From an uncultured bacterium (GTDB lineage: Bacteria; Actinomycetota; Humimicrobiia; Humimicrobiales; Humimicrobiaceae): a DNA stretch of 41,254 nt. Each line of letters opens with the position of its first letter. The stretch's first letter is position 1. The stretch covers positions 1 to 41,254 of the forward strand of contig CBEVGD010000002.1 of NCBI GenBank assembly GCA_965549355.1, in the 5' to 3' direction. Position numbers and translations under genes: made by a program. Below, in pieces: positions 1 through 41,254 of this stretch. The notes beneath the pieces are model-generated. The model did no database searches, was not told the origin of the DNA, and worked only from the letters and a program-made list of their open reading frames with translations.

Positions 1-2
1 GA

Positions 3-164
3 ATTCCCCATTATTGCAAAGTAAAATTCTCCGGTATTGGTATTTTACTCAAAACAATCAAGGAAATTATAAAATATGCAGGCAGGCAGTTTGACCCTGC
101 ACTGGTGAAACACTTTATAAAAATAGTTTCAAGTATTGGCAAAGTTAGACGAAGACATGCTTGA
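3..164 (+). CDS. 3' end of an ORF cut by the window edge; its tail resembles HD/HD-GYP-type phosphohydrolase C-termini
   Basis: Frame 3 is open from nt 3 to TGA at 162-164 (...IKEIIKYAGRQFDPALVKHFIKIVSS...). The G.QFDP.LV..F tail is typical of HD-GYP/HD-domain proteins. Only about 25 aa are informative. Confidence 0.3.
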   Translation: MPHYCKVKFSGIGILLKTIKEIIKYAGRQFDPALVKHFIKIVSSIGKVRRRHA

Positions 165-233
165 GGGAACATGAAGAAATATATGCAATGGATCCAAGAA
201 ATGAGAAATGGGCCTAATTTATTATAACTAATA

Positions 234-265
234 TTCTCAGCCCGTTCTCAGCACAGTGGTATAAT
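234..265 (+). promoter_or_regulatory. Putative promoter/operator of the two-component operon: a direct repeat over the -35 region plus an extended -10
   Basis: TTCTCAG (234-240), CCCG, TTCTCAG (245-251), 8 nt, then TGgTATAAT (257-265). The ATG at 277 follows only 11 nt after the -10. A near-identical repeat lies upstream of the ABC operon (1986-2003). Confidence 0.5.
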
Positions 266-276
266 ATATAATTACT

Positions 277-951
277 ATGAGAATTTTAGTGGTAGAAGAT
301 GAACATAAGGTAGCAGGCTCTATAAAAAAAGGATTAGAGATAGAGTCCTATGCTGTAGATATAGCCTATGACGGAGAAGAAGGATATGATATGGCTATAT
401 GGCAGGATTATGACGCAATTATTCTGGATCTGCTCCTGCCCAAAATGGATGGAATAGAGGTCTGCAGGAAACTCCGGAATGAGAAAATACATACCCCTAT
501 ACTGATGCTTACTGCCAGAGGACAGCTGGAAGAAAAGGTAGAGGGCCTGAATGCCGGAGCAGATGACTACCTGGTAAAACCATTTGCTTTTATGGAACTG
601 CTGGCAAGGATTCGGGCCATAACGAGAAGGCCCAAAGAAAGCCTGGGATCCGTACTTAAGGCAGGAGATCTGACCCTTGATACTTCGACCTATGAAGTAA
701 GGCGGGCCGGAAGGTGTATAAAGCTTACCAGAAAAGAATATGGCCTTCTTGAATACCTTCTAAGACATAAAGGAAAGATTTTAACCAAAAACCAGATCAC
801 AGGCGGTGTATGGGACTATGATGCCGACATACTCCCCAATACTGTAGAGGTATATATTGGATACTTAAGAAAAAAAATTGATAAGCCTTTCAGGGGCAGC
901 CCTCCGCTTATAAATACGATACTGGGATTTGGCTACAGGATAGGAGAATAG
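277..951 (+). CDS. OmpR/PhoB-family response regulator
   Basis: Receiver domain (MRILVVEDE..., DAIILDLLLPKMDG, LMLTARG, DDYLVKPF) followed by a winged-helix output domain (LTRKEYGLLEYLLRHKGKILTK..., VEVYIGYLRKKI). Confidence 0.92.
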   Translation: MRILVVEDEHKVAGSIKKGLEIESYAVDIAYDGEEGYDMAIWQDYDAIILDLLLPKMDGIEVCRKLRNEKIHTPILMLTARGQLEEKVEGLNAGADDYLVKPFAFMELLARIRAITRRPKESLGSVLKAGDLTLDTSTYEVRRAGRCIKLTRKEYGLLEYLLRHKGKILTKNQITGGVWDYDADILPNTVEVYIGYLRKKIDKPFRGSPPLINTILGFGYRIGE

Positions 952-957
952 AGAAAG

Positions 958-1968
958 ATGTTTAAAAGGGCCAGGATTAAACTTAGTCTGTGGTATATGT
1001 TGATTATTATGGTAATTAATATTTTTTTTAGCGGCACCATTTATATGGCGGTATCTTTCGCTGTAGACAGGGGTTTTGAGGATATTTTAAATGAGATCAA
1101 GCTTGAGTTTACAGATGATGTTGAACCTCGTTTTCTAAAGAATAGAGGATTTCCCAGAGAAGATATAGATGATATAAAAAGTGATGTACTTCATAGATTG
1201 TTTTTTATAAACGGGTCTATTTTTATAATAGCTGCCCTGGCCAGCTATTTTCTGGCGGGAAGGACACTGAGGCCCATAGAAGAAATGCTGGAGGAACAAA
1301 AAAGATTTATTGCCGATGCCTCTCATGAATTTCGCACTCCGCTGACTGCCTTAAAAAGTTCTGCTGAAGTGGCCCTGATGGACAAAAAGCTGGATCTAAA
1401 AGAATCAAAAAATATAATTAAAAGCAGTCTCAATGATATAGACAGGCTTAAGCGTCTATCAGATAATCTGCTTAGTCTGGCGAGGTATCAAGAGAGTGGC
1501 CCGAATCTTTCCTTAGAAGAGCTGAATATAGCAGATATAATAAAAGAAGCCTCTAGCAATATCCTTTCCCTCGCAGAAGAAAAAAATATATCTATAAAGG
1601 TCAAAAAACAAAATATAGCCATTATGGGAGACAGGCAAAGGATAGTAGACCTGGTGGTAATTCTTTTAGATAATGCGATAAAATACACCCCTTCCGGCGG
1701 CAAGATCACCATTACAGCAAAGTCAAATAATGGCCGGGCCATGCTTGAAATAAAAGATTCCGGTATCGGCATTGAAGGCAAGGACCTCCCCCATATTTTT
1801 AATAGATTCTACAGGGCCGATAGGTCCCGCTCAAAGACCGGTGCTTCCGGATTCGGACTGGGACTGTCATTGGCTAAGAAAATAGCAGAGGACCATAAAG
1901 GTATGATCTCAGCATCAAGTGAGCCGGGGGCAGGCACGGTCTTTACAGTAGCACTTCCAAAAAAATAA
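958..1968 (+). CDS. Sensor histidine kinase (two TM segments, short external loop, no obvious HAMP)
   Basis: H-box FIADASHEFRTPLTAL, N-box LLDNAIKYTP, G-boxes IKDSGIGI and GFGLGLSLAKKI. Two N-terminal hydrophobic segments flank a loop of about 50 aa. It starts 6 nt after the regulator stop. Confidence 0.9.
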   Translation: MFKRARIKLSLWYMLIIMVINIFFSGTIYMAVSFAVDRGFEDILNEIKLEFTDDVEPRFLKNRGFPREDIDDIKSDVLHRLFFINGSIFIIAALASYFLAGRTLRPIEEMLEEQKRFIADASHEFRTPLTALKSSAEVALMDKKLDLKESKNIIKSSLNDIDRLKRLSDNLLSLARYQESGPNLSLEELNIADIIKEASSNILSLAEEKNISIKVKKQNIAIMGDRQRIVDLVVILLDNAIKYTPSGGKITITAKSNNGRAMLEIKDSGIGIEGKDLPHIFNRFYRADRSRSKTGASGFGLGLSLAKKIAEDHKGMISASSEPGAGTVFTVALPKK

Positions 1969-1985
1969 TCGTGAATACTCATTAT

Positions 1986-2019
1986 TCTTCAGTCCGTTCT
2001 CAGATCTACAGGTTAAAAT
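1986..2019 (+). promoter_or_regulatory. Putative regulator-dependent promoter of the efflux operon
   Basis: TCTTCAG-TCCG-TTCTCAG (1986-2003) matches 15/18 positions of the repeat at 234-251. TAAAAT (2014-2019) lies 10 nt downstream. The SD GGAAAGGAAG precedes the ATG at 2075. Confidence 0.45.
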
Positions 2020-2074
2020 CATAATTATATTTAACAAAATGTAATTAGAAAAGTATGATCGGAAAGGAAGAAAA

Positions 2075-3343
2075 ATGAGTAAAGCCAAAAAAATATCAAC
2101 CCTGTCAGTACTCGCTATATTTATAGTCACACTGTCCCTGCTGACCCTTACATCATGCACCGGGAGCCCAGAAGCCGGGGAGGCAGAAACTTTTACAGTG
2201 GTTAGGGGTGACATAGAACAGACAGTGACATCAACCGGTTATGTGGATACTGTAGAAAAGAAAAACTATTCTCTTCAGGCCTCCGGGGAAGTTTTTCAGT
2301 CTCTTGAAGACAGTGCCTTTTTTAAAAAAGGCACTGTACTTATAGAAATAGACAATAGCAGGACAAAGATCCAAATCGAGCAGGCAGAAAAAAATCTGGA
2401 GACTGTCAAAAGCTCACTTGATCTTGCTAAGATAAACTATCAACAGGCGCTTGATGCAAATCATATAGCAGTACAGCTTGGTGAGACAAATACAGATCTT
2501 GCTGAACAGGCTGCACAAAATGCCTTCACTGCATTAGAAGATGCTAATGGATACCTGAAAGAAATTAAAGACTATGAATTTTCTACGGATCCCCAGATTG
2601 CTCAGGCCAAATCTCAGGCTAATGCATCGGAAGGAGCATATGAACAATCTGCTATAAGCCAATCCAGTACTTACTGGCAGAACTTAAGCAGCACCCAGAG
2701 TGCCAGGACCCAGATAAAGATAACTGCTGAAAATATAGAGCAGGTAGAGATCCAGGTTGAACTGTCTGAGAATAATCTTGAGCTTGCAAAGCTTGATGCA
2801 GACAATAATATAGTCCATGCTCCCTTTGATGGAATAGTGCTTTCCTCTACCTTCAGCGAGGGAGAATATGCAAGTCCGGGTATTACTGCAATTTCAGTTA
2901 TTAGCAGTGACTATATTATAAAAACTCAGATAAGTGAAACCGATATTTCAAAGCTCAGTCCGGGTGATGAGGTCAAGATCACCCTTGATGCATATCCTGA
3001 AGAGACCTTTACGGGCAGCATAGTAGAGATCTCACCACTTTCCCAGAGTATCAGCAGCATAGTCTCATTTGAAGTTACCATAAAATCAGAAGAGGATAAT
3101 AGTCCTGATCTGCTTTACGGAATATCAGCAAATCTTACTATAACTACCTCTAAAGTGGAAAATATTATCTATATCCCCATAGAATATGTTTATGAGGAAA
3201 GTGGGAAAGAATATGTTGACATCATGGGCGAGGATGAGGCGGCCCGAAAAAGGGAGATTGTCACAGGATTATACGGCAATGACCATATCGAAGTAATATC
3301 CGGGCTTAGCGAGGGAGATGTTCTGGTTATCTTGCAAGACTAA
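2075..3343 (+). CDS. HlyD/MacA-type membrane-fusion (periplasmic adaptor) lipoprotein
   Basis: Signal peptide with lipobox LLTLTS-C, a long coiled-coil segment (QAEKNLETVKSSLDLAKINYQQAL...), then IVHAPFDGIV and a C-terminal beta-domain typical of efflux adaptors. It sits directly upstream of the ABC ATPase and permease. Confidence 0.8.
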   Translation: MSKAKKISTLSVLAIFIVTLSLLTLTSCTGSPEAGEAETFTVVRGDIEQTVTSTGYVDTVEKKNYSLQASGEVFQSLEDSAFFKKGTVLIEIDNSRTKIQIEQAEKNLETVKSSLDLAKINYQQALDANHIAVQLGETNTDLAEQAAQNAFTALEDANGYLKEIKDYEFSTDPQIAQAKSQANASEGAYEQSAISQSSTYWQNLSSTQSARTQIKITAENIEQVEIQVELSENNLELAKLDADNNIVHAPFDGIVLSSTFSEGEYASPGITAISVISSDYIIKTQISETDISKLSPGDEVKITLDAYPEETFTGSIVEISPLSQSISSIVSFEVTIKSEEDNSPDLLYGISANLTITTSKVENIIYIPIEYVYEESGKEYVDIMGEDEAARKREIVTGLYGNDHIEVISGLSEGDVLVILQD

Positions 3344-3385
3344 GTAAATTAAAAATATGTAAATTAAAAATTATTATAAGGGATA

Positions 3386-4159
3386 ATGATCATGGAAAAC
3401 AATTATATTATAAACATAGAAGATATTAAGAAAACTTACCGGCTTGAAACGGTAGAAGTAAAAGCACTGCGCGGTGCAAACCTTAAAATATCTGAAGGAG
3501 AATTTGTCTCCATAATGGGACCATCCGGTTCCGGCAAATCTACTCTTATGAATATTATAGGATGCCTTGATGTCCCGACTTCGGGCAGCTATATTCTGGA
3601 TGGTATTGATGTAAGTAAAATAAGCGATAATCAGCTTGCGCCAGTGAGAAATAAGAAAATAGGCTTTGTATTCCAGACCTTTAACCTTCTCTCGCTGGCC
3701 AATGCGATCCACAATGTAGAGCTTCCGCTTATTTATTCTGAAAATGGCGGCAATAAAAGGAGAAAGATATTTGATGCCCTGCAGGCCGTGGGACTAAAGG
3801 GTAGAGAAAAACATAAGCCCAGTGAATTATCAGGCGGAGAGAAACAGAGAGTGGCAATAGCGAGAGCACTTGTCAACGAACCTTCCATAATTCTGGCAGA
3901 TGAGCCTACGGGAAATCTGGACTCTGTAACCGGGGAGGAGATAATGGCTATCTTTCAGAAGCTGAATAGAGAAGGGAAAACAATACTGCTTGTGACCCAT
4001 GAGCTGGAAATAGCAAAACATACAAATAGGATCATTTATTTAAGAGATGGCACTATCTCTCACCAGGAAAAGATAAAAGCTCCTATAGATGCAGAGGAGA
4101 AGCTTGAGCAGATGCCAAGATTAGAAGATAAAATAAATTCAAGGATAGAGGAAGGGTAA
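3386..4159 (+). CDS. ABC transporter ATP-binding protein (MacB/LolD-type)
   Basis: Walker [10 protein letters not shown], signature [15 protein letters not shown], Walker [13 protein letters not shown]-loop LVTHE. Confidence 0.92.
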
Positions 4160-4165
4160 GAAATT

Positions 4166-5410
4166 ATGAGAGGACTATTTGAAAATGTAAAAATTGCTTT
4201 TAAGTCATTATATATAAATAAGTCAAGATCCATTTTAACAATGCTTGGAATAATTATTGGAGTGGGAGCCGTAGTCGCCGTACTGGCTATTGGTGACGGA
4301 GCAGAACAATCGGTTCTGCAGAGCGTTCAGGAGATGGGTTCTAATCTGATCACCATAACACCCGGAGGAGAGAAGGATGAAGAGGGACCGCCGATGATGC
4401 GTGATAAAGAGGAGAGACTGCTTGCTGAAGGGGAACTTAAGATGGAGGATGTAAAAGCTATAGAAGGGGAAGCTACTTTGATAAATGAAATTTCTCCGAT
4501 GATATCAGGATCTTCAACTGTATCTTATCAGGATAAAAATTCACAGGTCACAGTATCTGCATCAACAGAGAAAATTGTGAAGCTGCAGAATTTTCAAATA
4601 AATGAAGGTTTATTTTATAGTTCAAGCGATGTAGCAAATTCCTCCAGTGTTGCTGTTTTGGGTCCGACAGTAGCAGATGATATCTTTGGCAAAAGAGATC
4701 CTATGGGAAAAATAATAAAAATAGATGGAAAAAATTTTACAGTTATTGGCATTACCGAACCGAGAGGTGCAGATATAAGGGGGATGGATCAGGATAATAC
4801 GATCTATATCCCTGTTACAACAGCACAGACCAAGCTTTATGGGTCCGACTCTTTTGATATGATAATAGCTCAAGCGCAAAGTGAAGAGGTAATTGATGAA
4901 GCCTGTAGTGAAATAGAAGAAATACTAAGAGCCGAGCATAATATCGGATCAGGAGATAGCGATGATTTTTCTGTCCGAAACCAGTCCCAGATGGTAGACA
5001 TGGTCGACACGATACTGGGCATATTTACGATTACCCTGTCAAGCATCGCTGCAATATCACTGCTTGTAGGGGGTATCGGGATTATGAATATAATGCTTGT
5101 ATCGGTTACTGAGAGAACCAGAGAAATTGGTATTAGAAAAGCAGTAGGGGCCAAAAATAGGGATATATTGGTTCAGTTTTTAACAGAAAGCGTGGCTCTA
5201 AGCATTACCGGAGGTGCTATAGGAATTGGTTTTGCAATTTTAATAACTATAATAATAGGCATGGTAACCACGCTTATTAGTGCTGTTATTACTCCTTATC
5301 CCATTATTCTGGCCATATCTTTTTCAACTGCAATAGGACTTACATTTGGTATTTATCCTGCTATGAGAGCAGCAAGGCTAAATCCAATAGATGCATTAAG
5401 GCATGAATAA
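4166..5410 (+). CDS. ABC transporter permease, MacB/FtsX family
   Basis: N-terminal TM, an extracytoplasmic domain of about 240 aa, and a C-terminal FtsX block (GGIGIMNIMLVSVTERTREIGIRKAVGA...; tail NPIDALRHE). Confidence 0.88.
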   Translation: MRGLFENVKIAFKSLYINKSRSILTMLGIIIGVGAVVAVLAIGDGAEQSVLQSVQEMGSNLITITPGGEKDEEGPPMMRDKEERLLAEGELKMEDVKAIEGEATLINEISPMISGSSTVSYQDKNSQVTVSASTEKIVKLQNFQINEGLFYSSSDVANSSSVAVLGPTVADDIFGKRDPMGKIIKIDGKNFTVIGITEPRGADIRGMDQDNTIYIPVTTAQTKLYGSDSFDMIIAQAQSEEVIDEACSEIEEILRAEHNIGSGDSDDFSVRNQSQMVDMVDTILGIFTITLSSIAAISLLVGGIGIMNIMLVSVTERTREIGIRKAVGAKNRDILVQFLTESVALSITGGAIGIGFAILITIIIGMVTTLISAVITPYPIILAISFSTAIGLTFGIYPAMRAARLNPIDALRHE

Positions 5411-5522
5411 ATATAGTTAGAATTTTAAGAAATTTGGAGTGTATTAGGAATCGTACTTTTATGAATATTATTTTAAGGTAGCTATCGCAATGTAATAGTG
5501 AATATTCTGGTGAAAGCCTGCC

Positions 5523-5840
5523 TTAATCCTTATAGTTAAATATATTCTTAATCATTTCTCTTTCTATTGTTCTATAAATATAGTAATCCGAATCGATTGT
5601 GATAATCTCTTTTATTCTTAATCTTTCAGATATAACAATCAGTGATGCATTAGTGAGATCCATTGGTATATCAGAGTATTTCTCCGACAGCTGAATAATT
5701 CTATCTAATTCAGCAGAGTCTATATCCTTAATTCTTAACCCGCCCACTTTGATCCATTTTAAAAAATCTATTTGTGTGTTTATATTAAAATCAAGCATAT
5801 GGCATACTTCTGTTATAACGGGCCAGCTGGTTGTAAGCAT
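5523..5840 (-). pseudogene. 5'-truncated PIN-domain (VapC-like) toxin remnant
   Basis: TTSWPVITEVCHML...YSDIPMDLTNASLIVISERLRIKEIITIDSDYYIYR matches the middle and C-terminal parts of PIN proteins. The N-terminal ~40 aa carrying the first catalytic Asp is missing. In-frame sequence upstream of 5840 is antisense of the neighbouring remnant. Confidence 0.55.
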
Positions 5841-5841
5841 T

Positions 5842-6087
5842 CCATCATATGCCTTAGAGATTTTAGGGATCCTGGCCAGACTTGGCTATAGGAATGAACG
5901 AATGAAGGAAGCCATAGATCTGTTGATCTCAAAACAGGACGAACAGGGAAGATGGAAACTTGAAAATACATTCAATGGCCGTTTCCAGGCAAGGATCGAA
6001 CATAAGGGTAAACCAAGTAAATGGATTACTCTGAATGCACTCAGGGTATTGAAAAATATTTATGGCGATGCTTTCCAGGATGTTTGA
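5842..6087 (+). pseudogene. 5'-truncated prenyltransferase/squalene-cyclase-repeat protein remnant (C-terminal ~80 aa only)
   Basis: SYALEILGILARLGY...AIDLLISKQDEQGRWKLEN...HKGKPSKWITLNALRVLK resembles the last repeat of terpene-cyclase-like proteins. The first 31 codons of the tracked ORF (5749-5841) are antisense read-through of the PIN remnant. Confidence 0.5.
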
Positions 6088-6132
6088 TAATATTATCGAT
6101 AGCTCCAAAGATTCAATCTTCATATAATCTCT

Positions 6133-6267
6133 TTACTTTACCTTATCATTTATTTCAAAAACTTCTTCAATTGATTTCCCGAATACCTTTGTGATCCTGT
6201 GAGCCAGGATAGGAGAGGGGCCATATTGGCTCTGATTAAGGGCTGCAATAGTATATCTTATGAATTT
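6133..6267 (-). pseudogene. 5'-truncated XRE-family HTH regulator remnant
   Basis: The minus-strand frame reads KFIRYTIAALNQSQYGPSPILAHRITKVFGKSIEEVFEINDKVK*, which is the recognition helix and C-terminus of small Cro/C1-type regulators. There is no start codon, and an in-frame TAA sits at 6268-6270. Confidence 0.45.
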
Positions 6268-6473
6268 TTATAGTTTTTTTAAAAAATTCGTATAAAAAAC
6301 TAAAATTTTTATTATTATTGTGTTATACTTACACAAGATAAATGTAATATTTATCGTATATAATTGTATAAGTGCTATCTAAAGTAGAAATTATTCGTAG
6401 CACAGTCTCTAACAGATCAGTAGTAATAGCAACTGTTTTTTATTAAAAGAGATTAAAATTAAAGGGGGTTGTG

Positions 6474-6545
6474 ATGAAGAAATTTTATAGAATCTTAATG
6501 ATCCTGGGATCTCTCGTAGGACTATGCTCCACAGTCAGGTGGTAG
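6474..6545 (+). CDS. Possible 23-aa hydrophobic peptide (MKKFYRILMILGSLVGLCSTVRW), or the N-terminal stub of a lost lipoprotein gene
   Basis: A strong SD AAAGGGGG (6461-6468) lies 5 nt before the ATG at 6474. The peptide has a basic N-terminus, a hydrophobic core and a Cys. It is followed by the hairpin at 6558-6610. It is below the length cut-off of the ORF track. Confidence 0.25.
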   Translation: MKKFYRILMILGSLVGLCSTVRW

Positions 6546-6557
6546 AATTTTCCCAAT

Positions 6558-6610
6558 AAATGGGGCTAGCTAAAAAACCGGGCGTCCCTGGTAATAAGTT
6601 GGCCCCATTT
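6558..6610 (+). other. Stem-loop (9-bp stem AAATGGGGC/GCCCCATTT) followed by a T-rich tract
   Basis: 6558-6566 pairs with 6602-6610. The loop contains a small GGG-cgt-CCC hairpin. TTTTTTTATTTT follows about 20 nt downstream. It could terminate the small ORF transcript. Confidence 0.3.
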
Positions 6611-6812
6611 ACATTTCAAAGTGAATTTTTTTATTTTCTTAAGAAGGTTCAGAACAAAGGACCAAAAGATAGGAAATATAATTTCAGTTTTAAATATTGA
6701 AATTAACTCCAAGATTGTATTCATTATACTTCTAAAATTTTTTCTTCACAGGATTTTGATTTACTTATTAAAATAATCTTTTTCTATTCAGAATAATCAA
6801 TAAATATGTATA

Positions 6813-7133
6813 ATGATTAATATGGCAGCATTATATATAATAATAGCTGTACTGGCAGGTGCAGTGATAATACTTTATATCTATTCCAGGGAAAAGCCTA
6901 AGGACCTGGAAAAGGAAATAGCAAGGCTCAGGAGATCCATTGTCTCGGAGGGTCTTAATTTTGAGCAGATTGAATACAGGATAGTAAGCCTCAAGGAAGA
7001 TATTGCCGGCAAGAAGAAACTGATAAGCAGCGGGAAGATGGCCGGGAGCGATATGGAGAAATATCTTGAGGAAACCGAAGACAGGCTTGACGGGATACTG
7101 GGAGAGTTTTTAAGCGATAAAACTATAAAATAG
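6813..7133 (+). CDS. Small membrane-anchored coiled-coil protein, function unknown
   Basis: One N-terminal TM (AALYIIIAVLAGAVIILYIY), then a charged heptad-like tail. The stop lies 5 nt before the sigma gene. An alternative start at ATG 6822 sits 7 nt after a TATAAT (6809-6814). Confidence 0.55.
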   Translation: MINMAALYIIIAVLAGAVIILYIYSREKPKDLEKEIARLRRSIVSEGLNFEQIEYRIVSLKEDIAGKKKLISSGKMAGSDMEKYLEETEDRLDGILGEFLSDKTIK

Positions 7134-7138
7134 TATTA

Positions 7139-7831
7139 TTGATGGTAATCTACAGAGAAACACTTGAGGAAAGGGTCATTAAAGCCAGAGGCGATAATAG
7201 CCTTTTGAGCGCCCTTATAAAAGAATTCAAACCTTTCATCGCCAGTATCGCCCAGAAGAAAGTCGGACGGTATCTGGAATACGGCATTGATGATGAACTT
7301 TCTGTCGGACTTATTGCCTTCAAGGAGGCGGTAGATTCATTTAAAGAAGGCAGGGGAAGGTTTCTATCCTTTGCCAGGATGGTAATATCCATGCGGCTCA
7401 TAGATCATTTCAGGAAGCAGATAAGGGCCGTTGAAAACACTACAGATGATGATCCGGAAGATGATTTATGGGACAGGCAGTCAATAGAGCTATATCAGAT
7501 GGAGAATGAGGAAGAGGATAGGAAGGCTGAAGTCATACAGTATTCTGCTTTGCTTTCGAAGTGGGACATAGACCTTTCAGAGCTGGTGAAGGCTTCGCCG
7601 AGAAGGGAAGATCTTAAGGAGCAGTATCAGAAGATAGCAAGGATGATTGCCGGAAACAGGCATTTGCTTGAGATCCTGATGGAGACAAAGCGGCTTCCCA
7701 TAAAGGAAATAGAAAAAGAAGTGTCCATACACCGTAAAAAGCTGGAGCGGGGACGTATATATATAATAGCTATGGTCCTGGCAATTATTTCCGGATTTAG
7801 CTATATCAGTATTTGTCGGGGTGGGAGTTAA
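7139..7831 (+). CDS. sigI: SigI-like (sigma-I family) RNA polymerase sigma factor
   Basis: FKPFIASIAQKKVGRY...DDELSVGLIAFKEAVDSF...ARMVISMRLIDHFRK (region 2-like), plus a sigma-I-type C-terminus (SPRREDLKEQYQKIARMI...KRLPIKEIEKEVSIHRKKLERGRIYIIAMVLAI). An RsgI_N-type gene follows immediately. Confidence 0.78.
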   Translation: MMVIYRETLEERVIKARGDNSLLSALIKEFKPFIASIAQKKVGRYLEYGIDDELSVGLIAFKEAVDSFKEGRGRFLSFARMVISMRLIDHFRKQIRAVENTTDDDPEDDLWDRQSIELYQMENEEEDRKAEVIQYSALLSKWDIDLSELVKASPRREDLKEQYQKIARMIAGNRHLLEILMETKRLPIKEIEKEVSIHRKKLERGRIYIIAMVLAIISGFSYISICRGGS

Positions 7832-7832
7832 T

Positions 7833-8588
7833 ATGAGAGCAGTAGTAATAGAAATACATAAAAATCACTGCATCGCTGTAACGCCTGACGGCAGGTTTGT
7901 AAAGCAATCTATCGATCAGGGAGAGTTTGAGATAGGCGATGAGATAATGGTAGAGGCAAGGCATCTGGCCCGGAGAAGGGATTGGACAAGGACCCTTGCC
8001 ATTGCCGCTGCCGCCGCTATGGTCATCGGTCTGGGTTCCTGGGGGATGTTCAGGATATCTGGACGGTATAAGCCTTCTTCAAATGATGGCATGGTTGCTG
8101 AGTCCGGGATCATGGAAGAGGAAAAGGCAGCCGGTGATGAGGTTATGACGGTTGCTACAGAACAAGAGACTTCCGGAGAAGAAGCCGGGATGACAGATAT
8201 ATCAGAGGATAGAGCGGATTTTGCTGCAGAAATAGAACGGATGGAAGGTATTGTGACAGGTACGGGAGAAGTGGATGCGGTTATTGCCCTGAAGATAGCA
8301 AATATCGGGCAGCCGGCAGAGATTGTTGCGGGAAACCTGTTGCTTCTGTACTGGGCAAAGGAGGCAGAGAAAAACATGGAGCTATTGTTTGGAGCAGAGA
8401 TGCTTGATCCGGATCTTAGCTTTACTGGAAAAATCAAAGTATCTATGCTTTTTGATGACGGGAGCATTGCCGGGGAAGATATGTTCTCCATGAGTAAATT
8501 CAGCGGCGAGGATAAGATTCAGGAGTTTATTGCATTTGAATCCGGGGCCTATGATATGAGTATAAAGATAAACGGTATTTTTGAATAA
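7833..8588 (+). CDS. rsgI: RsgI-like anti-sigma-I factor with an uncharacterised extracytoplasmic domain
   Basis: The N-terminus MRAVVIEIHKNHCIAVTPDGRFVKQ...GDEIMV is the RsgI_N fold signature. There is a single TM (LAIAAAAAMVIGLGSWGMF). The ATG at 7833 lies 1 nt after the sigI stop and is preceded by GGGTGGGAG. The ORF track offers GTG 7821 as an alternative start. Confidence 0.75.
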   Translation: MRAVVIEIHKNHCIAVTPDGRFVKQSIDQGEFEIGDEIMVEARHLARRRDWTRTLAIAAAAAMVIGLGSWGMFRISGRYKPSSNDGMVAESGIMEEEKAAGDEVMTVATEQETSGEEAGMTDISEDRADFAAEIERMEGIVTGTGEVDAVIALKIANIGQPAEIVAGNLLLLYWAKEAEKNMELLFGAEMLDPDLSFTGKIKVSMLFDDGSIAGEDMFSMSKFSGEDKIQEFIAFESGAYDMSIKINGIFE

Positions 8589-8681
8589 TTTGACTGCCTG
8601 CCTCACTATGGGAAACTACACTTCCGTATATATATTACAGATCAAGATCGAACCTATTTAATTAAAGCAAGGGGGATTGCT

Positions 8682-9962
8682 ATGAAAAAGAGATCTGCAA
8701 AAGTCATTATATTAGTATTAACGGCCGTCTTTTCTTTATCATGTCTTACAGTATTTACCGGCTGCATCGGTGCAGGTACCAGTGCGGCAGGTATTATATT
8801 GGTGTCCACCGAAGAATCCGATGAGATGGCAGACAATGTAAGCCGGGAGCTTATTGGAGCCAATAATAAGTTTGCCTTTGATATCTTCAGGGAACTGCTT
8901 GCTGAAGATAAGGGCAAAAATATCTTTATATCTCCCTTTTCTATAACTACGGCTCTTGCAATGGCATATAATGGAGCTGAAACTGATACGAAAGATGCTA
9001 TGGCGGAGGTCCTTGGTTTTTCAGGACGGGACCTTGATGACCTCAATAGTAATTTTTCACAGCTTCTGGTAATCATCCAGAGTGCAGATCCTGATATTGA
9101 GCTTGATATTGCAAATTCGGTATGGAAGAGGTCGGGTTTTGAGGTGGAAGAGGATTACCTTGATAGAGTGGAACAGTATTACTATAGTACGGTGCAGGAT
9201 CTGGACTTCTCAAGGAGTGATGCTCCGGATATCATAAATAAATGGATAGAAGATGCGACCAGGGGAAAGATCGATAAGATGATAAATGAGATCGATGCAA
9301 TGGTCATGATGTACCTTATAAATGCGATCTACTTTAAAGGAGACTGGACCTATCCTTTTGATGAGGAACTTACAAGGACAGATGATTTCTATCTGGAGGA
9401 CGGCAGTACGGTGGATGTGGAGATGATGGAAAACTATGGAGATTATAAATATAGCGGAGATGGAGATATTGAGGCAGTGAGGCTTCCTTATGGGCGCGAT
9501 ATGGTTTCGATGTATATTATGCTGCCTGCTGAGGGTACCGGCCTGGACTGGGCCATAGAAGAAATAACAGGAGATAGCTGGATTGGGTTTATAGACTCTT
9601 TTGCTGAAAGGGAATTAAATCTGAGGATGCCAAGGTTTGAGATCGAATACGGCATCAAAGACCTATTGCCGCCGCTTACCAGACTCGGGATGGGAATAGC
9701 CTTTACTGATAGGGCCGACTTCGGCGGGATGCATCCGGATCTCTATATATCCAGAGTCGACCATAAGGCAGTAATAGAGGTAAATGAAAAGGGAAGCGAA
9801 GCGGCAGCCGTTACTGTTATAGAGATGAAGATAACTTCTGCTCCGGCTGAACCTATAGAATTTACCGCAGACAGGCCCTTCTTCTTTGTGATCTCGGACG
9901 ACAGGACCGGGACCATACTCTTTATGGGTAAAGTCGCAAATCCTGCAGAGAGCTCCGATTAG
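8682..9962 (+). CDS. Serpin (inhibitory type), predicted lipoprotein
   Basis: Signal peptide with lipobox VFTG-C. Serpin core (NIFISPFSITTALAMAYNGA, LINAIYFKGDW), hinge EKGSEAAAVT, and C-terminal DRPFFFVISDDRTGTILFMGKV. The SD AAGGGGG precedes the ATG. Confidence 0.92.
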   Translation: MKKRSAKVIILVLTAVFSLSCLTVFTGCIGAGTSAAGIILVSTEESDEMADNVSRELIGANNKFAFDIFRELLAEDKGKNIFISPFSITTALAMAYNGAETDTKDAMAEVLGFSGRDLDDLNSNFSQLLVIIQSADPDIELDIANSVWKRSGFEVEEDYLDRVEQYYYSTVQDLDFSRSDAPDIINKWIEDATRGKIDKMINEIDAMVMMYLINAIYFKGDWTYPFDEELTRTDDFYLEDGSTVDVEMMENYGDYKYSGDGDIEAVRLPYGRDMVSMYIMLPAEGTGLDWAIEEITGDSWIGFIDSFAERELNLRMPRFEIEYGIKDLLPPLTRLGMGIAFTDRADFGGMHPDLYISRVDHKAVIEVNEKGSEAAAVTVIEMKITSAPAEPIEFTADRPFFFVISDDRTGTILFMGKVANPAESSD

Positions 9963-10020
9963 AGCCATTATATTATTTTTAATAATATCTTTTTGATGAT
10001 TTTAGAAAGGGGTGGATGAA

Positions 10021-11283
10021 ATGGCAAAAGCAAAAATAGCACTAACAGCAATAATAACGGCCATTTTTCTTGCAGGGATCATATTTCCAATCGGTTGTGC
10101 CAGAGGCAGCAGTGCAGCCGATAGTGTGCCGGTTGTATCGGAAGAGAGGTCCGATGAGCTTATAGAGAATCTTGACAGGAGCCTGGTGGATGCCAATACA
10201 AGATTTGCATTTAATATATTCAGGGAGCTTGTAATCGAGGATAAGGATCAGAATATTTTCATATCACCGCTATCCATCCTTCTGGCCCTTGCCATGACAT
10301 ATAATGGGGCCGCGGAGGATACAAGTCTTGCCATGGCTGATGCAATGGAGTTTTCGGGTATGGACCTTGAAGAGCTGAACCAGGGGTTCGGCGATCTTAT
10401 GGTGAGCATCCTTAATGCAGACAGCGAAGTGGAGATGAGTATTGCAAATTCAATATGGCAGAGGATGGACTTTGATGCTAAAGAGGATTTTATAGATATA
10501 AATAAGAAATATTACAACTCCGGGGTAAGAAAGCTTGATTTTTCTGATCCAAAGGCTGTTGATACTATAAATGACTGGATATCGGATGCCACCAAAGAAA
10601 AGATAACAGAGATGCTTGATGAGACCCCCCCGACTGTTGTGATGTATCTTATAAATGCAATATATTTTAAGGGCGACTGGACATATCCCTTTGAAGAGGC
10701 TGCCACTCATGATGATGATTTTTATCTGGAAGACGGAAGCACAAAGAAAGTGCCCATGATGAATATACAGGAGCATTTCCAGTATGGAAGAGGAGATGAT
10801 TATGCGGTAATAAGGCTTCCATACGGCCAGGAGAAGTTTTCGATGTATATAGTCCTTCCTGATGAGGGGACCGCTATTGACAGCATTGTAGGAAGTTTGG
10901 ATGAAGAGAAGTGGAACGGGATCACCGGCAGCCTATCAGACAGCGAGGTAATACTGGCTATGCCAAAGTATAAGATGGAATATGGTGTAAAGCTTTTAAA
11001 TGATAGCCTGACGGATCTGGGAATGGGCATAGCTTTCGGACCCGGGGCTGATTTTTCTGGTATCAGCGAAGGGATATTTATCTCAAAGGTAATACATAAG
11101 GCTGTTATCGAGGTCAATGAGAAGGGAAGCGAGGCGGCAGCTGCCACGGTTGTGGCGATGGCAGAATCTGCAATGGTCGCTGATGAAATGGTGGAATTCA
11201 TAGTCAATAGGCCCTTTATATTTACAATATCAGATGACAGGACAGGCAGTATTCTCTTTATGGGTAAGGTGATGGAACCCTAG
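10021..11283 (+). CDS. Serpin paralogue (inhibitory type), predicted lipoprotein
   Basis: Lipobox FPIG-C. Serpin core (NIFISPLSILLALAMTYNGA, LINAIYFKGDW), hinge EKGSEAAAAT, and NRPFIFTISDDRTGSILFMGKV. The ATG at 10021 follows GAAAGGGG. The ORF track starts at GTG 10012. Confidence 0.92.
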   Translation: MAKAKIALTAIITAIFLAGIIFPIGCARGSSAADSVPVVSEERSDELIENLDRSLVDANTRFAFNIFRELVIEDKDQNIFISPLSILLALAMTYNGAAEDTSLAMADAMEFSGMDLEELNQGFGDLMVSILNADSEVEMSIANSIWQRMDFDAKEDFIDINKKYYNSGVRKLDFSDPKAVDTINDWISDATKEKITEMLDETPPTVVMYLINAIYFKGDWTYPFEEAATHDDDFYLEDGSTKKVPMMNIQEHFQYGRGDDYAVIRLPYGQEKFSMYIVLPDEGTAIDSIVGSLDEEKWNGITGSLSDSEVILAMPKYKMEYGVKLLNDSLTDLGMGIAFGPGADFSGISEGIFISKVIHKAVIEVNEKGSEAAAATVVAMAESAMVADEMVEFIVNRPFIFTISDDRTGSILFMGKVMEP

Positions 11284-11314
11284 GAGCCCGGGCCGGTTCC
11301 CGGACAGGCTCCCG
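11283..11314 (+). repeat. Copy 1 of the 19-nt motif GTTCCCGGACAGGCTCCCG, embedded in a GC-rich hairpin right after the serpin stop
   Basis: GGAGCC (11283-11288) pairs with GGCTCC (11307-11312), and CGGG (11289-11292) pairs with CCCG (11299-11302). No U-run follows. The motif core (11296-11314) is identical to the reverse complement of 32010-32028. Confidence 0.6.
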
Positions 11315-11387
11315 TGATCAGAGAAGTCTTATAGAAATAAGATATCGATCTTAATATTTCTATCCTGAAAAGTTTTTAAAATTATAT

Positions 11388-11439
11388 TTGATTTATTGCT
11401 TGCATGTGTTGTATAATATGCTCGTCTATTTTTTAGACG
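11388..11439 (+). promoter_or_regulatory. Putative sigma-70-type promoter and 5' hairpin of the RRM-protein leader
   Basis: TTGATT (11388-11393), 18 nt, TATAAT (11412-11417), then hairpin CGTCTA-ttttt-TAGACG (11423-11439). This would give a leader of about 170 nt before the ATG at 11594. Confidence 0.4.
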
Positions 11440-11593
11440 CTATTAATAATGGCAGTAGGGATATTTATTTAGGGATACAGACCACATAGATTTTAAGTCT
11501 TCGTTTCTATTCTTTTCTTAAATCAATGGCTTTATTTTTATATTATATGTTTACGGCTGTTTAAATAGCAAAATTTTTTTACAAGGAAAGGCT

Positions 11594-11959
11594 ATGCAAA
11601 TGAACAAGAGGATGTATGTAGGAAATCTAAGCTATTCAGTAACCGAAAAGGAACTGAATGAGCTCTTTGCCGAATTCGGCGAAGTCACTTATGCCAAAGT
11701 TATTTCAAGTCCTGAAGGAAGATCGAAAGGTTTTGGTTTCGTAGAGATGGCAGAGGAAGATGCTGCAAAGGCTGCTACGGAAAAACTTAACCAGTCTGAA
11801 TTCATGGAAAGGACTATTGTCGTCAATGAGGCAAGAGAAATGGAAAAAAGGCCCCCAAGACGGGACAATAACGGCGGCGGATACGGTGGCGGCCAGAGAA
11901 GAGGCGGCGGAGATGACCTCAACTACAAACTAAGGCAGCTTAGAAAAAAATTTAAATAG
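11594..11959 (+). CDS. Glycine/arginine-rich RRM-type RNA-binding protein
   Basis: RNP2 MYVGNL, RNP1 KGFGFVEM, and C-terminal RRDNNGGGYGGGQRRGGGDD. Confidence 0.88.
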   Translation: MQMNKRMYVGNLSYSVTEKELNELFAEFGEVTYAKVISSPEGRSKGFGFVEMAEEDAAKAATEKLNQSEFMERTIVVNEAREMEKRPPRRDNNGGGYGGGQRRGGGDDLNYKLRQLRKKFK

Positions 11960-12028
11960 TTATTTATTTTAACTTGAATTTTAAGCTGAATTAATCTATA
12001 GTGTGTTGTTAGAAAATTTAATATAAAA

Positions 12029-12139
12029 CCTTTAAAATAGTCCGGAGAGGCTAAAAAGGCATGAGATATAGATTATTAATACAATATAATAATATAGATA
12101 TAAAGACCTTCTTACATTTTTTGTAAGAGGGTCTTTTTT
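12029..12139 (+). promoter_or_regulatory. PyrR-binding hairpin plus intrinsic terminator (pyr attenuator)
   Basis: CCTTT (12029-12033) pairs with AAAGG (12055-12059) around a loop AGUCCGGAGAGGCU, which matches the PyrR box UCC(A/G)GAGAGGCU. Downstream is the hairpin AAAGACCTTCTTACA / GTAAGAGGGTCTT (12102-12135), followed by TTTTTT. Confidence 0.72.
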
Positions 12140-12154
12140 ATGCGGGGAAGTCTT

Positions 12155-12703
12155 ATGGCAGAAAAAGCAAATATTCTAAATTCATCGGATCTGAAAAGGG
12201 TTATAAAGAGGATATCCCATGAGATACTTGAAAGAAACAGGGGATCTGAGAGCCTGGTCATCATAGGCCTCCAAAAAAAAGGTGTGCCTCTTGGGAGGCG
12301 GATTGCCAGAAATATTGAAGCATTAGAGGAGAGAAAGATAAAATTTGGAAAACTTGACATCTCATTTTACCGCGATGACTTTGGAAAAAAAATAAAATCT
12401 GATATAGAAAAGACAGAGATAGATTTCGATGTCGCAGACAAAAATGTGATACTGGTGGATGATGTGCTCTTTACCGGAAGGACCATAAGAGCGGCCCTTG
12501 ATGCAATAATCGATCTGGGGAGACCGAGGTCCATACAGCTTGTGGTCCTTATTGACAGGGGACACAGGGAGCTTCCCATAAGGGCGGACTATGTGGGAAA
12601 GAATCTGCCTACATCGCGAAATGAGATGGTAGAAGTCAGGCTCGACGAAACTGACGGCAGAGACAGCGTAATACTTGTAGAAAAGGTAAAAGATGTTAAA
12701 TAA
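12155..12703 (+). CDS. pyrR: Bifunctional pyr operon regulator / uracil phosphoribosyltransferase PyrR
   Basis: MAEKANILNSSDLKRVIKRISHEILERN..., PRPP motif VILVDDVLFTGRTIRAALD. The ATG at 12155 follows GGGGAAG. The track start at 12140 abuts the terminator U-run. Confidence 0.9.
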   Translation: MAEKANILNSSDLKRVIKRISHEILERNRGSESLVIIGLQKKGVPLGRRIARNIEALEERKIKFGKLDISFYRDDFGKKIKSDIEKTEIDFDVADKNVILVDDVLFTGRTIRAALDAIIDLGRPRSIQLVVLIDRGHRELPIRADYVGKNLPTSRNEMVEVRLDETDGRDSVILVEKVKDVK

Positions 12704-13613
12704 AAAAAGCTTATTAAAGATAGACGGCATGAGCAGCGATGATGTAATAAAAATAATGGAGACTGCCGATTCCTTTACAGATATTTCAAAAAGAGAAATA
12801 AAGAAGGTGCCCACACTCAGGGGAAAGACTGTGGTGAATCTGTTTTTTGAACCCAGCACAAGAACGAAGACCTCTTTTGAGCTGGCTGCAAAGAGGCTGT
12901 CGGCAGATATAATAAACTTTGCCGCATCCGCGTCCAGCCTTAAAAAGGGTGAATCCATTATGGATACATTGAGGACGATACTTGCTATGCAGGTCGACCT
13001 TATAGTGATACGCCATAGCGATAGCGGTACAGTAAAGATGGTCGATGATAATATACCGGTCCCGGTCATCAATGCCGGAGACGGGAAACACCAGCATCCC
13101 ACACAGGCTCTTCTTGATCTGTACACTATAAGGAGCAGATTTAAGGAGTTTAAAGGGTTAAAAGTGGCAGTCACGGGAGACTTTCTAAACAGCAGAGTGG
13201 CAAGGTCCGATATCGCGCTTTTTGAAAAGATGGGCATGGAGGTATCGCTGGTTGCTCCTCCGATGCTTCTTCCGGAGGATTATTCGGATTTTAATGTATA
13301 CAGCAGCATAGACGATGTCATAGAAAATGTCGATGTGCTTTATATGCTGAGGATGCAGTTTGAAAGGCAGGACAGGAAATTCTACCCTTCAGTGAAGGAA
13401 TATAACAGGTTCTTGAGCCTGAATAGCTGTAGAATGGGTAAGATGAAAAAGGATGCTATTGTCATGCATCCAGGACCCGTAAACAGGGGCATAGAGATAA
13501 GCGATGAAGTCATGGGAGGCAGAAAGAGCCCATACGACAGTATCCTTATAGAGGATCAGGTTACAGGAGGAGTAGCTGTAAGGATGGCTCTTCTATACCT
13601 GATACTCGGATAA
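12693..13613 (+). CDS. pyrB: Aspartate carbamoyltransferase catalytic subunit
   Basis: Motifs STRTKTSFE, HQHPTQALLD and MHPGPVNRGIEI. It overlaps pyrR by 11 nt. Confidence 0.92.
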   Translation: MLNKKSLLKIDGMSSDDVIKIMETADSFTDISKREIKKVPTLRGKTVVNLFFEPSTRTKTSFELAAKRLSADIINFAASASSLKKGESIMDTLRTILAMQVDLIVIRHSDSGTVKMVDDNIPVPVINAGDGKHQHPTQALLDLYTIRSRFKEFKGLKVAVTGDFLNSRVARSDIALFEKMGMEVSLVAPPMLLPEDYSDFNVYSSIDDVIENVDVLYMLRMQFERQDRKFYPSVKEYNRFLSLNSCRMGKMKKDAIVMHPGPVNRGIEISDEVMGGRKSPYDSILIEDQVTGGVAVRMALLYLILG

Positions 13614-13630
13614 TAATTATATGTATTAAG

Positions 13631-14935
13631 ATGGATAGGATTATGTACAGTAAAATACTGATTAAAAATGGCAATCTGGTTGATACCAAAAAGGCAAAGG
13701 TATATAAGAGCGACCTGTATATCAAAGATGGCATCATTGAAGACATAAAAGATATAATCGAAATAGGCGATAAAGATGTCACTATAGTAGATGCTAAGGG
13801 CCTGACTGTGATGGCCGGCCTTGTTGATATGCACGTTCACTTAAGGGATCCGGGTTCTGAAGAGAAGGAGACCATTGAAAGCGGAGCAAGGGCGGCTCTG
13901 GCCGGCGGCATCACATCGATGGTATGTATGCCGAATACATCGCCTGTGCTTGACAGCCCTTCCCTCATTAAGTATGTGATGGACAGGGGGAAAGATACCG
14001 GATGCAATATTTATCCTGTAGCAGCTATGACGGTTGGGCTGGAAGGAAAGAATATGACAGAGATGGGTCTTCTCTCGGAGATGGGAGCTGTGGGATTTTC
14101 CGATGACGGAAAGGCTGTAGCCGATGCGAGGCTGATGTTTGAGATAATGCGCTATTCGGTTCAGTTTGGAAGACCCCTCATACTTCATGAAGAAGTCAGA
14201 AGTTTCTCAAGATACGGAGTGATGCATGAGGGCAAATATTCTACCCGCCTCGGGCTGGAAGGTATTTCCAGCCTTTCAGACGATCTTATGATCGGAAGGG
14301 ATATAGTGTTGGCCGGGATCAGCGGAGCAAAGATACATATAACCCACATAAGCACCAGAGGGGCAGCGGATATGATAAGGAAGGCAAAAAAAGAAGGCAT
14401 CGATATAACATGCGATGTAACGGCCCATCACTTATTTTTTAATGACAGCTATCTTGAAAGTTTTGACACCAACTTGAAGGTCAAGCCGCCAATAAGGAGC
14501 AGGGAGGACCAGGAAGCCCTCATAGAGGGAGTGGCTGACGGCACCATAGATGCAATAGTATCGGATCATGCACCGCATCTTGATACCGAAAAGAATACGA
14601 CTTTTAAGCTGGCAGAGTTCGGGACCACGGGGCTGGAGACGCTTTTTGGGGCAAGCTATAGCATATTATGCAGGGAAAGAAAGCTCAGTTTAGACAAAGT
14701 GATAGGACTCCTGACAGAGGGGCCCTCAAAAATAGCGGGGATTGATGGTGGAAGCATAAAGAAGGGAGCCCGGGCCGATATAGCGGTGGCTGATTGTAAG
14801 GCTGGCTATACTGTAAAGAAGGAAGACTTCAGGTCCAGGAGCAAAAACAGCGCATTTATAGGGCAGAAGCTATATGGAAAAATATTATATACGATAAGCA
14901 ATGGAAAAATAGTTTATGAAAGCGGGTTAAATTGA
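13631..14935 (+). CDS. pyrC: Dihydroorotase
   Basis: Motifs DMHVHLRDPG and SDHAPH, with amidohydrolase architecture. It ends in a TGA that overlaps the carA TTG start. Confidence 0.9.
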   Translation: MDRIMYSKILIKNGNLVDTKKAKVYKSDLYIKDGIIEDIKDIIEIGDKDVTIVDAKGLTVMAGLVDMHVHLRDPGSEEKETIESGARAALAGGITSMVCMPNTSPVLDSPSLIKYVMDRGKDTGCNIYPVAAMTVGLEGKNMTEMGLLSEMGAVGFSDDGKAVADARLMFEIMRYSVQFGRPLILHEEVRSFSRYGVMHEGKYSTRLGLEGISSLSDDLMIGRDIVLAGISGAKIHITHISTRGAADMIRKAKKEGIDITCDVTAHHLFFNDSYLESFDTNLKVKPPIRSREDQEALIEGVADGTIDAIVSDHAPHLDTEKNTTFKLAEFGTTGLETLFGASYSILCRERKLSLDKVIGLLTEGPSKIAGIDGGSIKKGARADIAVADCKAGYTVKKEDFRSRSKNSAFIGQKLYGKILYTISNGKIVYESGLN

Positions 14936-16041
14936 AAGCGATCCTGATGCTTGAAGACGGAAAAGTATTTGAGGGTAAAAGTTTTGGATGCCGGGGAGAA
15001 GCGGTCGGGGAAGTTGTATTCAATACTTCAATGACCGGATATCAGGAAATACTGACGGATCCTTCATACTGTGAACAGATCGTTACAATGACATATCCCC
15101 AGATTGGAAATTATGGCATCAATTCAGAAGATACCGAATCGGGGAAGATACAGGCAAAGGGCTTTATTGTCCGCGAATATATGGACCATTACAGCAATTG
15201 GAAGGCGGAAGAGAGCCTGCAGGACTATTTTAAAAGGCATTCCATAATCGGCATATCCGATATAGATACCCGCCAACTCACAAAGCACATAAGGGAAGAG
15301 GGTGCCATGAAGGGTATCGTATCCACTGATACTCTTGACCGGGCGGCGCTGGCAGAAAAGCTTAAAAGCTATCCGGATATGGCCGGCAGGAATCTGGTCG
15401 ATATTGTGACCTGCGGCGGACCATATGTCTTCAATCCTCAAAAAACCGGACACGAATACACTATTGCTGCCTATGATTTTGGAATAAAGACAAATATTTT
15501 GAGATGCCTGGATGCGGCAGGATTTAATATTATGGTCATGCCGGCAAGTACACCGCCGGGAGAGCTGCTTAAAGATGGATTTGACGGAATACTTCTTTCA
15601 AATGGACCGGGAGATCCTGCAGCGGTCTCGTATGCGATTGAAAATATAAAAAAACTTGTGGGCAAAAAACCCATATTCGGCATATGCCTGGGGCATCAGC
15701 TGCTGGCCCTTGCACTCGGGGCAAAGACATATAAATTAAAATTCGGCCATCATGGAGCGAACCATCCTGTAAAGAATCTTGAAAACGGCGGGGTAGAGGT
15801 GACTACCCAGAACCACGGTTTTTCGGTGGATACAGATTCATTAGAAAGAGTCGGCACTTCTCACAGGGTGACCCATTTAAATCTTAATGATAATACCATA
15901 GAGGGTATTGAGTATCCTGAAGTTTCTGCATTTGCGGTTCAGCATCACCCGGAGGCGGGACCCGGCCCACATGACTCAAGATATATATTTAAGAGATTTA
16001 TGGAGCTTATTGATAACTTTAAAGCTAAGCCGGCCGGGTAG
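14932..16041 (+). CDS. carA: Carbamoyl-phosphate synthase small (glutaminase) subunit
   Basis: N-terminal CPSase small-chain domain and a GATase triad region (PIFGICLGHQLLALA, HHGANHPV, QHHPE). Confidence 0.92.
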   Translation: MKAILMLEDGKVFEGKSFGCRGEAVGEVVFNTSMTGYQEILTDPSYCEQIVTMTYPQIGNYGINSEDTESGKIQAKGFIVREYMDHYSNWKAEESLQDYFKRHSIIGISDIDTRQLTKHIREEGAMKGIVSTDTLDRAALAEKLKSYPDMAGRNLVDIVTCGGPYVFNPQKTGHEYTIAAYDFGIKTNILRCLDAAGFNIMVMPASTPPGELLKDGFDGILLSNGPGDPAAVSYAIENIKKLVGKKPIFGICLGHQLLALALGAKTYKLKFGHHGANHPVKNLENGGVEVTTQNHGFSVDTDSLERVGTSHRVTHLNLNDNTIEGIEYPEVSAFAVQHHPEAGPGPHDSRYIFKRFMELIDNFKAKPAG

Positions 16042-16054
16042 ATAGAAAGGATAC

Positions 16055-19000
16055 ATGCCAAAGAGAAAAGACCTGAAAAAAATAATGCTGATAGGTTCGG
16101 GGCCTATAATAATAGGCCAGGCCTGTGAATTTGATTATTCCGGGACCCAGGCCTGCAAGGTGCTCAAGGAAGAAGGATACGAGGTCATACTGGTCAATTC
16201 AAATCCTGCGACCATTATGACTGATCCCGAGTTTGCCGATAAGACATATATAGAGCCATTGACTCCGGAATTTGTGGCAAAGATAATCAAAAAAGAAAAG
16301 CCGGATGCGATCCTTCCAACGCTTGGCGGCCAGACAGGCCTGAATATTGCAGTCATGCTTGCAGGCGACGGAGTGCTTGAGAAATATGGAGTCGAACTTC
16401 TCGGCGCCGATGTAGATGTCATCACAAAAGCAGAGGATAGGGAGAAGTTTAAAGATGCGATGGCGGCAATAGGCCTGTACGTACCTCCAAGCGGGTATGC
16501 ACATAATCTTTCGGAAGCGCTGAAGTTTGCAGACGAGCTTAAATATCCCCTGGTAGTAAGACCGAGCTTCACACTGGGCGGACTCGGGGGAGGAGTAGCT
16601 TTTAATAAAGAGGAATTTACAGAGACAGTGACCAGAGGCCTTGATCTGTCACCTACATCGGAGGTCCTGGTTGAAAAGTCTGTTGCCGGCTGGAAGGAAT
16701 TTGAGCTGGAAGTCATGAGGGACAAAAACGACAATGCCGTTATAGTATGCTCAATTGAAAACTTTGATCCAATGGGAGTACATACAGGAGACAGCATAAC
16801 TGTGGCGCCTGCCCAGACCCTCACCGATGCACAGTATCAGCTGATGAGAAATGCATCCCTTGATATCATGAGGGAAATCGGGGTTGAAACAGGCGGTTCC
16901 AATATACAGTTTGCAATCGATCCGGAAAATGGAAAGATGGCAGTGATCGAGATGAATCCCAGGGTATCAAGGAGCAGCGCACTGGCCTCGAAGGCTACAG
17001 GATTTCCAATAGCAAAGATAGCCACAAAGCTTGCGGTGGGATATACTCTTGATGAGATTCCCAATGATATAACCAAAAAGACACCGGCCTGCTTTGAGCC
17101 TTCCATAGACTATGTGGTTGTCAAATTTCCAAGATGGGCATTTGAAAAGTTTGCGGGCACCGATACATCGCTTACCACGAGGATGAAGTCAGTGGGAGAG
17201 GCGATGGCGATCGGAAGGACCTTCAAGGAAGCGCTACAGAAGGCAATAAGGTCACTTGAGATTGACCGCTATGGCCTGGGGTCCGATGGATTTAGCGAGA
17301 TAGAGGAAGAGCTCTTAAATGACAGGCTCTCTATTCCCAACCAGGACAGGGTGTTCTATATAAAGCATGCATTTGAAAATGGAAGAAGTGTCGAGGATAT
17401 TTTCAGCTATACTAAGATAGATCCCTGGTTCCTTAATAATATAAAGCAGCTGGTGGATTTCGAAAGACAGTTTGCCGGATGGGGGCTCAAGAATCTTGAG
17501 GCTCCGGTGCTGAGGGAAGCTAAAAGGTATGGCTATTCTGATCTCCAGCTGGCGCATCTCTGCAGATGCGGCGAGAGTGATATGCGCAAACTTAGAAAAA
17601 AGATGGATATAATTCCCACATTTAAGACTGTGGATACATGTGCAGCCGAGTTTGAAGCATATACGCCGTATTATTACTCGACTTATGAGAGCGAGGATGA
17701 GATCCTTCCAACGGAAAAGGAAAAAATAATTATACTTGGAAGCGGGCCCAATAGGATAGGGCAGGGGATAGAATTTGACTACTGCTGCGTGCATGCTTCT
17801 TATGCGCTCCATGACATGGGCTATGAGACAATAATGGTCAACTGCAATCCGGAGACTGTCAGTACCGATTATGATACATCGGACAGGTTGTATTTCGAGC
17901 CCCTGACCTTTGAGGATGTGATGAATATAATAGAAGCCGAAAAACCAAAAGGGGTGATAGTGCAGTTCGGCGGACAGACTCCTTTAAAGCTTGCTCTTTT
18001 TCTTCAGAAGGCGGGAGTAAATATACTCGGGACCTCTCCTGATTCAATAGACCTTGCCGAGGACAGGAAGAGATTTGGAGGCATGCTTAAAAGGCTTGAG
18101 ATACTGCAGCCCGAAAATGGAACCGCATTAAATGAGGCAGAGGCTGTAAAGGCAGCATCCTCAATTGGATATCCCGTGCTGCTAAGGCCCTCATATGTAC
18201 TTGGCGGCAGGGCCATGAGTATAGTATATAATGAAAAGAGCCTCAAAGATTATGTCAAAAATGCGGCAATCGTATCAAATGACAGGCCCATACTTGTAGA
18301 CAGGTTTCTGGAGAGGGCGATAGAAGTTGATGTGGATGCGATATATGACGGGGAAGAGATCTTTATAGGCGGGATAATGGAACATATAGAGGAAGCCGGG
18401 ATACATTCGGGAGACAGCGCCTGCGTTATACCTGCATTTACGCTTAGTGATAGGACGATTGAGACTATAAGGGATTATACCTTAAAGATGGCGCGTGAGC
18501 TCAAAGTGGTCGGCCTTATAAATATACAGTATGCAGTAAAGGATGGAAAGGTCTATGTATTGGAGGCAAATCCCAGGGCTTCAAGGACTGTGCCATTTGT
18601 CAGCAAATCAACAGGGGTCCCCATGGCAAAGATCGCTTCCAGGGTGCTTGCCGGAATGAAGCTCGGGGACCAGGATTTTGATAGGGTGGATCCTACAAAG
18701 CTTGATTATTTCAGCATAAAAGAAGCTGTTCTTCCATTTAACCGATTCCCGGGAGTGGATACAATACTCGGACCCGAAATGAAGTCAACTGGCGAGGTGA
18801 TGGGAATAGATCCTGATTTTGGCATTGCATTTGCAAAGACCCAGATATCTACTAATCAGACATTTCCGACATCCGGATCTGTATTCATATCTGTAAGCGA
18901 TAAGGACAAGGACCTTATAGTCGATATTGCAAAGAAGTTTTCGGAAATGGACTTTAAGATAATATCCACCAGCGGGACAGGCGATATTCTTACAGGAAAC

Positions 19001-19117
19001 GGGATAAAGACAGATAGGGTTCTAAAGATAAGAGAAGGCAGGCCCAATGTCATAGATATGATAAAAAACGGGGAGATAGACCTTATAATCAATACGCCGG
19101 AGGGAGGCAGCGCCTGA
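16055..19117 (+). CDS. carB: Carbamoyl-phosphate synthase large subunit, interrupted by an in-frame TGA at 19115-19117
   Basis: Duplicated ATP-grasp halves ([15 protein letters not shown] / [15 protein letters not shown]) and an MGS-like C-terminal domain. At 1020 aa it is about 50 aa shorter than typical CarB, and the missing tail is encoded in frame just downstream. Confidence 0.9.
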
Positions 19118-19264
19118 AGCGACGGCTATTATATGAGGACGGCTGCGATCCTGTATAATGTTCCTTCCATAACAACTCTTTCTGCTGCGTCGGCGCTTCT
19201 GCAGGGTATTGAAGAAATGAGGAAAAACCCTGAAGTAAAGGTTAAAGCTATACAGGAATATTAA
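19118..19264 (+). other. carB: In-frame continuation of carB after the TGA (48 codons plus TAA)
   Basis: It translates to SDGYYMRTAAILYNVPSITTLSAASALLQGIEEMRKNPEVKVKAIQEY*, which fits the CarB C-terminal consensus (DG..iRR.A....vP..TTl..A.A). The TAA at 19262-19264 overlaps the pyrK ATG (TAATG). Confidence 0.7.
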
Positions 19265-20055
19265 TGAGATTATTAAAGAGTGAAATACTTTCCAATGAAA
19301 GATACGGGCCTGACATTTATAGGATGGAGATCTTTGCGCCGCATATTGTAAAGAGCATAAAAGCGGGTCAGTTTGTAAATATGAAGTGTTGCCCGGAGGG
19401 TTCAAGGGATCCGCTTCTGAGAAGACCCTTTTCCGTATTTGATATAGAGAAGAAATTTAAGGTATTCTCTATACTGTACCTGGTGAAGGGCAAAGGCACC
19501 AGATATATGGCATCTCTTAAAAATGGCGATATAGTTGATTTTGCCGGACCTCTTGGAAATCCCGCAGGACTCAATGCTGCTGCGGGCAATATCCTTCTGA
19601 TCGGCGGCGGAATGGGTATGGCGCCGCTCAACCTTATCTCAAAGCTTGCCACCGGATCCGGCAAAAATGTGATGGTACTGGCTGGTTTTAAAGACAGCAG
19701 CCTTCTCAGATGGGAGAGGGACCTGGTAAGGATGGGTGTAAAGTACAGGATATTCACTGAGGATGGGTCCTGGGGAGAGATGGGAATGGTATGCGACCAT
19801 ATTTTTGATGAGCCGGGAATATACCGGAACTATGATGTATATTGCTGCGGGCCCGAAGCAATGCTTAAGGTCCTGCAGAAAGAGCTGGGAAAGGAAAATA
19901 TCTCTGCTACGGCACTTTTTGAGGAAAAAATGGCCTGCGGTATCGGAGTCTGCAATGGCTGCGCCATAAGGATAAAGAGGGGAACCGGCACCAGGTATCT
20001 CAGAGTATGCAAAGAGGGTCCTGCATTTAAATTATCGGAGGTTGTATTTGACTGA
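19264..20055 (+). CDS. pyrK: Dihydroorotate dehydrogenase (class 1B) electron-transfer subunit
   Basis: FAD/NAD-binding fold (RRPFSV, GGGMGMAPL) and a C-terminal 2Fe-2S cysteine cluster (MACGIGVCNGCA...VCKEGPAF). Confidence 0.88.
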   Translation: MRLLKSEILSNERYGPDIYRMEIFAPHIVKSIKAGQFVNMKCCPEGSRDPLLRRPFSVFDIEKKFKVFSILYLVKGKGTRYMASLKNGDIVDFAGPLGNPAGLNAAAGNILLIGGGMGMAPLNLISKLATGSGKNVMVLAGFKDSSLLRWERDLVRMGVKYRIFTEDGSWGEMGMVCDHIFDEPGIYRNYDVYCCGPEAMLKVLQKELGKENISATALFEEKMACGIGVCNGCAIRIKRGTGTRYLRVCKEGPAFKLSEVVFD

Positions 20056-21049
20056 TAGATTATTTGACTGGGAAGATATAGACAAAGATGCGGAAGACAA
20101 TACTTCTTTTAATGGGAGTCCTTCCGGAAGCGATCCGGATATGTCGGTGGACCTTGGAAGGATAAAACTTGCAAATCCAATAATAACCTGTTCGGGAACA
20201 TTCTCCCACGGAGAGGAGCACCAGCCTTTTTATGATATTTCTATACTGGGTGCGGTGACCACAAAAAGTTATTCACTGAAGTCCAGAAAAGGAAACCCTC
20301 CTCCGAGGGTATGTGAAACGCCGGCAGGGCTCTTAAATTCGATAGGCCTTCAAAATGAGGGCATCGATGCATTTATAGGCTCCCATCTAAGACAGATGAA
20401 TGAGGCTGGAGCCAAAATAATACTCAGCATATTCGGCCGCGATGCTGAAGAGTTTAAAAAAGTCGCATTGAAGGTGCTTGATGTAAAATCGGAGATACTT
20501 GCTGTGGAGCTTAATCTCTCATGTCCGAATATTGAAAGGGGCGGGATTTCTTTTTGTGCGATACCCGAAGAGGTCGAGAAGGTCGTTGATGGGGTGGTTT
20601 CCATGCTTGATGTGCCCGTAATAGCCAAACTATCTCCAAATCATGATAATATAATACAGTCTGCTATAATGGCGAGAAAAGCAGGGGCAGAGGCTCTTTC
20701 AGTGGTCAATACTATTGTAGGGATGGCTGTGGACATAGAGACAGCAAGGCCGCTTTTGGGAAATATAACCGGCGGCCTTTCAGGTCCCGCTATAAAGCCT
20801 GTGGCACTGGTGAAGGTATATGAGCTTGCAGAGGAAGACATACTTCCGATAATAGGCATGGGAGGAATATTCGACTACCGGGATGTGCTGGAGTTTATGA
20901 TAGTGGGCGCCTCTGCTATCAGCCTGGGTACAGTCAATCTTGTCGATTATGATGCAGGGAAAAAGATACTGGCAGATCTTAAGAATTATCTGGCAAAGAA
21001 AAAGATAGAAAGTATTAAAAGTATCATAGGAAGGTTAGAGGGGACTTGA
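20042..21049 (+). CDS. pyrD: Dihydroorotate dehydrogenase catalytic subunit (class 1B); start uncertain
   Basis: The conserved core begins at LGRIKLANPIITCSGTF, with NLSCPN and GGLSGPAIKP motifs. Candidate starts are TTG 20042/20048 (GGAGG at 20037-20041) or ATG 20141. The earlier starts add an acidic leader of about 33 aa. Confidence 0.85.
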   Translation: MYLTDRLFDWEDIDKDAEDNTSFNGSPSGSDPDMSVDLGRIKLANPIITCSGTFSHGEEHQPFYDISILGAVTTKSYSLKSRKGNPPPRVCETPAGLLNSIGLQNEGIDAFIGSHLRQMNEAGAKIILSIFGRDAEEFKKVALKVLDVKSEILAVELNLSCPNIERGGISFCAIPEEVEKVVDGVVSMLDVPVIAKLSPNHDNIIQSAIMARKAGAEALSVVNTIVGMAVDIETARPLLGNITGGLSGPAIKPVALVKVYELAEEDILPIIGMGGIFDYRDVLEFMIVGASAISLGTVNLVDYDAGKKILADLKNYLAKKKIESIKSIIGRLEGT

Positions 21050-21789
21050 AAAAAAGAAAACTTAAACTGGCCGACCGCCTTATAGCGGTTATCGATGTGA
21101 ATAAAAAAAGCGGGCTCAAAAGGATACTTTCAGGAATCGGAGGGAAAGTGTCGACAGTCAAGCTGGGCCTTGAGATGATATACAGCGCCGGTACCGGCGT
21201 GGTGGGTATTGCAAGAAGGTCGGGATATGATGTGATGCTGGATGCAAAGCTAATGGATATACCCAATACCGTAAGGGGAGCATCTCTTGCAATAGGAAAG
21301 CTCGGGCCCTCAATCGTTACCATCCATACTCTCGGAGGCAAAAAGATGATAGAGGCTTCCCTTGAAGCACTGAAGGAGCAGTCAGCAAAGGATCTGGCCA
21401 TAAGGCCCCTTCTTTTCGGGGTGACGGTGCTTACGAGCCTTGATGACGGCGATCTCAGGGAAATGGGGTTTGGCGGCGGCTATCTTGCCACCGTAAAAAG
21501 ACTTGCCGGCCTTGCACTTGAAAGCGGAGCGGACGGCATAATATGCTCACCCGGGGAAGTGAGCCCGCTGAGGGAAGAATTCGGTGAAGATTTCTTCATT
21601 GCGACTCCCGGGATAAGGCTCGGCAAAGACAGCGCAGGGGACCAGAAAAGGGTCAATACTCCGGAAGAAGCGATCTCTTCCGGTGCCGATATGATCATAG
21701 CGGGCCGCTCCATAACCCAAAAATCCGATATTGGAGCTGCTGTAGATATTTTCCTAAAAGAGATAAAAAATGCATTAAACGCGTATTAA
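21046..21789 (+). CDS. pyrF: Orotidine-5'-phosphate decarboxylase
   Basis: Motifs DAKLMDIPNTV and IIAGRSI, with a TIM-barrel OMP decarboxylase pattern. The start overlaps the pyrD stop. Confidence 0.9.
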   Translation: MKKRKLKLADRLIAVIDVNKKSGLKRILSGIGGKVSTVKLGLEMIYSAGTGVVGIARRSGYDVMLDAKLMDIPNTVRGASLAIGKLGPSIVTIHTLGGKKMIEASLEALKEQSAKDLAIRPLLFGVTVLTSLDDGDLREMGFGGGYLATVKRLAGLALESGADGIICSPGEVSPLREEFGEDFFIATPGIRLGKDSAGDQKRVNTPEEAISSGADMIIAGRSITQKSDIGAAVDIFLKEIKNALNAY

Positions 21790-21808
21790 AAGGAAGGAAA
21801 AAATTATT

Positions 21809-22414
21809 ATGCTAAGAGTTATCAGCCAGGCCGAGGGGCTTGATGTACTTAAGCTGTTTAAAGATTCAGGAGCAATACTCGAAGGCCATTTCAAGCTTAC
21901 ATCCGGATATCATAGCGAAGCATATATGCAATGTGCGTCTCTTCTTAAGTATCCTGATAGAGCCGCTCTTCTTGCGGATGCCGCCTGCAGCATGATGGGG
22001 AAAGAAATAGATCTTAAAAGCATAGACACAATTATAGCTCCGGCGGTGGGCGGGATCCTGTGGGGATATATGCTGGCCGACAGTATTGGGTGCAGGATGA
22101 TCTTTACTGAGAGAAAAGATGGAAATATGGAGCTCGGAAGAGGATTCGATATCAAAAAAGGTGAAAAGGTGATTATTGCTGAGGATGTGATCACAACCGG
22201 CGGTTCGGTAAAGGAAGTCATAAAGATATGCAGGGAAATGGGCGGGGACATAAAGGCTGTAGCAGTAATGGCGGACCGGAACTCCGGATTTGATCCCGGC
22301 TATCCCTATTATAATATGATCAAGATCGATATGGAAAAATATGATCCTGATAATTGCCCGCTGTGCAAAAATAATATCCCGGTGATCTATCACGGGAGCA
22401 GAAAAAACCGGTAA
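21809..22414 (+). CDS. pyrE: Orotate phosphoribosyltransferase
   Basis: GHFKLTSGYHS and PRPP motif VIIAEDVITTGGS. It is the last gene of the pyr operon. Confidence 0.9.
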   Translation: MLRVISQAEGLDVLKLFKDSGAILEGHFKLTSGYHSEAYMQCASLLKYPDRAALLADAACSMMGKEIDLKSIDTIIAPAVGGILWGYMLADSIGCRMIFTERKDGNMELGRGFDIKKGEKVIIAEDVITTGGSVKEVIKICREMGGDIKAVAVMADRNSGFDPGYPYYNMIKIDMEKYDPDNCPLCKNNIPVIYHGSRKNR

Positions 22415-22432
22415 GAAAGCTTCCGGTTTTTT
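22402..22432 (+). terminator. Rho-independent terminator of the pyr operon
   Basis: AAAAAACCGG (22402-22411) pairs with CCGGTTTTTT (22423-22432) around an 11-nt loop that spans the pyrE stop. Confidence 0.7.
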
Positions 22433-22470
22433 AAATAACCGGATTTAAATATAAATCTCAAATAATTATA

Positions 22471-22499
22471 TTGAAAAACTATATATATATTTGTATACT
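22471..22499 (+). promoter_or_regulatory. Putative sigma-70-type promoter of the mihF-gmk-rpoZ... operon
   Basis: TTGAAA (22471-22476), 17 nt, TATACT (22494-22499). Confidence 0.5.
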
Positions 22500-22536
22500 C
22501 TAGACTATCTATCCAGTTATGTTCAAAGGAGCTTTA

Positions 22537-22863
22537 ATGGCTTTAACGGGCTTGAGTGATGAGGCCAGGAAAAGGGGTCTGGAAAAAGCGCGCCTGGTTC
22601 GCAAGAAAAGATCCGAAGTAAAGGATCGATTAAAGAAGGGAAAGATAAGCGTCAATGCCCTTTTTAGAGACAGGAAGCTTTTTGATGAGTATATTGCCGG
22701 CATGAAAGTCTTAAGCATTATCAGCTCGCTTCCAGGCAATGGCAAATTGCATGCTGTAGAAGTCCTTAAAAAGTTGAATATAAATCACCATAAAAAAATG
22801 GGCGGACTGGGTAAAAACCAGAAAGCCAGTTTTTTTGAGTATTTCAATATCACAGAGTCTTAA
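22537..22863 (+). CDS. mihF: Actinobacterial-type integration host factor (mIHF)
   Basis: MALTGLSDEARKRGLEKARLVRKKRSEVKDRLKKG...GMKVLSIISSLPGNGK...GGLGKNQKASFFEYF parallels mycobacterial mIHF (MAL..LT.EQR...LEKA..AR..RAE.K.RLK...KMKV..LLE.LP.VGK...GLG..Q). The SD AAAGGAG lies 5 nt before the ATG at 22537. It sits immediately upstream of gmk. Confidence 0.85.
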   Translation: MALTGLSDEARKRGLEKARLVRKKRSEVKDRLKKGKISVNALFRDRKLFDEYIAGMKVLSIISSLPGNGKLHAVEVLKKLNINHHKKMGGLGKNQKASFFEYFNITES

Positions 22864-22874
22864 AGTTTATATAG

Positions 22875-23456
22875 ATGACAGGTATCAATGAAGCCAGATT
22901 GTTTGTAATCTCCGGTCCGTCCGGCTCAGGTAAGAGCAGTTTGATCTCGGATGTCTTAAAATATTTAAAAGATTTTGAGAAGTCTGTCTCGGCTACCACG
23001 AGACCAAAGAGAAAGGGCGAGACTCAGGGGGAGCAATATCATTTCATAACAGAGGAAGAATTCGAAGATCTTATTAAAAAGGGAAACTTTCTCGAATGGG
23101 CCAAATACTCCGGATATTATTACGGGACCCCGAAAGAGCCGGTATGTAAAAAGCTTGCGGCAGGGGTCAATATAATACTGGAGATCGAGGTGCAGGGCGC
23201 TATCCAGATAAAGGAAAAGGCGGACGATGCTTTCTATATATTTATACTTACAACCGCAGTAGAGGAGCTCAGAAGAAGACTCATAAAGAGGGGGACAGAC
23301 GAGCCGGGCGAAATAGAAAAGAGGCTCAAAATAGCCAGGAAGGAACTGGAGTATAAGAAACATTATGATTGCATAATTGTCAATAATAACTATAATGAAG
23401 CTTTGCAAAATCTAAAAATCGTACTAGAAAATGAAGCAGGGAAGGGAACAGAATAG
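22875..23456 (+). CDS. gmk: Guanylate kinase
   Basis: P-loop [25 protein letters not shown], and EWAKYSGYYYGT. Confidence 0.92.
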   Translation: MTGINEARLFVISGPSGSGKSSLISDVLKYLKDFEKSVSATTRPKRKGETQGEQYHFITEEEFEDLIKKGNFLEWAKYSGYYYGTPKEPVCKKLAAGVNIILEIEVQGAIQIKEKADDAFYIFILTTAVEELRRRLIKRGTDEPGEIEKRLKIARKELEYKKHYDCIIVNNNYNEALQNLKIVLENEAGKGTE

Positions 23457-23698
23457 TGAAGATACAGTTTTTCGATGAATATGAAAAAGATATAAAAAGT
23501 AAGTACAAACTATGTGTAGCGGTTTCCGGGAGGGCAAGGGAACTCGGAGACTATTTTGCTGCAGCAAGGAATATGGAAAGGGTCAATATAGTGAAGCCGC
23601 TTGTAGATACGGACTCAGAGGATCCTCTTGAAATATCCTTTGATGAACTTAAAGAAAAAAAGATAGAGTTTGGCAATAAAAAAGAGGAAGAAAAATAA
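23456..23698 (+). CDS. rpoZ: DNA-directed RNA polymerase subunit omega
   Basis: SKYKLCVAVSGRARELGDYF...VKPLVD...DPLEISFDEL resembles actinobacterial RpoZ (SKYALV..AAKRARQINDYY...VGPLVE). It occupies the canonical position between gmk and coaBC. Confidence 0.78.
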   Translation: MKIQFFDEYEKDIKSKYKLCVAVSGRARELGDYFAAARNMERVNIVKPLVDTDSEDPLEISFDELKEKKIEFGNKKEEEK

Positions 23699-23700
23699 TC

Positions 23701-24918
23701 TTGGGGATCAACAGTTCAATTTTTTTAAAGAAAAAGATTGTACTGGGAATAACCGCTTCCATAGCTGCTTATAAGGCGGCTTATATATGCAGCAGATTAG
23801 TCAGGTCGGGCGCTCAGGTCATTCCAGTGATGACTTCCCGTGCCGCCAATTTCATAAATCCCATAACATTCAGTTCGCTTTCCGGCAATGAGACGATAAC
23901 GGGCCAGTTCAAGAACCAGGGCCGGATATATCATATTTCTCTCTCTCATAGCGCCGATGCATACCTTATAGCTCCCGCAAGCGCAGATATCATATGCAAG
24001 CTTGCCCATGGGGTATGCGATGATTTCCTGACAACTTCATCTCTCGCAGCAGCATGTCCGGTGCTTATAGCTCCGGCGATGAATGAAAGCATGTATCTGG
24101 ATCCTGTTGTCGCTGAAAGTATAAAAAAGCTTAAAAGCAGCGGGAAATACCGGATAGTGGGCCCCGCTAAAGGGGAGCTTGCATGCGGGGAAACCGGAGT
24201 GGGCAGGATGGAAGATGAAGACACTATAATCAAAAGGCTCTCACAGCTTCTGACAGTTTCAGAGGAGCTAAGCGGCAAAAAAGTAGTCATAACAGCAGGC
24301 GGGACAAGGGAATATATAGACATGGTAAGATATATATCAAATGCCTCAAGCGGCAAGATGGGCTACAGCCTTGCCCGGGAGGCATATTTTAGAGGTGCGC
24401 AGAAAGTCGTACTTATAAGCACCGTGAAGGAGAGGCCGGTCCCATACGGGGTCGAGGTCCATTATGTGGATAATACCGGACAGATGAAAGAAGCAGTGCT
24501 CGATCACAGCGGCGACGGGGATATAATAATAATGGCTGCGGCAGTTAGCGATATCGTGCCTCTGGAAAGGGATCCCGGTAAATTATCCAAAAGAGAAGGA
24601 CTGCTTTCACGGCTAAAATTTAAATTAAATGAAAACATTTTGGATATTCTTTCGACAAGTAAGAGGAAGGGCCAATTTCTCATAGGTTTTGCTGCTGAAA
24701 GCGGATATAATATTGAAAATGTCCTGAAGAAGTTTTCCGGCAAGAATATTGATATGATAATTGCAAATGACATATCCGGAAAAGATACGGCAATAGGAAG
24801 CGATTATAATGAGGTGGAGATAATAAGAAGCGGAAAAGATCCTGTAAGGATACCCAGAGACAGAAAGGCTGTGATAGCCAGGGGTATCTGGAATGAGATA
24901 ATCAAAGAAATTAATTAA
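23701..24918 (+). CDS. coaBC: Bifunctional phosphopantothenoylcysteine decarboxylase / phosphopantothenate-cysteine ligase
   Basis: N-terminal flavoprotein domain (KIVLGITASIAAYKA, APAMN) and C-terminal DFP ligase domain (VITAGGTREYID.VRYISNASSGKMG, AAAVSD). Confidence 0.9.
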   Translation: MGINSSIFLKKKIVLGITASIAAYKAAYICSRLVRSGAQVIPVMTSRAANFINPITFSSLSGNETITGQFKNQGRIYHISLSHSADAYLIAPASADIICKLAHGVCDDFLTTSSLAAACPVLIAPAMNESMYLDPVVAESIKKLKSSGKYRIVGPAKGELACGETGVGRMEDEDTIIKRLSQLLTVSEELSGKKVVITAGGTREYIDMVRYISNASSGKMGYSLAREAYFRGAQKVVLISTVKERPVPYGVEVHYVDNTGQMKEAVLDHSGDGDIIIMAAAVSDIVPLERDPGKLSKREGLLSRLKFKLNENILDILSTSKRKGQFLIGFAAESGYNIENVLKKFSGKNIDMIIANDISGKDTAIGSDYNEVEIIRSGKDPVRIPRDRKAVIARGIWNEIIKEIN

Positions 24919-24950
24919 TATTGGTGTAGAAAATATAGATTGGAGAGACA

Positions 24951-26156
24951 ATGTCAGGGAAAAGAAATTTTGTGTTTACATCAGAATCAGTCACAGAAGG
25001 TCATCCCGATAAGATGGCGGATCAAATATCAGATGCTATTCTTGATGCTATCATTGCCGATGATCCTCTTGCAAGGGTAGCCATTGAGACTCTGATAAAA
25101 ACAGGGATAGTAATTGTGGCAGGTGAAGTCACTACAAATACTTATGTCGAAATACCCGGGATAGTCAGGAATACGATAAAGGGAATCGGCTATACGAGAG
25201 CCAAATACGGTTTTGATTATGAGACCTGCGGAGTGATGGTATCGATAGGTAAACAGTCCTCCAATATTGCACAGGGCGTGAGCAAGGCTCTGGAATCAAG
25301 AGTCGGAAATGGATATGAAGATGAAATAGATACGCAGGGCGCAGGCGATCAGGGCATGATGTTCGGATATGCCTGTAATGAGACTGATGAATATATGCCT
25401 CTTCCAATAATGCTTGCACATAAGCTTGCACACAGGCTTTCTGAAGTAAGAAAAGCGGGGATACTTCCATACCTGAGGCCTGATGGCAAATCACAGGTCA
25501 GTATAAGATATGAGAATGACAGGCCGGTAGCGATCGAGACAATAGTGATCTCATCCCAGCATGCACCCAATATCGATATTGAGACACAGATAAAACCTGA
25601 TATAAAGGAATTTGTAATAAAGCCGATAATACCGGAAGAATATCTTTCCAGCGATTTCGATCTATTTGTGAATCCGACAGGGGAATTTACGATCGGCGGT
25701 CCGATGGGAGATGCAGGGCTGACCGGAAGGAAGATAATAGTAGATACATATGGCGGGACAGCAAGGCATGGAGGGGGAGCTTTTTCAGGAAAAGATCCTT
25801 CAAAAGTCGACCGTTCGGCAGCCTATGCTGCGAGATATGTAGCTAAGAACCTGGTTGCCGCCGGAGCAGCGGACAGACTGGAGCTTGAAGTAGCATATGC
25901 TATAGGAGTATCACATCCGGTATCTGTAATGGTGGAGACTTTCGGTACCGAAAAGGTAGATGCTAAGAAAATAGAAGAAGCCGTAAAAGAAATATTCGAC
26001 CTGCGTCCGGGTGCGATAATAAGAGATCTGGATCTGCTGCGTCCCATATACAAAAAGACTGCTGCCTATGGACATTTTGGAAGGCATGACAGGGACTTCA
26101 CATGGGAAAAACTGGACAGGGTGGATGCAGTTAAGGATTTTCTGGGACTTAAATAG
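24951..26156 (+). CDS. metK: S-adenosylmethionine synthetase
   Basis: Motifs [30 protein letters not shown] and [16 protein letters not shown]. Confidence 0.95.
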
Positions 26157-26264
26157 CTTCTTTATGTAAGCTTTTATATAAACTTTATAGGAATAAATAG
26201 AGATTTTGCCATGCAATAAGGATATCCTGTTCTAAATCGGAAGGTTGGGCTAAAATTATATTTA

Positions 26265-28523
26265 ATGGAACCCGGGCATAAATATGCTGAAGTATATATC
26301 GATATAAGGTCACTGAGTGTCGACCATCCTTTTGATTATATGATACCTCCCGAGATGCTGGATTCGATAAGGACGGGCAGTGTTGTTATCGTACCTGTTT
26401 CGAACCGTAAAGAGATCGGATATGTGGTAAGAGTAAAAGATAAGTCCGCGGTACCCGCGGGCGCGCTCAAAGAGATAGCCGGGCTTGCTCCTGTTTCCCC
26501 CGTTTTTGACGCACAGACGCTCAAACTTGCCATGTGGATGAGCAAATACTATATCCAGCCCCTGACCAGCGTATTAAGGCTATTTCTTCCCCCCGGCAGA
26601 AAGAATAAGAGAGCCCTTCAAAAGAAGGGACAGGGCTATAAATACAGGACAATGATAGAAATCGATAAAAGCGCCTATGGCAAAGTCATAAATGATCCGG
26701 AATGGAAGAGGAGCAAAGCTCAAAAAAGAATATTGGACATGCTTGACCGGAGAGACAGCGGGACGATGGAAAAAGCTATACTGCTAAAGGACTCTTCCAG
26801 CGGCTCCATAAAAAAACTTATTGAAAAGGGGCTCGTAAAGCAAAACAAGCAAAGAGTAAGGCGGGATTTTAGATACGGCAGCCTTCCGGGGGGCAGCGGT
26901 ACGGATATTATCTTGAATCAGTATCAAAGAAAGTGCATCGATCTGGTAGAGAATAGCCTTAAGAAAGGGGAAAGCCGGAAATTCCTGGTACAGGGAGTCA
27001 CCGGCAGCGGCAAGACCGAGATATATATGAATATCTGCAAGAAGGTCATATTAAGCGATAGGAGGGCATTAATACTGGTGCCGGAGATATCCCTTACACC
27101 CCAGCTCTTTTCGAGATTTGAAAAAATGTTTGGCCGCGAGGTAGCGGTCTATCACTCCCATATGAGCGATGGAGAAAGATATGATAAATGGATGGAAATA
27201 CTTGAAGGGGAAGTAAGGCTCGTCATCGGCACAAGGTCCGCTTTGTTCACTCCGATCAAAGATATAGGGATAATAATAATAGATGAGGAGCACGATCCAT
27301 CTTATAAGGAAGGATCCATGGTCAGGTATAATACGCGGGACGTGGCAGCAAGGCTCTCAGAAATAAAAAATATACCGCTTTTAATGGGAAGCGCCACGCC
27401 ATCCGTCACTACAAGATATATGGTAGATAATAGAAAGGATTATACGCTGCTGAGGGTCCCGGTCAGGGCCCGGAGTTCAAAAAAGGTGAAAAGACAGGTC
27501 GTGGACCTGCGGACCATAGACAGGAAAAAGGAAGATGAATTTATAACTCCGGCGCTTCATAAGGCAATAAGAGAAGAGCTCGAGAAGGATAATAAAGTAA
27601 TAATATTTATAAATCGGCGGGGTTTTTCAAATTTTGTGGTTTGCACCGGATGCGGCAATGTTCCCGAATGTCCGGCCTGCGAACTTTCATATAATTACCA
27701 CCGCGACAGCGGTAAGCTTATATGCCATCACTGCGGCAGGGAAGAAAAATATACAGGTGTCTGCAGACAGTGTCAGACGGCAAATCTTTTTCTCGCAGGA
27801 AGCGGCATACAGAGAGTAGAGGAAAAGATAAGGGCCAGATTCGGGGATGTCCCCATATATAGAATGGATTCGGATATCACCAAAAAGAAGAAATCACATC
27901 AGGATATAATCGGAGGTTTTTCCGCCCCGGGAAGAGCTATGATGATAGGGACGCAGATGATAGCCAAGGGCCTTGATATAGAGGATGTCACTCTTGTGGG
28001 TGTGATAAACTGCGACGGGATGTTTTCACTGCCGGATTACCATATGAATGAAAGAGCATATCAGCTGATAACGCAGGTAGCTGGAAGAGCAGGAAGAAAG
28101 GACAAGGAAGGCAGGGTCATAATACAGACCTATAGGCCGGATGCGGGGGTTATCGCACATCTTATGGATGAAGATTATGAAAAGTTCTATAGAGAAGAGC
28201 TTGAGAGCAGGAGAGAGCTTTCCTACCCTCCTTTTTCAAATCTTGTAAATATAATAATATCGGGCCATAATGCATTGGCGGTAAAGGATGAGGCAAAAAA
28301 ATTACTGGATAAAATAAATAAAGATATTAAAATAAATACTGATATACTGGGACCGGCTCAGGCACCTTTTTATAAGATAAATAAGTTTTACCGCTGGCAT
28401 ATACTTTTAAAGACAAAAGAAATAGACAGTCTCACCCGGGAGCTGGGAGAGCTGCTCAAAAGCTATAGGAAGAATAAGGATATAAGGCTCATAATAGATA
28501 TCGACCCGGAATGGATACTATGA
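26265..28523 (+). CDS. priA: Primosomal replication restart helicase PriA
   Basis: Walker A GVTGSGKTE, DEEHD box, and cysteine-rich zinc region CTGCGNVPECPACELSYNYH...CHHCG. Confidence 0.92.
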   Translation: MEPGHKYAEVYIDIRSLSVDHPFDYMIPPEMLDSIRTGSVVIVPVSNRKEIGYVVRVKDKSAVPAGALKEIAGLAPVSPVFDAQTLKLAMWMSKYYIQPLTSVLRLFLPPGRKNKRALQKKGQGYKYRTMIEIDKSAYGKVINDPEWKRSKAQKRILDMLDRRDSGTMEKAILLKDSSSGSIKKLIEKGLVKQNKQRVRRDFRYGSLPGGSGTDIILNQYQRKCIDLVENSLKKGESRKFLVQGVTGSGKTEIYMNICKKVILSDRRALILVPEISLTPQLFSRFEKMFGREVAVYHSHMSDGERYDKWMEILEGEVRLVIGTRSALFTPIKDIGIIIIDEEHDPSYKEGSMVRYNTRDVAARLSEIKNIPLLMGSATPSVTTRYMVDNRKDYTLLRVPVRARSSKKVKRQVVDLRTIDRKKEDEFITPALHKAIREELEKDNKVIIFINRRGFSNFVVCTGCGNVPECPACELSYNYHRDSGKLICHHCGREEKYTGVCRQCQTANLFLAGSGIQRVEEKIRARFGDVPIYRMDSDITKKKKSHQDIIGGFSAPGRAMMIGTQMIAKGLDIEDVTLVGVINCDGMFSLPDYHMNERAYQLITQVAGRAGRKDKEGRVIIQTYRPDAGVIAHLMDEDYEKFYREELESRRELSYPPFSNLVNIIISGHNALAVKDEAKKLLDKINKDIKINTDILGPAQAPFYKINKFYRWHILLKTKEIDSLTRELGELLKSYRKNKDIRLIIDIDPEWIL

Positions 28524-28536
28524 ACAGGAGAGGGAC

Positions 28537-29028
28537 ATGGCAATAAAGCAAGTAAGAAAGATCGGAGATCCGGTTCTGAGAGAGACTTCAAGTGAAGTAG
28601 AAAAAATAGACCGGAATATGCTAGACCTGGTCAAAAACATGCTTGATACCCTCCAGGATGAAGGAGGAGTAGGGCTGGCTGCCCCGCAGATAGGCATAAA
28701 AAAGAGGGTAATAATAGTGCGGTTTGAAGATAAAGTACAGACTTATGTCAATCCTGAGATAGAGGTCATGGGCAATGAAATGAATGAAGACGATGAAGGG
28801 TGTCTGTCCATATATTCAATCCAGGGTTTTCGGGTCAAAAGATATTCAAAAATAAAGGTAAAGGCTGGCGATCTCAGGGGGAGATCTGTGGAATTTATAG
28901 CAGAGGATCTCCTTGCGAGGATAATCCAGCATGAAGTGGATCATCTAAACGGCAAACTGTTTATTGACCATCTCGATGCAGATTCAAAGATGGAGCTTCT
29001 AAAAAAGATTGATGAGATCACTTCATAA
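28537..29028 (+). CDS. def: Peptide deformylase
   Basis: Motifs GVGLAAPQIG, EGCLS and HEVDHLNG. Confidence 0.92.
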   Translation: MAIKQVRKIGDPVLRETSSEVEKIDRNMLDLVKNMLDTLQDEGGVGLAAPQIGIKKRVIIVRFEDKVQTYVNPEIEVMGNEMNEDDEGCLSIYSIQGFRVKRYSKIKVKAGDLRGRSVEFIAEDLLARIIQHEVDHLNGKLFIDHLDADSKMELLKKIDEITS

Positions 29029-29071
29029 AATTATTTTTTAAACCATCTTTTAAGAATAAGGAGATAATATA

Positions 29072-30010
29072 TTGAAAATAGCATATATAGGCTCTTCTGA
29101 GTTCTCGGTGCCTTTCCTTGAAAAGATAGATGATTCGCGCCATGAAGTGACAGGGGTCTTCACATATAAGGATAAGAAAAAAGGAAGGGGCAGAAAACTG
29201 CTGTCAAATCCTGTGAAGAAATGTGCAGCAAGCAGGGGGATTCCGGTTCATGAGATCTCAGAATGCGGCACTGTCTTCATGGAGAAGCTTTCAGCGGTTC
29301 CGTTTGACTATGCGGTAGTAGTGTCTTTCGGGATGATACTCCCGGCGGAAGTATTTAAAAGATGGCCGCAGTCCTGGCTCAATGTCCATCCATCTATGCT
29401 GCCTGCCTATAGAGGTCCGTCTCCGATGATAAGCGCTCTTCTTGAAGGGGCAGCTGTTACCGGAGTGACCATAAATGAGGTAGTATATGAAGTGGATACC
29501 GGCAGGATCTTTGCCCAAAAAGGCTTCAGTATAGCCGATTCTGATAATCTGGATGATCTTGAGAAAAAGGCGGTAAAGTTCGGGGCTCCTCTTCTTATTA
29601 ATGTGCTTGATCTAATTGAGGACACCGGGTATGAGCCCCGCCCCCAGGGAAACAGGGGGATCACCTATACAAGAAAAATCACTGCCGGCGACCTCAGGAT
29701 AGACTGGTCAGGAAAAGCTGCAGAAATAGTAAACAGAATAAGGGCCCTCTCAACAAAGCCGGGCGCCTATACGGAATATAGGGACGGGAAGATAAAAATA
29801 CTGAGGGCATCTGTTATTGCAAAAGGCAAAAAGGGCGCTTCTGCGGGGGAAATAATCTATGCTGATAAAAATGAAGGGCTCATAGTGAATTGCGGCGGAG
29901 GCGGGGCAGTAAGTATTGAAGTGCTTCAGCCGCAGGGGAAAAAGACGATGGATCATAAAAGCTTTATAAATGGATATGGACCCGAAACAGGTTCTATTAT
30001 GGGAAAGTAA
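29072..30010 (+). CDS. fmt: Methionyl-tRNA formyltransferase
   Basis: Formyltransferase N-domain (NVHPSMLPAYRGPSPM) plus a C-terminal domain. TTG start preceded by GGAG. It lies downstream of def. Confidence 0.9.
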   Translation: MKIAYIGSSEFSVPFLEKIDDSRHEVTGVFTYKDKKKGRGRKLLSNPVKKCAASRGIPVHEISECGTVFMEKLSAVPFDYAVVVSFGMILPAEVFKRWPQSWLNVHPSMLPAYRGPSPMISALLEGAAVTGVTINEVVYEVDTGRIFAQKGFSIADSDNLDDLEKKAVKFGAPLLINVLDLIEDTGYEPRPQGNRGITYTRKITAGDLRIDWSGKAAEIVNRIRALSTKPGAYTEYRDGKIKILRASVIAKGKKGASAGEIIYADKNEGLIVNCGGGGAVSIEVLQPQGKKTMDHKSFINGYGPETGSIMGK

Positions 30011-30015
30011 AAAAA

Positions 30016-31512
30016 ATGAGTACAGGAAAAATAAATCCCCGGGCAGCGGCTCTGGATATACTGAACCGCTACTTCAAAAAAGACAGTTCACTTAAAGAAC
30101 TTATTTCAGAGAGTCTGGAGAGATTGAACTATTCCAGCCTTGACCGCAGATTTATTTTTAATATTGTCAAAGGGACAGTCAGATATGTATTAAGGTCCGA
30201 CTTTATTATATCAAATTTATCAAATAGAAAAACTTCCAATATCGAACCGGGCATACTTAATATACTGAGGATGGGTATCTATCAATTTCATTTCATGGAC
30301 AGAGTTCCTGCATACTCGATCGTAAATGAGAGCGTGAAACTTGCAAAAGATGTTAATAGAGCTGCTTCCGGCTTTGTGAATGCGGTGATGCGCAGGGCAT
30401 CGGAAATAGACGATCCGGATAAGTATCTTATAGATATGCTTCGAAAGCAGAAAGCCGGAGACGAAAAGAAACTATCGGTCATTCACTCATTTCCGGAATG
30501 GATGATTAAATACTGGACGGGTTATTTTAAAAAAGAAAAAACCGCCCGTATCTGCGCCCGGCTTAACCAAATCCCCGGATTCTATATTAGAATAAATATG
30601 GACAGGTATATAGAAAAAATAGGTGCAGATGATCCAGTGGAATGTACATATGCCGGAATCCTGGATGGACTTAAAAATATAAAGGCAGAACCGGCCGGAT
30701 TAGCTGCCGGCGGTATTGGCAGACTTGAGGGGGGCTTCCGGAAAGTATTTGAACCGGCAGCTTCAAGATACTTAAAAAAGGGACAGCCGGTATTTAAGGA
30801 AGCTGCCCTGATCTCATCGGCTATGGGGCTTGAAAAGGAAAAGCTGTATAGAGATGGCATTATCAGCGTACAGGACATTTCATCTCAGATGGCCATAAAA
30901 TATTTCCTTGAACCGGGGCCGGAAGAAAAGATACTTGACTGCTGCGCCGCACCCGGGGGAAAGGCGTCATTTGCGGCACAGCTTATGAAAAACAGCGGAT
31001 ATGTACTGGCAGTAGATAAAAGTACGGAGAAAATAAAGATCCTTTCAGAAAATCTGAAAAGGCTGGGATCAAAAAATGTGGACACTCTTCTTTCGGATTC
31101 TTCCATGCCTGGATTTCTCGACAGGATGAAAAACGATTATTTGGATTATTTTGACAGCATTATTGTTGATGCTCCCTGCAGCGCACTGGGGACTATAGCA
31201 AAAAATCCCGGGGCCAAATATAATAAAAATTTTAATGACATAGAGAGGCTTTCAGATCTGGCACTGGACATAATGACTGCCTGCGATCCCTATCTGAAAA
31301 AAGGCGGCAGGATGCTTTTCTATACATGTACCATATCCCCGGTAGAAAACGGACAAACAGTAAGGCGCTTTTTAGATTTGCTAAAAGGCAGATATGCAGT
31401 AGCCGAAAATATTGATACTGCAGGTAATCCTGTAAAAATGGAAATGGAGATAATGCCGTATTACCTTGAAAGCGAAGGCGGATATTTTTGTGTCCTCAAA
31501 AAGAAGGTCTAA
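30016..31512 (+). CDS. rsmB: 16S rRNA (cytosine967-C5)-methyltransferase RsmB/Sun
   Basis: NusB-like N-terminus and a SAM methyltransferase core (DCCAAPGGK, DAPCSALGT, YTCTISPVEN). It is somewhat longer than typical because of an insertion before the methyltransferase domain. Confidence 0.85.
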   Translation: MSTGKINPRAAALDILNRYFKKDSSLKELISESLERLNYSSLDRRFIFNIVKGTVRYVLRSDFIISNLSNRKTSNIEPGILNILRMGIYQFHFMDRVPAYSIVNESVKLAKDVNRAASGFVNAVMRRASEIDDPDKYLIDMLRKQKAGDEKKLSVIHSFPEWMIKYWTGYFKKEKTARICARLNQIPGFYIRINMDRYIEKIGADDPVECTYAGILDGLKNIKAEPAGLAAGGIGRLEGGFRKVFEPAASRYLKKGQPVFKEAALISSAMGLEKEKLYRDGIISVQDISSQMAIKYFLEPGPEEKILDCCAAPGGKASFAAQLMKNSGYVLAVDKSTEKIKILSENLKRLGSKNVDTLLSDSSMPGFLDRMKNDYLDYFDSIIVDAPCSALGTIAKNPGAKYNKNFNDIERLSDLALDIMTACDPYLKKGGRMLFYTCTISPVENGQTVRRFLDLLKGRYAVAENIDTAGNPVKMEMEIMPYYLESEGGYFCVLKKKV

Positions 31513-31529
31513 AAATAAGCAAGTAAAGG

Positions 31530-31721
31530 TCAGACTACTTTCTTTACTTTATTTGCCTTAAGGCAGTTGGTGCAGATATGTATATTTTTTACTTTCCCGT
31601 TTATCTCCACTCTTGCTTTCTGTATATTAGGTTTAAATACTCTTCTTGTCTTTTTATGTGAATGGCTCACATTATTTCCAAACATCGGCTTTTTCCCGCA
31701 AATATCACACATCCTTGACAT
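31530..31721 (-). CDS. rpmB: 50S ribosomal protein L28
   Basis: MSRMCDICGKKPMFGNNVSHSHKKTRRVFKPNIQK... is the canonical L28 N-terminus. It is one of only three minus-strand reading frames called, and the only intact one (the others are the PIN and XRE remnants). Confidence 0.92.
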   Translation of the reverse strand: MSRMCDICGKKPMFGNNVSHSHKKTRRVFKPNIQKARVEINGKVKNIHICTNCLKANKVKKVV

Positions 31722-32009
31722 TTTTCTCTCTCTTTTCTATATATTTTACTTATCTACTTAAAAATATTCCGGTAGAATAAATAGTTATTTTTTAAAAATT
31801 TTGGTAAGTTATAAAAACTCAAGGAATATTATCACTTTATTTTATTATTTTCAAGAAAAAGCCGGCAGGGTTGGCAAAGTAAAATGACAGCTAAAATATG
31901 AGAAGGACCGATATGCTGACATTATTAATAAATTGATATAAAAAGGGAAACTATTAATAAAGGAATTAGTCAGTTATAAATGACTAAAAGAATATACTTG
32001 TTATAATAT

Positions 32010-32028
32010 CGGGAGCCTGTCCGGGAAC
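32010..32028 (-). repeat. Copy 2 of the 19-nt motif (inverted orientation)
   Basis: CGGGAGCCTGTCCGGGAAC is the exact reverse complement of 11296-11314. It lies 2 nt after a TATAAT (32002-32007), in the rpmB / DAK2 divergent intergenic region. Confidence 0.6.
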
Positions 32029-32065
32029 TATTTGAAAAACTATTATTAATAATGGTGGGTCATAT

Positions 32066-33808
32066 ATGGAAAAAAGAATAGAGGAAAAAGTACTGGAAGA
32101 GATTGCGGATGTTGTTATTTTTCATTTCAAAAAGAATGAATCTAAAATAAATGATATGAATGTATTCCCTGTGCCCGATGGAGACACGGGGACAAATATG
32201 CTTCTGACCCTGAGATCCATTAAGGAAGGAATAATGGGGACAAGGAATCCCACTATAAAATCAATCCTTGAAAATGCCTCAATGGGGGCGCTTATGGGTG
32301 CAAGGGGTAATTCAGGAGTAATACTTTCACAGATAGTCGGGGGATTTTTTGAGATCCTGATAAAAAGCGAACAGTTTGATCTTGATACGATCAGGGAAGC
32401 TCTGAGATCATCCAGGGATGTAGCATATGGATCCGTTCAGAACCCCACAGAGGGTACGATGCTGACAACAATCAAAGATATATGCAGCCATGTAGAGGAA
32501 ATATGCGAGGACGATAAGGTTGAGGATATGAAGCTGGAGAAACTTCTTGACAGCATAATAGAGGAAGCAGAAAAGTCAGTCGAGAGAACAATATTTTTAC
32601 TTCCGGTCCTAAAACAGGCCAATGTCGTGGATGCAGGCGCCAGGGGGATCCTGGAAATACTGATAGGCATAAGGCACGCATTCTCAAATCACAGCAAGGT
32701 AAATGGCAATCTCAAAATGAAATTATCCAGCGGCAATGGTTCCAGAGGAAAGAAGACTGCGATCATCAATAAGAGCGGAAGCTTAAACGGCGGGGACGGC
32801 CGGATAGAAAATATAATCCAGGAGGGGACCATGGGAAAGAACAGGGACCTTGAAGAAGTAAAACTCACATCTGAAATAAAATATACATATTGTACCGAGC
32901 TGGTCGTAAAGGGAAGCGGTATAAATATTGAGAGGCTGAGGGAAAAGATTGAAAGCTATGGAGATAGCGCCCTTATAGTCGGCAATGAGAATCTGGTTAA
33001 GATCCATGTTCACACAAATTCACCGCAGAAAGTATTGAACCGGGCGATGAGGGCAGGGAGCCTCCATGACATACAGATAAATAATATGAAGGACCAGAGG
33101 CTGGAAATAGTCGGCACAGAGGCAGAGAAGAAAGAAGCCGGCCCGGCGATAAAGAGGGCGCATATAGTTGTCTCAAATGGAGAAGGGCTTGAAGAAATAT
33201 TTAAAAGTATCGGAGTTGATATCATATTAAGCGGGGGCCAGAGCATGAATCCCTCTACTTATGATATTGTAAAGGCAATAAATAGCCTTGACGCTGCCGA
33301 AATACTGATCTTTCCAAATAATAAAAATATTATCCTTACGGCAAACCAGGCCAAAAAACTTGTAAAGAAAAAAACTATAACGGTCGTACCGACAAGGACG
33401 ATCCCCGAAGGAATATCGGCTGTGCTGAGCTATAATCCGGATGCCGGCATGGAAGAGAATGCGTATAATATGGGACAGGCCATTAAGATGAGTAAAAGCG
33501 GTGAGATAACACGTGCCGTAAGAGATGCAAAATTGCATGTCGGAGAGATAAAGAAAGGTGCATATATCGGACTCTTCAATGGCGAAGTCAAAATAATCTC
33601 AGACGATATAATAGATGCGGCAACGGACCTGATAAGGGATATGCTGGACGGCAATGAAGAGGTCATCACATTCTATACGGGAAAAGAGGCGGACAGTGCG
33701 GATATTAAAGCTTTAAAGGAAAAGGTCGCAAAATTATATCCTAAGATAGATCTGGAGATTCATAAGGGCGGTCAGCCTCTTTATCCTTTTATTTTTTCAA
33801 TCGAATAG
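32066..33808 (+). CDS. DAK2-domain fusion protein (YloV family)
   Basis: DAK2 motifs FPVPDGDTGTNM and GARGNSGVILSQ, with a C-terminal DegV/YloV-type domain. Its position divergent from rpmB is conserved in Gram-positive bacteria. Confidence 0.85.
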   Translation: MEKRIEEKVLEEIADVVIFHFKKNESKINDMNVFPVPDGDTGTNMLLTLRSIKEGIMGTRNPTIKSILENASMGALMGARGNSGVILSQIVGGFFEILIKSEQFDLDTIREALRSSRDVAYGSVQNPTEGTMLTTIKDICSHVEEICEDDKVEDMKLEKLLDSIIEEAEKSVERTIFLLPVLKQANVVDAGARGILEILIGIRHAFSNHSKVNGNLKMKLSSGNGSRGKKTAIINKSGSLNGGDGRIENIIQEGTMGKNRDLEEVKLTSEIKYTYCTELVVKGSGINIERLREKIESYGDSALIVGNENLVKIHVHTNSPQKVLNRAMRAGSLHDIQINNMKDQRLEIVGTEAEKKEAGPAIKRAHIVVSNGEGLEEIFKSIGVDIILSGGQSMNPSTYDIVKAINSLDAAEILIFPNNKNIILTANQAKKLVKKKTITVVPTRTIPEGISAVLSYNPDAGMEENAYNMGQAIKMSKSGEITRAVRDAKLHVGEIKKGAYIGLFNGEVKIISDDIIDAATDLIRDMLDGNEEVITFYTGKEADSADIKALKEKVAKLYPKIDLEIHKGGQPLYPFIFSIE

Positions 33809-33827
33809 CGGCAAATGGTGATTTTCT

Positions 33828-34406
33828 ATCAGGATAATCTCAGGAAAATTCAAAGGCAGGAAGCTAAAAGCACCTTCAGATTACAGCATAAGACCGACTC
33901 TGGACCGCGTGAAAGAAAGTATTTTTAGTGTTCTCGGCAGCAGAATAGCAGGCATGGCAGTGCTCGATCTTTTTTCGGGGACCGGATCCCTGGGGCTTGA
34001 ATCCTTAAGCAGGGGCTGCAGCCTGGTATATTTTGTTGATAAAGATGCTCAATCCATGGATCTGATAAGATATAATACTGAAAACCTGGCTTCAAACCAG
34101 ACAGATATTGGAAGCTTTGAAATAATACAAAAAGATATATTGGAATATTTAAGGTTTTGCAATATTAAAAAGTGGGATATAATCTTTCTTGATCCGCCAT
34201 ACAGGATCGATGCGGATATAATGAAAAGTATTTTTGATATTATTGCGGAAAGCGGCATTGCTGCAGAGAAGACTTTGCTGGTATATGAGTTTTTTTTTAA
34301 AAGAGATATAGAAGAAGAGATTGGGAAACTTAAAATAGTGAAACAGTCTTTTTTTGGGGACAAGAAGGTCGTATATCTTGAGCTTAAGGAGCCTTCCGGC
34401 AAGTAG
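33828..34406 (+). CDS. rsmD: 16S rRNA (guanine966-N2)-methyltransferase RsmD, apparently starting at ATC
   Basis: Codons 33831 onward read RIISGKFKGRKLKAPSDYSIRPTLDRVKESIFSVLG, which is the conserved RsmD N-terminus. Later motifs are DLFSGTGSLGLE and FLDPPY. An in-frame TGA at 19 codon... see finding at 33817-33911: TGA at 33819-33821 blocks any upstream extension, and GGTGA (33817-33821) lies 6 nt before the ATC at 33828. The ORF track starts at GTG 33909. Confidence 0.75.
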   Translation: MRIISGKFKGRKLKAPSDYSIRPTLDRVKESIFSVLGSRIAGMAVLDLFSGTGSLGLESLSRGCSLVYFVDKDAQSMDLIRYNTENLASNQTDIGSFEIIQKDILEYLRFCNIKKWDIIFLDPPYRIDADIMKSIFDIIAESGIAAEKTLLVYEFFFKRDIEEEIGKLKIVKQSFFGDKKVVYLELKEPSGK

Positions 34407-34430
34407 CGGCAGCAGGCCCGGAGATTTTTT

Positions 34431-34925
34431 ATGGAAAAGACAGCGATATGTCCGGGGACCTATGATCCCCTTACAGAAGGACACCGGGATGTAATAATCA
34501 GGTGCTCCAGAGTGTTTAAGAAAGTAATAGTGGCGATCTCGAATAATACCGGGAAAAATCCATTATACAGTCTTGAAAAGAGGATGGATTTTGTCAGGCG
34601 CTCACTGGCAAATATAAGTAATATCGAAATCGCACCTTTTGAGGGTCTTCTCGTAGATCTGGCCAAAAAGATGGATGCAGAGGTCATTGTCAAGGGACTG
34701 AGGGCGATATCGGATTTTGAAAATGAATTTCAGATGGCGCAAATAAATAAAAAATTGAAACCGGAGCTGGAGACGATGTTTCTGGTCACCAATCCCAGAT
34801 ATGCATATTTGAGTTCCAGCGCAGTAAAGGAAGTGGCCGGATTCGGGGGGTGCATTACCGGACTCGTACCGGAGGAGATCGAGAAAGAAATAGTAGAAGG
34901 TTTTAAAAGCGGAGTGTTTGACTGA
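34431..34925 (+). CDS. coaD: Phosphopantetheine adenylyltransferase
   Basis: ICPGTYDPLTEGHRDVI (the T/H.GH motif), plus KGLRAISDFE and SSSAVKE. Confidence 0.92.
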   Translation: MEKTAICPGTYDPLTEGHRDVIIRCSRVFKKVIVAISNNTGKNPLYSLEKRMDFVRRSLANISNIEIAPFEGLLVDLAKKMDAEVIVKGLRAISDFENEFQMAQINKKLKPELETMFLVTNPRYAYLSSSAVKEVAGFGGCITGLVPEEIEKEIVEGFKSGVFD

Positions 34926-34963
34926 TATATAAATAGTAAAACCGTATATGAAAAGAGAGCAGG

Positions 34964-35422
34964 ATGAATACATTAGAGATCATAGACCGAGTAGAAGAAT
35001 TACTTGACGGCGGCAAGAGAATACCGTTCTCAGCAAATATCATGATAAATGGCGATGAAGTATATGACCTTATCGAAGAGCTTCGGAATGTAATGCCGGA
35101 AGAATTCAAGCAATCCCGATGGATAGTCAGGGAAAGGGAAAACATGATAGAGGATGCCAGAAAGCAGGCCGAGAAGATCGTAAAAAATGCTGAAGGAAAG
35201 GCCGAGGCACTGGTTGATGAGACAGAGATCATGAAGAGGGCCACAAGAAAATCCGAAGAGATAATGTCCAGCATTGAAGCGCGTGCCAGGACAATCCGCC
35301 TTGAAGCAGAAGATTATGCTGATGAAAAACTGGCAAATCTGGAAGCTGTGCTCCATAAGCTGTTAAATTCTATTGAAAAGGGGAGAGGACAATTTAAGAA
35401 TACTCTTTCCTCCAGTAAATAA
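34964..35422 (+). CDS. Conserved coiled-coil protein of unknown function (ATP-synthase-b / V-ATPase-G-like heptad region)
   Basis: LEIIDRVEELLDGGKRIPFS...VYDLIEELRNVMPEEFKQSRWIV, followed by a long charged helix (EDARKQAEKIVKNAEGKAEALV...). I recognise the pattern from Gram-positive genomes but cannot assign a function. Confidence 0.5.
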   Translation: MNTLEIIDRVEELLDGGKRIPFSANIMINGDEVYDLIEELRNVMPEEFKQSRWIVRERENMIEDARKQAEKIVKNAEGKAEALVDETEIMKRATRKSEEIMSSIEARARTIRLEAEDYADEKLANLEAVLHKLLNSIEKGRGQFKNTLSSSK

Positions 35423-35545
35423 AACAATCTGCAGCAGATAAATGTGCAAGAAATTCCGGTTTTAATATTGCTATATTTATGATATATTATTTAATTTGTC
35501 AGGCTTATAACAAGTTTGTAACAAAATATAGAGAGGAAGAAGTAA

Positions 35546-35794
35546 GTGGCTGTTCCAAAGAGAAAAATATCCAGAACAAATAGAGATAAAAGACGTACCC
35601 ATGACGGCATAAAGTTATTAAATATAACAGAATGCCCGCGATGCCATAGCAAGAAGATAGCGCATCATGTCTGCATAGCGTGCGGGTATTACAAAAATAC
35701 CGAGATCATACCGCAGGAAAAAGATAAAAAGGCAAAGGAAAAAGCTCCCCAGCCTGAAAACAAGGGGAAAGAACCTGCGGAAGTAAAAAAATAA
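35546..35794 (+). CDS. rpmF: 50S ribosomal protein L32 (zinc-ribbon form) with a Lys/Glu-rich C-terminal extension
   Basis: GTG start, AVPKRKISRTNRDKRRTH, CPRC...CIACG. The ~25-aa tail QEKDKKAKEKAPQPENKGKEPAEVKK extends beyond the usual ~57-60 aa. Confidence 0.87.
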   Translation: MAVPKRKISRTNRDKRRTHDGIKLLNITECPRCHSKKIAHHVCIACGYYKNTEIIPQEKDKKAKEKAPQPENKGKEPAEVKK

Positions 35795-35826
35795 AGATCA
35801 CATTCAAGCAACCGGAGGGTTAGATT

Positions 35827-37929
35827 TTGAGTTTTAAGGATTTTTTTTGTCCGGCTTCTGTGGCAGTTATAGGAGCCGCGAGAGAAGAAGGAAAAGTCGG
35901 GCGCATTATTTTTGATAATATTATTGATTCCGGATTCAAAGGAAATGTTTTTCCTATAAATCCAAAAGCCAAAGATATAAACGGGCATAAGTGCTATTCT
36001 TCAATAATAGACGTTCCGCAGGATGTCCAGCTTGCAGTCATAGTGATCCCTGCACAATATATTTCAAAAACGCTGGAAGAGTGTTCTGAAAAAGGAATCA
36101 AAAATGCAATCATTATATCAGCCGGCTTCAAGGAGACAGGAATAAAAGGAGCCAAAAGGGAAAGAAGGCTCATAGAAAAAGCCAGGGATTACGGTATAAG
36201 GATACTGGGACCTAATTGCCTGGGAATGATTGATTCCCAGTGTCCGATAAATGCATCATCCTCTGCAAATATGCCCTCAAAGGGAAAGATAGGCTTTATA
36301 TCTCAATCGGGCGCGCTTCTGACATCTGTGCTTGACTGGGCGAAAGCATCCAAAATAGGTTTTTCAAAAGTAGTATCCCTTGGAAACAAAGCAGATATAT
36401 CAGAAAATAGTCTTTTTGAAGCATGGGGGGCCGATCCAAATACTGATGTGATTACGGCATACATAGAAGGTGTTGCCAATGGCAGGGATTTTATAAGGAT
36501 ATCCTCCAAGGTATCCAAAAAGAAACCTATAATAATCATCAAATCAGGAAATACCGATGCAGGAGCCAGAGCTGTATCATCCCATACAGGCACGCTTGCC
36601 GGATCAAGCAAAGCATATGATGCAGCATTCAAACAGTCCGGGATCATCAGGGCTGATACGATAAAGGAACTTTTTAATTATGGCAGGGCATTTTCATATC
36701 AGCCATTGCCCGAAGGGAAAAGAGTCGCAATAATCACAAATGCCGGCGGTCCGGGCATAATGGCCACTGATGCATGCGAGATGAACGGCATACAACTGTC
36801 AAGTTTTCACACTGAGACGATTGAAAAACTAAAAGATTTTCTGCCCGATGCCGCTAATCTATATAATCCGGTAGATGTACTTGGAGATGCTCTTTCAGAC
36901 AGGTACAAAAAGACGCTTGAGATAGTGATAGAAGACAACAATGTGGATGCAGTTCTGGTTCTTTTAACACCGCAGGCAATGACAGAAGGTCTTGAGACAG
37001 CAAAGGCGATTGCCGGGGTGATGGAAAAAACCAATCGTAAAATACCTATAATGACAAGTTTTATGGGGGGCGATGAAGTCAAAAGCGGCATTAATAAGCT
37101 TATAAAGAAAAAGATACCCAATTTTGATATTCCTGAAGATGCAGTCGGGGCCCTGAAAGTGATGATGGACCAGAGTGATTGGATCAGGGAGAAGCCTCAT
37201 CCCATAGTAGAGTATAATGTGGATGAAGAGAGGGTAAAAGAAGTATTTGACAGGTGTAAAGCTGAAGACAGGCTGGAGCTTGGAGAACTGGAAGCCAGAA
37301 AGATACTTGAGGCTTATGGGATAGCGATCCCCAAAGCAGAAGTGGCGCGCGATATAGAAGAAGCCAAAAAGATAGCGAAAGATATTGGATATCCCGTGGT
37401 CCTCAAAATAGTATCGCCGAATATTTTGCATAAAACCGATGTCGGTGGTATAAAAGTAGGCATAGAAGATGATAAAGAACTTGAAGAAAACTATGATGAT
37501 ATACTCTTCAATGTAAAAAAATACATGCCAGGCGCCAATATTTCAGGTATACTGGTACAGGAGATGGTCATGGATAAAAAAGAGACCATCATAGGAATAA
37601 GCGAAGATCCTCAGTTCGGGCCGATGATAATGTTCGGACTTGGCGGCATATATGTAGAGATCCTGAAGGATGTAGCATTCAGGATCGCGCCAATAAGTGA
37701 TAAGATCGCAAAGGAAATGATATCGGAGATCAAGACCATAAAGCTGCTGAAGGGAACCAGAGGAGAGAAACCTTCAGATATTGAAAGTATTGTGGATGTC
37801 CTTCTCAGGATGTCTCAGCTGGTAACTGATTTTCCGGAAATAATGGAAATGGATATAAATCCCCTGTTTGTTAAAAAGCGGGGAGAAGGTTCAATTGCTG
37901 GAGATGCAAGAATAAGAATAGGAGGTTAG
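35827..37929 (+). CDS. ADP-forming acetyl-CoA synthetase (fused alpha-beta acetate--CoA ligase family)
   Basis: CoA-binding N-terminus (SVAVIGAAREEGKVG), succinyl-CoA-ligase-like middle (ISQSGAL, SSHTGTLAGS) and a C-terminal ATP-grasp (YPVVLKIVSPNILHKTDVGGI). TTG start 7 nt after GGAGGG. Confidence 0.85.
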   Translation: MSFKDFFCPASVAVIGAAREEGKVGRIIFDNIIDSGFKGNVFPINPKAKDINGHKCYSSIIDVPQDVQLAVIVIPAQYISKTLEECSEKGIKNAIIISAGFKETGIKGAKRERRLIEKARDYGIRILGPNCLGMIDSQCPINASSSANMPSKGKIGFISQSGALLTSVLDWAKASKIGFSKVVSLGNKADISENSLFEAWGADPNTDVITAYIEGVANGRDFIRISSKVSKKKPIIIIKSGNTDAGARAVSSHTGTLAGSSKAYDAAFKQSGIIRADTIKELFNYGRAFSYQPLPEGKRVAIITNAGGPGIMATDACEMNGIQLSSFHTETIEKLKDFLPDAANLYNPVDVLGDALSDRYKKTLEIVIEDNNVDAVLVLLTPQAMTEGLETAKAIAGVMEKTNRKIPIMTSFMGGDEVKSGINKLIKKKIPNFDIPEDAVGALKVMMDQSDWIREKPHPIVEYNVDEERVKEVFDRCKAEDRLELGELEARKILEAYGIAIPKAEVARDIEEAKKIAKDIGYPVVLKIVSPNILHKTDVGGIKVGIEDDKELEENYDDILFNVKKYMPGANISGILVQEMVMDKKETIIGISEDPQFGPMIMFGLGGIYVEILKDVAFRIAPISDKIAKEMISEIKTIKLLKGTRGEKPSDIESIVDVLLRMSQLVTDFPEIMEMDINPLFVKKRGEGSIAGDARIRIGG

Positions 37930-37931
37930 AA

Positions 37932-38996
37932 ATGGTCCCGTTATACTTTATATCAAATCAACCGTTTTCAGGGAAAAGCTCTATGTGTGTCGGTACGGGC
38001 AAGATATTTTTAGAGAAAGGCCTAAAAGTCGGATATATGAAACCTGTAGGGACACTTCCTACAAAGGTGGGAGGCGTCACAACCGATGAGGATGCCCAAT
38101 ATATATATAATACTTTTGAAACAGAAGACAGGCTTGAGGATATATGCCCCATCGTGATAACGCAGCAATACAATAGAGAGGGCCTCAAGGATGATAATTT
38201 TGCAAAAGACTTTATCGGGCAGATAGAAAAATCCTATAATAATATACAGAAAGGAAAAGATGTCGTCATACTTGAAGGCGCGAAAAGCATCGAGGACGGT
38301 TATTTTCTGGGGATATCTGCATTAAAGATCTGCGAGAGGCTAAAGGCGAAGACAGTAATGGTGTTCAGGTATGATACAGAGATGGTAGACGAGATCCTTC
38401 ATTCAAAGGATGTGCTCGGCAAGCATTTCGGGGGAATAATAATAAACTGGGTGCCGAGAAGCCAGGTGGGATACCTGGAAGAGCTGGTATTGCCTTATTT
38501 AGAGAAAAAGGGCATTGATGTTTATGGATATGTAATATCGGACAAAATACTCTCTTCTGTCAGCGTCAGGGAGATGGCTGACCTTCTCGGGGGACAAATA
38601 ATCTGTGCGGAAGATAAGGCGGAGGAGCTTGTAGAGACTTTTATGGTAGGAGCCATGGGGCAGGAACAGGCCCTGAAGTTTTTCAGGAGAAAGGCGAATA
38701 AAGCTGTGATAACGGGAGGCGATAGGGCAGACGTCCAGCTCGCCGCATTGGAAACACAAACCAGGTGTCTCATACTGACAGGTAATTTTCAGCCGTCATC
38801 AGTGGTGCTGGGAAGGGCCGAAGAGCTCGGGGTGCCTATGATACTTGTAAACTATGATACGCTTACAGCTGTTGAAAGAGCCGGAGAGATCATAGGACAT
38901 GTAAGGTTTCATGAAGTAAAAAAGATAGATAAAATAGTGGAAGTCGTCCGGGAATATATAGATACCGGAAAAATCCTGGAACTGTCCAAAAAATAG
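37932..38996 (+). CDS. Stand-alone phosphotransacetylase N-terminal-type protein (BioD-like P-loop plus DRTGG domain, no PTA catalytic domain)
   Basis: FSGKSSMCVGTGKIFLEKGLKVGYMKPVG (BioD-like) and AVITGGDRADVQLAALETQTRCLILTGNFQP (DRTGG). The ATG lies 2 nt after the acs stop, with GGAGG inside the acs 3' end. Confidence 0.75.
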   Translation: MVPLYFISNQPFSGKSSMCVGTGKIFLEKGLKVGYMKPVGTLPTKVGGVTTDEDAQYIYNTFETEDRLEDICPIVITQQYNREGLKDDNFAKDFIGQIEKSYNNIQKGKDVVILEGAKSIEDGYFLGISALKICERLKAKTVMVFRYDTEMVDEILHSKDVLGKHFGGIIINWVPRSQVGYLEELVLPYLEKKGIDVYGYVISDKILSSVSVREMADLLGGQIICAEDKAEELVETFMVGAMGQEQALKFFRRKANKAVITGGDRADVQLAALETQTRCLILTGNFQPSSVVLGRAEELGVPMILVNYDTLTAVERAGEIIGHVRFHEVKKIDKIVEVVREYIDTGKILELSKK

Positions 38997-39015
38997 ACAC
39001 TGCTTCCAAGATTCA

Positions 39016-39034
39016 GTTCCTGGACAGGCTCCTG
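39016..39034 (+). repeat. Copy 3 of the 19-nt motif (two substitutions), abutting the plsX SD
   Basis: GTTCCTGGACAGGCTCCTG differs from copies 1 and 2 only by C>T at the equivalent position of each TCC[C/T]G unit. GGGGG (39034-39038) and GTG 39044 of plsX follow directly. Confidence 0.55.
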
Positions 39035-39043
39035 GGGGTTTAA

Positions 39044-40063
39044 GTGGAAAATAATTCTAAAAAATACTCTATAGTCGTAGATGCCATGGGAGGAGATCTT
39101 GCTCCCGGCGAGATCATAAAAGGGGCCCTTCTGGCACAGGAAAAGTCAGGAGTAAAAACAGTACTGGTAGGAAACCGGGGAAAAATAACTGCATCTGCAT
39201 CAGAAAACAATCTTGACATCTCAGGTCTTGAGATAATAAACAGCCGCAGTGAAGTGTCTATGGATGAATCTCCCTCTGATGTCATCAGGAATAAAAAAGA
39301 TTCTTCGCTATATATAGGTTCCAGGCTCGTACATGAAGGAAAAGGCGGCGCACTGCTTTCAGCAGGCAATACGGGAGCCGCCATGGCATGTTCGCTTTTC
39401 AATATCAAAAGAATAAAGGGAGTGCTCAGGCCCGCAATTGCAATCGTCATCCCGCTTGCCGGCTCAAAGTGTGTGCTGATAGACGGCGGAGCCAATGCAG
39501 ACTGCAAACCGCAATATCTGGCTCAATTTGCCATTATGGGTAAAGTATATGCAGAAAATATACTCGGGATCAGGGATCCCGGCATAGGACTGGTAAATAT
39601 CGGCGGGGAGGAAAAAAAGGGAAACGAGCTGGCAATCGAGAGCCACCGGCTCATAAAAGACATAAAGGGCCTTAATTTTAAAGGAAATATTGAGGGCCGT
39701 GAAATATTTGAGGGCCATGCAGACATAGTGGTAACCGATGGTTTCACGGGCAATGTAATACTGAAAGTGTTTGAGGGGCTGGCAAAGATGTTTTTTGGAG
39801 AGGTTCGGGAGGCTCTGACTTCATCTATTGCTTCAAAGATAGCGGCACTTGTCTTAAAAAAGCCGCTTACTGCGATGAAGAATAAATTTGATTATGAGAC
39901 CTATGGCGGCGCACAGCTTCTGGGCCTGAATGCTCCGGTTGTAATATCCCATGGCAGTTCAAGGGCCAGAGCGATAAAAAATGCGGTATGTGTGGCACAG
40001 GAAAGTCTCAAGGCCGATCTGGTGGATAAGATAGAAAAAGAGATAAAAACTGCAATCAATTAA
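39044..40063 (+). CDS. plsX: Phosphate acyltransferase PlsX
   Basis: Motifs VVDAMGGDLAPGEIIKGA, SAGNTGA, DGGAN and DGFTGNV. Confidence 0.92.
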   Translation: MENNSKKYSIVVDAMGGDLAPGEIIKGALLAQEKSGVKTVLVGNRGKITASASENNLDISGLEIINSRSEVSMDESPSDVIRNKKDSSLYIGSRLVHEGKGGALLSAGNTGAAMACSLFNIKRIKGVLRPAIAIVIPLAGSKCVLIDGGANADCKPQYLAQFAIMGKVYAENILGIRDPGIGLVNIGGEEKKGNELAIESHRLIKDIKGLNFKGNIEGREIFEGHADIVVTDGFTGNVILKVFEGLAKMFFGEVREALTSSIASKIAALVLKKPLTAMKNKFDYETYGGAQLLGLNAPVVISHGSSRARAIKNAVCVAQESLKADLVDKIEKEIKTAIN

Positions 40064-40153
40064 AACTTTTATCAAAAAATATTGTCAAAATTGATGAAAT
40101 TATTTTTATATTAACTATAATAGTAGAAAACCAAAAAGCTAAAGGAGCAAAAT

Positions 40154-40387
40154 ATGGAAAATTTCGACAAACTCAAGGATGTACTGGTAGATGTTCTCGG
40201 AGTGAATGAAGATGACGTGAAGCCCGAAAGTAAATTTGTTGACGATCTTGGCGCTGATTCTCTTGACCTTGTAGAGCTTATAATGGCTTTTGAGGATAAA
40301 TTTGAAATAGAGATAAGCGATGAAGAAGCAGAAAAGATGGCAACAGTAAAGGATGTCCTTGATTATATAAGCGCAAAAGGTAAATAG
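40154..40387 (+). CDS. acpP: Acyl carrier protein
   Basis: [17 protein letters not shown] with the phosphopantetheine Ser. 77 aa. The SD AAAGGAG is present. Confidence 0.93.
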
Positions 40388-40507
40388 AACTTATCCATTC
40401 TGATAAACCGGATGCTGTATGGTATGCGGTTAAATATTTTTAATATATTAATTTTTCTTAATTCATGCGAGGAAAAACAGCGGTCAAGAGGCGGCGGAAA
40501 ATAGTAG

Positions 40508-41224
40508 ATGGACAATGAAGGAGTTTTGAGAAAAAGGGTCAGGGGCTGGCTTGAAAGTCTTGACATAGAACCAGAGGACCTGAGAGTATACATACAGGCC
40601 CTTACACACAGGTCCTTTGCCCGCCAGATGAATGTACATTCAAGAGGAAATGAACAGCTTGAATTTCTTGGGGACAGCGTGCTGTCATTTGTGATAACTT
40701 CATACCTTTTCAATAATTACAGCCATTTTCCAGAGGGCAGGCTTGCCAAATTGCGAGCCATCCTTGTAAATAAGAAGACCCTTTCAAAGATAGCTGTCAA
40801 AATAAAGATCGACGAGCAGGTGCTCTTAAGCGAAAATGAAGAATCATGCAGGGGACGCGAAAAGGATTCAATACTTGCAGATGCTGTGGAAGCTTTGATC
40901 GGGGCCATCTATATTGATGCGGGTACGGAGTTTGTCAGCCGCTGGGTACTGCAGAGATATGAGGAGCGTATCAAAAATATGATAGATGCTCCGCAGATAT
41001 CTGATTTTAAGACCTATCTGCAGGAGGCTGCTCAGGCGGATTATTCAAAGCTTGTAAAATATAAGCTCACGAAGGCTGACGGTCCCGACCATAATAAAGT
41101 ATTCTATTCAGAGGCCATGCTTGAAAACAGGAGAATAGGCAGGGGAAGGGGCAGCAGCAAGAAGGAATCCGAGCAGGATGCAGCCAAAGACTCTTTAATA
41201 TCATTATATAATTTAGAGCTATAA
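40508..41224 (+). CDS. rnc: Ribonuclease III
   Basis: ALTHRSF, signature NEQLEFLGDSVL, ADAVEALIGAIYID, and a C-terminal dsRBD (DFKTYLQE...GSSKKESEQDAAKDSL). Confidence 0.92.
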   Translation: MDNEGVLRKRVRGWLESLDIEPEDLRVYIQALTHRSFARQMNVHSRGNEQLEFLGDSVLSFVITSYLFNNYSHFPEGRLAKLRAILVNKKTLSKIAVKIKIDEQVLLSENEESCRGREKDSILADAVEALIGAIYIDAGTEFVSRWVLQRYEERIKNMIDAPQISDFKTYLQEAAQADYSKLVKYKLTKADGPDHNKVFYSEAMLENRRIGRGRGSSKKESEQDAAKDSLISLYNLEL

Positions 41225-41254
41225 TAGTATCAGCTTTACGGAGAGGTAGAATTG

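Follow-up and report, generated by a model that had tools for sequence, protein, structure and literature searches.

In the window, the 41,254-nucleotide stretch of DNA analyzed here, we found a compact sigma-I/RsgI module whose local output is probably one or two membrane-anchored inhibitory serpins. This reading best explains the locus as a whole, and its main support is a conserved sigma-I-type promoter that directly follows rsgI.

Gene array and family assignments

Five plus-strand ORFs make up the array (Table 1), separated by gaps of 5 nt (8 nt with the sigI start at ATG 7142), 1 nt, 93 nt, and 58 nt; the ORF listing of the window bears out the coordinates and gaps given in the first-pass annotation. 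Profile searches likewise upheld its assignments to the sigma-I, RsgI_N, and serpin families, all above the curated cutoffs. SigI scored 216.3 bits against TIGR02895 (cutoff, 185 bits), and it also matched ten PRK08311 SigI models and Sigma70_r2. Among PDB entries it matched SigI6 (8i24_F, 1.3e-23) and SigI1 (8i23_F, 3.4e-22) over both the N and C domains, and it has three of the four residues with which SigI6 reads CGWA (R98, D101, and R104; comparison with PMC10575876). Some of its 330 homologues (E<=1e-10) carry, by source names, the labels Actinobacteria or Ca. Humimicrobiaceae. SigI/RsgI is described in the literature as a feature of Bacilli and Clostridia (PMC10575876, PMC6582324), and the earlier observation that a pair known from Firmicutes lies in an actinobacterial genome held, the host being labeled Actinomycetota/Ca. 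Humimicrobiaceae. Neither a protease gene nor a site-2 protease gene was found within the window.

Table 1. Features of the sigI-rsgI-serpin locus
Feature	Position	Strand	Details
Sigma-A-like promoter of small gene/sigI/rsgI	6787-6814	+	TTCAGA-16-TATAAT; 10/12 consensus matches
Small membrane-anchored coiled-coil protein	6822-7133	+	103 aa; ORF listing, 6813/6822-7133
sigI, sigma-I factor	7142-7831	+	229 aa; TIGR02895; TTG alternative start 7139; ORF 7139/7142-7831
rsgI, short anti-sigma-I factor	7833-8588	+	251 aa; PF12791; ORF 7821/7833-8588
RsgI_N domain	7836-7952	+	within rsgI
RsgI TM helix	about 7983-8060	+	within rsgI
RsgI acidic disordered linker	8061-8231	+	AF2 pLDDT below 50
RsgI C-terminal beta-sandwich	8232-8585	+	AF2 pLDDT 90.5, pTM 0.83; all beta
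Serpin promoter, sigma-I-type	8600-8633	+	-35 GCCTCA 8600-8605, N19, -10 CGTA 8625-8628, TATA, T 8633
Serpin 1, probable lipoprotein	8682-9962	+	426 aa; ...VFTGC; PF00079 392 bits
Serpin 2, probable lipoprotein	10021-11283	+	420 aa; ...FPIGC; PF00079 395 bits; ORF 10012/10021-11283
GC-rich hairpin after serpin 2	11283-11312	+	possible but weak terminator

A sigma-I-type promoter after rsgI

Within about 12 nt of the rsgI stop codon begins a sigma-I-type promoter oriented toward the serpin gene(s), with a transcription start predicted by analogy near 8639 and a Shine-Dalgarno sequence (AAGGGGG, about 8669 to 8675) ahead of serpin 1. The motif, RCCYCR-N18/19-CGWATAT, is of the Bacillales type: the Bacillales sigma-I consensus is ACCCCC--AA-15N-CGAA----T (PMC4711584), and the clostridial -10 element is CGWA (PMC10575876). 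It occurs once in the window, where 0.03 occurrences are expected by chance. The -35 element of the window matches the consensus at only three of six positions; that of most relatives is ACCCCG. The motif was present in every related locus with sequence there, about 20 in all (L001 to L013, L015 to L023, L025, L045, L081, and L097), and absent from all of about 65 serpin genes in sigI-less loci given the same scan (-200 to +150). Its position and spacing are constant, and since the spacers differ completely between loci, both promoter blocks appear to be under selection. From the motifs and the comparison of loci, it is likely that sigma-I is wired to the serpins.

Given this sigma-I-type promoter, serpin expression by read-through alone was set aside. 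The terminator scan called no site in the rsgI/serpin 1 gap or in the serpin 1/serpin 2 gap; the earlier view of the former as free of terminators therefore stands, but these 93 nt hold the conserved promoter. The 58-nt gap before serpin 2 contains neither the promoter motif nor a terminator, which suggests that the two serpins are cotranscribed. The hairpin after serpin 2 had been called strong, a description that did not survive analysis: its folding energy of -17.6 kcal/mol corresponds to a z of -0.12 versus shuffles, it lacks a U tract, and the scan did not call it as a terminator.

The small gene and the promoter of the sigI operon

The small protein has one N-terminal TM helix followed by a charged helical stretch, and it matched no family above cutoff in profile searches. 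Its start is most likely ATG 6822 and not 6813, since most relatives have ATA in place of ATG 6813, which also lies across a conserved TATAAT. The gene lies directly 5' of sigI only in one subclade (L001 to L012, L017, L018, and L025) and is absent there in L013, L015, L016, L019 to L023, L045, and L081. All loci that carry it keep the block ATGTATAAT-N7-ATG, and none has a Shine-Dalgarno sequence before it. Because only 7 nt separate the -10 hexamer from ATG 6822, we infer that the operon transcript is probably leaderless, and the conserved housekeeping-type promoter in front suggests that the small gene, sigI, and rsgI are probably constitutive. No sigma-I autoregulatory site was found upstream of sigI.

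RsgI carries a disordered linker and a lineage-specific domain

RsgI matched RsgI_N (PF12791) with 41.5 bits (cutoff, 25). The linker spans 45 to 59 disordered residues rich in Glu, Ala, and Met; such acidic linkers may be a mere adaptation to a saline or alkaline habitat. The AF2 models predicted no autoproteolytic SEAL/periplasmic domain, which in its canonical form folds as alpha/beta/alpha and cleaves itself at Asn-Pro (PMC10328401, PMC10327162). A word-based search returned only 19 full-length RsgI homologues, and only 10 cluster representatives among 1.84 billion matched the C-terminal domain; judged by these searches, the beta-sandwich is lineage specific. No family assignment was found for it. 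Its fold matches are marginal (MATH domains and the lipoproteins SadB/DUF1425, TMq 0.45 to 0.53; best E about 7e-4), and matches to CBMs are poorer (CBM6; TMq about 0.3); the first-pass reading of the ectodomain as not of a carbohydrate-binding type is a tentative one. The domain evolves fast (45 to 53% identity versus 67 to 82% for SigI), shows conserved motifs on its surface (AGNLLF-YW and LSFTG among them), and exists in a stand-alone lipoprotein form (P0143).

Two serpins of the inhibitory type

The serpin hinge is of the inhibitory type (E-K-G-S-E-A-A-A), and the reactive-centre loops (RCLs) read EKGSEAAAVTVIEMKIT/SAPAEP in serpin 1 and EKGSEAAAATVVAMAES/AMVADE in serpin 2. The proposal that both are lipoproteins is favored by a signal-peptide-like N terminus with a Cys found in all 10 serpins aligned, but the lipobox positions are loose, and we treat this status as probable. 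Orthologues of serpin 1 occur only in the window and in L005, with a 77-aa N-terminal remnant in L001, a distribution that marks serpin 1 as a lineage-restricted paralogue. Serpin 2 is the ancestral output gene and the conserved one, with orthologues (59 to 82% identity) that sit after rsgI in related loci. These share the RCL core EM-x-ES-AMP-VEE, and conservation this strong suggests that the target is fixed and perhaps endogenous, and not a varying set of foreign proteases.

Conservation, loss, and rewiring of the locus

The order sigI-rsgI-serpin persists as SigI identity falls from 92% to 56% (and RsgI identity to about 23%), while upstream flanks differ between loci. The neighborhood recurs in every close relative and is conserved across an Actinomycetota clade that is probably Ca. 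Humimicrobiia; no sigI or rsgI was found near any of 41 more distant serpins surveyed. Synteny in the clade also takes in the RRM gene and the pyr operon, so the gene order, taken by itself, could stem from common descent. Variant loci extend the comparison. In L015, an insertion lies 3' of the serpin, not 5'. In L024, the serpin remains, but sigI and rsgI are gone along with the promoter's -35 element and the CG of its -10 element; this joint deletion connects the promoter region of the sigI operon to the serpin leader and so appears to put the serpin under the upstream housekeeping-type promoter. In L016, the same promoter precedes another lipoprotein gene (DUF4349), suggesting that a promoter after rsgI that drives the next gene is the design of this subfamily. 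L099 and L100 have sigI-rsgI without a serpin and only a -10-like remnant; together with L024, these loci indicate that the pairing is not obligatory.

Proposed circuit and alternative readings

In the proposed circuit, RsgI would retain sigma-I at the membrane for as long as the RsgI ectodomain is in place. Since RsgI has no self-cleaving domain, the site-1 cut, made in the exposed linker, would have to be the work of an outside protease; cleavage by a site-2 protease would next free sigma-I to fire the promoter after rsgI. Lipoprotein serpins would build up at the surface of the membrane and block the serine protease responsible for the attack, closing a negative feedback loop. That the signal to RsgI is proteolysis we advance tentatively: protease sensing via linker cleavage is plausible from the domain layout, with no autoproteolytic domain and an exposed acidic linker, and envelope-stress sensing is an alternative of similar weight.

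Under the latter, which on its own is somewhat unlikely, the linker and terminal domain would probe the wall as in Bacillus subtilis, stress rather than proteases would lead to intramembrane proteolysis, and the serpins would belong, as one protective component, to a broader set of sigma-I-controlled genes. B. subtilis RsgI does sense via a disordered extracytoplasmic region (PMC9732909, PMC10327162), and L099 and L100 keep sigI-rsgI with the same C-terminal domain, so that sigma-I must have other targets there; with 41 kb of the genome in view, further regulon members may exist. However, the domain order, in which a folded domain follows the linker and SEAL is missing, is unlike that of Bacillus, the sole conserved sigma-I promoter observed to date serves a protease inhibitor gene, and loss of the regulator in L024 was offset by rewiring of the serpin specifically. 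Gating by an extracellular protein, peptide, or glycan, whose binding or pulling on the beta-sandwich would expose the linker as in CBM-bearing clostridial RsgIs, appears doubtful. The well-folded domain, its surface motifs, its stand-alone form, and its marginal likeness to peptide-binding MATH domains and SadB/DUF1425 fit such a role, but the weak fold and CBM matches and the rapid evolution of the domain do not, and there is no ligand candidate.

A very improbable alternative has free lipoprotein serpin docking on and stabilizing the beta-sandwich, so that consumption of serpin in covalent protease complexes would leave RsgI degradable and yield more serpin. It would fit the tethering of serpin and RsgI to one side of the membrane, their strict one-to-one gene linkage, and the conservation of the RCL; the idea is purely speculative, and L016, with the same RsgI type but a nonserpin output, and L099, without a serpin, speak against it. 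We give similarly little credence to coincidental adjacency, in which the serpins, as ordinary neighbors, would owe their transcription to a housekeeping promoter or to read-through, with the conserved intergenic block having some other purpose. The regional synteny and the degenerate -35 element of the window would suit this explanation, but the conserved blocks fit the sigma-I consensus in sequence and spacing, strictly accompany sigI/rsgI, are absent from sigI-less serpin loci, and were lost with sigI-rsgI in L024.

Comparison with known systems

In B. subtilis, SigI/RsgI responds to cell wall defects and heat and targets bcrC, mreBH, and lytE. The locus described here shares with it a sigma-I gene directly followed by one for a single-pass RsgI_N anti-sigma factor, the promoter architecture (ACCCCC-N19-CGAA-N4-T; PMC4711584), and a disordered extracytoplasmic segment. 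The host phylum differs, and whereas the juxtamembrane SEAL of B. subtilis RsgI self-cleaves at Asn-Pro and precedes a C-terminal disordered region (PMC10327162), here SEAL is lacking and the disordered linker precedes a novel beta-sandwich. The sigI operons of Bacillus and Clostridium are autoregulated, unlike this one, and the Bacillus targets lie elsewhere in the genome, whereas the sole conserved sigma-I promoter here directly follows rsgI and faces the serpins. Clostridium (Acetivibrio) thermocellum, with SigI1 to SigI8 and RsgI1 to RsgI9, provides the nearest solved structures (SigI6 and SigI1), the CGWA -10 element, and a precedent for one sigma/anti-sigma pair per specific extracellular function. 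Clostridial RsgIs differ in carrying an autoproteolytic periplasmic domain and CBM, PA14, or GH sensors and in controlling cellulosomal genes (PMC10328401, PMC6056542). Expression of the C. thermocellum cellulosomal serpins was unchanged with substrate in one RNA-seq comparison, and we found no reported sigma-I link for them.

In RseA/DegS, RsiW/PrsW, and RsiV, a regulated site-1 cut of the ectodomain is followed by site-2 intramembrane cleavage that frees the sigma factor, the same release logic as proposed here. There, the site-1 cut falls to a dedicated endogenous protease that answers another signal; our model would make protease activity the signal and an inhibitor of the protease the output. 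Among solved structures, serpin 2 comes closest to miropin, a surface serpin of Tannerella forsythia (5ncs, E 1.5e-77). Miropin is a lipoprotein that inhibits a broad range of targets at the bacterial surface. It belongs to another phylum and has the RCL sequence EMVKTSS (EMAESAM here), and it is not known to have a sigma/anti-sigma regulator of its own.

According to the part of PMC8012564 that cites Alvarez-Martin 2012, the serpin operon of Bifidobacterium breve is protease inducible and adjacent to a two-component system. On that account, both are Actinomycetota serpins with a dedicated, adjacent envelope-signaling system, but the B. breve regulator is a histidine kinase/response regulator pair, and the proteins and lineage are unrelated. 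Induction by proteases was demonstrated experimentally there, whereas here we infer it; as described in that source, the operon is a functional precedent for a protease-in, serpin-out circuit.

We found no link in the literature between serpin control and sigma-I or any anti-sigma factor, in agreement with the first-pass suggestion that SigI/RsgI with a serpin output was previously undescribed. The locus places a Firmicutes-style sigma-I/RsgI membrane signaling pair in an uncultured, deep-branching actinobacterium, and a serpin output would be new for a sigma-I switch.

A sigma-I factor, an RsgI-type anti-sigma factor, and two serpins

The five forward-strand open reading frames of the module stand where the first-pass annotation had placed them, and the gaps of 5, 1, 93, and 58 nt between them were reproduced. 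The start proposed for the first gene probably does not hold: the ATG at 6813 is ATA in most relatives and lies inside a conserved TATAAT -10 element, so that the ATG at 6822 is the probable start. This small coiled-coil gene gave no family match in profile searches and, by tblastn, is present in one subclade only.

Features of the module, its RsgI product, and variant loci in other genomes or metagenomes (L numbers)
Feature	Position	Strand	Basis or remark
AT-rich stretch	5523-6123		31-36% GC
24-codon ORF	6474-6548		conserved, Shine-Dalgarno AAGGGGG
Nested hairpin	6559-6610		conserved, followed by T-rich sequence
TATAAT element and ATG	6809-6824	+	sigma-A-like, conserved
Small coiled-coil gene	6822-7133	+
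sigI	7139/7142-7831	+
rsgI	7821/7833-8588	+
Sigma-I-type promoter (putative)	GCCTCA 8600-8605, CGTA 8625-8628, T 8633	+	motif conservation
Serpin 1 gene	8682-9962	+
Serpin 2 gene	10021-11283	+
RsgI_N strands	N-terminus of RsgI		structured (AlphaFold)
RsgI TM helix	residues about 51-76		helix (AlphaFold)
RsgI linker	residues 77-133		pLDDT < 50 (AlphaFold)
RsgI C-terminal domain	residues 134-251		all beta; domain-only model pLDDT 90.5, pTM 0.83
L024, promoter-leader fusion	3764-3945		cf. L013 5820-6000, 7400-7480
L016, distant sigI-rsgI pair	6001-8497		different genomic context
L099, sigI-rsgI before pyrR	4086-5860		GCA_016932375.1
L015, inserted gene pair	4333-5362		between serpin and RRM gene

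The second gene had been assigned to the sigma-I family, and profile searches agree: its product matches TIGR02895 at 216.3 bits (cutoff, 185) over residues 17 to 223. Ten PRK08311 SigI submodels also match, with E values of 1e-31 to 1e-67, each under its own narrower cutoff. When the PDB was searched with phmmer, residues 13 to 219 aligned to SigI6 (8i24_F) and SigI1 (8i23_F), and residues 127 to 218 matched the isolated SigI1 C-domain (6ivu_B). Pfam detected Sigma70_r2 alone and no sigma-4 domain. The predicted layout is thus that of SigI, with a sigma-2 domain and a SigI-specific C-terminal domain replacing sigma-4. Of the four SigI6 residues that read C-14/G-13, the window SigI keeps three; it has Arg at the place of His171, which SigI6 uses in the minor groove (PMC10575876). 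There are 330 homologues at E <= 1e-10.

Beginning 1 nt after sigI, rsgI encodes a protein with a single predicted TM helix. It carries the RsgI_N domain claimed for it, at residues 6 to 44 (PF12791, 41.5 bits against a cutoff of 25). Its length in databases is 251 aa, a GTG start would give 255 aa, and a word-based search found 19 full-length homologues.

The two downstream genes do encode serpins, as had been stated, and both are full length (PF00079 positions 2 to 370 of 370; 392 and 395 bits); their best PDB matches are miropin, the nearest solved relative, and conserpin. Inhibitory serpins have a hinge of small residues at P15 to P9, E-[EKR]-G-[ST]-x-A-A-A, which is needed for loop insertion. 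The hinges of serpin 1 (EKGSEAAAVT) and serpin 2 (EKGSEAAAAT) are of this inhibitory type, and the hinge is invariant across 12 homologues. Among serpin 2 orthologues, the reactive-centre loop (RCL) is strongly conserved, EKGSEAAAATVVEM-x-ES/AMPVEE, which implies a conserved target. The RCL of serpin 1 differs, EMKIT/SAPAEP. Slashes follow P1 by canonical counting, which nominally places I-T (serpin 1) and E-S (serpin 2) at P2-P1. An N-terminal cysteine (C26), which may belong to the lipobox of a lipoprotein signal peptide, follows a hydrophobic stretch and is invariant in 10/10 aligned serpins, and positions -3 to -1 are variable (FTG, PIG, STG, SYG, GAG, FSS, CS, and KQ precede the cysteine). 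The conserved serpin of related loci is the orthologue of serpin 2; serpin 1, a paralogue sharing 51% identity with it, is an insertion that separates the promoter from the serpin 2 gene. It was found in the window and in the related locus L005 only, with a 77-aa remnant in L001.

A putative sigma-I promoter precedes the serpin genes

No more than about 12 nt past the rsgI stop codon lies a putative sigma-I promoter, RCCYCR-N18/19-CG(T/A)ATAT, that is conserved in all related loci, where it reads ACC(C/T)C(G/A), 18 to 19 variable bases, and CG(T/A)ATAT. Its spacers are unalignable among distant loci; both blocks and their spacing persist. The experimentally derived consensus for Bacillales sigma-I is ACCCCC--AA 15(N) CGAA----T (PMC4711584), and the clostridial -10 element is CGWA (PMC6056542, PMC10575876). 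The putative promoter reproduces both the Bacillales consensus and the clostridial -10. A single match to the pattern is present in the 41-kb window, where 0.03 would be expected, and it is absent from all of the approximately 65 serpin genes of sigI-less loci in the same scan of positions -200 to +150. The canonical clostridial form (A-tract, 12 to 15 nt, CGWA) was sought by eye in 8589-8681 and is absent there; the spacing fits the Bacillales ACCCCC-N19.

In line with the first-pass annotation, a consensus scan detected nothing resembling a terminator from rsgI to either serpin gene. The hairpin at 11283-11312, described there as strong, lacks a U tract and is no more stable than shuffled sequences (z = -0.12).

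At the front of the sigI operon, the conserved TATAAT lies 7 nt before the ATG with no Shine-Dalgarno sequence, an arrangement which suggests that the transcript of the small gene, sigI, and rsgI is constitutive and leaderless. No conserved autoregulatory CCYC..CGWA motif was found upstream of the small gene or of sigI. A loose N22-spaced match in L002/L003 was rejected as an autoregulatory site, being conserved neither in L005 nor in the window. An autoregulatory promoter is typical of the SigI family, though not strictly defining, and the window sigI operon shows no such motif. Comparison of the loci supports constitutive production of sigma-I and RsgI and a sigma-I promoter that would drive the serpin gene or genes; computationally, this wiring to the serpins is well supported.

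Just upstream of the module, the window shares with L002/L003 and L005 a 24-codon ORF, MKKFYRILMILGSLVGLCSTVRW*, and a nested hairpin, ATGGGGC...CCAGGCGTCCCTGG...GCCCCAT, both absent in other relatives. The region has no Rfam match; a cassette for a small hydrophobic peptide, or a toxin-like one, is possible.

The association of sigI-rsgI with a serpin is a trait of the lineage

That the neighborhood is conserved was borne out in every related locus with DNA downstream of rsgI: a serpin gene comes next after rsgI in L001, L002, and L004 to L010, in L012, L013, L015, and L097 at 69 to 56% SigI identity, and in ten further loci of a metagenome survey. Upstream of the window module are a two-component system and an HlyD/MacB-type ABC exporter, and upstream flanks vary from locus to locus. 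Downstream are an RRM protein gene, a PyrR leader (Rfam RF00515), pyrR-pyrB-pyrC-carA-carB, and pyrD/F/E-type genes, followed by coaBC, metK, priA, fmt, and rsmB, an order that resembles that of mycobacteria and streptomycetes. Since the RRM-pyr block is conserved too, gene order alone is weak evidence. In L015, an insertion of two genes, for a Polbeta-type nucleotidyltransferase and a 118-aa protein that resemble a toxin-antitoxin pair, separates the serpin gene from the RRM gene; thus, the serpin-RRM junction is breakable, and that of rsgI with the serpin is kept.

Between the ABC exporter and the module, the window has an AT-rich stretch with overlapping short ORFs on both strands and no Pfam match. 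It differs in every related locus and marks the variable boundary of the conserved block. In Rfam searches of the window, the PyrR leader was the sole match, and nothing was found in the AT-rich 6100-6800 region.

SigI and RsgI HMMs were run over 80 metagenomic serpin loci, 26 of which had too little upstream sequence for a call. Where the serpin scored at least 600 bits against the clade HMM, sigI-rsgI lay upstream in 9 loci and was lacking in 3; below 600 bits, it lay upstream in 1, a truncated orthologue, and was lacking in 41. This split indicates that the association is a trait of this lineage and not of bacterial serpins generally. The three loci at or above 600 bits that lack the pair are L024 and two from another lineage with 54 to 56% GC (L028 and L029), whose serpins have 60 to 62% identity to serpin 2, are without the N-terminal cysteine, and adjoin an HtpG-like gene with no sigI or rsgI nearby. 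These two loci may mean that serpins of this type have moved horizontally.

Three natural variants bear on the regulatory link. In L024, a close relative of L013, the serpin gene is at the same site before the RRM-pyr block, but a precise deletion has removed sigI and rsgI along with the -35 block and, from the -10 block, the CG; the serpin leader is fused to the promoter region of the sigI operon. Such joint loss of regulator and promoter, with the serpin rewired, would be expected of a dedicated regulator-target pair. In L016, ACCTCA-N19-CGTATAT follows the rsgI gene of a more distant pair, where this putative promoter apparently drives a DUF4349 lipoprotein gene, not a serpin gene. In L099 and L100, sigI-rsgI sits immediately ahead of pyrR, the serpin and RRM genes are both absent, and only a -10-like remnant, CGTATAGTAT, is present, without the -35 block. 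Sigma-I therefore need not act on serpins alone. The L099 RsgI, of 270 aa, has the same C-terminal domain.

When species-representative genomes were scanned with the RsgI alignment, six MAGs were found, all titled Actinomycetota, and published accounts have sigma-I/RsgI widespread among Bacilli and Clostridia (PMC10575876, PMC6582324); the earlier suggestion of a Firmicutes-type pair in an actinobacterial host is upheld. The sigma-I label on these proteins is not new, since annotation pipelines already give it: some homologues are named "sigma-I factor [Actinobacteria bacterium]" or "[Candidatus Humimicrobiaceae bacterium]," a family of the class Ca. Humimicrobiia.

RsgI is predicted to lack the self-cleaving domain

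The RsgI linker, of low complexity and disordered in the window model, spans 45 to 59 residues across the family, with 26% Glu, 18% Ala, and 7% Met and a net charge of -11 to -20. Beyond it, the only folded part of the ectodomain is modeled with 8 to 9 strands and no helix. Characterized RsgIs have a juxtamembrane alpha/beta/alpha periplasmic or SEAL domain that cleaves itself at Asn-Pro (PMC10328401, PMC10327162). The window RsgI is predicted from its model to have no such domain, and no match to RsgI periplasmic domains was found by sequence or by fold; the RsgI profile had no PDB hits of any kind at E <= 1. Self-cleavage is essential for signaling by Clostridium thermocellum RsgI6 (PMC10328401); a non-cleaving mutant of Bacillus subtilis RsgI still signals (PMC10327162). 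The authors of the SEAL study hypothesized that non-autoproteolytic RsgI homologues use external site-1 proteases (PMC10327162), and the modeled window RsgI is a candidate for such a homologue.

In fold searches with the full-length model, the disordered half degraded TM-scores, and the domain-only model was used instead. It gave no significant relative and no convincing CBM for the beta-sandwich; marginal matches were to MATH/SPOP, SadB, and DUF1425 (TMq 0.45 to 0.53, E >= 7e-4), with CBM6 at about 0.3. Apart from one stand-alone protein, P0143 (146 aa), the beta-sandwich is restricted to this RsgI group. P0143 is lipoprotein-like, MIIILTQLTIMFLLGC..., and contains little beyond the sandwich. 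The sensor domain thus also occurs outside anti-sigma factors.

What RsgI may sense

Release of sigma-I would follow removal of the ectodomain and then site-2 cleavage. Without self-cleavage, the exposed acidic linker would be the obvious place for an extracellular protease to make the site-1 cut, and negative feedback would come from the serpin output. We tentatively suggest, as a reading that is possible rather than probable, that RsgI, having lost the SEAL domain, is a bacterial protease-activated receptor, in which extracellular serine proteases cut the linker as bait, sigma-I is freed, and the induced membrane-tethered serpins inhibit the same protease, closing the loop. The Glu/Ala/Met-rich linker resembles the serpin RCL, EM-x-ES-AMP-VEE, in composition, and PMC8012564, citing Alvarez-Martin 2012, offers a functional precedent, a two-component system that is inducible by proteases and adjoins the Bifidobacterium breve serpin operon. 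Among 20 neighboring proteins scanned in the 41-kb window, there was no protease or site-2 protease gene. The main rival is that RsgI senses envelope stress as in Bacillus. It is favored by L099, which keeps the pair with no serpin to induce, and by the part that disordered regions play in RsgI of B. subtilis (PMC9732909).

Implications

In Bacilli and Clostridia, sigma-I/RsgI signals damage to the cell wall or the presence of plant polysaccharides and depends on the self-cleaving SEAL domain. To our knowledge, the system has been studied in those two groups only and not in Actinomycetota, and we know of almost nothing on the regulation of bacterial serpins outside Bifidobacterium. The proposal that a serpin output of SigI/RsgI was undescribed agrees with our full-text literature searches, which found no link between serpins and sigma-I or an anti-sigma factor. 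The cellulosomal serpins of C. thermocellum did not change with substrate in one RNA-seq comparison, and we found no reported link between them and sigma-I.

The module extends a known sigma/anti-sigma family to a deep-branching uncultured class of Actinomycetota, and its RsgI, predicted to be naturally SEAL-less, would be a second extension of the system. Surface serpins would be a new output class for sigma-I/RsgI. The circuit is small and testable, with a single promoter, sigma factor, anti-sigma factor, and inhibitor, and could be rebuilt in the established B. subtilis heterologous sigma-I reporter host. If the bait reading is true, sensor and inhibitor would form a self-contained feedback loop in sigma/anti-sigma format; if protease activity is the signal, anti-sigma factors would gain a new principle of sensing, and the module would be a protease biosensor ready for use.
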